In this document: positions 1 to 16,995 of the stretch, one piece after another | Layout of the letters: each line of letters starts with the position of its first letter | Numbering within the stretch: position 1 is the first letter of the stretch | IMG/VR virus record: IMGVR_UViG_2627853844_000004 | DNA length: 16,995 nucleotides | Reading direction: 5' to 3' (one strand) | Source of the DNA: a virus | Taxonomy: Duplodnaviria > Heunggongvirae > Uroviricota > Caudoviricetes | Position numbers and translations under genes: made by a program | Notes under the pieces: generated by a model | Seen by the model: only the letters and a program-made list of their open reading frames with translations | The model's database searches: none | What the model was told of the DNA's origin: nothing

Positions 1-750
1 TCAGTCAATTGTTTTGTTTATTCCATCTGTGACGCCGATTATTTTCTCAAAATAATGAGATGGCGTGACACCATAATAATCTTTAAATGCACATATGAAA
101 TATGAAGTACTGTTATAGCCACATTTCTGGGCTACGACATTGATAGAATAAGAGTTTGAAGTTATGAGTTTTTTTGCATACCTCATCCTAGTATCTCTCA
201 ATATTTCAGTAAATGACGTTCCTTCATCCCTTAATCTTTTTTTTATTAAACTTTCACTCGTATAAATCAATTCCGCAATATCTTTTAAATGCCATTGCCG
301 CTCAATATTAAAACTGATTATTCCAGTAATTTTACAGGTAAATGTATTTATATTTGTTAGTATAAATGAATTTACACTTTCGCGTTTTTTGAACATGGCA
401 AGTAAGGATATACATAGTCTTTCTTTTAACCAAAGGGAGTGTGAGTCTGCTATTTTAATCCCTTCAAACAGAGAAAAAACAAGCGATAATGGAGGTTCCT
501 CTTCAGCAATATAGCCATTCTTATCAAGAGTAAATTTGCCAGGCAGCTCATTATTCACGTCGATAAAAAAGGATAAACATGTTTTCTTATCTATATCAAC
601 AATTCTTAGTTTAGAGGGGCATACTGGTAACTCCCTTCTAATTTTGTCGCTTACAATAAACAATGAATTTTTTTTGAACGAGATAACTCTCCTGTTTATA
701 ATTAAATCAAATGATTGACAGATGAAAACTACGGAGCAAACATAATCCAT
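1..750 (-). CDS. appY: AraC/XylS-family transcriptional activator, complete 249 aa
   Basis: Complete ORF with stop at 1-3. C-terminal half has the paired helix-turn-helix pattern of AraC regulators. N-terminus [16 protein letters not shown] and 249-aa length match my recollection of AppY. Position next to Tfa remnants at the prophage edge fits DLP12. Confidence 0.8.
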
Positions 751-1295
751 CTTGCACCTATCATAAAATTAAAACAAGTTGATAGTAGTCAAATAACAAC
801 CAATTAAATACACAATCATAATCAGGATGATGTGCATTTATATTTTTATACACAAAATTATAGTTTGCAAATTTTAATAAATTTCATTTAAGATTAAATT
901 ATTATATGTATGTTGTTTTTTATTCTAACTTATTTCAAAGTTACATTTTTCAACGCTTACTATGCTTTTTATTAACATAAACTCACTACAACGCACCTGA
1001 AACCTCTTGCTATATATATGTCAACCGTTTGAATTTAAAATAAAAAGAGTATCATTTTTACTTGCATTTCTTATCAAGTCACATTCAACAACAGTAAAAA
1101 AACATTATTAGAACCATTCAATTAACAAAAAACCAACATCCAGCTTGCTTAATTTTTCTTTATTAAACGATATTGAAAATCAATTGATAAAATACATCTA
1201 AACAACCTTTTGGGGCGCAAAAGCATAACATCAAACAAACAAATAACACACCGAAAAAACTCACAATTAATAACCTATGATATACATACTGTTTA
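751..1295 (-). promoter_or_regulatory. Long, very AT-rich 5' leader and promoter region of appY
   Basis: About 545 bp with no convincing ORF on either strand and strongly AT-biased composition by eye (runs of A/T, few G/C). Lies directly upstream of the appY start at 750. Confidence 0.45.
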
Positions 1296-1556
1296 TTATG
1301 GTTGAATAAGCCACTCGATATCTGGTGCTACGGAAGTGTCCACACGGTTTAGCAGCACCCGATACTTTTTTCAGGCTTCCAGCAACGATCTTTCTTCCTC
1401 CGTTGCGATTTCCAGATCTACAGCATCCTGCAGTGGCGCAATATACTCACTGAATTCCTGGATGTAGAACTGTGTGGTGACGGTCTTCCAGCCATTCGGC
1501 TCCTGCTGTATTGAAGCATACCAGGCTATTTCAATATCGCTATGCTGCGGCAGCAT
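1296..1556 (-). pseudogene. tfaX: Tail fibre assembly (Tfa) gene remnant with in-frame TGG->TGA nonsense codon
   Basis: 61-aa ORF (1371-1556) ends ...[23 protein letters not shown], the conserved Tfa C-terminal motif. The stop at 1371-1373 sits where the paralog at 2334-3077 has TGG (W). The frame continues past it as [24 protein letters not shown] to a second stop at 1296-1298. An AAGGGG Shine-Dalgarno precedes the ATG at 1556. Confidence 0.75.
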
Positions 1557-1694
1557 TTAACCCCTTGTAATTCATTGCCATAATTGATTTAATTCACAAA
1601 TAAAACTATAACATGGTGAAATTAATAAAAAAACACAGATGATGGGGCTAGAATTTACACACCACTTACCCTAAAGCTTTATGACTGGTGGGTT

Positions 1695-2279
1695 TTGGGA
1701 GTATCAAATCGGCTTGCATGGGGATGTCCTACAAAGGAACACCTTCTTCCACACTTTCTGGAACATTTAGGTAACAACCATCTGGATATTGGTGTTGGAA
1801 CTGGGTTTTACCTTACTCACGTACCTGAGAGTAGTCTGATATCTTTAATGGATTTGAACGAAGCTAGCCTGAACGCGGCATCTACAAGGGCTGGGGAATC
1901 AAAAATTAAACATAAAATTAGCCATGATGTTTTTGAACCTTATCCCGCGGCGTTACATGGTCAATTTGATTCCATTTCCATGTCTTACCTTCTTCACTGC
2001 CTGCCTGGAAATATATCTACAAAAAGCTGTGTAATACGCAATGCGGCGCAGGCCTTAACTGACGATGGAACTCTATACGGAGCCACAATTCTTGGCGATG
2101 GAGTTGTGCACAATAGCTTCGGTCAAAAACTGATGCGCATTTACAATCAGAAAGGCATCTTTTCAAACACAAAAGATTCCGAAGAAGGCTTAACACATAT
2201 ACTCTCAGAGCATTTCGAGAATGTTAAAACCAAGGTTCAAGGTACTGTAGTAATGTTTTCCGCTTCAGGAAAAAAATAG
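1695..2279 (+). CDS. ybcY: Class I SAM-dependent methyltransferase-like protein; start uncertain, possibly 5'-degraded
   Basis: Translation contains LDIGVGTGFYL, a methyltransferase motif I (glycine-rich SAM-binding loop). The frame is open back to 1629 with no in-frame ATG; the ORF track start at 1695 is TTG. An out-of-frame ATG ORF begins at 1681. Symbol is from recollection of the K-12 DLP12 gene order. Confidence 0.55.
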   Translation: MGVSNRLAWGCPTKEHLLPHFLEHLGNNHLDIGVGTGFYLTHVPESSLISLMDLNEASLNAASTRAGESKIKHKISHDVFEPYPAALHGQFDSISMSYLLHCLPGNISTKSCVIRNAAQALTDDGTLYGATILGDGVVHNSFGQKLMRIYNQKGIFSNTKDSEEGLTHILSEHFENVKTKVQGTVVMFSASGKK

Positions 2280-2333
2280 CATCCAACCGCAGCATGTTCT
2301 TGCTTAAGACGTGCTGCGGCATAATCCCAATGA

Positions 2334-3077
2334 TTACTCCCTGACAGGGTTCGTAGGCCACTCAATATCAGGTGCAGTTGATGTATCAACACGGTTCAGC
2401 AACACCCGATATTTTTTCCAGGCTTCCAGCAATGAGGTTTCTTCCTCCGTTGCGATTTCCAGATCTACAGCATCCTGAAGTGGCGCAATATGCTCACTGG
2501 CTACCTGCATCAGGCTGTTTTTTGTTTCTTCCGCCTCCCGAATCCGGAACAGTTTTTCTGCTTCTGCATCTTTCACCCAGGCTGTACCGTTCCACTTCTG
2601 AAACTCCCCTTCCGGCGATAACCAGGTAACATTTTCCGGTAACGGACCGAGTTCAGAAATAAATAACGCGTCCCCTGACGCTACGTCATAAACCGTTTTA
2701 CCCCGATGATCTTCAACGAGATGCCACGATGACTCATCACTGTTGAAAACAGCCACGAAGCCAGCTGGAATAAGGGTGTTGCGCTGCTTATGCTCTATAA
2801 AGTAGGCATAAACACCCAGCAGCATTTTGGAATAACCGACACGGGCAGACTTCACCACATTCACCTCACGGATGTAGTCGCTGCCCATCGCATTCATGAT
2901 GGCCCGCTGAAAGGGCAGTGTTTCCCAGCGCCCTTCCTGGTATGCGGATTCTTTCGGGAGATAGTAATTAGCATCCGCCCATTCAACGGCGGTCTGTGGC
3001 TCCGGCCTGAACAGTGAGCGAAGCCCGGCGCGGACAAAATGCCGCAGCCTGTTAACCTGACTGTTCGATATATTCAC
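2334..3077 (-). pseudogene. In-frame deletion fusion: terminase large subunit (gpA) N-terminal 103 codons joined to Tfa C-terminal ~144 codons
   Basis: Residues 1-103 ([28 protein letters not shown]...[14 protein letters not shown]) match the lambda gpA N-terminus as I recall it. From residue 104 ([29 protein letters not shown]...[14 protein letters not shown]) it matches the lambda Tfa C-terminus. Junction lies between 2768 and 2769 (minus-strand ...cttatt|ccagctgg...). Corresponds to the K-12 aaaD/tfaD pseudogene pair by recollection. Confidence 0.85.
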
Positions 3078-3502
3078 TCAGCAACCCCGGTATCAGTTCA
3101 TCCAGCGCGGCTGCTTTGTTCATGGCTTTGATGATATCCCGTTTCAGGAAATCAACATGTCGGTTTTCCAGTTCCGGAAAACGCCGCTGCACCGACAGGG
3201 GGATCCCGTCGAGAATACTGGCAATTTCACCTGCGATCCGCGACAGCACGAAAGTACAGAATGCGGTTTCCACCACTTCAGCGGAGTCTCTGGCATTTTT
3301 CAGCTCCTGTGCATCGGCCTGCGCACGCGTAAGTCGATGGCGTTCGTACTCAATAGTCCCTGGCTGGAGATCTGTCTCGCTGGCCTGCAGCAGTTCTTCA
3401 ACCTCCCGGCGCAGCTTTTCGTTCTCAATTTCAGCATCCCTTTCGGCGGTGATGCTGCCAACTTACTGATTTAGTGTATGATGGTGTTTTTGAGGTGCTC
3501 CA

Positions 3503-3778
3503 GTGGCTTCTGTTTCTATCAGCTGTCCCTCCTGTTCAGCTACTGACGGGGTGGTGCGTAACGGCAAAAGCACCGCCGGACATCAGCGCTATCTCTGCTC
3601 TCACTGCCGTAAAACATGGCAACTGCAGTTCACTTACACCGCTTCTCAACCCGGTACGCACCAGAAAATCATTGATATGGCCATGAATGGCGTTGGATGC
3701 CGGGCAACAGCCCGCATTATGGGCGTTGGCCTCAACACGATTTTACGTCACTTAAAAAACTCAGGCCGCAGTCGGTAA
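3503..3778 (+). CDS. insA: IS1 InsA (transposition repressor)
   Basis: 91-aa [43 protein letters not shown]... with zinc-finger-like N-terminus typical of InsA. Confidence 0.95.
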
Positions 3779-4200
3779 CCTCGCGCATACAGCCGGGCAG
3801 TGACGTCATCGTCTGCGCGGAAATGGACGAACAGTGGGGCTATGTCGGGGCTAAATCGCGCCAGCGCTGGCTGTTTTACGCGTATGACAGTCTCCGGAAG
3901 ACGGTTGTTGCGCACGTATTCGGTGAACGCACTATGGCGACGCTGGGGCGTCTTATGAGCCTGCTGTCACCCTTTGACGTGGTGATATGGATGACGGATG
4001 GCTGGCCGCTGTATGAATCCCGCCTGAAGGGAAAGCTGCACGTAATCAGCAAGCGATATACGCAGCGAATTGAGCGGCATAACCTGAATCTGAGGCAGCA
4101 CCTGGCACGGCTGGGACGGAAGTCGCTGTCGTTCTCAAAATCGGTGGAGCTGCATGACAAAGTCATCGGGCATTATCTGAACATAAAACACTATCAATAA
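3697..4200 (+). CDS. insB: IS1 InsB frame (expressed as InsAB' transposase by -1 frameshift)
   Basis: 167-aa ORF in the -1 frame relative to insA. An A6C slippery run (aaaaaac, 3754-3760) lies in the overlap, which is the known IS1 frameshift motif. Confidence 0.9.
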
Positions 4201-4374
4201 GTTGGAGTCATTACCCCTTTCGGCATACCATTTTATGACGGCGGCAGAGTCATAAAGCACCTCATTACCCTTGCCACCGCCTCGCAGAACGGGCATTCCC
4301 TGTTCCTGCCAGTTCTGAATGGTACGGATACTCGCACCGAAAATGTCAGCCAGCTGCTTTTTGTTGACTTCCAT

Positions 4375-4610
4375 TGCACATTCCACGGACAAAAACAGAG
4401 AAAGGAAACGACAGAGGCCAAAAAGCTCGCTTTCAGCACCTGTCGTTTCCTTTCTTTTCAGGGGGTATTTTAAATAAATACATTAAGTTACGACGAAGAA
4501 GAACGGAAACACCTTAAACCGGAAAATTTTCATAAATAGCGAAAACCCGCGAGGTCGCCGCCCCGTAACCTGTCGGATCGCCGGAAAGGACCCACAAAAT
4601 GATAATAATT
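4375..4610 (-). other. Lambda-type cos site (cosQ-cosN-cosB); 12-nt cohesive-end sequence at 4552-4563
   Basis: Minus strand reads ...cgatccgacaggttacg GGGCGGCGACCT cgcgggttttcgctatttatgaaaattttccgg..., matching the lambda right-end/left-end junction and cohesive end as recalled. The region between cosN and the Nu1 start (cosB) is near-identical to lambda. Confidence 0.85.
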
Positions 4611-4762
4611 ATCATCTACATGTCACAACGTGCATCTACGCCATCAAACCACGTCAAATAATCAATTATGACGCAGGTATCGTATTAATTGATCTGCATC
4701 AACTTAACGTAAAAACAACTTCAGACAATACAAATCAGCGACACTGAATACGGGGCAACCTC

Positions 4763-4957
4763 ATGTCAACTAAGAACAGAACCCGCAGAACAACAACCCG
4801 CAACATCCGCTTTCCTAACCAAATGATTGAACAAATTAACATCGCTCTTGAGCAAAAAGGGTCCGGGAATTTCTCAGCCTGGGTCATTGAAGCCTGCCGT
4901 CGGAGGCTAACGTCAGAAAAGAGAGCATATACATCAATTAAAAGTGATGAAGAATGA
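4763..4957 (+). CDS. ylcI: Small prophage protein, 64 aa
   Basis: ORF MSTKNRTRRTTTRNIRFPNQMIEQINIALEQKGSGNFSAWVIEACRRRL... Length and position between the terminase gene and ybcW fit K-12 ylcI by recollection. Function unknown. Confidence 0.55.
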   Translation: MSTKNRTRRTTTRNIRFPNQMIEQINIALEQKGSGNFSAWVIEACRRRLTSEKRAYTSIKSDEE

Positions 4958-5121
4958 ACATCCCGCGTTCTTCCCTCCGAACAGGACGATATTGTAAATT
5001 CACTTAATTACGAGGGCATTGCAGTAATTGAGTTGCAGTTTTACCACTTTCCTGACAGTGACAGACTGCGTGTTGGCTCTGTCACAGGTTAAGTAGTTTG
5101 AATGATTAGCAGTTATGGTGA

Positions 5122-5328
5122 TCAGTCAACCACCAGGGAATAATCCTTCATATTATTATCGTGCTTCACCAACGCTGCCTCAATTGCCCTGAATGCTTCC
5201 AGAGACACCTTATGTTCTATACATGCAATTACAACATCAGGGTAACTCATAGAAATGGTGCTATTAAGCATATTTTTTACACGAATCAGATCCACGGAGG
5301 GATCATCAGCAGATTGTTCTTTATTCAT
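5122..5328 (-). CDS. ybcW: Small prophage protein, 68 aa
   Basis: 68-aa ORF with GGAG Shine-Dalgarno 8-9 nt upstream of the ATG at 5328. Length and neighbourhood fit K-12 ybcW by recollection. Confidence 0.6.
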
Positions 5329-5613
5329 TTTGTCGCTCCATGCGCTTGCTCTTCATCTAGCGGTTAAAATATTACTTCAAATCTTTCTGTATGAAGGTTT
5401 GAGCACGTTGGCCTTACATACATCTGTCGGTTGTATTTCCCTCCAGAATGCCAGCAGGACCGCACTTTGTTACGCAACCAATACTATTAATTGAAAACAT
5501 TCCTAATATTTGACATAAATCATCAACAAAACACAAAGAGGTCAGACCAGATTGAAGCGATAAAAACGATAATGCAAACTACGCGCCCTCGTATCACATG
5601 GAAGGTTTTACCA

Positions 5614-6024
5614 ATGGCTCAGGTTGCCATTTTTAAAGAAATATTCGATCAAGTGCGAAAAGATTTAAACTGTGAATTGTTTTATTCTGAACTAAAACGT
5701 CACAATGTCTCACATTATATTTACTATCTAGCCACAGATAATATTCACATTGTGTTAGAAAACGATAACACCGTGTTAATAAAAGGACTTAAAAAGGTTG
5801 TAAATGTTAAATTCTCAAGAAATACGCATCTTATAGAAACGTCCTATGATAGGTTGAAATCAAGAGAAATCACATTTCAGCAATACAGGGAAAATCTTGC
5901 TAAAGCAGGAGTTTTCCGATGGATTACAAATATCCACGAACATAAAAGATATTACTATACCTTTGATAATTCATTACTATTTACTGAGAGCATTCAGAAC
6001 ACTACACAAATCTTTCCACGCTAA
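5614..6024 (+). CDS. ybcV: Uncharacterised prophage protein, 136 aa (DUF1398 family by recollection)
   Basis: ORF track gives 177 aa from 5491. The ATG at 5614 ([11 protein letters not shown]...) has a GGAAGG Shine-Dalgarno about 9 nt upstream and gives 136 aa, the length I recall for YbcV. Stop codon taa at 6022-6024 abuts IS5. Confidence 0.65.
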
Positions 6025-7219
<1,195 letters not shown>

Positions 7220-7221
7220 CT

Positions 7222-7281
7222 AAAGCACTCGGTGTAAGCACTGATGACATCGTTGCTGTAGGTCTGGTTTACCAGTTCTAA
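7222..7281 (+). pseudogene. nmpC: 3'-terminal remnant (19 codons) of an outer-membrane porin gene
   Basis: Frame reads KALGVSTDDIVAVGLVYQF* directly after the IS5 right end. The ...VGLVYQF C-terminus is the conserved final beta-strand of OmpC/OmpF/NmpC-type porins. No porin body is present anywhere in the window. Confidence 0.75.
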
Positions 7282-7419
7282 TCTGATTACGAAAAAGATA
7301 TGTTGCGGGAGGCGTTGCCTCCCCAACATATAAGTGGCTCCCTCAAGCCACTTCCTTTAGAAGCACAACCTTGCTTCTAACTATATAAACCTTCTGTTAT
7401 ATATTACCCTTTATTTTTG

Positions 7420-7454
7420 GGGGCGTCTCAACGCCCCATTTTTAATAATTTTTA
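7420..7454 (+). terminator. Rho-independent terminator for the plus strand (porin gene 3' end)
   Basis: GGGGCGT (7420-7426), loop ctca, ACGCCCC (7431-7437), then atttttaataattttt. On the minus strand the hairpin is followed by an A-rich stretch, so it is not a minus-strand terminator. Confidence 0.6.
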
Positions 7455-7470
7455 GTAAACAATTGGCATA

Positions 7471-7854
7471 TTAATTAGAGTTATTAACAACGATATCCAT
7501 CTCTAACCGGATATCTAATGCCATTAACATCCCTTCAATTATGCCCTCAGCCTTCTGTAACCTTTTCCCGATATAACCATCAGAGCAGCAATGCTTACCT
7601 GCCAGTGACATGAATGTCATACCGACTACATAATAATCTACTAATAAATCGTGCAAATCGCTGTTGTTCTTTTTCAGACGGGCCATGCACCCGCAAATGA
7701 TCATCGCGTCATCGTCACAACATTGCGGGCGAGATTTTACTTTTGAAGTAATTAATCCCTTAAAACCGGCGGCAATGGACGACCAGGTCACATCTTCATG
7801 ATTATTAGCCGCCCACGCTCCCCAACGCTCAAGAACCATCTGAATATCACGCAT
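7471..7854 (-). CDS. quuD: Late-gene antiterminator Q (phage 82 type), 127 aa
   Basis: [29 protein letters not shown]...[18 protein letters not shown]... with a cysteine-rich zinc-binding segment. Length and position downstream of rusA/ylcG match K-12 QuuD by recollection. The ORF track start at 7869 is 5 codons further upstream. Confidence 0.75.
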
Positions 7855-7921
7855 CAACTTACTCCACAAAAATCAGACCAGAACGCCAATTACAAGCAAA
7901 AATCAACAAAACAGTATTAGT

Positions 7922-8062
7922 TGATTGTTATCTCTGACTTCATACTCCTGCTCCTGTCAGGGTTTTGGCGTAATTCTTCAGTATTCGGTAATCGGTCAAA
8001 ACAGAACCGGGGAAACGATATAAGCGCAGACGCCCCCAGCGGTGGCGAAGAAGTTCTGCCAT
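7922..8062 (-). CDS. ylcG: Small protein, 46 aa
   Basis: Hand translation of the minus strand from ATG at 8062 gives MAELLRHRWGRLRLYRFPGSVLTDYRILKNYAKTLTGAGV...*, 46 codons, starting 14 nt after the rusA stop. Below the ORF-track length cutoff. Symbol from recollection of a 46-aa gene between rusA and quuD. Confidence 0.5.
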
Positions 8063-8076
8063 ATTAAACTCAAACA

Positions 8077-8439
8077 TCATTCATTCCCCATTTCGGTGAT
8101 GGTCAGTTCCAGCCTCCCACCTTTGGTAACAGGCATCTTCACAACGCGGTAATCAACGACCTGAGCATCATCCAGCCAGAAACCTGCTTTAGTGAGTGCG
8201 TCAAAAGCGGCTTTTTGCAGATTATCCAGGTCACGGCGACGGCGATCCGGCATGTGGCACTCAATGCGGATTTTCACAGGCATAGCCAGGCCGATATCCA
8301 GCATTGCGTTTTTAATGATTCGGGCGACGTTATCGCGGTATGCCTGCCCCTCTGCGCTGACGTGCGTGCGCCCGCGATTATGGCGGTAATAGCGATTATT
8401 GCTCGGAGGCCAGGGTAATGTGATGCTGTAGGTATTCAC
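8077..8439 (-). CDS. rusA: Holliday junction resolvase RusA, 120 aa
   Basis: [54 protein letters not shown]...TITEMGNE matches RusA as recalled. Confidence 0.9.
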
Positions 8440-8726
8440 GCCTTAATAACCCCCTCTTTCAGCCAGATAACCTGTGTTCTCGCCATACCTTCCAGCGCGC
8501 ATTCTTTTGCATATCCAGCGTCAACAAAATGCGTGCGGCGGTCGATTTCGTCGTGGCAGGCAGAACATGCAATGGTGGCAATCAGGTCTGGCGGTTTCGT
8601 ACCGGTGCCGCACAATCCAGTCAGCCGGATATGTGCCAGTACAGACGTTTCAGGGTTGCCATTACATACGCCAGGGATTCTTACCTGGCATTCCCGACCA
8701 CGCGCTGCTTTTCTCAAATCAGCCAT
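8436..8726 (-). CDS. ybcO: Nin-region protein, 96 aa (DUF1364 family by recollection)
   Basis: ORF from [42 protein letters not shown]... Its stop overlaps the rusA start by 4 nt, suggesting translational coupling. The ORF track start at 8765 is 13 codons upstream. Confidence 0.7.
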
Positions 8727-8889
8727 GACTCCTCCTTGCTGCCAGTCGCAACCATTTTTTATCAACCAAGCTGGCGGTATATCCGAGCAGTGTTGGTATT
8801 TCGGATGGCTTCAGCTCAGGTTTACGCTTACGACGATTTGGTACTCTGTAGATGTGTCCGTTCATGACACGAATAAGCGGTGTAGCCAT
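8719..8889 (-). CDS. ninE: NinE-family protein, 56 aa
   Basis: Minus-strand ATG at 8889 preceded by [38 protein letters not shown]... The start shares one nucleotide with the ybcN stop (TAATG). Confidence 0.7.
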   Translation of the reverse strand: MATPLIRVMNGHIYRVPNRRKRKPELKPSEIPTLLGYTASLVDKKWLRLAARRSHG

Positions 8890-9344
8890 TACGCCTCCTG
8901 CTTGTCGCGCAGCAGCTGGAACTCGCAGCTCTGTGGAATAGTCAGGTGGCAACCAATATTCATCGCCCAGGCTTCAACCTTACACAGGAAGACATACATC
9001 TCTCCGGTATCAAGATCGGAGGTATGGCGTAACGACTGGATAGTGGTGATATCACCGGTTACGACATCAACCAGGTCTTTGGTTTCATAACCGAGATATG
9101 TGTGTTTGAGAGCATCTTTTACCCAAGCTGGAGTGGCGAACGTTTTACCCCTGCTGATGAGGTATTCACTGATTTCGCTGTACCACATGTGGCTGAGTGC
9201 ATTCTGGGAAAGACTGCGTTTCTCACGCCACGGTTTAAGCACCATGCGAAAGCATTTGCCCTCCTCCAGATAAGGCTGGATCTGCCGACCGATAGCGGTG
9301 AAGTTGCCGCGATGTAATTTGATGCCGTCTTGTGAGAGGTTCAC
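8889..9344 (-). CDS. ybcN: NinB-family recombination protein, 151 aa
   Basis: [58 protein letters not shown]... with GTG start at 9344 preceded by GGAGGGG. Position between ren/cargo and ninE matches lambda ninB. Confidence 0.75.
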
Positions 9345-9442
9345 GCTTCCCCTCCGCAGAGGTCAAACGCTAGATGCAAAGAATTGCAGGTGCATTTCTG
9401 CATCTGTGAAGGGAGAAGAGAGTTTGGATTGTATGTGCGCAT
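9341..9442 (-). CDS. ylcH: Small protein, 33 aa
   Basis: Hand translation from ATG at 9442 gives [38 protein letters not shown] Shine-Dalgarno about 5 nt upstream. Stop overlaps the ybcN GTG start (GTGA). Symbol from recollection of a 33-aa gene at this position. Confidence 0.45.
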
Positions 9443-9558
9443 AAACGTCCCCGTTTAGCGCAGAAGTCACCGGAGTTGTTCAGGCTCCGGTGACATAATT
9501 ATGCCGTGTTGATTTCCCAAAATCAAAATCGATAGAATTGCTCCTTCTTAAAACACTT

Positions 9559-10356
9559 TTACTCTCTGGAAGCTTTTCTTATCTCTCTTGGTGTTATATT
9601 AAAACGATTATGAAATCTTTCAGTAAAACGAGAAGGACACTTATAACCATTTTCTCTGGCAATCTCGCTTATAGGTTTTACCGTCGTTTGTATAGCAGAC
9701 AACGCATTATTTAACCTCACATCGTCCAGTATACTTTGGAAACTTACCCCCTCGCTTGCTAGACGGCGATGTAATGTAGAAACAGAAATGTAGAGATATC
9801 GAGCAACCTTGTTTGCTGTCCATTTTGTGCCGGGTTCGGATAGCAGCAGGTTATAACAACGACTTATCAATGATTGTTTACTATATGATAAAAGTAAATG
9901 ATTAACATGATTCACTCCTAACGAAAGTAGAACGCCCATTGCTAAGTGCTCCTGAATTTTAGTTGAGAAGCCTCGGGAAACAGATGTTTTTAGTTGCTCC
10001 CAACAATATATTAACTCAGGATTCTGAGGTAAAAAGAAACTTGTTTTGTTACGTATTTGATCAGTTACCGTATAAAGTTTTTGGAAACTCTCAATTAAAT
10101 CAATGGGTAAGTAAAGCATTTCTGCAAGATAAAGCCCTGCTTCAGGATAATTCTCAATATAAAATTCATAACCACAAGGAAATAATATTATTTGATTATT
10201 ATCAACAGTTAAAGTATGCGTCTCCCAATTGATAACTTTCTTTCCCTGACGGATACGACACAAAGCTGGCATAAGAGGCTTAACCCTATGAATCTCATGA
10301 TGTTTATGCATCCGTATTTCTTCGATCTTTAAGTTAGTCTTACCTCTTGCCAGCAT
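9559..10356 (-). CDS. ybcM: AraC-family transcriptional regulator, 265 aa
   Basis: C-terminal region ...[44 protein letters not shown]...[32 protein letters not shown] is a typical AraC helix-turn-helix pair. Visibly AT-rich codon usage. Confidence 0.8.
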
Positions 10357-10365
10357 ACTCTCACC

Positions 10366-10917
10366 CTACTTTATCTCATAAACTGGTGTTATCTCAGCGG
10401 TTGCGATTTTATTAGCATTAAGCATATAACCAACTAACGCTCCGCTGGAGTTAGAATCTACAGGAATCTTTTCAGTTTTTAGAGCCCATACTTTAAACTG
10501 GTAATGATGTGGTTTATCTCCTTTAGGAGGACATGCGCCACCAAACCCAGCATAGCCAAAATCATTTCGGCCTTGAACAGCACCAGTCGGCAGTTTTGTT
10601 CCATCACGTCTCCCTGCATCAACGGGCAAATATGTTACTGTTGCTGGAATATTAACAACAGTCCAATGCCACCAACCACTGCCTGTAGGTGCATCTGGAT
10701 CATATACAGTTACGGCAAAGCTTTTGGTACCTTCAGGAACACCAGACCAGGTTAATGAGGGCGATGTATTACCACCTTCACACCCAAATCCAGAAAAGAC
10801 ATGAGACGTTGTAAGTTGCTCTCCTGTTTTTATTTCATTACTAGTGACCTGAAATGCTGCAGCCTGCGCAGAAAATGTTATGAATGCCAATACAGTTGAA
10901 ACGATAAGTGTTTTCAT
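10366..10917 (-). CDS. ybcL: Secreted PEBP/RKIP-family protein, 183 aa
   Basis: N-terminal signal peptide MKTLIVSTVLAFITFSAQAAA. Mature region contains the PEBP-like ...YDPDAPTGSGWWHW... motif. AAGAGG Shine-Dalgarno 6 nt upstream of the ATG at 10917. Confidence 0.8.
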   Translation of the reverse strand: MKTLIVSTVLAFITFSAQAAAFQVTSNEIKTGEQLTTSHVFSGFGCEGGNTSPSLTWSGVPEGTKSFAVTVYDPDAPTGSGWWHWTVVNIPATVTYLPVDAGRRDGTKLPTGAVQGRNDFGYAGFGGACPPKGDKPHHYQFKVWALKTEKIPVDSNSSGALVGYMLNANKIATAEITPVYEIK

Positions 10918-11091
10918 AAAAACCTCTTTGTTATGACCTATCGTTATTTTATTTGATATTCCTTTATCTCATTATGCATAAAGGCGCAATGTTCATGCAA
11001 AAGCAATCACAATTGTACCCCCAACCCAATTATTTGCCACAATATACACAAAGCACATTGATACTATCTAAAAACTCTGCTTTATTATTAG

Positions 11092-11123
11092 TAACACCTA
11101 CGAAAGTCGGTGTTATTTTTTAA
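11092..11123 (+). terminator. Candidate rho-independent terminator on the plus strand
   Basis: taacacc (11092-11098), 10-nt loop, ggtgtta (11109-11115), followed by tttttt. No annotated plus-strand gene lies upstream; see findings. Confidence 0.4.
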
Positions 11124-11381
11124 CCTACCATTCAAAATACGTGACATACACCATTTTGCTCATAATAATTTGTCACGTATTTTCAGTATTTGAATCTGCG
11201 ACCAAGAGTTCTCACCTAACAAATGATTAAGATTGTATAGCTCATTTACTACCCCAATACAGCCGTACAAAACTCGCTTGTGGGAGCAAACAAAGTAATT
11301 ACCCATTAAGTTTCGTCAAAGATAATTAATTCTGTCTTGCACTTTATCACCATAGCATAACTTAAAATCCGAGATCATTAT

Positions 11382-12908
11382 TTAGAAATAAATCTCACCA
11401 TCAACCATATATTTGAGAGCACTTATCGCCTGCTGGGCGGATATTACTTTCATTAAAGGATAGTGTTTAAAAACAATGCCATTCATAAAATAGATATCAC
11501 AGGTTTTATTATCCGTATTAATTATGATTTTTTCGAATGTTTTATAGGCAAGTGTACGGCATAACTCTCGTCCATTTTTACTGGTTAAGTCAATAGCATA
11601 AAAATCACTGAATGAATTTACACCTTTACTCTTCAAAGTTTTCAATGATACCGAAGCCCTTCGTAATTCCTTATCTAATAGTCTTATTTTCTCTGCTATA
11701 GCGGTAACTTCAGGCGCGACAGACAATGCAACGATTAAATTATTAATTTTCATCTGAAGCTCAATAATTTTTAACTCTAAAGTTTCATTAGCATCTTTCT
11801 TGTTTTCAACTGGTTGAATTTTGCTACAATTAAAAAGCAATTCATTAATGATATTATAATCAACCAAATCTCTTTTTATTGATGGCCTGTCACATCGATG
11901 TAATCTTCTCATCGGACAAACATAATAGCCATGCAAACTTCCAGATACCGCATGAACAATCATGGTATTACCACAAGCCTCACACTTCATAACTGTTCGA
12001 AGTAGATTTATTAGCATAGGATTCTTGCTACTATTGCTAATACCAAAAGGTGCCAACCGAATTTCCTGTACAGCGTAAAACAAATCATCTGATATGACTC
12101 TGGGATAATAGCCAGCGATTTCACTTATCCCTTTCCCTCTTGCACGATATGAAGGTACGCAAATACCTATCAGAGCTTTATTCGCTAATAATTTTTCAAT
12201 TACAGAAGGTCCCCATGCACTTTCTTTTCCTGAGAAATTCTTTACAGCATGATCATTTAAATACTTGGCTATTGCATTCAATGAGCGCCTTTCCATCCTG
12301 AGTTTAAAAATTAGCTCAATAGTTTTCACCCTGTCGGGGTCTGGAACAAAAGCCGTTCTTTTGTCATCTAAGGAGAGCCATCTCGGACAAGACGCCGTCA
12401 TAATCGTACCTGATTCCAGTGCATCCTGCCGTTTTTTCTTCCATGATAATTTAACCCGACTTGACTTTATCTCGCTTTCTTCATTTGCCCTTTGTGCTAT
12501 AAGTATGGCTTTTATTAATGAATATGGCTCATTCAAAGAGTCAATATTATAGACTGTATTGTCGCAAAGAGTTATAACATCAATACCGTGATTCAAAATC
12601 AATTTCAGACGTTCAATCGCTTCACCGACTTTTTCTCTTGAAAGTCTGTCCAGACTTTCAACTAACAATGTAGTTCCTGGCAATATATAACCATGCTCTA
12701 TAGCATCTAAAAATTCCGAAAAAGCTCCTGATTGTGCATGCTTTCCTTTGAATGCACTTAATCCTAAATCTTCATATGTTATGGTATCAAGATAATAATC
12801 ACTATTTACCTTTAACCATTCAGCAATAAGTCTTCTCTGTCGGTTTAATGAGTCGCCAGACATCTGACCTGGTGATGAAAATCGCATATATGCTATGGCT
12901 TTTTTCAT
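11382..12908 (-). CDS. ybcK: Large serine recombinase, 508 aa
   Basis: N-terminus MKKAIAYMRFSSPGQ... carries the catalytic-serine motif context of resolvase/invertase-type recombinases, and the protein has the long C-terminal extension of large serine recombinases. Very AT-rich gene. Confidence 0.8.
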   Translation of the reverse strand: MKKAIAYMRFSSPGQMSGDSLNRQRRLIAEWLKVNSDYYLDTITYEDLGLSAFKGKHAQSGAFSEFLDAIEHGYILPGTTLLVESLDRLSREKVGEAIERLKLILNHGIDVITLCDNTVYNIDSLNEPYSLIKAILIAQRANEESEIKSSRVKLSWKKKRQDALESGTIMTASCPRWLSLDDKRTAFVPDPDRVKTIELIFKLRMERRSLNAIAKYLNDHAVKNFSGKESAWGPSVIEKLLANKALIGICVPSYRARGKGISEIAGYYPRVISDDLFYAVQEIRLAPFGISNSSKNPMLINLLRTVMKCEACGNTMIVHAVSGSLHGYYVCPMRRLHRCDRPSIKRDLVDYNIINELLFNCSKIQPVENKKDANETLELKIIELQMKINNLIVALSVAPEVTAIAEKIRLLDKELRRASVSLKTLKSKGVNSFSDFYAIDLTSKNGRELCRTLAYKTFEKIIINTDNKTCDIYFMNGIVFKHYPLMKVISAQQAISALKYMVDGEIYF

Positions 12909-13090
12909 GGTGACACCTGCTAACGTATGCTTTTATAAACCTTAGTGGTGGGATATAATTTTTGTTTATTTTTTATTTAAAAAGACAATTAAGGTCACAT
13001 TATCTTGAATATACAACAATAATCGTATTGCAATTTTCTTACGCCATAATCTTGAAAGCACAAAAGAATACATAAAAAATAAAGACATTA

Positions 13091-13132
13091 ACAAAAAGCA
13101 TAAAACGAGGCTCATATAAATATAAGAGCCTC
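13091..13132 (-). terminator. Rho-independent terminator of emrE
   Basis: gaggctc (13107-13113) and gagcctc (13126-13132) form a 7-bp stem. On the minus strand it is followed by gttttatgctttttgt. Lies about 30 nt downstream of the emrE stop. Confidence 0.6.
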
Positions 13133-13162
13133 CATATTTTAGTCGTTTAGAAACAAATTATT

Positions 13163-13495
13163 TTAATGTGGTGTGCTTCGTGACAATAAATTAATAATCA
13201 ACACACCGGCACAAATCAACATCATGCCTATAATGGCTGGCAGGTCCAGCCGTTGGCCGAAAAATCCCCATGACAGTAAGCTAATCAGGACAATACCGAC
13301 TCCTGACCAGATAGCATAAGCAATCCCTGTAGGAATATAAGCCAGCGTCTGAGCTAATAACCAGAATGATGCACAATAACAAATAATTGTACCAACAGAT
13401 GGCCATAACCGTGTAAAACCTTCTGAAAACTTCATTAAGGTTGTACCAATGACCTCTGCAAGTATTGCACCACCAAGATAAATATAAGGGTTCAT
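13163..13495 (-). CDS. emrE: Small multidrug resistance (SMR) efflux transporter, 110 aa
   Basis: From the ATG at 13495: MNPYIYLGGAILAEVIGTTLMKFSEGFTRLWPSVGTIICYCASFWLLAQTLAYIPTGIAYAIWSGVGIVLISLLSWGFFGQRLDLPAIIGMMLICAGVLIINLLSRSTPH, four hydrophobic helices, matching EmrE as recalled. The ORF track extends 18 codons upstream. Confidence 0.9.
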   Translation of the reverse strand: MNPYIYLGGAILAEVIGTTLMKFSEGFTRLWPSVGTIICYCASFWLLAQTLAYIPTGIAYAIWSGVGIVLISLLSWGFFGQRLDLPAIIGMMLICAGVLIINLLSRSTPH

Positions 13496-13805
13496 AGCAT
13501 ATTCTTTCCTGTTCAAACTGGAGAGAATTGTACTACAGTTTGAACTCAACTCACCTGTTTCATCATTGTGTTCCCATTGATGTTCTTTTATATACCCTCA
13601 ATACCCGTTTCATCGCGGCACTCTGGCGACACTCCTTAAAAATCAGATTCGTGCTCACCTTTCCTTCCCATTCTTCTCTGGTAGCGAACCGGTAATACAC
13701 CGTTCGCCAGACCTTACCATCAACGACCAGGATTCCTGCCCGCGCCATTTTAGCCGCAGCCTGATTTATGCTGGTTGATCCTACCCACGTAATATGGACA
13801 CAGGC

Positions 13806-14672
13806 CTAAGCGAGGTTCTTGTTTTCAAATTGTTCCGGACTGAGGCCGCCACACCAACTGTGCCGCCGCCACCGATTGTAATCACATTCGATATAATTAA
13901 ACACCGTTGCCCGCATTATTTCCCGGCTGATAAAGTGTTCTCCATGGATACATTCCACTTTCAGCGAATGAAAGAAGCTTTCCACGCAGGCATTATCGTA
14001 GCAGCAACCTTTTGCGCTCATACTTCCACGCAGATTATGCCGCTTCAGTTGCGCCTGATAATCTGCTGAACAGTACTGGCCTCCACGGTCCGTGTGAACG
14101 ATAACGTTCCGGGGCCTCTTACGCCGCCACAGCGCCATCTGCAGGGCATCGCAGGCCAGTTGCGCCGTCATGCGTGGCGACATTGACCAGCCAATAACGG
14201 CACGTGACCACAGGTCAATGACCACTGCCAGATACAGCCAGCCTTCATCTGTACGTAAGTACGTGATGTCTCCTGCCCACTTCTGGTTCGGGCCACTGGC
14301 GTAAAAATCCTGCTCCAACAGATTTTCTGACACAGGCAGGCCGTGTGCGCGGTAGCTGACCGGGCTGAACTTCCGGGAGGCCTTTGCCCTCAGTCCCTGA
14401 CGGCGCAGGCTTGCCGCCACGGTTTTTACGTTAAAGGGGTAACCCTGAGCACGCAGTTCATCCGTCAGGCGTGGGGCACCGTAACGCTGTTTTGACCGGG
14501 TAAAAGCCGCGAGGACAACGCTGTCGCAGTGTTGGCGGAACTGCTGACGCGTGCTTATCCTTGTCCGCCGCTGACACCACGTATACCAGCCGCTGCGGGC
14601 CACCCGGAGCACGCGGCACATTGCTTTGATGCTGAACTCAGCCTGATGTTTTTCAATAAAGACATACTTCAT
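13806..14672 (-). CDS. insF: IS3 OrfB (DDE transposase catalytic domain; expressed as OrfAB by -1 frameshift)
   Basis: 288-aa ORF overlapping orfA by 4 nt. Contains the integrase-core pattern ...[33 protein letters not shown]... Confidence 0.95.
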
Positions 14673-14977
14673 TTCAGGCGCTTCGCGAAGTATGTCGCGG
14701 CCTTTTGGAGGATAGCCAGCTCTTCATCCCGTTCTGCCAGCTGGCGTTTGAGACGTGCAATCTCGGTAGACATCTCCAGTTCACGTTCAGAAGACGTCTG
14801 CTGATTTTGCTGTTTACTGCGCCAGTTGTAGAGTTGTGATTCATACAGGCTGAGTTCACGGGCTGCGGCAGTAACACCGATGCGTTCAGCAAGCTTCAGG
14901 GCTTCACTGCGAAATTCAGGCGAATGCTGTTTACGGGGTTTTTTACTGGTTGATACTGTTTTTGTCATGTGAGTCAC
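14669..14977 (-). CDS. insE: IS3 OrfA (helix-turn-helix transposase N-terminal protein)
   Basis: 102-aa [63 protein letters not shown]... with leucine-zipper-like C-terminus. Confidence 0.95.
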
Positions 14978-15122
14978 CTCTGACTGAGAGTTTACTCACT
15001 TAGCCGCGTGTCCACTATTGCTGGGTAAGATCAGATTACGGTTGCGCCTGTTACCGCGGCAACGTCCTGTGCACAGAAGCTCTTATGCGTCCCCAGGTAA
15101 TGAATAATTGCCTCTTTGCCCG

Positions 15123-15433
15123 TCATACACTTGCTCCTTTCAGTCCGAACTTAGCTTTAATTTCTGCGATCTTCGCCAGAGCCTGTGCACGATTTAGAGG
15201 TCTACCGCCCATAACAGGAAGTTGTTTTACTGGTTCAGGTATCGTCTCACCACGGTTAATTCGCGCTGTCATACAGGTCAGTTCATCGGCAGCCTTGCGC
15301 CGTAATTCCGCGTCAGCCAGCGCATTGGCCCGCATGTTCTGGTACAAGTTGGTAACCAACCAGTAATGCGCGTTCGATTTCCACGGATAAGACTCTGCAT
15401 CCGGATACAGGCCACGCTTCCGGCAATACTCGT
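15123..15433 (-). pseudogene. peaD: C-terminal remnant (~103 codons) of a lambda P-type replication protein
   Basis: Minus-strand frame reads ...[105 protein letters not shown], matching the lambda P C-terminus as recalled. No N-terminal part and no O gene are present. Confidence 0.8.
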
Positions 15434-15712
15434 ACCTCCCGGGATTTCATGAAATTCCGGCTCGGTGGTTTCGAGGCAATAAAATCGGCTTACATGGCCC
15501 AGGTGCAGTACAGCATGTGGGTGACGCGAAAAGATGCCTGGTACTTTGCCAACTATGACCCGCGCATGAAGCGTGAAGGCCTGCATTATGTCGTGATTGA
15601 GCGGAATGAAAAGTACATGGCGAGTTTTGACGAGATGGTGCCGGAGTTCATCGAAAAAATGGACGAGGCACTGGCTGAAATTGGTTTTGTATTTGGGGAG
15701 CAATGGCGATGA
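15434..15712 (+). pseudogene. exoD: C-terminal remnant (~92 codons) of lambda-type exonuclease Exo
   Basis: Plus-strand frame ...[92 protein letters not shown] matches the lambda Exo C-terminus as recalled. Homology begins abruptly near 15434. Confidence 0.8.
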
Positions 15713-15831
15713 CGCATCCTCACGATAATATCCGGGTACCTCACAACACGGCAAGCCTGCATTGCGGCGCTTCAGTCTCCGCTGCATACTGTCCAGGTGA
15801 GCGCGGGTGATGGCATAACAGAGGAAAGAAA

Positions 15832-16995
15832 ATGTCACTCTTCCGCAGAAATGAAATATGGTATGCCTCGTATTCGCTCCCGGGCGGGAAACGAATTAAG
15901 GAATCTCTTGGCACAAAGGACAAACGGCAAGCTCAGGAGTTGCACGACAAGCGAAAAGCAGAACTCTGGCGAGTAGAAAAGCTAGGGGATTTACCTGATG
16001 TCACTTTTGAAGAGGCCTGCCTAAGATGGCTTGAGGAAAAAGCTGATAAAAAATCTCTCGATTCAGATAAAAGCCGGATTGAGTTCTGGCTTGAACATTT
16101 TGAGGGTATAAGGCTTAAAGATATCTCGGAGGCAAAGATTTACTCTGCTGTAAGCAGAATGCATAACAGAAAGACGAAAGAAATATGGAAACAGAAAGTT
16201 CAGGCCGCCATCAGGAAAGGTAAAGAACTGCCTGTTTATGAACCAAAGCCAGTATCAACTCAGACAAAGGCAAAGCATCTTGCCATGATAAAGGCCATTC
16301 TCCGTGCTGCAGAACGCGACTGGAAGTGGCTGGAAAAAGCGCCTGTCATCAAGATACCAGCGGTCAGAAACAAGCGAGTCAGATGGCTGGAAAAGGAGGA
16401 AGCAAAACGCCTTATTGATGAGTGCCCCGAACCACTGAAATCTGTCGTCAAGTTTGCGCTGGCAACTGGTCTGAGAAAGTCGAACATCATAAATCTGGAA
16501 TGGCAACAAATCGACATGCAGCGACGAGTTGCCTGGGTGAATCCAGAAGAGAGCAAATCAAACCGCGCCATTGGTGTGGCGCTGAACGATACCGCCTGTA
16601 AAGTGTTGCGTGATCAAATAGGCAAGCATCACAAATGGGTGTTTGTACATACCAAGGCGGCTAAGCGAGCAGATGGAACATCAACGCCTGCGGTCAGGAA
16701 GATGCGCATCGACAGCAAGACATCATGGCTATCAGCTTGTCGTCGTGCAGGAATTGAAGATTTCCGTTTCCATGACCTCAGACACACCTGGGCAAGCTGG
16801 CTGATTCAGTCAGGCGTCCCATTATCAGTGCTTCAGGAAATGGGCGGATGGGAGTCCATAGAAATGGTTCGTAGGTATGCTCACCTTGCGCCTAATCATT
16901 TGACAGAGCATGCGAGGAAAATAGACGACATTTTTGGTGATAATGTCCCAAATATGTCCCACTCTGAAATTATGGAGGATATAAAGAAGGCGTAA
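15832..16995 (+). CDS. intD: Tyrosine site-specific integrase, complete 387 aa
   Basis: Complete ORF with AGGAAAG Shine-Dalgarno. C-terminal catalytic region ...[44 protein letters not shown] contains the R...HxxR...Y signature of tyrosine recombinases. Symbol from recollection of the 387-aa DLP12 integrase; a closely related paralog (intS) cannot be excluded by memory alone. Confidence 0.85.

Follow-up and report, generated by a model that had tools for sequence, protein, structure and literature searches.

The closest described relatives of tfaX are the lambda-type tail fiber assembly (Tfa) proteins (Pfam accession PF02413, termed Caudo_TAP), represented by lambda orf-194 and by tfaD, tfaQ, tfaR, and tfaE of E. 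coli K-12. In the published domain model of these proteins, the N-terminal domain is variable and binds the fibre, and the helical C-terminal domain is conserved and trimerises (PMC9608196). When the premature stop codon of tfaX is restored to a sense codon, the product is 86-89 aa long; its last ~57 residues correspond to the C-terminal end of Caudo_TAP, and residues 27-86 share about 75-77% identity with lambda Tfa. The gene also has the orientation of tfaD and lies in the tail-fibre region of a prophage. However, the restored product lacks profile positions 1-74 and is less than half as long as a Tfa protein (about 190 aa), and the K-12 stop shortens it further, at codon 62. In addition, a gene on the opposite strand, ybcY, separates this mini-gene from the fibre and tfa genes in every context examined.

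Two families of short phage proteins are relevant as well. PHROG 2341, a family of 88-aa proteins with no assigned function, is the family of the intact form of tfaX, which is chimeric; the copy studied here ends at residue 61, and the chimeric origin is absent from the family description. PHROG 3893 comprises proteins of 79-99 aa (e.g., HK225 gp029) encoded next to dinI and umuD-like genes. Its members share the N-terminus of tfaX and, as in tfaX, a short spacer to an accessory gene on the opposite strand, after the tail genes. However, the similarity stops at about residue 37, and the LexA-box-like upstream DNA of the PHROG 3893 loci is not shared with tfaX. At the RNA level, the described relative is Rfam RF02111 (IS009), a candidate from screens of E. 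coli intergenic regions for small RNAs, whose model aligns over its full length to the 3' segments of both tfaX and tfaD, on the sense strand. Matches to two other Rfam families, CssrB and mir-875, were noise, far below threshold. Finally, tfaX resembles the pseudogenes of the cryptic K-12 prophages (DLP12, Rac, Qin, and e14) in being the point-mutated relic of a morphogenesis gene within a defective prophage, flanked by other damaged genes: a frameshifted ybcY, a terminase-tfaD fusion, and an IS1-split nohD. We see no essential difference from these pseudogenes; what tfaX adds is that it was already a chimera in viable phages before it acquired the stop.

The window, by which we mean the whole stretch of 16,995 nucleotides that was analysed (IMG/VR record IMGVR_UViG_2627853844_000004), corresponds to the right arm of DLP12, a cryptic prophage, in an E. 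coli K-12 derivative; a 411-nt query around tfaX matches K-12 strains, ER1709 and MC4100 among them, with 100% identity. The coordinates of the features are collected in the table. The start codon of tfaX is preceded, 4 nt upstream, by a Shine-Dalgarno-like motif, AAGGGG. The spacer between tfaX and ybcY contains a promoter-like site on the + strand (positions 1557-1584), and hits in promoter and terminator scans did not rise above the level of shuffled sequences. RNA polymerase binding to this spacer has been reported in vitro, and the region is reported to be bound by H-NS (PMC3946193; PMC3661553). In other genomes the intact YbcY protein has 222 aa. On the far side of ybcY, the fusion ORF contains the Pfam domains GpA_ATPase (residues 47-102) and Caudo_TAP (residues 125-244), and RefSeq has two partial pseudogenes there; nohD lies beyond it. 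For tfaX of K-12, RefSeq gives [quoted passage not shown] and this pseudogene feature corresponds to positions 1296-1463 of the window and thus crosses the stop. In the literature, we found tfaX and ybcY mentioned in work on promoter islands and genomic SELEX and in gene lists, and found no functional or expression study of tfaX.

Table. Features of the tfaX region, with positions as in the window
Feature	Position	Strand	Remarks
appY	1-750	-	
In-frame remnant past the tfaX stop	1296-1370	-	24 codons, then TAA at 1296-1298
Direct repeat copy 1, 3' part of tfaX	1307-1463		
Premature stop TGA (TCA on the + strand)	1371-1373	-	apparent ancestral codon TGG, Trp62
tfaX ORF as present	1371-1556	-	ATG at 1554-1556, 61 sense codons, then TGA
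tfaX codons 36-61, Tfa-like, region of the first conserved C-terminal helix	1374-1451	-	93.6% identity to tfaD
tfaX codons 1-35, unrelated to Tfa, homologous to the PHROG 3893 N-terminus	1452-1556	-	
Divergent tfaX-ybcY spacer, 56 bp	1557-1612		conserved along with the cassette
ybcY, class I SAM-dependent methyltransferase	1613-2279	+	pseudogene here, 2 bp deleted after 1626
Inverted repeat (CCGCAGCAtGT...ACGTGCTGCGG)	2287-2319		directly 3' of ybcY
Fusion ORF, N-terminal fragment of the terminase large subunit and C-terminal part of tfaD	2334-3077	-	TGG retained
Direct repeat copy 2, 3' part of tfaD	2354-2510		spacing 1047 nt

A preliminary description of this locus held that tfaX and tfaD have paralogous 3' ends and that a TGA in place of TGG is the only difference that breaks the frame. 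Both statements are borne out. A repeat search returned the two 3' ends as a single ungapped direct repeat of 157 nt with 85% identity, and the codon alignment runs without gaps from codon -26 to codon +24 around the stop, with TGA versus TGG as the sole frame-breaking difference. The 26 codons that precede the stop are 93.6% identical and the 20 codons that follow it are 80% identical; the latter value corresponds to 48 matches in 60 nt, far above chance (P = 6e-19). Third codon positions account for 16 of the 24 differences overall and for 9 of the 12 differences in codons +1 to +20 (P = 0.004), and the differences in these 20 codons cause a single amino acid change (V/T). A third-position bias with one amino acid change is the signature of a protein-coding sequence. 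The near-synonymous divergence from tfaD probably reflects selection that acted on authentic tfa genes prior to capture of the fragment. The open frame past the stop is unremarkable by itself, as 26% of random 24-codon stretches are free of stops; the evidence lies in the conservation of the sequence. The same description had counted 25 conserved in-frame codons past the stop. Frame and conservation hold, and the count does not: 24 sense codons are followed by TAA.

The TGG version of the tfaX stop region exists in nature. We found it, within an otherwise identical stretch of 86 nt, in nine complete E. coli genomes, which come from diverse wild isolates (rodent [rock rat], blackbird, bovine, and human). 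In all three carriers that we inspected (A39, BHUCD02, and OkiPb01714), the TGG allele is at the same appY-side locus (appY-ompT-envY), and ybcY is intact or damaged differently. Over the 551 nt from 1150 to 1700, only three events separate A39 from the window, namely T1371C, an indel of 2 bp within ybcY, and a single SNP, and the 75 nt past the stop are unchanged. Furthermore, an alignment of 20 homologues, full-length Tfa proteins among them, shows W62 to be nearly invariant. Because Trp is nearly invariant among homologues and TGG alleles occupy the same locus, TGG appears ancestral, and the comparison confirms the proposed TGG to TGA nonsense change, which was a single G to A transition. 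The frame past the stop would be preserved simply because the mutation is young, as judged by the absence of changes relative to A39. The description of the mutation as recent is thus apt at the sequence level and inapt if taken to mean a laboratory event. The TGA version of the same 86-nt stretch occurs in about 550-600 of 20,395 records, a figure that is a bracket only, as the BLAST summary does not separate full-length from partial matches within its identity bands. Its carriers are mostly K-12 laboratory derivatives, along with human, dog, and bird isolates and one from a panda. The same TGA allele, with the same flank as in K-12, is present in PhiR68_2, which has been used as an infective phage (bioRxiv 10.1101/2025.11.03.685801).

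The similarity of tfaX to tfaD is confined to codon 36 onward, codons 1-35 having no relation to tfaD. With the stop restored, an 88-aa product matches Caudo_TAP with 89 bits (E = 4e-25) over profile positions 75-131 of 131; the truncated 61-aa product still scores 29.7 bits (cut-off, 22.1), its residues 31-61 covering profile positions 75-105. The N-terminus has other relatives. A tblastn search matched it to Klebsiella phage Kp4882-3 (51% identity, E = 8e-6) and, more weakly, to HK225, Eeyore, and HK140. BLASTP aligned residues 2-37 with residues 1-36 of a PHROG 3893 protein (19 of 36 identical [53%], E = 3e-12), and hmmscan gave E values of 3e-7 to 6e-8 against phrog_3893, whose matching members include HK225 gp029 and the 79-aa proteins of Eeyore and Kp4882-3. 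The product of the TGG allele matches PHROG 2341 from end to end (positions 1-88 of 88, E = 5e-61). Hundreds of relatives with this N-terminus were found in a collection of 5.8 billion proteins, and they are short: typically either 86-89 aa, ending as natural Tfa proteins do, or 55-108 aa, with various truncations and junk tails. The few homologues longer than about 110 aa have unrelated extensions, and no full-length Tfa carrying the tfaX N-terminus was found in this collection or in phage genomes. We rejected the idea that tfaX is simply a tfa gene truncated at its 5' end, since all carriers of this N-terminus are short; the lack of a full-length Tfa with it favours a chimera. Intact tfaX is thus a chimera: it starts as a PHROG 3893 gene and, from about codon 35/36, continues in frame into the final ~52 codons of a tfa gene.

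This architecture changes what the stop means. The preliminary description had called tfaX an inactivated tfa copy. The stop is real; however, the intact allele is already a chimera of 86-89 aa in which only the last ~57 residues are Tfa-like. By the domain model of Tfa (PMC9608196), even the restored product would lack the fibre-binding N-terminal domain and keep only the C-terminal part. The AlphaFold model of the 86-aa product places helices at residues 5-17, 26-47, and 53-69. It suggests that the product is probably helical and that a stop at residue 62 would cut the third helix; the latter point carries little weight because the confidence of the model is low (pLDDT, 55.7).

The chimera does not travel alone. 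In every context examined, the mini-tfa gene is 56 bp from, and divergent to, the gene for the 222-aa YbcY. In lambdoid prophages at several integration sites, the pair follows the stf-tfa genes; in P2-like prophages near smpB, it follows the tail fibre genes H-G; and in phages without any tfa, it follows tailspike genes. About 2,200 E. coli genomes have the cassette. Infective lambdoid phages with this cassette are ev243, PhiR26/29/30, Kati, Turner, and PhiR68_2. A Pin-type recombinase was seen near the cassette in PhiR68_2 only. In an alignment of five contexts, the homology on the ybcY side begins at the inverted repeat. On the other side it ends within the tfa-like 3' segment, at a point that varies by lineage, with different 3' tails beyond it. 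Because the edge of the cassette is always inside this segment, the conserved 3' end of tfa probably acts as a joint for homologous recombination between phages. The window itself is virtually identical to other E. coli copies from 1378 to 1625 and shows many synonymous differences from them from 1377 down, so a recombination breakpoint lies at 1377/1378, two codons before the tfaX stop. Within the window, the 3' segment forms a direct repeat with tfaD that brackets ybcY and the 5' part of tfaX. We also considered the locus as a relic of an invertible tail-fibre segment of the Mu G, P1 C, or e14 P type and rejected this: tfaX points the same way as tfaD, and copies of the cassette occur without an invertase.

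Several other readings of the stop and of the conserved stretch around it have to be weighed against a TGG to TGA loss. One of them reverses the direction: TGA would be original, and the nine TGG genomes would be revertants or would carry patches converted from another tfa copy. Among records with this 3' tail, TGA does outnumber TGG by roughly 60 to 1, and recombination between prophage tfa copies does occur. However, hundreds of laboratory derivatives of K-12 swell the TGA count, the TGG alleles come from a varied set of wild isolates, with intact or differently damaged ybcY in the three inspected, and Trp occupies this position in every other Tfa lineage. Moreover, the TGG genomes keep K-12-type synonymous variants on both sides (1368 and 1374), so a conversion tract would be shorter than ~6 nt. 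We regard a TGA origin as very unlikely. Much the same judgment applies to the idea that the UGA is functionally read through, with 61-aa and 86-aa forms of TfaX made in a set ratio and the frame past the stop under selection. On the one hand, UGA is the leakiest stop in K-12, where the RF2 allele is inefficient and mostly Trp is inserted (PMC10570021; PMC11126739), with read-through in K-12 reporters of about 2% at 37 C and 4% at 25 C (PMC10570021); Trp is also the ancestral residue here, and the 24 post-stop codons are intact. On the other hand, the UGA is not conserved, being confined to one allele lineage while other homologues have TGG or different lesions, and the post-stop stretch is identical to that of the TGG allele of A39, which leaves no time for selection to act or to show. 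Searches of positions 700-2700 against Rfam revealed no SECIS or other RNA family beyond IS009 at E <= 1, the RNA at and beyond the stop has an ordinary fold (z = -1.41, with equally good folds in 17 of 200 shuffles), and open stretches of this length are common by chance, as noted above. The adjacent ybcY is also broken in the same strain, which fits a general decay of the cassette. Thus, the low-frequency read-through raised in the preliminary description does not stand as a specific feature, and in its functional form it is highly improbable. If the mRNA is translated, the ordinary leakiness of UGA in K-12 would give a few per cent of full-length product with the ancestral Trp, generic at most and not designed. 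A third reading attributes the conservation past the stop to RNA function, with the stretch being the small RNA gene of IS009. The covariance model matches tfaD (2377-2575) with 227.8 bits, above the gathering score of 117; tfaX (1330-1533), with 110 bits (E = 5e-26), is below it. The paired part of the model lies before the stop, and the part after the stop is unpaired in the consensus. The post-stop differences follow the coding signature described above, and the same sequence is the sense strand of Caudo_TAP coding regions. An RNA gene is extremely unlikely, and we take RF02111 as what is probably a description of conserved tfa coding sequence and not as evidence of an RNA gene here.

Whether the intact chimera was ever a working gene is a harder question, and it bears on whether the K-12 stop cost anything. 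It could be an accessory protein (a trimerisation-domain decoy or a general co-chaperone), in which case the stop is a real knock-out. Most sampled alleles have an open frame of 86-89 codons with the natural Tfa C-terminus, and the frame is kept even at ~20% protein divergence (i.e., about 80% identity) across phage types. They have a good ribosome-binding site, are found in many prophages as well as in infective phages (Kati, ev243-type, PhiR26/29/30, and Turner), keep the constant 56-bp spacing to ybcY, and form a family widespread enough to have its own PHROG. Pairwise dN/dS values of about 0.35-0.5 against diverged copies are below 1 as point estimates and may hint at weak purifying selection, which, if true, would make the K-12 stop a loss of function and not a neutral change. 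However, these values come from only 3 synonymous changes, and tests of dN/dS on the chimera, with 3-7 synonymous changes, are underpowered. Close alleles show 3 synonymous changes, 5 non-synonymous changes, and 1 stop in codons 1-35, where about 4 non-synonymous changes per synonymous one are expected under neutrality, so neutrality is not rejected. The mini-gene also diverges more than the adjacent methyltransferase (dS of 0.18 versus 0.02-0.035). Furthermore, the chimera has been disrupted many times independently. In strain 124, Q29 is replaced by a TAG stop; in strain 184/2aE, there is a frameshift; a 55-aa form exists; and in the very common 101-aa and 82-aa forms (O55:H7, ev243, and 2013C-4187), the last ~10 Tfa residues are replaced by unrelated sequence. 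Phage Ayreon retains a stump of 32 codons and has the methyltransferase deleted as well. Because the infective PhiR68_2 carries the TGA allele, the last 24 residues of tfaX are dispensable for plaque formation. Taken together, the evidence leans toward the intact chimera having no function, or only a weak one. We consider a working mini-Tfa unlikely and keep some probability for it because most sampled alleles are open and end as Tfa naturally does. A more specific version, in which the PHROG 2341 chimera is a phage accessory protein that carries Tfa trimerisation helices on an unrelated N-terminus and moves as a cassette with ybcY, and in which the UGA allele is a leaky knock-down, is improbable too. 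If it were true, the chimera may co-assemble with Tfa of the same or superinfecting phages and modulate or poison fibre assembly, and the K-12/PhiR68_2 allele would still give wild-type protein, at a few per cent, by misreading of UGA as Trp.

Thus, tfaX is very probably a decaying remnant and not a working gene, in which a chimera lost its end through a neutral TGG to TGA change; we infer that tfaX itself is non-functional. Its probable history is as follows. Recombination joined ~35 codons of a gene of the PHROG 3893 family, including the start codon, to ~52 codons of tfa, yielding the 86-89-aa "mini-Tfa" that corresponds to PHROG 2341. Paired with ybcY, 56 bp away and divergent, the mini-Tfa gene occurs as a cassette in lambdoid, P2-like, and tailspike phages, where the tfa 3' segment probably serves as the stretch of homology for recombination between phages. 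In the lineage of K-12 DLP12 and PhiR68_2, one G to A change turned the TGG codon of Trp62 into TGA, with the loss of the last 24 residues. This change was probably neutral because the chimera already had no fibre-binding domain, has been broken repeatedly elsewhere, and carries TGA in an infective phage.

For K-12 itself, the result matters little: it confirms a pseudogene with an internal stop, and tfaX is an ordinary, already annotated pseudogene. Its use is in annotation, as ORFs labelled "tail fiber assembly protein, partial" beside ybcY-type methyltransferases are a recurrent chimera and not simple truncations. For phages more broadly, the cassette of chimera and methyltransferase can serve as an example of how short conserved coding segments act as recombination joints in phage mosaicism.

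Comparison with copies in unrelated Escherichia coli revealed an abrupt mosaic boundary inside tfaX, at window position 1377/1378. Window 1378-1625 is near-identical to those copies, and from 1377 downwards most synonymous sites differ. This divergence argues that the K-12 3' tail (ending ...DIEWLIQP) comes from a different tfa lineage from the tails of the other copies.

The divergently oriented partner gene, ybcY, is also damaged in the window: 2 bp are missing near its start (ATG GTG AAA TTA AT^AAAA). The deletion is absent from ybcY of A39, BHUCD02, OkiPb01714, and fM51a and of phage PhiR68_2. Because PhiR68_2 combines the tfaX TGA with an intact ybcY frame, the tfaX stop is the older of the two lesions.

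At other loci the mini-gene carries independent lesions: strain 124 has Q29->TAG with the frame preserved past the stop, strain 184/2aE has a frameshift close to the 3' end, and in phage Ayreon (L008, 5264-5362) the mini-gene is a 32-codon stump and the methyltransferase is deleted. Separately, a further broken chaperone-like fragment lies just past mini-tfa in several genomes (L018, L019 [strain 184/2aE], and L023; positions 12-281, minus strand), where it is annotated as a DUF4376 domain-containing protein, "internal stop; incomplete." Broken fragments of this sort seem to collect at the mini-tfa end of the prophages.

PHROG 3893, the donor family of the tfaX N-terminus, looks SOS-regulated: in HK225, Eeyore, and Kp4882-3, LexA-box-like sequences (TACTGTATATNNATACAGT) occur within the short stretch separating dinI from the PHROG 3893 gene, and a umuD-like gene comes next in two of these three loci. 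The tfaX/ybcY spacer has no LexA-box-like sequence.

Coordinates of features in the window and at the PHROG 3893 comparison loci
Feature	Position	Strand	Remark
Rfam IS009 (RF02111) match	window 2377-2575 and 1330-1533	-	covers the 3' coding part of tfa, in sense orientation
ybcY methyltransferase gene, tfaX partner	window 1613-2279	+	2-bp deletion after 1626
tfaX/appY intergenic region	window 751-1295		AT-rich
IS1 element	window ~3448-4215		interrupts nohD (DLP12 small terminase subunit)
LexA-box-like sequences	L015 (HK225) ~2958-2976; L016 and L017 (Eeyore and Kp4882-3) just upstream of position 3004		

RF02111 is entered in Rfam as a small-RNA gene; what it describes is probably a conserved stretch of coding sequence, not an RNA. 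Elsewhere in the window, the nohD/IS1 junction is complete in only 6 complete genomes, and five of them, all K-12 laboratory strains (ER2796, ER3413, and three MG1655 derivatives), match it at 100%. Published work describes the tfaX/appY intergenic region as an H-NS-bound "promoter island" and reports divergent transcription start sites upstream of appY (PMC4469952, PMC3661553).

The genome of PhiR68_2, an infective lambdoid phage, holds ybcY, tfaX (TGA allele), appY, and ompT together (L007, 4276-7756). Phage ev243 (L009) also carries ompT, plus an alpha/beta hydrolase gene, adjoining the integrase. Because an infective phage has both appY and ompT in its genome, these "host" genes of K-12 are cargo of phages and remain mobile in nature.

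Follow-up and report, generated by a model that had tools for sequence, protein, structure and literature searches.

The aaaD/tfaD relic of the cryptic prophage DLP12 in Escherichia coli K-12, a fusion of terminase gene A and tfa at a deletion joint

The open reading frame (ORF) at 2334..3077 on the minus strand of the window, that is, of the whole 16,995-nt stretch of DNA analyzed, is a known element of Escherichia coli K-12, the aaaD/tfaD relic in its cryptic prophage DLP12. Based on its anatomy, its identity with the annotated K-12 locus, an undeleted comparator and the distribution of its joint, we regard it as an aaaD-tfaD fusion that was left by a deletion of about 21 kb in DLP12 and is very probably a functionless pseudogene (probability about 0.88).

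The frame joins gene A to tfa at a three-nucleotide microhomology

The ORF listing gives an open frame of 247 codons plus TAA, with a GTG start and no interruption, as the initial annotation had described it from the letters of the window. By ungapped alignment, ORF nt 1-308 were found to equal lambda A nt 1-308 with 0 mismatches, GTG included, while beyond this point lambda A is unrelated to the ORF from nt 309. This terminase gene A segment occupies 2770..3077 (minus strand), is 100% identical to lambda 711-1018 and corresponds to the K-12 pseudogene aaaD. The remainder, at 2334..2772 (minus strand), is tfa: nt 147-585 of lambda tfa (orf-194) align without gaps to ORF nt 306-744 with 406/439 identities (92%) and end at the same TAA, so that the native Tfa stop named in the initial annotation is indeed the end of the ORF. 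The predicted product therefore consists of gpA residues 1-103 joined in frame to Tfa residues 50-194; compared with lambda gpA (641 aa) it shares residues 1-103, and compared with lambda Tfa it keeps residues 50-194, the first 49 having been replaced by the 103 gpA residues. The 5′ end likewise retains the lambda arrangement, since the Nu1-homologue frame terminates at 3052-3054 (...EYIEQSG*) and the A start lies at 3075-3077, which gives the same 26-nt overlap as in lambda (711 vs 736); the proposed native gpA start overlapping the Nu1 stop is thereby confirmed.

At the level of the surrounding DNA, lambda 1018-341 matched window 2770-3447 at 98.97% and lambda 22608-22119 matched window 2285-2772 at 90.4%, the latter including 2285..2333 (minus strand), which is lambda-homologous DNA directly past the tfa stop (lambda 22558-22608). 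The A and tfa alignments overlap by 3 nt at window 2770-2772 (ATA on the plus strand, TAT on the gene strand), corresponding to A nt 306-308 and tfa nt 147-149, and no foreign or filler sequence was found at the joint in these alignments to lambda. Because the two alignments overlap and nothing else lies between them, the joint is a clean microhomology joint, and the breakpoint contains none of the unrelated sequence that would have spoken against a simple fusion. Identity with A stops at window 2770, and window 2769 (ORF nt 309) is already a tfa base, with codon 103 still encoding Ile as in gpA; thus, the crossover falls within 2770-2772. The breakpoint had initially been placed at 2768/2769, which is 1-4 nt off, and the 309-nt match to A that had been expected holds for nt 1-308 but not for nt 309.

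Profile searches gave the same picture of two coding sequences in one frame. A Pfam GpA_ATPase fragment was found at residues 47-102, covering profile positions 3-60 of 247, followed by Caudo_TAP (PF02413) at residues 125-244, covering positions 1-130 of 131 with 153.4 bits vs a cut-off of 22.1, whereas no match to the GpA_nuclease domain was found in the chimera by Pfam. As controls, lambda gpA matched the GpA_ATPase profile over positions 3-237 and GpA_nuclease at residues 322-600, and lambda Tfa gave the corresponding full match. The alignments and Pfam matches together bear out the proposal of a chimera between the gpA N-terminus and the Tfa C-terminus. The length of the ORF is explained by its being built of two true coding sequences, whose joining in frame here creates no stop codon. 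That the joint is in frame at all is a matter of chance alone, a 1-in-3 event; because it fell so, the native GTG of A reads through to the native tfa stop.

The frame is the annotated aaaD/tfaD locus of K-12

The window extends from appY to the integrase of DLP12, and the region under study was 100% identical to many K-12 genomes over 1848-1901 nt. Its gene order agrees with NC_000913.3 579000-585000, with nohD upstream and ybcY, tfaX and appY downstream of the ORF. In that record, 581354-581662 is listed as the pseudogene aaaD (b4634), which spans 309 nt beginning with the GTG, and 581534-582097 as the CDS tfaD (b0561, formerly ybcX), whose product is named 'putative tail fiber assembly protein TfaD'. 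These annotations overlap in one frame between nohD and ybcY. In the window, the tfaD CDS of 187 aa corresponds to 2334..2897 (minus strand) and begins at internal Met61 of the chimeric frame, so that tfaD is itself chimeric. An entry identical to the 187-aa sequence is found in UniProt as TFAD_ECOLI, the 247-aa sequence is likewise deposited in identical form, with names that refer to terminase or Tfa, and the RefSeq pipeline PGAP splits the ORF into two abutting incomplete pseudogenes. Within the ORF, the DNA of the window and that of K-12 MG1655 aaaD/tfaD are the same, whereas beside it the window variant differs from MG1655-type DLP12 in having an IS1 in nohD and a loss of 3.4 kb beside an IS5.

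The ORF is thus not a discovery, the chimera being already known from genome annotation. What the comparison adds is that a single locus carries three inconsistent descriptions: a pseudogene overlapping a same-frame CDS, two abutting partial pseudogenes in PGAP, and an Rfam 'RNA gene' inside the CDS. Beyond its correct annotation, the ORF matters little. In the literature searched, tfaD/ybcX appears merely as a locus, a list entry or a chip protein: it was the lambda tfa homology target in the study of Poteete et al. (PMC545071), where the adjacent 3.5-kb cos-proximal lambda homology was noted as well, a transposon hit without follow-up there (PMC11587861) and an antisense-transcription control (PMC5909445). 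Full-text literature searches for aaaD (with nohD or prophage), b0561 and b4634 returned nothing relevant.

An undeleted relative at the same locus

On the lambda map, the joint connects 1016-1018 with 22119-22121, and 21,103 bp are lost, from the rest of A through stf and including the first 146 nt of tfa. In our main reading, illegitimate recombination at the 3-nt microhomology TAT joined terminase A nt 308 to tfa nt 147. About 21 kb were thereby removed, namely what remained of A, the genes W, B, C, D, E, FI, FII, Z, U, V, G, T, H, M, L, K, I, J, lom and stf, and 49 codons at the start of tfa.

The deletion reading was found to be right by comparison with strain 2013C_3277, in which the A-to-tfa module is whole at the same locus. 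This strain carries, at the matching chromosomal position (bordered on one side by nfrA-ybcH-envY-ompT), a DLP12-like prophage with ybcN, ninE, ybcO, rusA, ylcG, quuD, an intact porin gene, essD, rrrD, rzpD and ylcI, followed by an Nu1 gene (nohD-like). Behind Nu1 lie A at its full length of 1926 nt, W, B, a C gene disrupted by IS66, D, E, all of the tail genes, lom and stf, then tfa, complete at 585 nt, ybcY, which is intact, and a tfaX-like fragment. The tfa of 2013C_3277 differs from the K-12 segment at 9/439 positions (98% identity), and both have the C-terminus PTNPVRE. The loss of the structural genes as the origin of the chimera, which had been proposed from the window alone, is hence supported both by the 21,103 bp missing relative to lambda and by an undeleted comparator, and the prophage of 2013C_3277 provides a clean reference for the K-12 deletion.

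The joint is confined to the K-12 lineage

A 60-nt probe centered on the joint was searched against 5426 complete E. coli genomes and was found in 360 of them, with 100% identity each time; an assembly artefact is ruled out by this recurrence in complete genomes. All of the 48 sampled joint rows (48/48) were K-12 laboratory strains, K-12 conjugation recipients or O16:H48 (K-12-like) genomes, while about 2000 further genomes have the ybcY-plus-tfa arrangement without the joint. The scar is young and lineage-specific, and therefore its intact frame says nothing about selection.

A second joint in other prophages ends at the same base of gene A

In six other complete E. coli genomes (Z1323CEC0012, FORC 064, O157:H16 98-3133, Z1323PEC0012, O2:H16 BA92 and STECUZB006), A nt 1-308 were found to lead directly into TCCAGATTGTCCTGGG..., a stretch of gene I that begins at nt 305 and is out of frame. 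The remnant segments of this A308-I305 joint lie at 4005-4313 and 3641-4003 of L006, 5005-5313 of L008 and 20151-20459 of L009. They map to att-lambda, flanked by ybhC and bio, within a prophage whose cargo includes nleB2, nleC and nleH and whose Q gene is different. Compared with K-12, gene A is cut at the identical base (nt 308), the next 5 nt (TCCAG) are the same and the Nu1-A DNA is 99.3% identical; unlike in K-12, gene A is joined to the tail assembly gene I, not to tfa, and Nu1 is also 5′-truncated. The 8-mer TATTCCAG is present in intact I genes and in many intact tfa alleles, and because it is common to I and tfa, the K-12 and A308-I305 joints share CCCTTAT/TCCAG. That the sister joint is out of frame fits the view that the frame is a matter of chance. 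The shared endpoint in gene A is not in the annotation and is a new, minor curiosity.

The coincidence raises the question of whether the K-12 joint arose by two deletions and not by one. The A308-I305 deletion could have come first, followed by a loss between TATTCCAG at that joint and TATTCCAG in tfa (nt 147-154), a sequence of events that we rate slightly short of an even chance. In this history, I′, J, lom, stf and the beginning of tfa would have gone with the second deletion. In a variant of this history, A308-I305 could be copied between prophages via flanking homology before trimming, and the homology among lambdoid prophages is enough for copying a deletion across. In favor of two steps, the left endpoint coincides with that of K-12 to the base, and TCCAG follows it in both cases; a rough estimate for two independent deletions coinciding by chance, on the same base of a 1926-nt gene plus 5 bases, is ≤1e-4. 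The occurrence of TATTCCAG in both intact I genes and many intact tfa alleles and the 99.3% identity of the Nu1-A segment of the remnants to K-12 point the same way. On the other hand, A308-I305 sits at another locus (att-lambda) with other cargo and another Q gene, and it was found at the DLP12 locus in no genome among the complete E. coli genomes. Moreover, K-12 tfa nt 147-178 equal natural tfa alleles, so that no base need derive from gene I; base A153 of the tfa part, considered as a possible gene I footprint, was rejected since the same 32 nt occur in natural tfa alleles. Descent between the two joints could run in either direction, and a local break hotspot in A may be an alternative. 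Two independent deletions are unlikely to coincide in this way, and a related origin of both joints is more economical; the two-step history itself stands at about even odds.

The sequence left by two steps would equal that of a direct A308-tfa147 deletion, and the choice changes the history but not what the ORF is, namely a fusion relic. The view of the joint as a precise record of the deletion endpoint may be too simple, as A308-I305 uses the same base of gene A. The shared endpoint is a modest hint, open to checking, that the scar of a deletion may be handed from one resident lambdoid prophage to another and trimmed afterwards.

Upstream context of the frame

Over the start codon and the 40 nt before it, the sequence is that of lambda A and includes a weak Shine-Dalgarno-like run, GGGG. 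Farther upstream the context is broken. The 3′ fragment of nohD, the Nu1 homologue, lies at 3052..3447 (minus strand; Pfam Phage_Nu1 profile 51-164), its stop overlapping the A start by the 26 nt mentioned above, and is followed by an IS1 of 768 bp at 3448..4215 (plus strand), flanked by a 9-bp target duplication, CCTTTCGGC, at 3439-3447 and 4216-4224. The IS1 transposase is directed away from the ORF. Beyond it, the 5′ fragment of nohD occupies 4216..4374 (minus strand), with lambda homology continuing to lambda nt 1, the cos end, at window 4563. The upstream cistron is therefore split by IS1, and the late operon farther up is cut by IS5 and a 3.4-kb deletion. Promoter scanning of 1500-4800 found no promoter-like site on the gene strand in the stretch from IS1 to the ORF, and across the scanned interval the number of promoter- and terminator-like sites equals that expected from shuffled sequence. 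For the same reason, neither a terminator-like hairpin inside the ORF (2681-2668) nor a promoter-like site upstream of nohD (4626-4599) was taken as evidence, the site count being no higher than in the shuffle. The start signals, initially described as intact, are so with respect to the start codon and its immediate upstream sequence; they are not with respect to the split nohD, the cut late operon and the lack of a nearby promoter-like site in the scan.

Three further observations were made in this region. Lambda nt 350-1 are kept (98%) at window 4215-4563, so that the DLP12 remnant retains the cos-proximal left end beside the split nohD. The IS1 in nohD is shared, among the genomes listed, only by three MG1655 stocks (CP010438-40), ER3413 and ER2796, and its restriction to these five makes it a marker of the source strain. 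The IS5 (window about 6021-7219) abuts the ybcV stop, and the 3.4 kb missing compared with MG1655-type DLP12 comprise part of nmpC, essD, rrrD, rzpD and borD; judging from the sequence, this loss looks like an IS5-adjacent deletion.

What the product keeps and lacks of its two parents

Turning to the product, gpA residues 104-641 are lost, that is, most of the ATPase domain and the whole endonuclease domain. A terminase role is impossible, because the match to the 247-position ATPase profile is reduced to positions 3-60 and the nuclease domain has been lost; compared with the gpA family (PF05876 plus PF20454), the chimera has neither a complete ATPase domain nor an endonuclease domain. The Tfa half reaches the Caudo_TAP profile score and covers the profile fully, but it is not full length, residues 1-49 of 194 in the N-terminal region being missing, and it does not lie directly downstream of a tail-fibre gene, since gene A sequence abuts tfa. 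The partner gene stf, located upstream of tfa in the undeleted 2013C_3277, has been deleted and is absent from the window. Tfa proteins have a variable N-terminal domain that binds the fibre and conserved C-terminal helices that trimerise (PMC9608196), and the C-terminal 65 residues of the Tfa part align with the Mu Tfa structure 5YVQ_B. As predicted from its sequence, the product would thus be Tfa minus its first 49 residues, with no tail fibre left to assemble. The proposed chaperone-like half would keep the conserved C-terminal region and the complete profile, but the first 49 residues and the fibre gene are missing.

We infer that the fusion is functionless and lacks meaningful expression; such a pseudogene would persist only because the deletion is recent and limited to the K-12 lineage. 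Against this stand the intact ORF, the retention of tfaD as a CDS by NCBI, the coverage of the entire Caudo_TAP profile and the retained part of gpA, which is probably the Nu1-binding region of lambda terminase. We also weighed the opposite reading, in which the chimera is expressed and active, its Tfa part aiding or hindering lambdoid tail-fibre assembly or its gpA N-terminus titrating the small terminase subunit as a packaging decoy. In addition to the open frame, the CDS listing and the complete Caudo_TAP profile, this reading could draw on the native start codon kept at the head of the open frame, on the alignment of the C-terminal region with 5YVQ_B and on the listing of tfaD among multi-stress-responsive genes (PMC9501238), which suggests some detectable transcript. 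A recombinant YbcX protein was also included on an E. coli proteome chip (PMC3229523), so that the 187-aa version can be made in vitro. However, an open frame is what one joint in three would give, and the sister A308-I305 joint is out of frame; the K-12 joint is confined to one lineage at 100% identity, which leaves no time for visible selection; and in the window IS1 divides nohD, while IS5 and the deletion interrupt the late operon, with no promoter-like site nearby. Likewise, the 49 missing Tfa residues fall within the fibre-binding N-terminal region (PMC9608196), the Walker B motif of gpA has gone together with the nuclease domain, and no function for tfaD/ybcX is reported in the literature searched. 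An active chimera is thus very improbable. Still less probable is the specific proposal of a chimera that is made in K-12 cells and works on the lambdoid phages that infect them, its 103 gpA residues binding the small terminase subunit as a dominant-negative decoy or its truncated Tfa entering or poisoning side-tail-fibre assembly; if true, an accidental deletion scar would be a small prophage-encoded interference factor.

An Rfam match inside the tfa part

The Tfa-derived part also contains a full-length match to the Rfam family RF02111 ('IS009') at 2377-2575 (minus strand, sense), with 227.8 bits vs a gathering threshold of 117. In tfaX, a weaker copy of 110 bits, below this threshold, lies at 1330-1533 (minus strand). 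On the strength of these two matches the functional unit here might be taken to be an RNA and not a protein, which is highly improbable, because the match falls on the most conserved coding part of tfa genes, the consensus structure has few pairs with about half of the model unpaired, and the scan of 1500-4800 gave no bracketing terminator- or promoter-like sites in excess of chance. IS009 was set aside by Neuhaus et al. among RNAs expected to carry ribosome footprints (PMC5331693). RF02111 appears to model conserved tfa coding sequence and not a separate RNA gene.

Neighboring genes downstream of the tfa stop

Immediately downstream, PGAP predicts a 45-aa 'nucleocapsid protein' (WP_071592174.1) at 2224-2361 (minus strand). 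It runs, in a different frame, over the stop of tfaD and the last part of ybcY; both the ORF and its name look spurious. The ybcY methyltransferase gene (window 1614-2280, plus strand) is frameshifted in K-12, whereas 2013C_3277 has an intact 669-nt gene (L010 19912-20580). The neighboring tfaX is a second tfa 3′ fragment in the same orientation as tfaD, with 1307-1463 being 85% identical to 2354-2510 of tfaD. As tfaX and tfaD share this orientation, ybcY lies between two direct tfa repeats, an arrangement that is also present in the undeleted relative.

Follow-up and report, generated by a model that had tools for sequence, protein, structure and literature searches.

The question raised by this locus is how, when and in which strains a copy of IS1 came to lie inside nohD, a small terminase gene of DLP12, a cryptic prophage in E. 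coli K-12, and whether its arrival had anything to do with the loss of ~3.4 kb of the same prophage nearby. The window (the whole stretch of 16,995 bases that was analyzed) extends from appY to intD in DLP12. It is colinear with, and 100% identical to, five complete genomes, including ER2796 and ER3413, which it matches along its full length, and it is colinear with K-12 except for the IS1 in nohD and a separate deletion adjacent to IS5. Our reading, to which we give a probability of about 0.96, is that nohD received, in a single transposition, an IS1 of the IS1A/E/H sequence type that was already resident in K-12, and that this took place while the sub-lineage leading to ER2796, ER3413 and the genomes CP010438-40 was in laboratory use.

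The insertion itself is a known event, published in 2015 for ER2796. The text of that paper names nohD among the IS-disrupted genes of the strain, and its S1 Table lists nohD::IS1 as a block of 777 bp between MG1655 positions 580216-580217, at ER2796 577049-577825 (Anton et al., 2015; PLoS One 10:e0127446; PMC4444293). The insertion in the window is the same event as that in ER2796 and ER3413, and the element shows no differences from theirs. What our analysis adds to the published account is the sequence type of the donor (IS1A/E/H), a count of how often the insertion occurs among 5,426 genomes, its presence in three more genomes (CP010438-40) and, from the sequence comparisons set out below, evidence that the 3.4-kb deletion is IS5-adjacent, older than the IS1 and independent of it.

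The IS1 element and its insertion site in nohD

The features of the interrupted gene and of the element within it are the following (positions are those of the window):

3052-3447, minus strand: nohD 3' fragment, codons 51-181 plus stop (RefSeq "DNA-packaging protein, missing N-terminus")
3439-3447: left copy of the 9-bp target-site duplication, CCTTTCGGC; its minus strand reads GCC GAA AGG, nohD codons 51-53 (A-E-R)
3448-4215, plus strand: complete IS1, 768 bp, IS1A/E/H sequence type, with its transposase genes opposite to nohD
3448-3470, plus strand: IRL, beginning GGTGATGCTGCCAACTTACTGAT, 23 nt, 78% complementary to 4193-4215
3503-3778, plus strand: insA, 91 aa, zinc ribbon and HTH (ORF list; Pfam Zn_ribbon_InsA and HTH_Tnp_IS1)
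3697-4200, plus strand: insB' frame, DDE catalytic domain (ORF list; Pfam DDE_Tnp_IS1, E=6e-78)
3754-3760, plus strand: A6C (AAAAAAC) slippery motif, located in the sequence
4193-4215, plus strand: IRR, ending ATCAATAAGTTGGAGTCATTACC (inverted-repeat analysis)
4216-4224: right copy of the 9-bp target-site duplication, CCTTTCGGC
4216-4374, minus strand: nohD 5' fragment, codons 1-53 (Pfam Phage_Nu1 positions 1-55 only; RefSeq "DNA-packaging protein, missing C-terminus")

The element has each of the hallmarks of the IS1 family: a length of ~768 bp with ~23-bp inverted repeats at its ends (23 nt, imperfect, 78% complementary), an insB' frame that overlaps insA in the -1 phase, the A6C motif, nucleotide identity to other IS1 copies and a 9-bp duplication of the target. 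In IS1, the transposase is a fusion of InsA and InsB' that arises by -1 programmed frameshifting at the A6C motif. The nohD copy is complete, with all the working parts, and presumably active. Alignment to the seven annotated IS1 copies of MG1655 found it identical to IS1A, IS1E and IS1H at 768 of 768 positions, with nine differences from each of IS1B, IS1C and IS1D and 73 from IS1F, and in RefSeq it is entered as an IS1A-family transposase, flagged for programmed frameshift. All three of the matching copies, being identical to one another, fit equally well as the donor.

Within the 16,995-bp window there are exactly two copies of the nonamer CCTTTCGGC, one on either side of the element. The chance expectation for the window is ~0.10 matches, and two or more copies were obtained in 2 of 200 shuffles; more to the point is the probability of the same nine bases standing on both sides of an element, which is 4^-9 (~4e-6). 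In MG1655 nohD the nonamer (GCCGAAAGG) is single-copy, and it represents the sole overlap between the two gene halves. It lies in the reading frame of nohD, with the duplication corresponding exactly to codons 51-53. By chance the direct repeat is 10 bases long (CCCTTTCGGC), because the final base of IS1 is also C, and this ambiguity is the reason that the published 777-bp block is placed one base further along, mapping to window 3438-4214 and representing the same 777 bases with a shift of one base inside the repeat.

The start of nohD (CAT) is at 4372-4374 on the minus strand. The ORF that now begins at 4374 runs into the right end of IS1 and stops at 4135-4137, for a 79-aa product made up of 53 native and 26 IS-encoded residues, and the 3' fragment of the gene has no start codon. 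Excision in silico of 3448-4224 produced an uninterrupted 181-aa ORF on the minus strand, from 4374 to 3052, whose DNA is 100% identical to MG1655 nohD (b0560), the two halves tiling the gene without a mismatch. The restored protein matches Pfam Phage_Nu1 (PF07471) at E=6.1e-100 over profile positions 1-164 of 164, and also matches solved small-terminase chains, namely 6HN7 (98 residues aligned, two differences), 1J9I (residues 1-68) and 7LW0 (residues 1-55). Restored NohD thus resembles phage lambda gpNu1, the protein of these chains, across the full Phage_Nu1 model and, from the matches to 1J9I and 6HN7, has an N-terminal winged-helix domain like that of gpNu1. The sequences flanking the element are colinear with the intact allele, with no loss, no inversion and no second IS copy.

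These results agree with the first-pass annotation of this DNA, made from the letters alone, on each of the points that it raised about the insertion itself. It had identified the element as IS1, and the 768/768 identity and the Pfam IS1 domains leave it so identified; its description of the split gene as a Nu1-like small terminase is borne out by the Phage_Nu1 and structure matches. The perfect 9-bp target duplication that it reported, and the duplicated A-E-R codons, are present as the identical in-frame nonamers described above. The check that it proposed, excision of 3448-4224 and translation, gave back the ORF with no stops or frameshifts, and its claim of a simple insertion is upheld by the perfect duplication and by flanks that are unchanged relative to MG1655 nohD.

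Two other IS1 insertions in K-12 strains are of the same simple kind. IS1E in yrhA of MG1655 comprises a 768-bp IS1 with nine extra bases, the second yrhA fragment resuming 9 bp past IS1E, and for xylF::IS1 (the xyl-7 allele) the tabulated insertion covers 777 bp, at ER2796 3702309-3703085 (Anton et al., 2015; PMC4444293). Both differ from nohD::IS1 in their target genes, the nohD target being in a cryptic prophage and without known phenotype.

Distribution of the insertion among complete genomes

We searched 5,426 complete E. coli genomes with 300-bp probes centered on each of the two junctions. The left junction was contiguous in five genomes (ER2796, ER3413, CP010438, CP010439, and CP010440) and the right junction was present in exactly the same five. 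The uninterrupted site was found at ≥80% coverage in 3,936 genomes, MG1655 included, a count that takes in paralogs of this Nu1-like gene in other prophages. All five carriers are laboratory derivatives of K-12, ER3413 having been engineered from ER2796, and the xylF::IS1 (xyl-7) junction, which is an independent marker of the ER2796 pedigree, was detected in each of them. Both junctions of nohD::IS1 are therefore confined to 5/5,426 genomes, each of them xyl-7 positive, as is to be expected of a lineage marker.

The first-pass annotation expected no IS1 at this position in MG1655 and suggested a comparison of nohD across E. coli genomes to learn whether the reference has it. That comparison showed nohD of MG1655 (NC_000913.3) to be intact. 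The associated proposal that the insertion may be a strain-specific marker stands only in part: it is absent from MG1655 and restricted to 5 of the 5,426 genomes, but what it marks is a lineage (ER2796, ER3413, and CP010438-40) and not a single strain. The two junctions represent a unique fingerprint of the lineage of ER2796/ER3413, a widely used methylation-free host, and could be employed for strain authentication or for the detection of contamination.

The genomes CP010438-44 (NZ_CP010438.1 to NZ_CP010444.1) are labeled "K-12 MG1655," and all seven have the exact xylF::IS1 junction, from which we infer that they belong to the ER2796 pedigree and that the label is misleading. CP010438-40 also have nohD::IS1 and the DLP12 deletion and, with these and the xyl-7 marker, are not plain MG1655; a literature search for the origin of these three found no paper. 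Neither IS1 junction, nor the deletion junction, was present in the other four members of the xyl-7 pedigree, CP010441-44, which points to a different ancestry for their DLP12 region, probably through crosses, and complicates any simple tree-like dating.

A sixth candidate carrier of the left junction, the chicken isolate Ec-RL2-1X (NZ_CP066839.1), was rejected, as the match was in two pieces and its small-terminase gene is intact. The DLP12-like prophage of this isolate has an independent IS1 in the cos-ylcI spacer (locus about 3300-4460), a few hundred bases from the K-12 site, which may be a coincidence or may reflect a mild regional preference of IS1.

RV308 (NZ_LM995446.1, 524053-548213) covers 100% of the window, but as four pieces spread across 24 kb. 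Neither nohD::IS1 junction was found in this genome by the junction-probe searches, so the IS1 part of the window query must have matched IS1 elsewhere in the span. Genes for a fimbrial usher and a porin lie in the 24-kb span, and the four-piece mapping implies extra insertions or a rearrangement in or near DLP12 of this K-12 strain.

The adjacent DLP12 deletion and the order of events

Further features of the window that bear on its relationship to the reference are:

about 6025-7220: IS5 splitting nmpC, as in reference MG1655
about 13.8-15.0 kb: IS3 in renD (a split ren-like gene), as in reference MG1655
15832-16995: intD

With the new IS1 counted, this 17-kb stretch of DLP12 has three different IS elements (IS1, IS3, and IS5).

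Relative to MG1655, the window is missing ~3.4 kb of DLP12, comprising nmpC fragment 1, essD, rrrD, rzpD/rzoD, and borD. The loss is listed in the published S1 Table as a DLP12 prophage deletion (nmpC-borD) of 3398 bp, at 575013-578410, and the text of the paper ties the DLP12 loss to an IS1A insertion (Anton et al., 2015; PMC4444293). In the window the deletion junction is at 6024/6025, where the end of IS5B (GGAAGGTGCG...) abuts the CTAA that includes the stop codon of ybcV, and a junction of this sequence is the mark left by an IS5-adjacent deletion when its target is CTAA. The ybcV-IS5 junction was identified in 12 genomes: the five IS1 carriers, AB1157, two HB101 records, RR1, ET12567, BH212, and a "Dam/Dcm" strain. 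In AB1157 the deletion is accompanied by an annotated nohD that is intact, and HB101, RR1 and ET12567 also combine the deletion with an intact nohD.

These observations decide whether the IS1 and the 3.4-kb loss arose as one linked, IS1-mediated event, a reading that has in its favor the short distance between the two changes in ER2796, within ~1.8 kb, and the wording of the paper, which links them. We reject a single event because AB1157 has the deletion and an intact nohD, and the small probability that we leave to any such linkage is further opposed by the structure of the locus. The ends of the deletion are an exact IS5B end and the CTAA at the ybcV stop codon, the IS1 keeps its intact 9-bp duplication with no adjoining loss, and three genes that lie between the IS1 and the deletion (ylcI, ybcW, and ybcV) are intact. 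In AB1157, HB101, RR1, ET12567, BH212 and the Dam/Dcm strain, moreover, the deletion junction exists without the IS1.

The state of AB1157 indicates that the deletion is the older change and that the IS1 was a later and independent one, nested in the deletion lineage, and this nesting in turn places the insertion within the laboratory history of K-12. The IS1 insertion is recent, and its zero divergence from the resident copies and its perfect duplication agree with this. "Probably recent" was also the estimate of the first-pass annotation, and it has gained support from the same two properties and from the nesting in a lab-derived deletion lineage. The comparison resolves a minor ambiguity of the published account, in that the 3.4-kb DLP12 deletion is IS5-adjacent, predates the IS1 and was not caused by it.

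Origin of the insertion and its likely consequences

From established IS1 biology, the steps of a single transposition into nohD can be proposed. The InsAB' DDE transposase, made by the -1 frameshift at A6C, would have joined the ends of the IS1 to staggered target cuts 9 bp apart, and repair of the gaps would then have duplicated CCTTTCGGC. The result is a nohD split at codons 51-53, with an upstream part that can encode only 53 native residues and a 26-residue IS1 tail. The 53 native residues are nearly the whole of the winged-helix DNA-binding domain.

Two other origins for the nohD IS1 were considered, and to each we assign a negligible probability. Were the element ancestral to K-12 or to DLP12, it would have to have been excised precisely from the other strains, which is feasible in principle between target duplications. 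Precise excision of IS1 is rare, and the empty site was found in 3,936 genomes, among them MG1655 and other K-12 derivatives that span the region; the element is absent from both MG1655 and AB1157, its few carriers all fall within a lab-derived deletion lineage, and it shows no divergence at all from resident IS1 copies. The second possibility is an assembly artefact, an IS1 copy misplaced by repeats in a long-read assembly, and IS elements are indeed a classic source of misassembly. An error of this kind is hard to reconcile with two junctions that are identical in five separately deposited complete genomes, or with a perfect 9-bp in-frame duplication, which is a biochemical signature that is not expected from misassembly, and the insertion was explicitly tabulated by the authors who described ER2796 (PMC4444293).

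What the transposition of a resident IS1 into nohD is likely to have meant for the host depends on the state of the neighboring terminase gene:

2334-3077, minus strand: aaaD/tfaD fusion ORF, 247 aa, overlapping the nohD stop; the first ~100 large-terminase codons plus a tail-fiber-assembly protein

Directly downstream of nohD, a lambda-type large terminase is cut after ~100 codons and fused to a tail-fiber-assembly gene (aaaD/tfaD), and aaaD is annotated as a truncated pseudogene in MG1655, ER3413 and AB1157; no intact large terminase gene follows nohD. The fusion is the scar of a large internal deletion that took the morphogenesis genes of the prophage. With the large terminase already truncated, nohD was an orphan relic with no place in a working terminase before the IS1 hit it, and a packaging function is not expected of it even before the insertion. 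It is in this that NohD differs from lambda gpNu1, as the gene for its partner large subunit is truncated. Because the large terminase of DLP12 was already a truncated pseudogene, nohD::IS1 is probably neutral in phenotype and a lineage marker only, as far as can be judged from the sequence. We regard it as a classic case of IS1 transposing into a defunct prophage gene, with very little biological weight.

A selected insertion, whether because it removes a mildly toxic NohD, because a free Nu1 domain hinders lambdoid packaging or because expression of a neighbor is altered, is improbable. In its favor, residues 1-53 are retained by the truncated ORF and make up nearly all of a domain that has been solved as residues 1-55 and 1-68, and an intact IS1 could affect transcription of its flanks. 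Against selection, there was no recurrence, the insertion being found in one lineage only among the 5,426 genomes, and the only other IS1 nearby, that of the chicken isolate, is in the cos-ylcI spacer and outside the gene. The ER2796 pedigree also includes many single-colony bottlenecks and mutagenic steps, which would fix neutral IS hops. Also improbable is a specific effect of the NohD 1-53 fragment, which, if expressed, might sit on the cos sites of infecting lambdoid phages as a dominant-negative inhibitor of packaging; were this so, strains of the ER2796 lineage would have acquired an accidental, partial resistance to lambdoid phages. The fragment comprises practically all of the cosB-binding winged-helix domain and is without the parts for oligomerization and for binding of the large subunit.

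The leader of nohD (window about 4375-4620, minus strand) has retained a lambda-like cos region, and it can be aligned over its whole length with the sequence that precedes Nu1 in live lambdoid phages, in which, as in DLP12, the gene lies directly downstream of the cos-like leader. Many live lambdoid phages match the restored stretch of cos leader and nohD with 95-99.7% identity in the corresponding region. Within the leader, at 4552-4563, is AGGTCGCCGCCC, which we take to be the 12-nt cohesive-end sequence of the lambda left end, GGGCGGCGACCT.

Follow-up and report, generated by a model that had tools for sequence, protein, structure and literature searches.

A sequence-intact lambda-type cos site beside the truncated terminase operon of the cryptic prophage DLP12 in Escherichia coli K-12

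The DNA analysed here, a window of 16,995 nucleotides, is the DLP12 cryptic prophage of Escherichia coli K-12 as carried by strains of the ER2796/ER3413 type. According to the RefSeq annotation of ER3413, the window runs from appY to intD, with DLP12 in reverse orientation. When the whole window was compared by megablast with complete E. coli genomes, 100% identity over 100% of its length was obtained for five K-12 records, namely ER3413, ER2796 and three MG1655 derivatives, and the remaining K-12 strains covered only 95% of it. Window 4215-6024, which includes the cos region, shows 100% identity with MG1655 579184-580993; there, the 12-mer of the cohesive end lies at 580645-580656 on the plus strand, a position at which RefSeq annotates no feature. 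A search of the cos region against Rfam gave no match.

Several features surround the site. At the window junction 6024/6025, adjoining the IS5 in nmpC, 3394 bp of MG1655 sequence (575790-579183) are absent, and with them an nmpC fragment, essD, rrrD, rzpD, rzoD and borD; as a result, this copy of DLP12 has neither the lysis cassette nor the left part of the patch of homology with lambda. This 3.4-kb loss and the IS1 in nohD are both described in the ER2796 genome paper (PMC4444293), which ties the loss to a new IS1A; the junction seen here is at IS5. An Rfam match to IS009 (RF02111; window 2377-2575, minus strand; score 227.8 bits, gathering score 117) falls in the tfaD/ybcY region, to the left of what remains of the terminase genes. 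Just left of cos lies the ylcI open reading frame (YlcI/YnfO family; window 4763-4957, plus strand). Lambda DNA at about 48150-48340 conserves this sequence, which runs against the direction of the late genes; NC_001416 annotates no gene there. The ylcI paralogue in the Qin prophage, ynfO, occupies the same position relative to the Qin cos.

On the other side of cos stand the remains of a terminase operon (Table 1). The ATG of nohD, at 4372-4374, is as far from cos as the start of lambda Nu1, and the 5' fragment of the gene, which stops at codon 53 within the DNA-binding domain, still encodes most of that domain, with residues 20 and 24, which are implicated in cosB recognition. A terS gene with a recognition helix matching the R sites is thus found directly downstream of cos, albeit split by IS1. 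The 9-bp target duplication (CCTTTCGGC, at 3439-3447 and 4216-4224) shows that IS1A entered nohD at codon 53 by simple transposition, and among the complete genomes searched the IS1A in nohD was present in only five (ER2796/ER3413 and three MG1655 derivatives). Beyond aaaD there are tail-fibre-assembly fragments only. The original prediction had described a prophage stripped of all packaging and structural genes, which is nearly correct: the head and tail genes are otherwise gone, but the split nohD, the aaaD fragment and the tail-fibre-assembly fragments persist.

Table 1. Elements of the cos region and the neighbouring terminase remnants of DLP12, with their counterparts in lambda
Feature	Window position	Strand	Lambda position	Remarks
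cosQ, packaging-termination element	4587-4593	-	48473-48479	GGGTCCT, identical to lambda; fits RGGNCCY; 17 bp upstream of cosN
cosQ-cosN spacer	4570-4586	-	48480-48496	17 bp, length as in lambda; one substitution, window 4580 (lambda 48486, T to C)
cosN, nicking site	4548-4569	-	48497-16	22/22 identical to lambda; symmetric flanks present
I2, AT-rich bend between cosN and cosB	4514-4546	-	18-50	Identical to lambda
R3, TerS binding site	4499-4514	-	50-65	AGGTGTTTCCGTTCTT; C53T at window 4511
I1 region, R3 to R2	4456-4498	-		Substitutions at lambda 73, 85, 102
R2, TerS binding site	4440-4455	-	109-124	Identical to lambda; inverted relative to R3 and R1
R1, TerS binding site	4399-4414	-	151-166	CTGTCGTTTCCTTTCT, identical to lambda
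nohD 5' fragment (Nu1/TerS homologue), codons 1-53	4216-4374	-		Translation equals lambda Nu1 residues 1-53
IS1A, splits nohD	3448-4215			768 bp; 9-bp target duplication
nohD 3' part	3052-3447	-		RefSeq annotation; about 98% identical to lambda Nu1 DNA
aaaD, pseudogene, 5' fragment of large terminase gene A	2769-3077	-		RefSeq annotation; about 100 codons

Lambda NC_001416 (47700-48502 joined to 1-350) aligns with window 5366-4215 at 1130 identities over 1152 positions, with one 1-bp gap (98%), a resemblance that is, by alignment, far beyond chance. The part of it at window 4375-4610 corresponds to lambda 48456-190 and contains cosQ, cosN, I2, R3, I1, R2 and R1, so that all subsites of cos are present in the lambda order and spacing. 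The 12-mer of the cohesive end, GGGCGGCGACCT, is found exactly at 4552-4563 on the minus strand. The 22-bp cosN, GTTACGGGGCGGCGACCTCGCG, occurs once in the 50 kb of L010, the ER3413 locus that contains the window, where none is expected by chance, and shuffled sequence of that locus gave 0 matches. As for cosQ, which we take to be the 7 bp at lambda 48473-48479 that coincide with RGGNCCY, followed by a 17-bp spacer to cosN, its 7-bp definition reportedly goes back to Wieczorek and Feiss, and the spacer is said to tolerate substitutions. The spacer C at lambda 48486 is found in phages 1H12, PhiR29_1, Kati and 2H10 as well.

The functional limits of these elements are known for lambda. A length of 7 bp and high conservation have been given for cosQ (Feiss 2015), and papers from the Feiss laboratory place cosQ, cosN and cosB within a 238-bp fragment, lambda 48446-182, which served here as the minimal cos. 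In the same papers cosN takes up about 22 bp, I2 comprises bp 18-50 and R3 bp 50-65, TerS contacts bp 55-63 of R3, bp 56, 58 and 59 are functional, and I1 separates R3 from an inverted R2. In DLP12, the cosN-R3 spacing is that of lambda, bp 1 to 52 are identical to lambda, and so are the contacted bp 55-63 of R3, the key bp 56, 58 and 59 among them. As expected, R2 and R1 constitute an inverted repeat, and the 25 bp between them equal the spacing in DE3 lambda and the other phages aligned. The best match to the IHF consensus (WATCAANNNNTTR) lies at lambda 79-91, or window 4473-4485, and it scores 8/9 in both lambda and DLP12, since the T85A change falls in the unspecified NNNN positions. The arrangement is thereby that of the complex, lambda-type cosB, in which R3, I1, R2 and R1 follow one another, R2 is inverted and an IHF site falls in the interval from R3 to R2.

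Over the minimal cos, DLP12 differs from lambda by nine substitutions, at lambda 48459, 48467, 48471, 48472, 48486, 53, 73, 85 and 102, and none of the nine falls in cosQ, cosN, I2, bp 55-63 of R3, R2 or R1. The C53T change is within the nominal R3 and outside the contacted bases, and the same 53T is common to 1H12, PhiR29_1 and 2H10. In addition, G138 of NC_001416 is missing from the window (gap between 4426 and 4427, between R2 and R1). The same base is absent from DE3 lambda and from four other phage genomes aligned, and identity values suggest that other lambda records lack it too; the gap is, on this comparison, a peculiarity of the old reference sequence and no lesion of DLP12. The insertion of IS1 lies 184 bp beyond R1 and outside lambda 48446-182. 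These results bear out most of what had been predicted for the site: the 12-mer is where it was placed, the flanks are conserved with lambda (cosQ, R2 and R1 identical, R3 changed at bp 53 only), the proposed alignment of R3, I1, R2, R1 and cosQ turned up no disrupting substitution in cosN or in the TerS-contacted bases of the R sites, and the IS1 in nohD leaves the cis site untouched. Judged by these elements, the DLP12 cos is intact and of lambda specificity.

The same cos is also carried by phages. The record of phage 1H12 (NC_049947) starts at the cohesive end and matches DLP12 without a single difference between lambda 48399 and 186; the 1H12 small terminase matches lambda Nu1 at 180 of 181 residues, the DNA-binding domain being identical. 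A complete phage genome therefore pairs the exact DLP12 cos with a terminase of lambda specificity. PhiR29_1 (PV340556) shows two differences from the window in the 236-bp span, one of which, at lambda 48472, is within lambda 48446-182. In 1H12 and PhiR29_1 these are the sites of deposited complete phage genomes, whereas the DLP12 cos belongs to a cryptic prophage. The C53T change and two changes in I1 are only known to coexist with near-identical TerS in natural phages; a lambda-type terminase should recognise the DLP12 cos.

The site is by no means new. A 3353-bp region of DLP12, 98% identical to lambda, has been described in which cos separates R and Rz from nu1 and A; with a marker in ybcV, lambda-DLP12 recombinants arose about 100-fold more often than recombinants with Rac or Qin, their junctions lay next to cos in 10/19 and right of cos in 3/19, and all the recombinants tested were active (De Paepe 2014, PMC3945230). 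Earlier, the same patch of DLP12 around cos had been reported, at 3.5 kb, and lambda-DLP12 junctions had been tested by PCR with dedicated 'DLP12 cos junction' primers (Poteete 2004, PMC545071). Taken together, the two studies already document the DLP12 cos and its function in a lambda background, and the site is to be regarded as known and ordinary. It is not rare either: the 236-bp cos segment has matches in 4590 of 5426 complete E. coli genomes (85%), with a median of two copies per genome, and lambdoid prophages that have been gutted yet keep an intact cos are common. Its retention looks like a matter of recency, or of recombination with circulating phages, rather than of demonstrable selection.

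The reading that best fits these data, to which we give a probability of roughly 85%, is that the DLP12 cos has been left as a relic, intact in sequence and of lambda specificity, beside a terminase operon that is truncated, and that it is presumably cleavable by a lambda-type terminase but with no proper termination of packaging. When a phage with such a terminase grows in the cell, TerS (Nu1) and IHF should assemble on R3-I1-R2-R1, after which TerL would nick cosN and leave a chromosomal double-strand end; translocation could then start toward nohD, IS1, appY, ompT, the cus genes and the ent genes. Such packaging cannot end properly, because a second cosQ-cosN 38-51 kb downstream is lacking. 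The break made by terminase may instead stimulate recombination, DLP12 DNA including cos may be rescued as markers into lambda-family phages, and there would be at most rare defective particles that begin at cos and end in host DNA. We infer the cleavage at the chromosomal cos; if it takes place, the K-12 chromosome has a defined break made by terminase. The DLP12 cos accounts for the roughly 100-fold preference of lambda for recombination with DLP12 over Rac or Qin (De Paepe 2014, PMC3945230). Against cleavage of the chromosomal copy it may be said that cutting of the phage cos could by itself produce the recombination hotspot near cos. A bolder and rather improbable extension is that the cos sites of DLP12 and Qin are cut whenever a phage of lambda specificity grows, that they act as programmed break points through which recombination passes cryptic-prophage genes to phages, that they yield rare appY-ompT-cus-ent headfuls or serve as terminase decoys harming the phage, and that repeated gene conversion from passing phages keeps them intact.

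Whether neighbouring host genes could be moved from this site is a separate matter, since the original prediction had seen in it a platform from which a co-resident or superinfecting lambdoid phage might package the adjacent chromosome. In its strongest form, this would make the DLP12 cos the starting point for a cos-directed transduction of the lateral type that moves appY, ompT, cus and ent efficiently. The cis site is indeed intact and of lambda specificity, as that proposal had it. Packaging from it would proceed toward lower window coordinates and enter host DNA, with appY, ompT, envY, nfrAB, the cus genes, pheP, nfsB and the ent/fep cluster in its path, and docL particles of lambda, whose DNA begins at cos and terminates in the bacterial chromosome, were reportedly described by Sternberg and Weisberg. 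Papers from the Feiss laboratory have established, however, that initiation of lambda packaging needs cosN and cosB, that termination needs a downstream cosQ-cosN, and that in its absence translocation is not arrested and the event is abortive. DLP12 has both elements for initiation. For termination, a second cosQ-cosN in the same orientation would be required 38-51 kb downstream, and none was found: within the 50 kb of L010, the DLP12 cos excepted, the cosN 22-mer had no match at up to three mismatches, and a search of 56 kb downstream with the 12-mer, allowing up to 2 mismatches, did not reveal a second cosQ-cosN.

Two 12-mers resembling the cohesive end were considered. One, GGGCAGCGACCA in fepD (L010 42175-42186, plus strand, 2 mismatches), lies +41.5 kb from cos, a lambda-headful distance, and is the only such 12-mer on the same strand; it was rejected as a termination site, being without cosQ and without the conserved CG flank, and such matches are at the chance level. 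The other, with one mismatch, at window 6243-6254 in IS5, was likewise attributed to chance, as about 0.6 matches with two or fewer mismatches are expected per window. Sequencing of virions also speaks on the question. In lambda particles purified from an induced K-12 lysogen, host reads came almost only from attB and about 25 kb on each side of it, with no visible packaging from the DLP12 cos (Kleiner 2020), and excision of DLP12 during lambda infection was not seen (De Paepe 2014, PMC3945230). The lack of a termination site and the near-restriction of host reads to the attB region together make efficient transduction of neighbouring host genes from the DLP12 cos unlikely; what stands of the predicted platform is the intact cis site with its specificity, and with no cosQ-cosN downstream within 56 kb any transduction from it would be inefficient.

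A second possibility, that the cos is a decayed, non-functional look-alike inactivated by its changes close to cosQ and within R3 and I1, is less probable still. Substitutions are denser in the 238-bp minimal cos (about 4%) than over the whole patch (1.9%), and one of them does lie within the nominal R3. Yet all nine are also found in 1H12, a deposited complete phage genome, and cosQ, cosN, I2, bp 55-63 of R3, R2 and R1 are all free of them. Moreover, lambda recombinants with a junction right of cos, which hence carry the DLP12 cos, were active (De Paepe 2014, PMC3945230). The preferred reading, that of an intact relic, has few consequences beyond bookkeeping and calls for no new mechanism. 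It does mean that in K-12 strains used for packaging with a cos-deleted lambda, two lambda-type cos sites of the host remain, those of DLP12 and Qin.

Comparison with known systems places the DLP12 cos close to its phage relatives and apart from the satellites. The literature on Gram-negative PICIs describes cosQ and cosN together with a different cosB and a TerS-redirecting gene, rpp. Like DLP12, EcCICFT073 and its relatives are chromosomal, have no capsid genes and carry a lambda-like cosQ/cosN, which in PICIs is used by the helper terminase; they differ by their distinct cosB, Rpp adaptor, excision and replication, whereas DLP12 has a phage cosB, no rpp and no working replication module. 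That the cos marks DLP12 as a PICI-like satellite hijacking helper capsids for its own mobilisation is accordingly the least credible reading of all, for although an integrase (intD) and a cos share one small element of about 17-21 kb, a dimer of which would fit a lambda head, the cosB is that of a phage, with a genuine homologue of Nu1 behind it, the replication module is truncated (both P and ren are pseudogenes, ren being split by IS3), the excision that helper phages induce in PICIs was not seen for DLP12 during lambda infection (De Paepe 2014, PMC3945230), and neither hallmark of the group, a non-phage cosB with rpp or a helper-activated excision and replication module, is found in it.

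The Qin cryptic prophage carries a second intact lambda-type cos in K-12, upstream of nohA, with cosN at MG1655 1636541-1636562 on the minus strand. It differs from the DLP12 cos in lying on the opposite strand, some 1.06 Mb away, in having G54A instead of C53T in R3, and in being followed by nohA and then stfQ and tfaQ. The two are alike in their identical cosQ, cosN, I2, R2 and R1, and in belonging to defective prophages without head genes. Lambda itself differs from DLP12 by the nine substitutions, all at non-critical positions, by the interruption of nohD by IS1, the truncation of A and the loss of head and tail genes in the prophage, and by the presence of DLP12 cos as a single chromosomal copy with no partner. 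DLP12 and lambda agree in how cosQ, cosN, I2, R2 and R1 are ordered and spaced and in the sequence of these elements, in the distance to the start of Nu1 and in the first 53 Nu1 codons.

Follow-up and report, generated by a model that had tools for sequence, protein, structure and literature searches.

The window analysed here, a stretch of 16,995 nucleotides, is the DLP12 prophage of E. coli K-12 in reverse orientation, and positions 8800–14800 are 100% identical to K-12-type chromosomes. The RefSeq annotation contains ybcM, ybcL, ybcK, ylcJ, emrE, the gene for the tyrosine integrase of DLP12 (intD) and a ren remnant split by IS3. All block genes are located on the minus strand, in the order ren, emrE, ylcJ, ybcK, ybcL, ybcM. 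On one side, the five-gene block is flanked by the ren remnant, of which the 3' fragment (13563–13776, minus strand, RefSeq annotation) is cut at 13777 by IS3 (13777–15035), an insertion that is outside the cargo block but bounds the cargo in K-12. On the other side lies the ylcH-ybcN-ninE-rusA-quuD operon, with ylcH-ybcN, ninE, ybcO and rusA as nin-type flank; YbcN is NinB-like, with a score below the Pfam cut-off. A preliminary description of this DNA had placed a low-GC block of four genes (9559–13495), led by a large serine recombinase (LSR), between ren and the nin genes. The annotation bears out the location and the four genes are real, but a fifth gene, ylcJ, lies among them and the variable DNA is wider, with limits at about 9528 and 13599 when judged against related phages. 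Since all block genes are on the minus strand, ybcK is located in the middle and the block is not led by the recombinase.

The GC content of the block (9528–13599) is 0.363, compared with 0.479 (7240–9527), 0.514 (13600–13776) and 0.518 (15036–15800) in the flanks. The GC content at third codon positions is lower too: 0.26–0.35 in the five block genes, against 0.44–0.60 for quuD through ylcH, both ren/P remnant stretches and intD. The proposed comparison with flanking phage genes thus gives a clear difference (36% against 48–52%), and the low GC marks the block as foreign in origin.

The K-12 filling appears to consist of three separately exchanged modules: emrE, ylcJ-ybcK and ybcL-ybcM. The first module (about 13150–13599) contains emrE (13163–13495, minus strand), encoding an SMR multidrug efflux pump (Pfam PF00893; NCBIfam score 239.7 bits, cut-off 226). 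Between ren and emrE a 13-nt inverted repeat (GTTCAAACTGGAG / CTACAGTTTGAAC, 13511–13545) is present, which is kept in phage-type and fliE-locus copies and folds no better than shuffled sequences (z −0.8). Downstream of emrE, a terminator-like hairpin (13107–13132, minus strand) is formed by GAGGCUC..GAGCCUC, followed by a U-rich tract; its z-score is −2.8 and none of 200 shuffles folds equally well. The divergence of all downstream variants begins about 13–29 bp past the emrE stop codon. The ylcJ gene (12966–13115, minus strand), with its start codon within the 3' arm of this hairpin, encodes a 49-residue hydrophobic small protein (Pfam PF23688, RefSeq annotation). It travels with ybcK (11382–12908, minus strand), which encodes the 508-residue LSR; the two genes and a 309-bp tail form a segment of 2083 bp (11073–13155). 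The K-12-type-specific spacer after ybcK (11073–11340) contains a 48-codon open reading frame (11160–11306) and a terminator-like hairpin with a perfect 13-bp stem (11134–11183), followed by a U-tract (z −2.7). In the third module, ybcL (10366–10917, minus strand) encodes a PEBP/Raf-kinase-inhibitor-like protein with a signal peptide (Pfam PF01161; NCBIfam 400.3 bits, cut-off 277) and ybcM (9559–10356, minus strand) an AraC-family regulator (Pfam HTH_18 at 61.5, cut-off 33.6, plus HTH_AraC). A consensus promoter scan of the block yielded 17 sites, no excess over the 15.2 ± 3.8 of shuffled sequence, and the PADLOC defence models gave no match to the K-12 block proteins. In a published study, emrE of prophage Perceval is termed a moron and is induced in DMEM (PMC9928086).

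YbcK contains Pfam domains PF00239 (Resolvase, at 5.5e-19, with the motif YMRFSSPGQ), PF07508 (Recombinase) and PF13408 (Zn_ribbon_recom). Both parts that define an LSR are present, the catalytic domain and the recombinase domain plus zinc ribbon with its embedded coiled coil. Residues R9, S11, D87, R88 and R91 are invariant across 24 homologues, and the phrog_95 integrase family matches at 4e-120. A search of the PDB with the sequence gave no direct match, and the family profile reached an E-value of 6e-6 at best. The AF2 model (pLDDT 79) has a helix (residues 128–166), zinc-ribbon strands (residues 307–330) and paired helices (residues 373–427); with this model, Foldseek returned full-length matches to the SPbeta, Bxb1 and PhiC31 integrases (E-values 1e-17 to 1e-13, about 530 columns). 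YbcK is a complete LSR, and its dN/dS of 0.06–0.16 indicates strong purifying selection. The gene identities of the preliminary description (AraC HTH, PEBP, Resolvase plus Recombinase plus Zn_ribbon_recom, and SMR/EmrE) are all confirmed by Pfam and NCBIfam, and it was right that YbcK is not the prophage integrase: intD is in the window, and a tyrosine Int and Xis of their own are present in Perceval and the O157 prophage at icd, the two ybcK-carrying phages inspected at the integrase end. The accessible portions of the literature naming ybcK hold no published assay of its recombinase activity. YbcK probably still catalyses site-specific recombination at some site, its role most likely being auxiliary integration, excision or rearrangement, and its context suggests a single-gene passenger.

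The nin-side end of the variable DNA abuts a conserved joint upstream of ylcH/ybcN (9466–9527, minus strand), made up of a sigma-70-like promoter (TTGATT-17 nt-CATAAT, 9526 to 9498) and a hairpin with a 10-bp stem (9466–9494, fold z −4.0). In the phage 82 record (X92588) this joint is annotated as a putative −35, −10 and regulator site, and its first base is abutted by at least eight unrelated cargo ends. At the other end, emrE-type and other cargo types cease to be homologous 36 bp ahead of the ren stop codon. The last 12 or so ren codons (13563 to about 13599) form part of the variable cargo and not of the conserved backbone, and the carboxy-terminus of Ren differs with each cargo type. The distances from the ybcK gene to the two slot ends are about 690 bp and 1.85 kb. 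The boundaries were defined by comparison with related phages. Direct or inverted repeats of att type were found neither at the block edges nor at the edges of the ybcK indel; as LSR att sites can have only 2 bp in common, hybrid att sites may escape a comparison of sequence alone.

In related phages, the interval between ren and ybcN holds other fillings, some of them without any recombinase: PD-lambda-1 and Rha in PhiR26_1, an acyltransferase and a lipoprotein in PhiR30_1, and further recombinase-free variants in PhiR5_1 and IdasGreatGrand. The slot varies no less in phages whose filling is without a recombinase. An alpha/beta hydrolase is another filling, and the equivalent region of an Atlantibacter-type prophage holds a SIR2 gene. 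About ten length classes of cargo between ybcK and ybcN were observed in 80 IMG/VR contigs plus references, the K-12 type being present in 28 of the 80 contigs. The emrE-ybcK pair is found with at least seven fillings besides the K-12 content, and in the O157 prophage at icd it is followed by nothing further downstream. Conversely, emrE occurs without ybcK, together with the hydrolase in four contigs (L255, L259, L262 and L265) and together with ybcL and ybcM in 2629 of 5426 genomes, in which emrE and ybcL are contiguous; about half of the E. coli genomes keep emrE and ybcL-ybcM in a decayed prophage next to fliE. The same arrangement occurs in a phage context, with P and ren, in contig L269, and it is the complete 2083-bp segment, including ylcJ, that is missing from L269 and the fliE-locus remnant. 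Two traits expected of a moron are seen, distinct base composition and dispensability, the block being present or absent at one map position among close relatives. Because relatives are without the block or have other cargo, its DNA must have been separately acquired; the same block with identical junctions in all relatives, which would have argued otherwise, is not what is observed. In each of the 150 IMG/VR contigs that allowed both genes to be measured, emrE and ybcK are 244–257 bp apart. The two genes are colinear in every genome match listed, and no inverted arrangement was present among these matches or the 150 contigs. The constant linkage in the measured contigs implies that the modules are not freely reassorting on short time scales, and there is no sign of a recombinase acting on nearby sites, as had been suggested.

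Elsewhere in the Enterobacterales, relatives of YbcK occur on plasmids and in the accessory slots of prophages, as solitary cassettes of a single gene. In five pairs of loci, the LSR gene alone is shared and the flanks are unrelated, the shared DNA extending 18–223 bp upstream and 0–400 bp downstream of the gene. Plasmids of Duffyella and Pantoea carry solitary copies between metabolic genes, the Duffyella unit spanning −150 to +78 bp. No common end motif or terminal dyad symmetry was found among the cassettes, nor a conserved end dinucleotide or circular form for the YbcK type; like ordinary morons, the cassettes have their ends at promoter/operator starts and at stop codons. Homologues with 50–60% identity can be the last gene of a prophage, a position open to an integrase; in Atlantibacter such a gene adjoins ssrA, and Ewingella and Yersinia provide further cases at the ends of prophages. 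Some homologues directly follow tail-fibre assembly genes. Others lie in the nin region of prophages from Pantoea and Atlantibacter; the prophage from Pantoea also carries a tyrosine integrase of its own. In E. coli, ybcK occupies a median of one and at most two places per genome, and its context is one and the same across the about 1400 genomes in which it is matched over nearly its full length.

In two comparisons, the ybcK segment stands out as an indel with sharp boundaries. At the empty site of the fliE type, four additional bases are present and the divergence is about 10%. In Perceval, the segment lies between imperfect direct repeats of 38 bp, which correspond to the emrE 3' end and share an identical core of 15 bp; the empty phage carries one copy of this repeat. 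The segment also contains a rha fragment, and its left flank is nearer to ybcK-type phages, while its right flank is nearer to hydrolase-type phages. Perceval is best read as parts of an emrE-ybcK phage and of an emrE-hydrolase phage, joined by unequal crossover. The ybcK genes of K-12 and Turner have a dS of only 0.012, but diverge from their last codons onward, which speaks for recombination within shared genes. A sharp ybcK indel, together with tight single-gene units of its homologues, is a pattern also expected from a self-mobile recombinase gene.

We consider it probable that the slot has been filled by ordinary phage mosaicism, as separately exchangeable modules, and that YbcK did not create the block. 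The interval would be an accessory (moron) slot of DLP12/phage-82-type lambdoid phages, extending from ren to the promoter of the ylcH-ybcN(ninB-like)-ninE-rusA-Q operon, in which three AT-rich modules would all be read with the early-right operon, emrE having its own terminator-like hairpin. Homologous crossovers within ren, emrE, ybcK and the ylcH promoter, which serve as conserved flanks, would shuffle the fillings, with occasional unequal or illegitimate joins and no dedicated integration event. YbcK would be an intact, selected LSR passenger, with a tyrosine integrase serving integration in both inspected ybcK phages. That the whole four-gene block is one mobile element, integrated by YbcK and with attL and attR at its edges, is extremely improbable. 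Such a block would be compositionally uniform, foreign and in possession of a complete LSR, as is the case, but nowhere does it behave as one unit: every combination of its parts that was tested occurs, its ends, at which no att-like repeats were found, are those of the slot in general and are shared by cargo without a recombinase, and ybcK is internal. Presence or absence of a whole unit with constant ends and a terminal recombinase next to an att site, characteristic of a recombinase-borne island, is not observed, and this model appears largely refuted. Of the independently integrated element put forward in the preliminary description, the separate acquisition stands, while the single unit and YbcK-made junctions were not found. 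A local switch, with YbcK inverting or deleting nearby DNA like the small Pin and Gin invertases, is highly unlikely. Membership of the serine recombinase family and homologues in the classical invertase position after tail-fibre assembly genes would agree with it; the lack of inverted arrangements among the genome matches listed and the 150 contigs, the absence of a convincing inverted-repeat pair around any segment and an architecture of the integrase-type LSR rather than an invertase of about 190 residues do not.

Two further explanations concern ybcK only. It is unlikely that the ybcK cassette alone is mobile, as a minimal IS-like element made up of a recombinase with short ends, which arrived immediately after emrE, and there is a correspondingly slim chance that YbcK and its 40–60%-identical relatives are an undescribed class of single-LSR-gene mobile elements of about 1.6–2.1 kb, which may hop among accessory slots of Enterobacterales temperate phages and plasmids. 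The five locus pairs, the solitary plasmid copies, the clean 2083-bp indel with respect to the emrE-ybcL arrangement, and the purifying selection with invariant catalytic residues are consistent with such mobility. So is the Campbell-like picture given by the Perceval repeats; common cores of about 12–16 bp have been reported for some LSRs. Against it are the moron-like cassette ends without shared motif or symmetry, the single context in E. coli, the extra bases and divergence of the empty fliE-type site and, in Perceval, the rha fragment and the differing parentage of the flanks, which a single unequal crossover fits better than an insertion. Survival of ybcK as the integrase of a second temperate element, integrated beside emrE and since decayed, is very unlikely. 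Homologues that are last prophage genes, and an emrE-side junction that is constant while the downstream side varies, would be expected of such a relic; however, dN/dS is below 0.16 and ybcK has stayed intact in phages that were deposited as isolates, its homologues also reside in nin regions, and the downstream DNA is normal slot cargo, colinear with other phages, rather than phage remains.

Examples of lambdoid morons and variable regions are ren/ninA, bor and lom of lambda and stk of 933W. Like these, the block genes are AT-rich extras set between conserved phage genes. Some close relatives have them and others lack them; they are read together with the flanking operon, come with terminator-like hairpins and are host-directed in function (efflux pump, secreted PEBP protein, regulator). 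Unlike them, one DLP12 passenger is a full-length site-specific recombinase, and the promoter scan gave no support for independent module promoters. YbcK shares the catalytic domain with its Ser and Arg, the long alpha-E helix, recombinase domain, zinc ribbon and coiled coil with SPbeta SprA/YokA, Bxb1 gp35 and PhiC31 Int. It differs from these phage integrases in being just 14–19% identical, in a confidently predicted extra carboxy-terminal beta domain (residues 444–507), in a gene location away from the prophage end with no recognisable attP adjoining, in a host phage that already has tyrosine Int and Xis, and in that no candidate directionality factor is seen with it. Serine recombinases also serve transposable elements, such as the IS607 family, Tn4451 (TnpX) and Tn5397 (TndX). 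These have no long terminal inverted repeats and would resemble the tight cassettes of the YbcK relatives, for which, however, no conserved end motif, circular form or multi-copy distribution within a genome was found. The hotspots of P2 and P4 (PMC9122126, PMC9519451) share with the ren-to-ybcN slot a fixed position, conserved flanks and many alternative cargoes, one of which, in the ren-to-ybcN slot, is the defence gene PD-lambda-1, but the K-12 block proteins are without PADLOC defence match; the portions of these two papers that were available contain no description of the lambdoid slot as a hotspot.

The region is a moron region that had been annotated before and was probably built by ordinary phage mosaicism. 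The finding changes little, as it describes anew genes already annotated in the best-studied bacterial genome, within a phage region of a well-known type. A useful by-product is the precise module map of the ren-to-ybcN slot, which marks emrE, a model multidrug transporter, and ybcL-ybcM as phage-borne cargo. Phages that already have an integrase, as far as checked, maintain a complete, strongly conserved LSR as an internal passenger; if active with a defined site, YbcK would be a candidate for a new recombinase tool from E. coli itself, and possibly for a new kind of small mobile element. The leader of ybcK contains a Rho/NusG-dependent terminator and the gene is held down by Rho (PMC4150792), while ybcK DNA is a binding site of Hfq-polyP (PMC10954037).

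The region is part of the cryptic prophage DLP12 of an Escherichia coli K-12 laboratory lineage, in reverse orientation, and K-12-type chromosomes are 100% identical to nucleotides 8800–14800 of the window. In RefSeq, the gene order of the identical stretch is quuD, ylcG, rusA, ybcO, ninE, ybcN, ylcH (33 codons), ybcM, ybcL, ybcK, ylcJ, emrE, ren (split by IS3), remnants of P and exo, and intD. The preliminary description had distinguished a low-GC block of four genes (ybcM, ybcL, ybcK and emrE) led by the recombinase. The existence of this block is confirmed: the ORF coordinates agree with the ORFs found, ybcM codes for an AraC-type helix-turn-helix protein, ybcL for a PEBP protein with a signal peptide and ybcK for a 508-residue protein with resolvase, recombinase and zinc ribbon domains, while EmrE scores above the NCBI EmrE cut-off. 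Its composition is AT-rich and distinct, with a GC content of 0.363 (9528–13599) versus 0.479, 0.514 and 0.518 in adjoining phage DNA, and a GC3 of 0.26–0.35 in the block genes versus 0.44–0.60 in flanking genes. The gene order needs correction: with all block genes on the minus strand, the first gene is emrE and ybcK is located mid-block, and a fifth small gene, ylcJ, lies between these two. No block protein matches a PADLOC defence model, and Rfam contains no RNA family matching within 8500–14000. This moron cluster is already known and annotated, and occupies a hypervariable slot of lambdoid phages.

Comparison with related phages defines the limits of this slot, which extends from ren to ybcN, with a precision of a few bases. 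At the ren end, the cargo types cease to be homologous to each other 36 bp short of the stop codon of ren, and the carboxy-terminus of Ren differs for each cargo type. On the nin side lies a conserved stretch (9466–9527) that precedes ylcH and ybcN; no fewer than eight unrelated cargo ends join directly to its first base. It contains a promoter-like TTGATT-17 nt-CATAAT and a hairpin with a 10-bp stem, and the TTGATT hexamer forms a dyad with an internal AATCAA. Reuse of the exact joint 9527/9528 by at least eight cargoes could be read as a recombination site. This reading was rejected: eight or more phage variants retain the hexamers, the hairpin and AATCAA amid scrambled bases, and functional constraint is the better explanation of the sharp joint. 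In the phage 82 record, these elements carry the annotations putative -35, -10 and regulator site. The motifs suggest that the stretch is a regulated promoter or encodes a short leader RNA; they match no Rfam family. Within the block, the start codon of ylcJ falls in the 3' arm of the terminator-like hairpin of emrE, and the U-tract of this hairpin forms the first ylcJ codons (12966–13132). In several relatives, ylcJ is frameshifted.

The block had been proposed to be an independently integrated element, inserted by its own serine recombinase. Of this proposal, the separate acquisition of the block DNA is right: related phages lack the block or hold other cargo at the slot. Delivery by the recombinase is not supported by the sequence comparisons and, for the block as a whole, they contradict it, as its three modules occur apart and recombinase footprints are not found. 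A decayed prophage between yedK and fliE contains a porin gene, ybcM, ybcL and emrE, but no ybcK; when the two copies are compared, nucleotides 11073–13155 of the window (ylcJ, ybcK and a 309-bp tail) form a clean 2083-bp indel. The emrE-ybcL arrangement without ybcK is present in 2629 of 5426 E. coli genomes, about half, where the cluster is emrE-ybcL-ybcM, and also in a phage contig (L269) that retains P and ren. In EC8, the one genome inspected for context, the cluster is accompanied by a porin gene and a quuD scrap between yedK and fliE (L003, 6624–10143) and is a decayed DLP12-like prophage. The emrE gene of the fliE-locus copy is about 8–10% diverged from that of K-12. Of the 77 emrE-bearing phage contigs whose length allowed scoring, four (L255, L259, L262 and L265) contain ren, emrE, a hydrolase gene and ybcN without ybcK, and a fifth ybcK-less contig has the L269 arrangement. 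Given these arrangements, emrE, ylcJ-ybcK and ybcL-ybcM each occur without the others.

Downstream of ybcK, the DNA up to ybcN falls into about ten classes in 80 ybcK-containing IMG/VR contigs. Of these, 28 are of the K-12 type, in which ybcL-ybcM follow; several other classes start with a "P22AR C-terminal domain" gene followed by differing genes, another is an alpha/beta hydrolase type and one has no cargo at all between ybcK and ybcN. The "P22AR" gene aligns colinearly, starting at base +125 after ybcK, with the 3' half of the rha-like gene of recombinase-free phages. In these non-K-12 phages it is the carboxy-terminal half of the Rha-like gene that is intact in ybcK-less phages (L014, 4623–5231, compared with L104, L006 and L002), with a new ATG at the joint. 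The ybcK genes of K-12 and phage Turner have a dS of only 0.012, yet the sequences diverge from the last codons of the gene onward, which shows exchange by a crossover inside ybcK.

The ybcK gene is present in 1428 of 5426 complete E. coli genomes and adjoins emrE in every genome match listed. The sequenced lambdoid phages Perceval, 4A7, Turner, D2 and the PhiR series have it as well, with protein identities of 97.6–100%, and in the three phages inspected (Perceval, PhiR34_1 and Turner) the order is P, ren, emrE, (ylcJ), ybcK, cargo, ybcN/ninB. Perceval and an O157 prophage at icd each have their own tyrosine integrase and excisionase. A comparison with related prophages lacking the block, as had been proposed, shows that four keep ren and the ybcN operon and carry other cargo, without emrE or ybcK: an acyltransferase and a lipoprotein in PhiR30_1, the defence gene PD-lambda-1, a Rha-like gene and a hypothetical gene in PhiR26_1, and further gene sets in PhiR5_1 and IdasGreatGrand. 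The slot is thus variable with or without the recombinase.

Repeat searches over 9300–13800, made for the att-type cores anticipated at the block edges, gave only short, chance-level pairs, both direct and inverted. The edges of the indel (11073/13155) likewise show only short chance-level repeats, and the 2083-bp segment ends without terminal dyad symmetry. The fliE-locus copy was considered as an empty site that would give the direction of the event and rejected: with about 10% divergence and four extra bases its junction is blurred, so that insertion and deletion of the segment are indistinguishable. The best footprint candidate is in phage Perceval (L004), which is 96–97% identical to the ybcK-less phage L255. 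On either side of its 2073-bp ylcJ-ybcK-rha' segment is an imperfect direct repeat of the emrE 3' end, 38 bp long (6737–6774 and 8810–8847; 31 of 38 bases identical, with a 15-bp identical core), and L255 contains a single hybrid copy (4325–4362). Campbell-type integration of a small circle would leave such bracketing repeats, with one copy in L255, but a single unequal crossover between an emrE-ybcK and an emrE-hydrolase phage leaves the same pattern, and the flanks favour the crossover. Perceval P and ren are 96.2% and 98.4% identical to O157 and 95.2% and 98.0% to GD31, versus 94.2% and 93.4% to L255. The hydrolase/ybcN side is 96.4–98.6% identical to hydrolase-type phages, the only ones in which the hydrolase is found, versus 93.6–95.0% to full-length ybcK-type matches. 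The left flank being nearer the ybcK type and the right flank nearer the hydrolase type, we consider an att or Campbell signature the less likely reading of the repeat and favour its interpretation as a by-product of mosaic recombination.

Homologues of YbcK with 40–61% identity occur in Atlantibacter, Yersinia, Pantoea, Erwinia, Ewingella, Kluyvera and Citrobacter, in two prophage contexts. One is the nin-type region of lambdoid prophages (Atlantibacter type and Pantoea), where the gene lies between the replication genes and Q; the Pantoea prophage also contains a tyrosine integrase. In the other, the gene is the last one, after the tail-fibre assembly genes, at the prophage end. One Atlantibacter prophage, which has a Mu-like baseplate module, has as its final gene a homologue of 59% identity (L009, 10001–12432); this gene is separated by 540 bp from the 3' end of ssrA (tmRNA) and occupies the usual position of an integrase. 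Solitary homologues lie between metabolic genes on Duffyella and Pantoea plasmids, the Duffyella copy being a 1.76-kb unit at the breakpoint between two plasmid segments, for which no matching empty site was found in PLSDB. Five locus pairs have in common only the recombinase gene with 18–223 bp upstream and 0–400 bp downstream, between unrelated flanks. A self-mobile recombinase gene would give this pattern of solitary genes with unrelated flanks, although we regard it as rather improbable; the units end at operator/promoter starts and stop codons, and no common motif was found at these ends. The pattern is compatible with a favoured single-gene moron passed on by mosaic exchange.

Other candidate signatures in the family were rejected. 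P-like pieces flanking a Pantoea recombinase (L035) suggested insertion into gene P, but cover overlapping P residues and are two copies. In an Atlantibacter-type lambdoid prophage (L098), repeats of about 200 bp (79% identical; 9652–9853 and 12625–12828) of the 5' end of a DUF1367 nin gene bracket the recombinase, a KGG gene and dinI; considered as an att site, they are a footprint of homologous exchange. The early-right region of this prophage also contains a SIR2 gene, a few kb upstream. A 21-nt motif beside a Pantoea recombinase and at plasmid breakpoints is half of a REP-like double-hairpin repeat scattered in Erwiniaceae DNA and absent from the window. This repeat (GTCCGCT..AGCGGAC twice, about 70 bp) is present in chromosomes and plasmids and coincides with plasmid-segment breakpoints (L025, L026, L028, L029, L189 and L190).

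Interest in the region now centres on YbcK, a conserved orphan recombinase, and on its substrate and role. The gene is intact in each of the seven alleles examined, with dN/dS values of 0.06–0.16, and the catalytic residues R9, S11, D87, R88 and R91 are invariant in 24 family members of 41–97% identity. The AlphaFold model (mean pLDDT 79) has the full integrase-type layout and matches the full-length SPbeta, Bxb1 and PhiC31 integrases with E-values of 1e-17 to 1e-13 at 14–19% identity. The model shares this layout with them and adds a carboxy-terminal domain: past the coiled coil, residues 444–507 are confidently modelled as beta-rich. A phmmer search of the PDB gives no match by sequence, and a family-profile match only an E-value of 6e-6. 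PHROGs groups YbcK with integrases; a separate family of unknown function, phrog_2371, covers residues 348–508. PADLOC yields no defence model for YbcK or its neighbours. In literature naming ybcK, no test of YbcK activity was found. Deletion of ybcK leaves excision of an unrelated island unaffected (PMC5426353), its leader contains a Rho/NusG-dependent terminator (PMC4150792), its DNA is bound by Hfq-polyphosphate (PMC10954037) and its over-expression raises sabinene tolerance (PMC7181518).

Elsewhere in the window, nohD, a packaging gene, is split by IS1 (3448–4215; transposase 3503–4200) and IS5 (transposase 6093–7073) directly adjoins ybcV in this strain (5614–7220, compared with L185), so that, with IS3 in ren, 17 kb of prophage contain three IS elements. 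Other K-12-type records contain the nmpC remnant and the lysis cassette essD-rrrD-rzpD-borD, both of which are deleted here. Matches covering 80% or more of nucleotides 1–7300 occur in only 188 genomes, ER3413, ER2796 and some MG1655 records among them. A second very AT-rich stretch (1–1400, GC content 0.23–0.32) holds appY (1–750, minus strand), which codes for another AraC-family regulator, at the prophage end opposite ybcM.

Follow-up and report, generated by a model that had tools for sequence, protein, structure and literature searches.

What does a perfect inverted repeat do in the gap between the recombinase gene ybcK and the ybcLM genes of a lambdoid prophage? The 16,995 nucleotides analysed here, called the window throughout, come from an E. 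coli K-12-type strain and represent its cryptic prophage DLP12 in reverse-strand orientation. Window positions (w) 6021-16995 are 100% identical to NC_000913.3 575789-564815, and chromosomal positions were obtained as 581810 - w, which places the repeat at NC_000913.3 570627-570676. The surrounding genes lie on the minus strand of the window: emrE (~13163-13495), ylcJ (12966-13115), ybcK (11382-12908), ybcL (10366-10917) and ybcM (9559-10356). YbcK is a large serine recombinase with Resolvase, Recombinase and Zn_ribbon_recom domains and a match to a PHROG integrase family, YbcL is a periplasmic PEBP/RKIP-like protein whose gene opens the ybcL-to-quuD transcription unit, and YbcM is a regulator of the AraC family. 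The E. coli K-12 annotation has no feature in the ybcK-ybcL gap. Complete lambdoid phages, PhiR68_2 among them, carry the order ren-emrE-ybcK-ybcL-ybcM-ybcN-ninE-...-Q and, in addition, a tyrosine integrase of their own; the emrE, ybcK and ybcLM genes are therefore nin-region cargo and not an integration module.

The window departs from MG1655 at two places. The 5' part of nmpC together with essD, rrrD, rzpD and borD is absent beside IS5 (junction near 6021-6024), and nohD is split by ~768 bp of extra DNA (3448-4214) with a target duplication of ~10 bp and the look of an IS1-like element. The sole above-threshold Rfam match in the window is IS009 (RF02111, 227.8 bits; w 2377-2575, minus strand).

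The repeat consists of two 13-bp arms, AAAATACGTGACA (11134-11146) and TGTCACGTATTTT (11171-11183), which are exact reverse complements of each other and flank a 24-bp asymmetric, A+T-rich spacer, TACACCATTTTGCTCATAATAATT (11147-11170). The left arm is an A-tract followed by the stem sequence ACGTGACA, and the right arm is the stem followed by a T-tract. The dyad ends sharply, with the next outward pair (C/C) and the next inward pair (T/T) both unpaired, and within the inner 24 bp 3 of 12 pairs are complementary. The repeat lies 198 bp from the ybcK stop at 11382 and 216 bp from the ybcL ATG at 10917, in an intergenic spacer of 464 bp with a G+C content of 33%. Its likelihood under chance was assessed with dinucleotide-preserving shuffles, in which perfect inverted repeats of at least 13 bp with a gap of 3-60 bp were counted. 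Of 2000 shuffled versions of the intergenic spacer one contained such a repeat (p ~0.0005). With the whole window as template the count was 16 in 1000, rising to 26 in 1000 for shuffling within 500-bp blocks (p ~0.02). The repeat is locally non-random within the window and unlikely to have arisen there by chance; by extrapolation from the same shuffles, a few comparable repeats are expected by chance in a 4.6-Mb genome. An earlier note on this DNA had described a perfect 13-bp pair around a 24-bp spacer, about 200 bp past ybcK and upstream of ybcL, and had held such a pair to be unlikely by chance in a spacer of this size; the arms, their placement and the low chance expectation are all confirmed by these measurements.

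That note had suggested three roles for the repeat: a binding site for the recombinase YbcK, a binding site for a regulator such as YbcM, or an RNA hairpin. The last of these agrees with the predicted folding of the region. Both RNA strands read AAAAU-ACGUGACA-(24 nt)-UGUCACGU-AUUUU, so that each arm is made up of a 5-nt A/T tract and an 8-bp stem, and either strand yields RNA with a U-tract signature. Folding gave -14.9 kcal/mol for the plus strand (z -3.5) and -18.9 kcal/mol for the minus strand (z -3.7) relative to shuffled controls, and the folding check proposed in the note is thus compatible with a hairpin. The core stem of 8-9 bp with 4 G-C pairs (50% G+C), extended to 13 bp when the A-U pairs are included, agrees with the stable, G+C-containing stems of ~5-14 bp that intrinsic terminators have. 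The plus-strand RNA leaves an open loop of 24 nt, while the minus-strand RNA, which is the sense strand of ybcK, is predicted to divide this loop by a further inner helix of 6 bp, G-U pairs included, so that an apical loop of 7 nt remains. The tails are AUUUUGAAU on the minus strand and AUUUUCAGUAUUU on the plus strand; each has four consecutive U and scores 3.3-3.4, against 4.3 for a neighbouring hairpin at 11092. In a scan for a stem plus U-tail across 10900-13300, where absolute scores were negative everywhere and the ranking alone is meaningful, the repeat was the top single-hairpin candidate on the sense strand 3' of ybcK (d = -27.1), about level with the canonical-looking emrE terminator (d = -29.6). 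A separate terminator scan of the region did not call the repeat.

The position of this hairpin coincides with a boundary between transcripts. An RNA-seq compendium (PMC10392735) defines the operons emrE-ylcJ-ybcK and ybcL-to-quuD, and ybcK and ybcL are not co-transcribed (r = 0.32). The hairpin form, the stable fold and the transcript boundary between ybcK and ybcL together favour a terminator, and our leading reading, which we hold tentatively and with somewhat less than even confidence, is that the repeat is a weak terminator hairpin of the bidirectional type, placed after ybcK at a module boundary. The Term-seq tables examined list no RNA 3' end at NC_000913.3 570620-570679, the compendium tables hold no transcript end within the ybcK-ybcL gap, and the supplement of an in vitro run-off study (ROSE) has no entry for the site. 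H-NS silences ybcK and Rho ends its transcripts early, at 568940, beyond which the gene is barely transcribed; a 3' end at the repeat would therefore be difficult to see.

Several features count against a terminator at this position. The 24-nt loop is far above the loops typical of intrinsic terminators and the U-tract is limited to four U. Rho alone could clear the untranslated gap of ~460 nt, and phages that have ybcK and lack the segment carrying the repeat get by without the hairpin.

The same stretch can also be read as a promoter. The left arm contributes GTGACA, which is followed after 17 bp by AATAAT (putative match at 11141-11169, plus strand, antisense to the ybcK 3' end; 10/12 hexamer positions), and an antisense or spurious sigma-70 promoter here would send RNA from ~11176 into the 3' end of ybcK and would normally be silenced by H-NS. 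In genomic SELEX both the RpoD holoenzyme and H-NS bind the ybcK-ybcL spacer, and a terminator-like site on the plus strand at 11426-11440 could end such an RNA. Against this, promoter-like matches in DNA this rich in A+T are no commoner than chance (4 against an expected 3.6), the SELEX authors placed their promoter elsewhere in the spacer, the interval contains no transcript end in the compendium tables examined, and a promoter leaves the perfect second arm unexplained. We consider an antisense promoter improbable. A protein-coding explanation was also rejected: the open reading frames that run over the repeat (48 aa on the minus strand, 56 aa on the plus strand) match nothing in Pfam or PHROG, and tblastn found relatives solely in the three phage records that also carry this segment. 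The 48-aa frame contains two polymorphisms, both read as non-synonymous, and the region was treated as non-coding.

A second hairpin stands 13 bp to the left of the repeat. Located at 11092-11121 and followed on the plus strand by TTTTTT after a stem with a GAAA loop, it ranks first among the terminator-like sites of 10900-13300 and would act on plus-strand transcripts only, opposite in direction to ybcK and ybcL. The majority allele at this hairpin, 11095T, gives a G-U pair that is kept solely in the plus-strand RNA. The hairpin opposes every annotated gene in this part of the prophage, and no plus-strand gene or RNA is known for it.

Binding by YbcM was suggested by the earlier note on account of the nearby gene, and published maps place the YbcM site elsewhere. 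Gao et al. 2021 (PMC8464067) report one YbcM ChIP-exo site at ybcL, NC_000913.2 570015-570048, which with a signal/noise of 357 is their strongest. The shift of 777 bp between NC_000913.2 and NC_000913.3 was fixed from distances given in the sigma-54 paper together with the version 3 annotation, and the site then falls at w 10985-11018 (minus strand), more than 115 bp away from the repeat. Were the coordinates those of version 3, the site would be at 11762-11795 inside ybcK, again off the repeat. The same ChIP-exo list has no site at the repeat, even with sites reported down to a signal/noise of 4. On the ybcL strand a Cappable-seq start lies at U00096.2 570094 (w 10939) with the -10 hexamer TAAAAT, and the YbcM site, at -79 to -46 from this start, fits the normal position of an activator. 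No sense-strand Cappable-seq start is found between U00096.2 568538 and 570094, and the repeat is therefore not a ybcL promoter. The ybcL promoter proposed from SELEX, GTGGCA-17-TACAAT (11040-11012), differs from the Cappable-seq start at 10939.

ybcLM is thus actually controlled from the YbcM site and the start site, neither of them more than 110 bp from the start codon of ybcL. At loci that have emrE-ybcL-ybcM and lack ybcK, the region upstream of ybcL is kept from w 11072 onwards, with the YbcM site and the start inside it and the repeat outside. Because both elements lie within a segment that is conserved without the repeat, the repeat is neither a YbcM operator nor a part of the ybcL promoter. 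An operator for some other regulator of ybcLM, or a distal looping site, would be at a plausible distance, as the repeat is 195-244 bp upstream of the ybcL start site and AraC-type loops are known over such distances. The PhoB and sigma-54 maps, on the other hand, have their sites elsewhere, the sole local YbcM site is not on the repeat, and the repeat lies outside the conserved upstream region. YbcM itself is largely refuted, and an operator of any kind is the least probable of the explanations that we weighed. The arms contain TGTCAC, and a PhoB box was accordingly tried and rejected: the PhoB ChIP site, at 569907, is within ybcK and off the repeat. A sigma-54 site was rejected likewise; it falls within emrE.

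The distribution of the repeat was then followed in several genomes and in ~120 loci from IMG/VR. A ybcK 95-98% identical to that of K-12 is present in at least 45 phage contigs, which have neither the repeat nor any other spaced repeat downstream. In these contigs BLAST homology to K-12 stops at w 11341, with weaker resemblance by eye to ~11310, and restarts only at ~9527, past ybcM, with different cargo in between. Sister phages provide an example in which ybcK is followed by a convergent hydrolase gene of 347 aa. The slot 3' of ybcK is therefore variable: it holds the repeat here and other cargo, including the convergent hydrolase gene, in other phages. The reciprocal arrangement, emrE-ybcL-ybcM without ybcK, is found in a metagenomic viral contig (L123, 3500-4550) and in the chromosome of E. 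coli ETEC1749 (L132; NZ_CP122712.1, 1642-3501). At both loci homology on the emrE side stops at w 13156 and homology on the ybcL side starts at 11072, which leaves the repeat absent; relative to such loci K-12 has an additional 2.08-kb ylcJ-ybcK segment (w 13155-11073). In ETEC1749 the emrE-ybcL-ybcM block adjoins fliE, with no recognisable prophage and a decayed IS200/IS605 element alongside.

The repeat and the neighbouring hairpin thus sit between two homology breaks, in an orphan joint segment of ~240 bp (11073-11310): on one side the homology that goes with ybcK gives out at ~11310-11341, and on the other the homology that goes with ybcL begins at 11072. Both therefore belong neither to the conserved flank of ybcK nor to the conserved region upstream of ybcL, and the repeat is not conserved together with ybcK or with ybcL. 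The mosaic comprises three pieces that can be told apart, namely ybcK, the joint with the repeat, and ybcLM, and the emrE-ybcL-ybcM block occurs independently of the recombinase gene. A further homology break at w 11219, in one IMG/VR contig (L098, ~560-640), is no more than an IS5 insertion. The inserted sequence includes GGAAGGTGCGAATAAGCAG, which we take to be an IS5 end; the insertion is 36 bp from the repeat and leaves it intact. Insertion of the 2.08-kb ylcJ-ybcK segment between emrE and ybcL by YbcK itself was also considered, but the junctions lack symmetric half-sites and do not resemble the arms.

These comparisons bear directly on the suggestion that the repeat is the recognition site of YbcK with a layout like that of attP. 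In its favour, YbcK has all three domains of large serine recombinases and matches a PHROG integrase family, the site is 198 bp from the end of its gene, and the repeat spans 50 bp in total with symmetric outer arms, as for zinc-ribbon domains, around an asymmetric core for strand exchange. In length and in the symmetry of the outer arms the repeat presumably resembles the attP sites of phiC31 and Bxb1, and a repeat of similar geometry in the same window, the cosB-like one at 4399-4455, is presumably bound by protein. The recombinase nonetheless travels without the repeat in the at least 45 contigs described above, and five loci with YbcK homologues of 41-61% identity (Atlantibacter, Yersinia, Kluyvera, Citrobacter and Pantoea) have no analogous repeat downstream. 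The search for the same 13-mer that the earlier note had proposed gave no partner site: the window has no second copy at fewer than two mismatches (6 near-matches, 6.3 expected), and neither IMG/VR nor a set of 5,426 complete E. coli genomes contains split or hybrid sites of the attL/attR kind. Single-arm matches elsewhere in IMG/VR share at most 6 of the 12 inner bases, which is the level of chance, and an apparent half-site proved to be one contig split in storage. The central dinucleotide would be GC, which is palindromic and gives no polarity, and the phages integrate by their own tyrosine integrase. A YbcK site is very doubtful on this evidence. Lower still we rate its extended form, in which K-12-type phages of the DLP12 kind would carry a second, serine-integrase module beside the tyrosine integrase and sister phages would have lost or replaced the site. 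This is the one reading that would be of wider interest, YbcK having no known substrate. Of the three roles suggested at the outset, the RNA hairpin is thus compatible with the tests, whereas the YbcK site and the YbcM site both run against them.

Homologues of YbcK at four loci (41-56% identity) are found in varied mobile contexts. The Pantoea homologue is in a lambdoid prophage between the replication genes and Q, i.e. in the DLP12 slot; that of Yersinia is at the ogr end of a P2-like prophage with an autotransporter gene adjoining; that of Kluyvera is beside dinI and umuC; and that of Citrobacter is beside shufflon-like and TraD genes.

The main rival to a terminator, and our second choice, is that the repeat has no function: it would be a neutral relic within a recombination joint that has spread with a successful prophage. 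We regard this as possible, if on the unlikely side. When segment 11073-11320 was used as a query, full-length and single-copy matches were found in 675 of 5,426 complete E. coli genomes, all of them in the 95-100% identity bands and with 98.4% the lowest identity among the matches listed. The segment is also present in three phage records, and no other context was found for it. It is therefore confined to one near-clonal arrangement, that of the K-12 type, and both neighbouring genes occur elsewhere without the repeat, as expected for a relic. The left arm is unchanged in 40/40 repeat-bearing IMG/VR contigs and in all of the ~15 haplotypes, and the arm spacing is 24 bp in 40/40 IMG/VR occurrences. 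Across the 464-bp spacer the haplotypes differ at 19 sites, all of them outside the 50-bp repeat, where ~2 would be expected (P ~0.12); with this P value and haplotypes that are near-clonal, conservation tests are powerless and constraint on the repeat is not evidenced. The earlier note had proposed that absence of the repeat from otherwise identical orthologous regions would speak against selective constraint, and this is found in spirit, both flanking genes being present elsewhere without it, while the DNA that does bear the repeat is too clonal to show constraint. Also consistent with a relic, Rfam scans of the spacer at gathering and E-value thresholds gave no family, with best matches at the level of chance (E >= 1.2), and neither a transcript end nor protein binding is reported at the repeat in the data sets examined.

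Three points weigh on the other side. A perfect 13-bp pair is rare by chance in the window (p ~0.02) and in the spacer (p ~0.0005), the A4/T4 outer ends are an added coincidence for a relic and are explained by a terminator, and the repeat lies exactly at a transcript boundary. Correction of quasi-palindromes by template switching is a mutational route in E. coli, and in a variant of the relic explanation the perfection of the arms possibly arose in this way. The repeat might alternatively have marked the ends of a mobile element, which was rejected: there is one copy per genome, and the flanks, CATTC and CAGTA, form no direct repeat.

Returning to the terminator, which we prefer, we infer termination at the hairpin and the history of the segment from the observed anatomy, fold stability, mosaic position and transcript boundary. 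Within the nin region of a DLP12-type lambdoid prophage, the hairpin would define where the emrE-ylcJ-ybcK unit stops at its 3' side: RNA polymerase that has passed through ybcK would pause and be released there, and polymerase coming from the opposite side would be stopped less efficiently. In this way ybcK would be insulated from ybcLM, a unit under separate control. Together with the plus-strand terminator-like hairpin at 11092-11121, the repeat may form a back-to-back pair that is the relic of a former convergent gene junction. Convergent junctions do occur after ybcK in sister phages, and the recombination that imported ybcLM may have left the pair behind. If the hairpin terminates transcription, it would be another case of cargo-unit insulation in lambdoid prophages and a small addition to the K-12 annotation.

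How does the repeat compare with known systems? With the attP sites of large serine integrases (phiC31, Bxb1 and A118) it presumably shares a length of ~50 bp, symmetric outer arms, an asymmetric core and a position near the recombinase gene. Unlike them, it does not travel with the recombinase, leaves no recombinant junctions, has a palindromic centre and has no known attB. A further comparison is with the second perfect inverted repeat of the window, with 16-bp arms AGAAAGGAAACGACAG (4399-4414) and CTGTCGTTTCCTTTCT (4440-4455) around a 25-bp spacer. It lies 25-81 bp upstream of nohD, a homologue of the terminase gene Nu1 that starts at w 4374, and presumably matches the lambda left end with the terminase R sites of cosB. 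The two repeats are alike in having a long perfect dyad and a similar spacer in the same prophage, and this geometry may thus serve paired protein binding; the ybcK-ybcL repeat differs in having no sequence similarity to the R sites and no candidate binding protein.

The likeness to bidirectional intrinsic terminators is in the A-tract/stem/T-tract dyad, in the U that follow the hairpin on both strands, in the intergenic location and in the transcript boundary. The differences are the loop of 24 nt against ~3-8 nt, a stem with 50% G+C, a tail of four U, and flanking genes that are codirectional and not converging. Units made up of promoter, gene and terminator, termed morons, were reportedly described by Hendrix and colleagues. 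Compared with lambdoid moron and nin terminators such as lambda tR2-tR4, the candidate terminator segment is unlike in being missing from sister phages with the same ybcK. It is like them in its place, in the nin region within the interval homologous to ren-Q and at the end of the emrE-ylcJ-ybcK cargo, and in being followed by a next unit, ybcLM, with its own promoter and regulator.

Follow-up and report, generated by a model that had tools for sequence, protein, structure and literature searches.

Deletion joints and the missing early region of DLP12, a cryptic lambdoid prophage of Escherichia coli K-12

The early region of the DLP12 prophage was in all probability (we put the figure at about 93%) lost by illegitimate deletion from a complete ancestral prophage integrated at argU, with the integrase gene being kept. 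The loss left one joint (J1) at which a fragment of the replication gene P meets a fragment of the exonuclease gene exo, and a second joint (J2) at which the sequence just beyond exo runs into the middle of xis. J1 as such is already known, in that RefSeq annotates both of the fragments that meet there as pseudogenes; it is a real, precisely placed and ordinary joint. With repressor, replication origin and excisionase function lost and the integrase kept, DLP12 is a textbook ‘grounded’ prophage, for which J1 can serve as a precisely mapped reference point.

The DNA analysed is a stretch of 16,995 nucleotides, referred to here as the window, which on the evidence of its sequence is DLP12, the cryptic lambdoid prophage of E. 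coli K-12. Nucleotide comparison showed that K-12 genomes match positions 14990–15840 at 100% identity, and positions 6021–16995 are 100% identical to and collinear with K-12 strain LTE800. The gene order at the K-12 locus (intD, exo', P', ren::IS3, emrE, ybcK) also matches, as does the order in the RefSeq/PGAP annotation (ren in two pieces around IS3, then the P fragment, the exonuclease fragment and intD). In every matching genome a tRNA-Arg gene lies 16 nt past intD, the window itself stopping at the intD stop codon. The window and the DLP12 of standard K-12 agree in sequence, in order and in the IS3 within ren, and presumably also in having the integrase next to argU; nothing differs between them at the joint, and no result argues against the identification. 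We take the pseudogenes concerned to be those named exoD (formerly ybcC), peaD, renD and xisD, the integrase gene being intD. DLP12 was reportedly characterised by Lindsey, Mullin and Walker in J Bacteriol in 1989. That paper is cited for DLP12 in two later articles (PMC6379469; PMC7918800). The substrain represented by the window differs from standard K-12 in having an additional IS5-adjacent 3.4-kb deletion of the lysis genes, by which the nmpC remnant, essD, rrrD, rzpD and bor are lost. It also has an IS1 within nohD, bordered by a 9–10-bp duplication. The IS5-adjacent deletion is found in only 12 complete genomes (RR1, HB101, AB1157, ER2796/ER3413, ET12567, dam/dcm strains) and, because the window carries this deletion together with the IS1, we assign it to the AB1157/HB101/RR1/ER2796 group of K-12 derivatives. 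The coordinates of the features discussed are collected in Table 1.

Table 1. Positions in the window of the joints, gene fragments, insertion sequences and signals discussed in the text.
Feature	Position	Strand	Evidence or remarks
Terminase/tail-fibre-assembly joint	2770-2772		3-bp microhomology ATA
IS1 (InsA/InsB-sized ORFs)	~3448-4214		767-bp insert absent from K-12 strain LTE800; inside nohD
IS5-adjacent deletion	6021-6024		3394 bp missing vs standard K-12; IS5 joined directly to ybcV
ybcK, 508-aa large serine recombinase	11382-12908	-	Resolvase, Recombinase, Zn_ribbon_recom
ren 3' part, pseudogene	13563-13781	-	PGAP ‘protein ren, missing N-terminus’; tblastn lambda Ren residues 25-92, 82% identical
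IS3, 1258 bp, inserted in ren	13776-15033	-	annotated transposase; IS3 ends read
ren 5' part	15037-15126	-	PGAP; tblastn lambda Ren residues 1-30, 90% identical
P C-terminal fragment, residues 131-233 + stop	15123-15434	-	PGAP, tblastn, Pfam
Joint J1	15433-15434	no strand	TA common to P and exo sides; 2-bp microhomology; ungapped three-way comparisons
Exonuclease C-terminal fragment, residues 135-226 + stop	15434-15712	+	PGAP, tblastn, Pfam
Joint J2	15737-15738	no strand	shared TA; exo stop + 26 nt (orf60a/DUF1317 start) joined to mid-xis
xis remnant, from residue 45 of 123-aa P22-type Xis	15737-15976	+	tblastn 97.5% to ev243 xis ORF
Weak promoter-like candidate TTGCGG, 17-nt spacer, CATACT	15762-15790	+	position-weight score 5.2; indistinguishable from background
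Shine-Dalgarno GAGGA	15821-15825	+	6 nt before intD ATG; sequence
intD, intact tyrosine integrase, 387 aa	15832-16995	+	Pfam

The breakpoint of J1 was mapped with four independent intact references (phages SfI, ev243 and lambda and the prophage of E. coli strain 1428). BLAST comparison with these references showed that the P/ren homology on the minus strand spans 15036–15434 (100% identity to SfI and to strain 1428, 96% to ev243 and 92% to lambda) and that the exo homology on the plus strand spans 15433–15738 (97–98% identity). A preliminary description of this DNA had the two homologies meeting near 15433/15434, which alignment to lambda and the three other references confirms to the base, and its view that this is a deletion joint is supported. 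The same description called the arrangement head-to-head in its title and tail-to-tail in its text; as the fragments are divergent (P being encoded by the minus strand and exo by the plus strand) and it is their truncated 5' ends that abut, the first term is the right one and the second is not. On the P side, residues 131–233 of lambda P align at 15434–15126 with 96% identity, and those of strain 1428 P with 100% (tblastn). The fragment lacks its own start codon, and its reading frame meets a stop four codons past J1; the Phage_lambda_P family (PF06992) is matched with 65.9 bits against a cut-off of 26 at profile positions 96–162 of 162, that is, by a C-terminal fragment only. On the other side, the retained Exo residues are encoded at 15434–15709, lambda exo is matched at 97% DNA identity from its codon 135 onward, and the YqaJ family (PF09588) is matched with 22.9 bits (cut-off 22) at profile positions 117–149 of 150 only. 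The N-terminal 134 residues of Exo, within which the catalytic residues of the lambda enzyme (Asp109, Glu129 and Lys131) lie, are missing. A tblastn match that stretched the exo fragment back to residue 108 falls outside the DNA homology and was discarded as spurious. The RefSeq/PGAP labels at the same coordinates are ‘replication protein P, missing N-terminus’ and ‘exonuclease, missing N-terminus’, both as pseudogenes. An 87-codon ORF (15449–15712) opens at an internal ATG of the exo fragment and has no obvious Shine-Dalgarno sequence.

Compared with strain 1428, which has the same integrase next to argU and a full P gene, 5895 bp are missing at J1. The genes that strain 1428 carries from P to exo encode an O-type replication protein, a YdaT-domain protein, a Cro/YdaS-type regulator, an S24-HTH repressor, Kil, Gam and Bet, the repressor, Cro, O and P identities being backed by Pfam. 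Compared with lambda the gap is about 8.35 kb and takes in the 5' part of exo, bet, gam, kil, cIII, N, rexAB, cI, cro, cII, O with the origin, and the 5' part of P. The early proteins of lambda, ev243 and strain 1428 gave no tblastn match anywhere in the window, and word-7 blastn with the DNA missing at the gap, taken from lambda, ev243, SfI and strain 1428, likewise matched nothing in the whole window (all E values 0.05 or higher). These searches bear out the earlier statement that repressor, cro, N and O are absent and extend it to cII/YdaT, for the lambda-type and the cognate type of each. A remnant of a repressor or operator within 15350–15450, which would have told against the earlier interpretation, was looked for and none was found: every base of that interval falls in P or exo homology, so it contains no insert, and since the two homologies fully cover 15036–15738 no operator remnant can be accommodated at J1. 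The repressor, cro and operators that characterise a repressor-controlled (inducible) lambdoid prophage are thus lacking in the window and, being without repressor, operators, N, origin/O and intact P, DLP12 is unable to replicate autonomously or to be induced as a phage.

The preliminary description was largely right in its interpretation, with the orientation in its text and probably also the promoter source that it named as its errors; it was however incomplete, as it overlooked J2. Here 1357 bp are missing when compared with either ev243 or strain 1428, comprising the DUF1317 and DUF1382 genes, a small ORF, the TraR/DksA and DUF4222 genes and the first 44 codons of xis. The remnant of xis overlaps the start of intD, and J2 leaves 95 nt of sequence upstream of intD. 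Full-length Xis has an HTH_17 domain at residues 6–36 (Pfam); the remnant lacks it and matches no family, and this loss of the Xis helix-turn-helix matters more for the control of excision than does the loss of the repressor. Two other forms of J2 have the same left endpoint as that of K-12: in strain TB06053 another 41 nt of xis are retained, whereas in strain 2 HS-C a further 132 bp are lost, into codon 13 of int.

The ancestor that we envisage would have been a complete argU-integrated lambdoid prophage with the order int-xis-(small genes)-exo-bet-gam-kil-repressor-cro-YdaT-O-P-ren. A RecA-independent illegitimate deletion would have joined the TA in codon 131 of P to the TA at codons 134/135 of exo, giving two divergent, promoter-less, 5'-truncated gene fragments, while a second, short deletion (J2) would have taken the genes from exo to xis together with the DNA-binding domain of Xis. 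Int has stayed intact and supports only rare excision. Illegitimate recombination independent of RecA fits because there is no IS, no target duplication and no shared recognition sequence, only a 2-bp microhomology, and we infer the mechanism solely from that microhomology. The collinear flanks, the short shared sequence and the freedom of J1 from any mobile element or target duplication are those of a microhomology-mediated illegitimate deletion. Site-specific recombination (Int/att or serine recombinase) does not describe the joint, the parental sites sharing only TA and the discarded halves being without a motif.

Intact prophages and phages of the argU type (strain 1428; ev243, genus Nesevirus) are very close to DLP12 (99.7–99.8% identity in int, 96–100% in P and 97–98% in exo) and agree with it in gene order to either side of the gap, but they keep what DLP12 has lost, namely xis, the small genes, bet to O and full-length P (5.9–8.3 kb, plus 1.36 kb between exo and xis). 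Among 5426 complete E. coli genomes an intact early region (at least 80% of its length) lies beside this integrase in 664, and J1 is contiguous in 306. There are also decayed DLP12-type alleles that, like DLP12, have lost the block from repressor to O, with the leftovers of the rightward (P/ren) and the leftward (exo/bet/gam) operon abutting divergently, and that usually keep int, but their endpoints differ from those of K-12. With the retained fragment lengths given in nt, these joints are P(606)/exo(675) in LD27-1 and six or more further natural isolates, P(606)/bet(204) in E200086, P(54)/gam(112) in TB06053, P(246)/dam fragment in E. coli B, P(570)/upstream of gam in SC455, ren/exo in 200112 and unrelated DNA/bet(201) in 2 HS-C (loci L002, L006, L008, L009, L012, L013, L014 and L018 were compared with L011, that of strain 1428). 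Strain VTB97585v, in which a segment has been replaced relative to strain 1428 with no clean deletion, was not counted as a joint. Because the scars differ between strains, the repressor-to-O block must have been lost repeatedly and independently, and repeated loss of this block with differing endpoints fits selection against lethal early functions once the lytic cycle cannot be completed.

The strains of the LD27-1 type bear on the history of J1 itself. Their flanks are 100% identical to those of K-12 and they have the same J2 and the same IntD protein, with no IS3 in ren; K-12 differs from LD27-1 by a further 668 bp spanning the LD27-1 joint. We rather favour the reading that J1 of K-12 is a secondary deletion of 668 bp over an older P606/exo675 scar, in which case the immunity region would have been removed by an event other than the one that left J1. 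The preliminary description had regarded J1 as the scar of the removal of the immunity and replication-initiation region; the genes are indeed gone, but given the existence of the older LD27-1-type joint it was probably not J1 itself that removed them. Counting events does not by itself decide between one step and two, as both need two events. A single large deletion, of about 5.9 kb relative to strain 1428 or about 8.3 kb relative to lambda and independent of the LD27-1 joint, is possible but rather unlikely. Both endpoints of J1 do fall in sequence found in intact relatives, and large deletions are evidently frequent, as there are several clearly independent ones in other strains (the TB06053, E. 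coli B and SC455 joints above). However, the LD27-1-type strains and K-12 share J2, the exo allele (100% over a 900-nt test query) and the IntD protein accession, and the J2 genomes without J1 that were examined (seven of the LD27-1 type among the matches listed, and TB06053) all carry another deletion joint. J2, in the K-12 form or the longer TB06053 form, occurs in 316 genomes, 306 of them with J1; as J2 genomes thus have J1 or, where examined, another deletion joint, there is little room for an ancestor that combined J2 with an intact early region.

Both parental sequences were readable for twelve joints, and these were compared for the nucleotides at which they cross. Eight cross within a microhomology that contains TA (J1 of K-12, of LD27-1 and of E200086; J2 of K-12, of TB06053 and of 2 HS-C; the terminase/tail-fibre-assembly joint; and an int-truncating joint of ETEC4075); of the other four, two have AA at the crossover and two lack any microhomology. 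The terminase joint fuses what is left of the terminase large subunit (an N-terminal part, 100% identical to lambda A) to a tail-fibre-assembly fragment, and the head and tail genes are all gone. In the region as a whole TA accounts for 4.3% of dinucleotides and GTA for about 1.2% of trinucleotides; GTA is often found at the end of the retained flank. Reuse with different partners is seen for three endpoints, numbered as in the locus of strain 1428 (7434 with three, 1528/1530 with two and 6536 with two). This pattern is what might be left by a sequence-preferring enzyme, either a recombinase or a topoisomerase, acting with a 2-nt stagger at TA; YbcK, with its three recombinase-type Pfam domains, or processed cleavage by a type II topoisomerase would be examples. 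Cleavage by quinolone-trapped gyrase falls before G and has a 4-bp stagger, in keeping with what G-TA-C would require (PMC6379681). We nevertheless consider it unlikely that such an enzyme made the joints. The excess of TA was spotted post hoc, and of two prospective tests ETEC4075 did cross at TA but E. coli B crosses at AA. Moreover, two joints are without microhomology, the discarded half-sites have no common motif, and ybcK is absent from some strains that have such joints. The reuse of endpoints also means that the joint events are not independent. More doubtful still is the wider proposal that the decay of argU prophages is non-random, with crossing at TA (often G-TA-C) and reused endpoints pointing to a specific break-and-join activity of 2-nt stagger, a recombinase or topoisomerase, that drives domestication. 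Literature searches on DLP12 pseudogene names and on TA-biased deletion endpoints returned nothing relevant; of these results, only the leaning of the joints toward TA and the repeated use of endpoints would merit follow-up, should a larger set bear them out.

The IS3 in ren, the mobile element nearest to J1, lies 398 bp from it, its flanking triplets (GGT/GAT) forming an imperfect 3-bp target duplication, and ren is unbroken in TB06053, LD27-1, E. coli B and strain 1428. An IS5-adjacent deletion did occur elsewhere in the window, but that IS3 caused J1 by adjacent deletion is extremely improbable and we reject it, because such a deletion leaves the IS at the joint whereas here the 398 bp in between are collinear ren/P sequence, because IS3 retains its triplets on both sides, and because the LD27-1-type strains have the early region deleted with no IS3 in ren.

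Returning to what has been spared, IntD matches Phage_integrase (PF00589) with 160 bits over profile positions 1–171 of 172 and differs from the integrase of strain 1428 by one amino acid and from that of phage ev243 by two. The integrase is therefore, as first described, intact together with its Shine-Dalgarno sequence, being of full length and near-identical to the integrases of intact phages. Its expression had been attributed to host or read-through promoters, and the search for promoters reading toward intD that this called for has been run. Scanning the plus strand of 14900–15860 turned up no strong sigma-70 promoter (by tool scan, and with position-weight scores at background level), and a tool scan gave no terminator or strong sigma-70 site between IS3 and intD. 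The candidate listed in Table 1, which sits in the 95 nt of phage-derived sequence upstream of intD, is one of several at background level; the best position-weight score in the scanned segment was 6.76, and 163 plus-strand sites in the window score at least as high. Nor was there a convincing LexA box near exoD/intD (CTGT-N8-ACAG with one mismatch gave 5 matches against 5.1 expected). Read-in from a host promoter appears unlikely, since the DNA upstream on that strand is all prophage or IS3 with genes on the opposite strand and int is transcribed outward toward argU.

The view that DLP12 cannot be regulated also needs qualification. It holds for control as a lambdoid prophage, the repressor and operators being gone, but is too strong as a general statement because excision and induction of exoD mRNA are both reported in the literature, so that the region is not silent. 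Basal excision of DLP12 occurs in fewer than 1 per 100,000 cells (PMC3105296), and on induction of a DNase toxin exoD mRNA rises within 5 min and excision of DLP12 increases about 40-fold (PMC12607911). This frequency and inducibility are consistent with an active integrase. Overexpression of ybcC together with intD is reported to induce DLP12 excision (PMC12607911, citing Wang et al., 2009). A role for ybcC in excision is odd for a fragment that is without the nuclease active site.

Two further observations concern other parts of the window. The ybcK gene belongs to a variable island between ren and ybcN, along with emrE, ylcJ, ybcL and ybcM; elsewhere the cargo of this island consists of DUF4041/HD-domain genes (2 HS-C) or of other small ORFs (TB06053 and 200112). 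At the far end of the window an AT-rich ORF of 249 aa occupies positions 1–750 on the minus strand; its first 520 bp are 99.8% identical to a ‘transcriptional regulator’ gene of phages Kati and PhiR68_2, and we take it to be, probably, appY.
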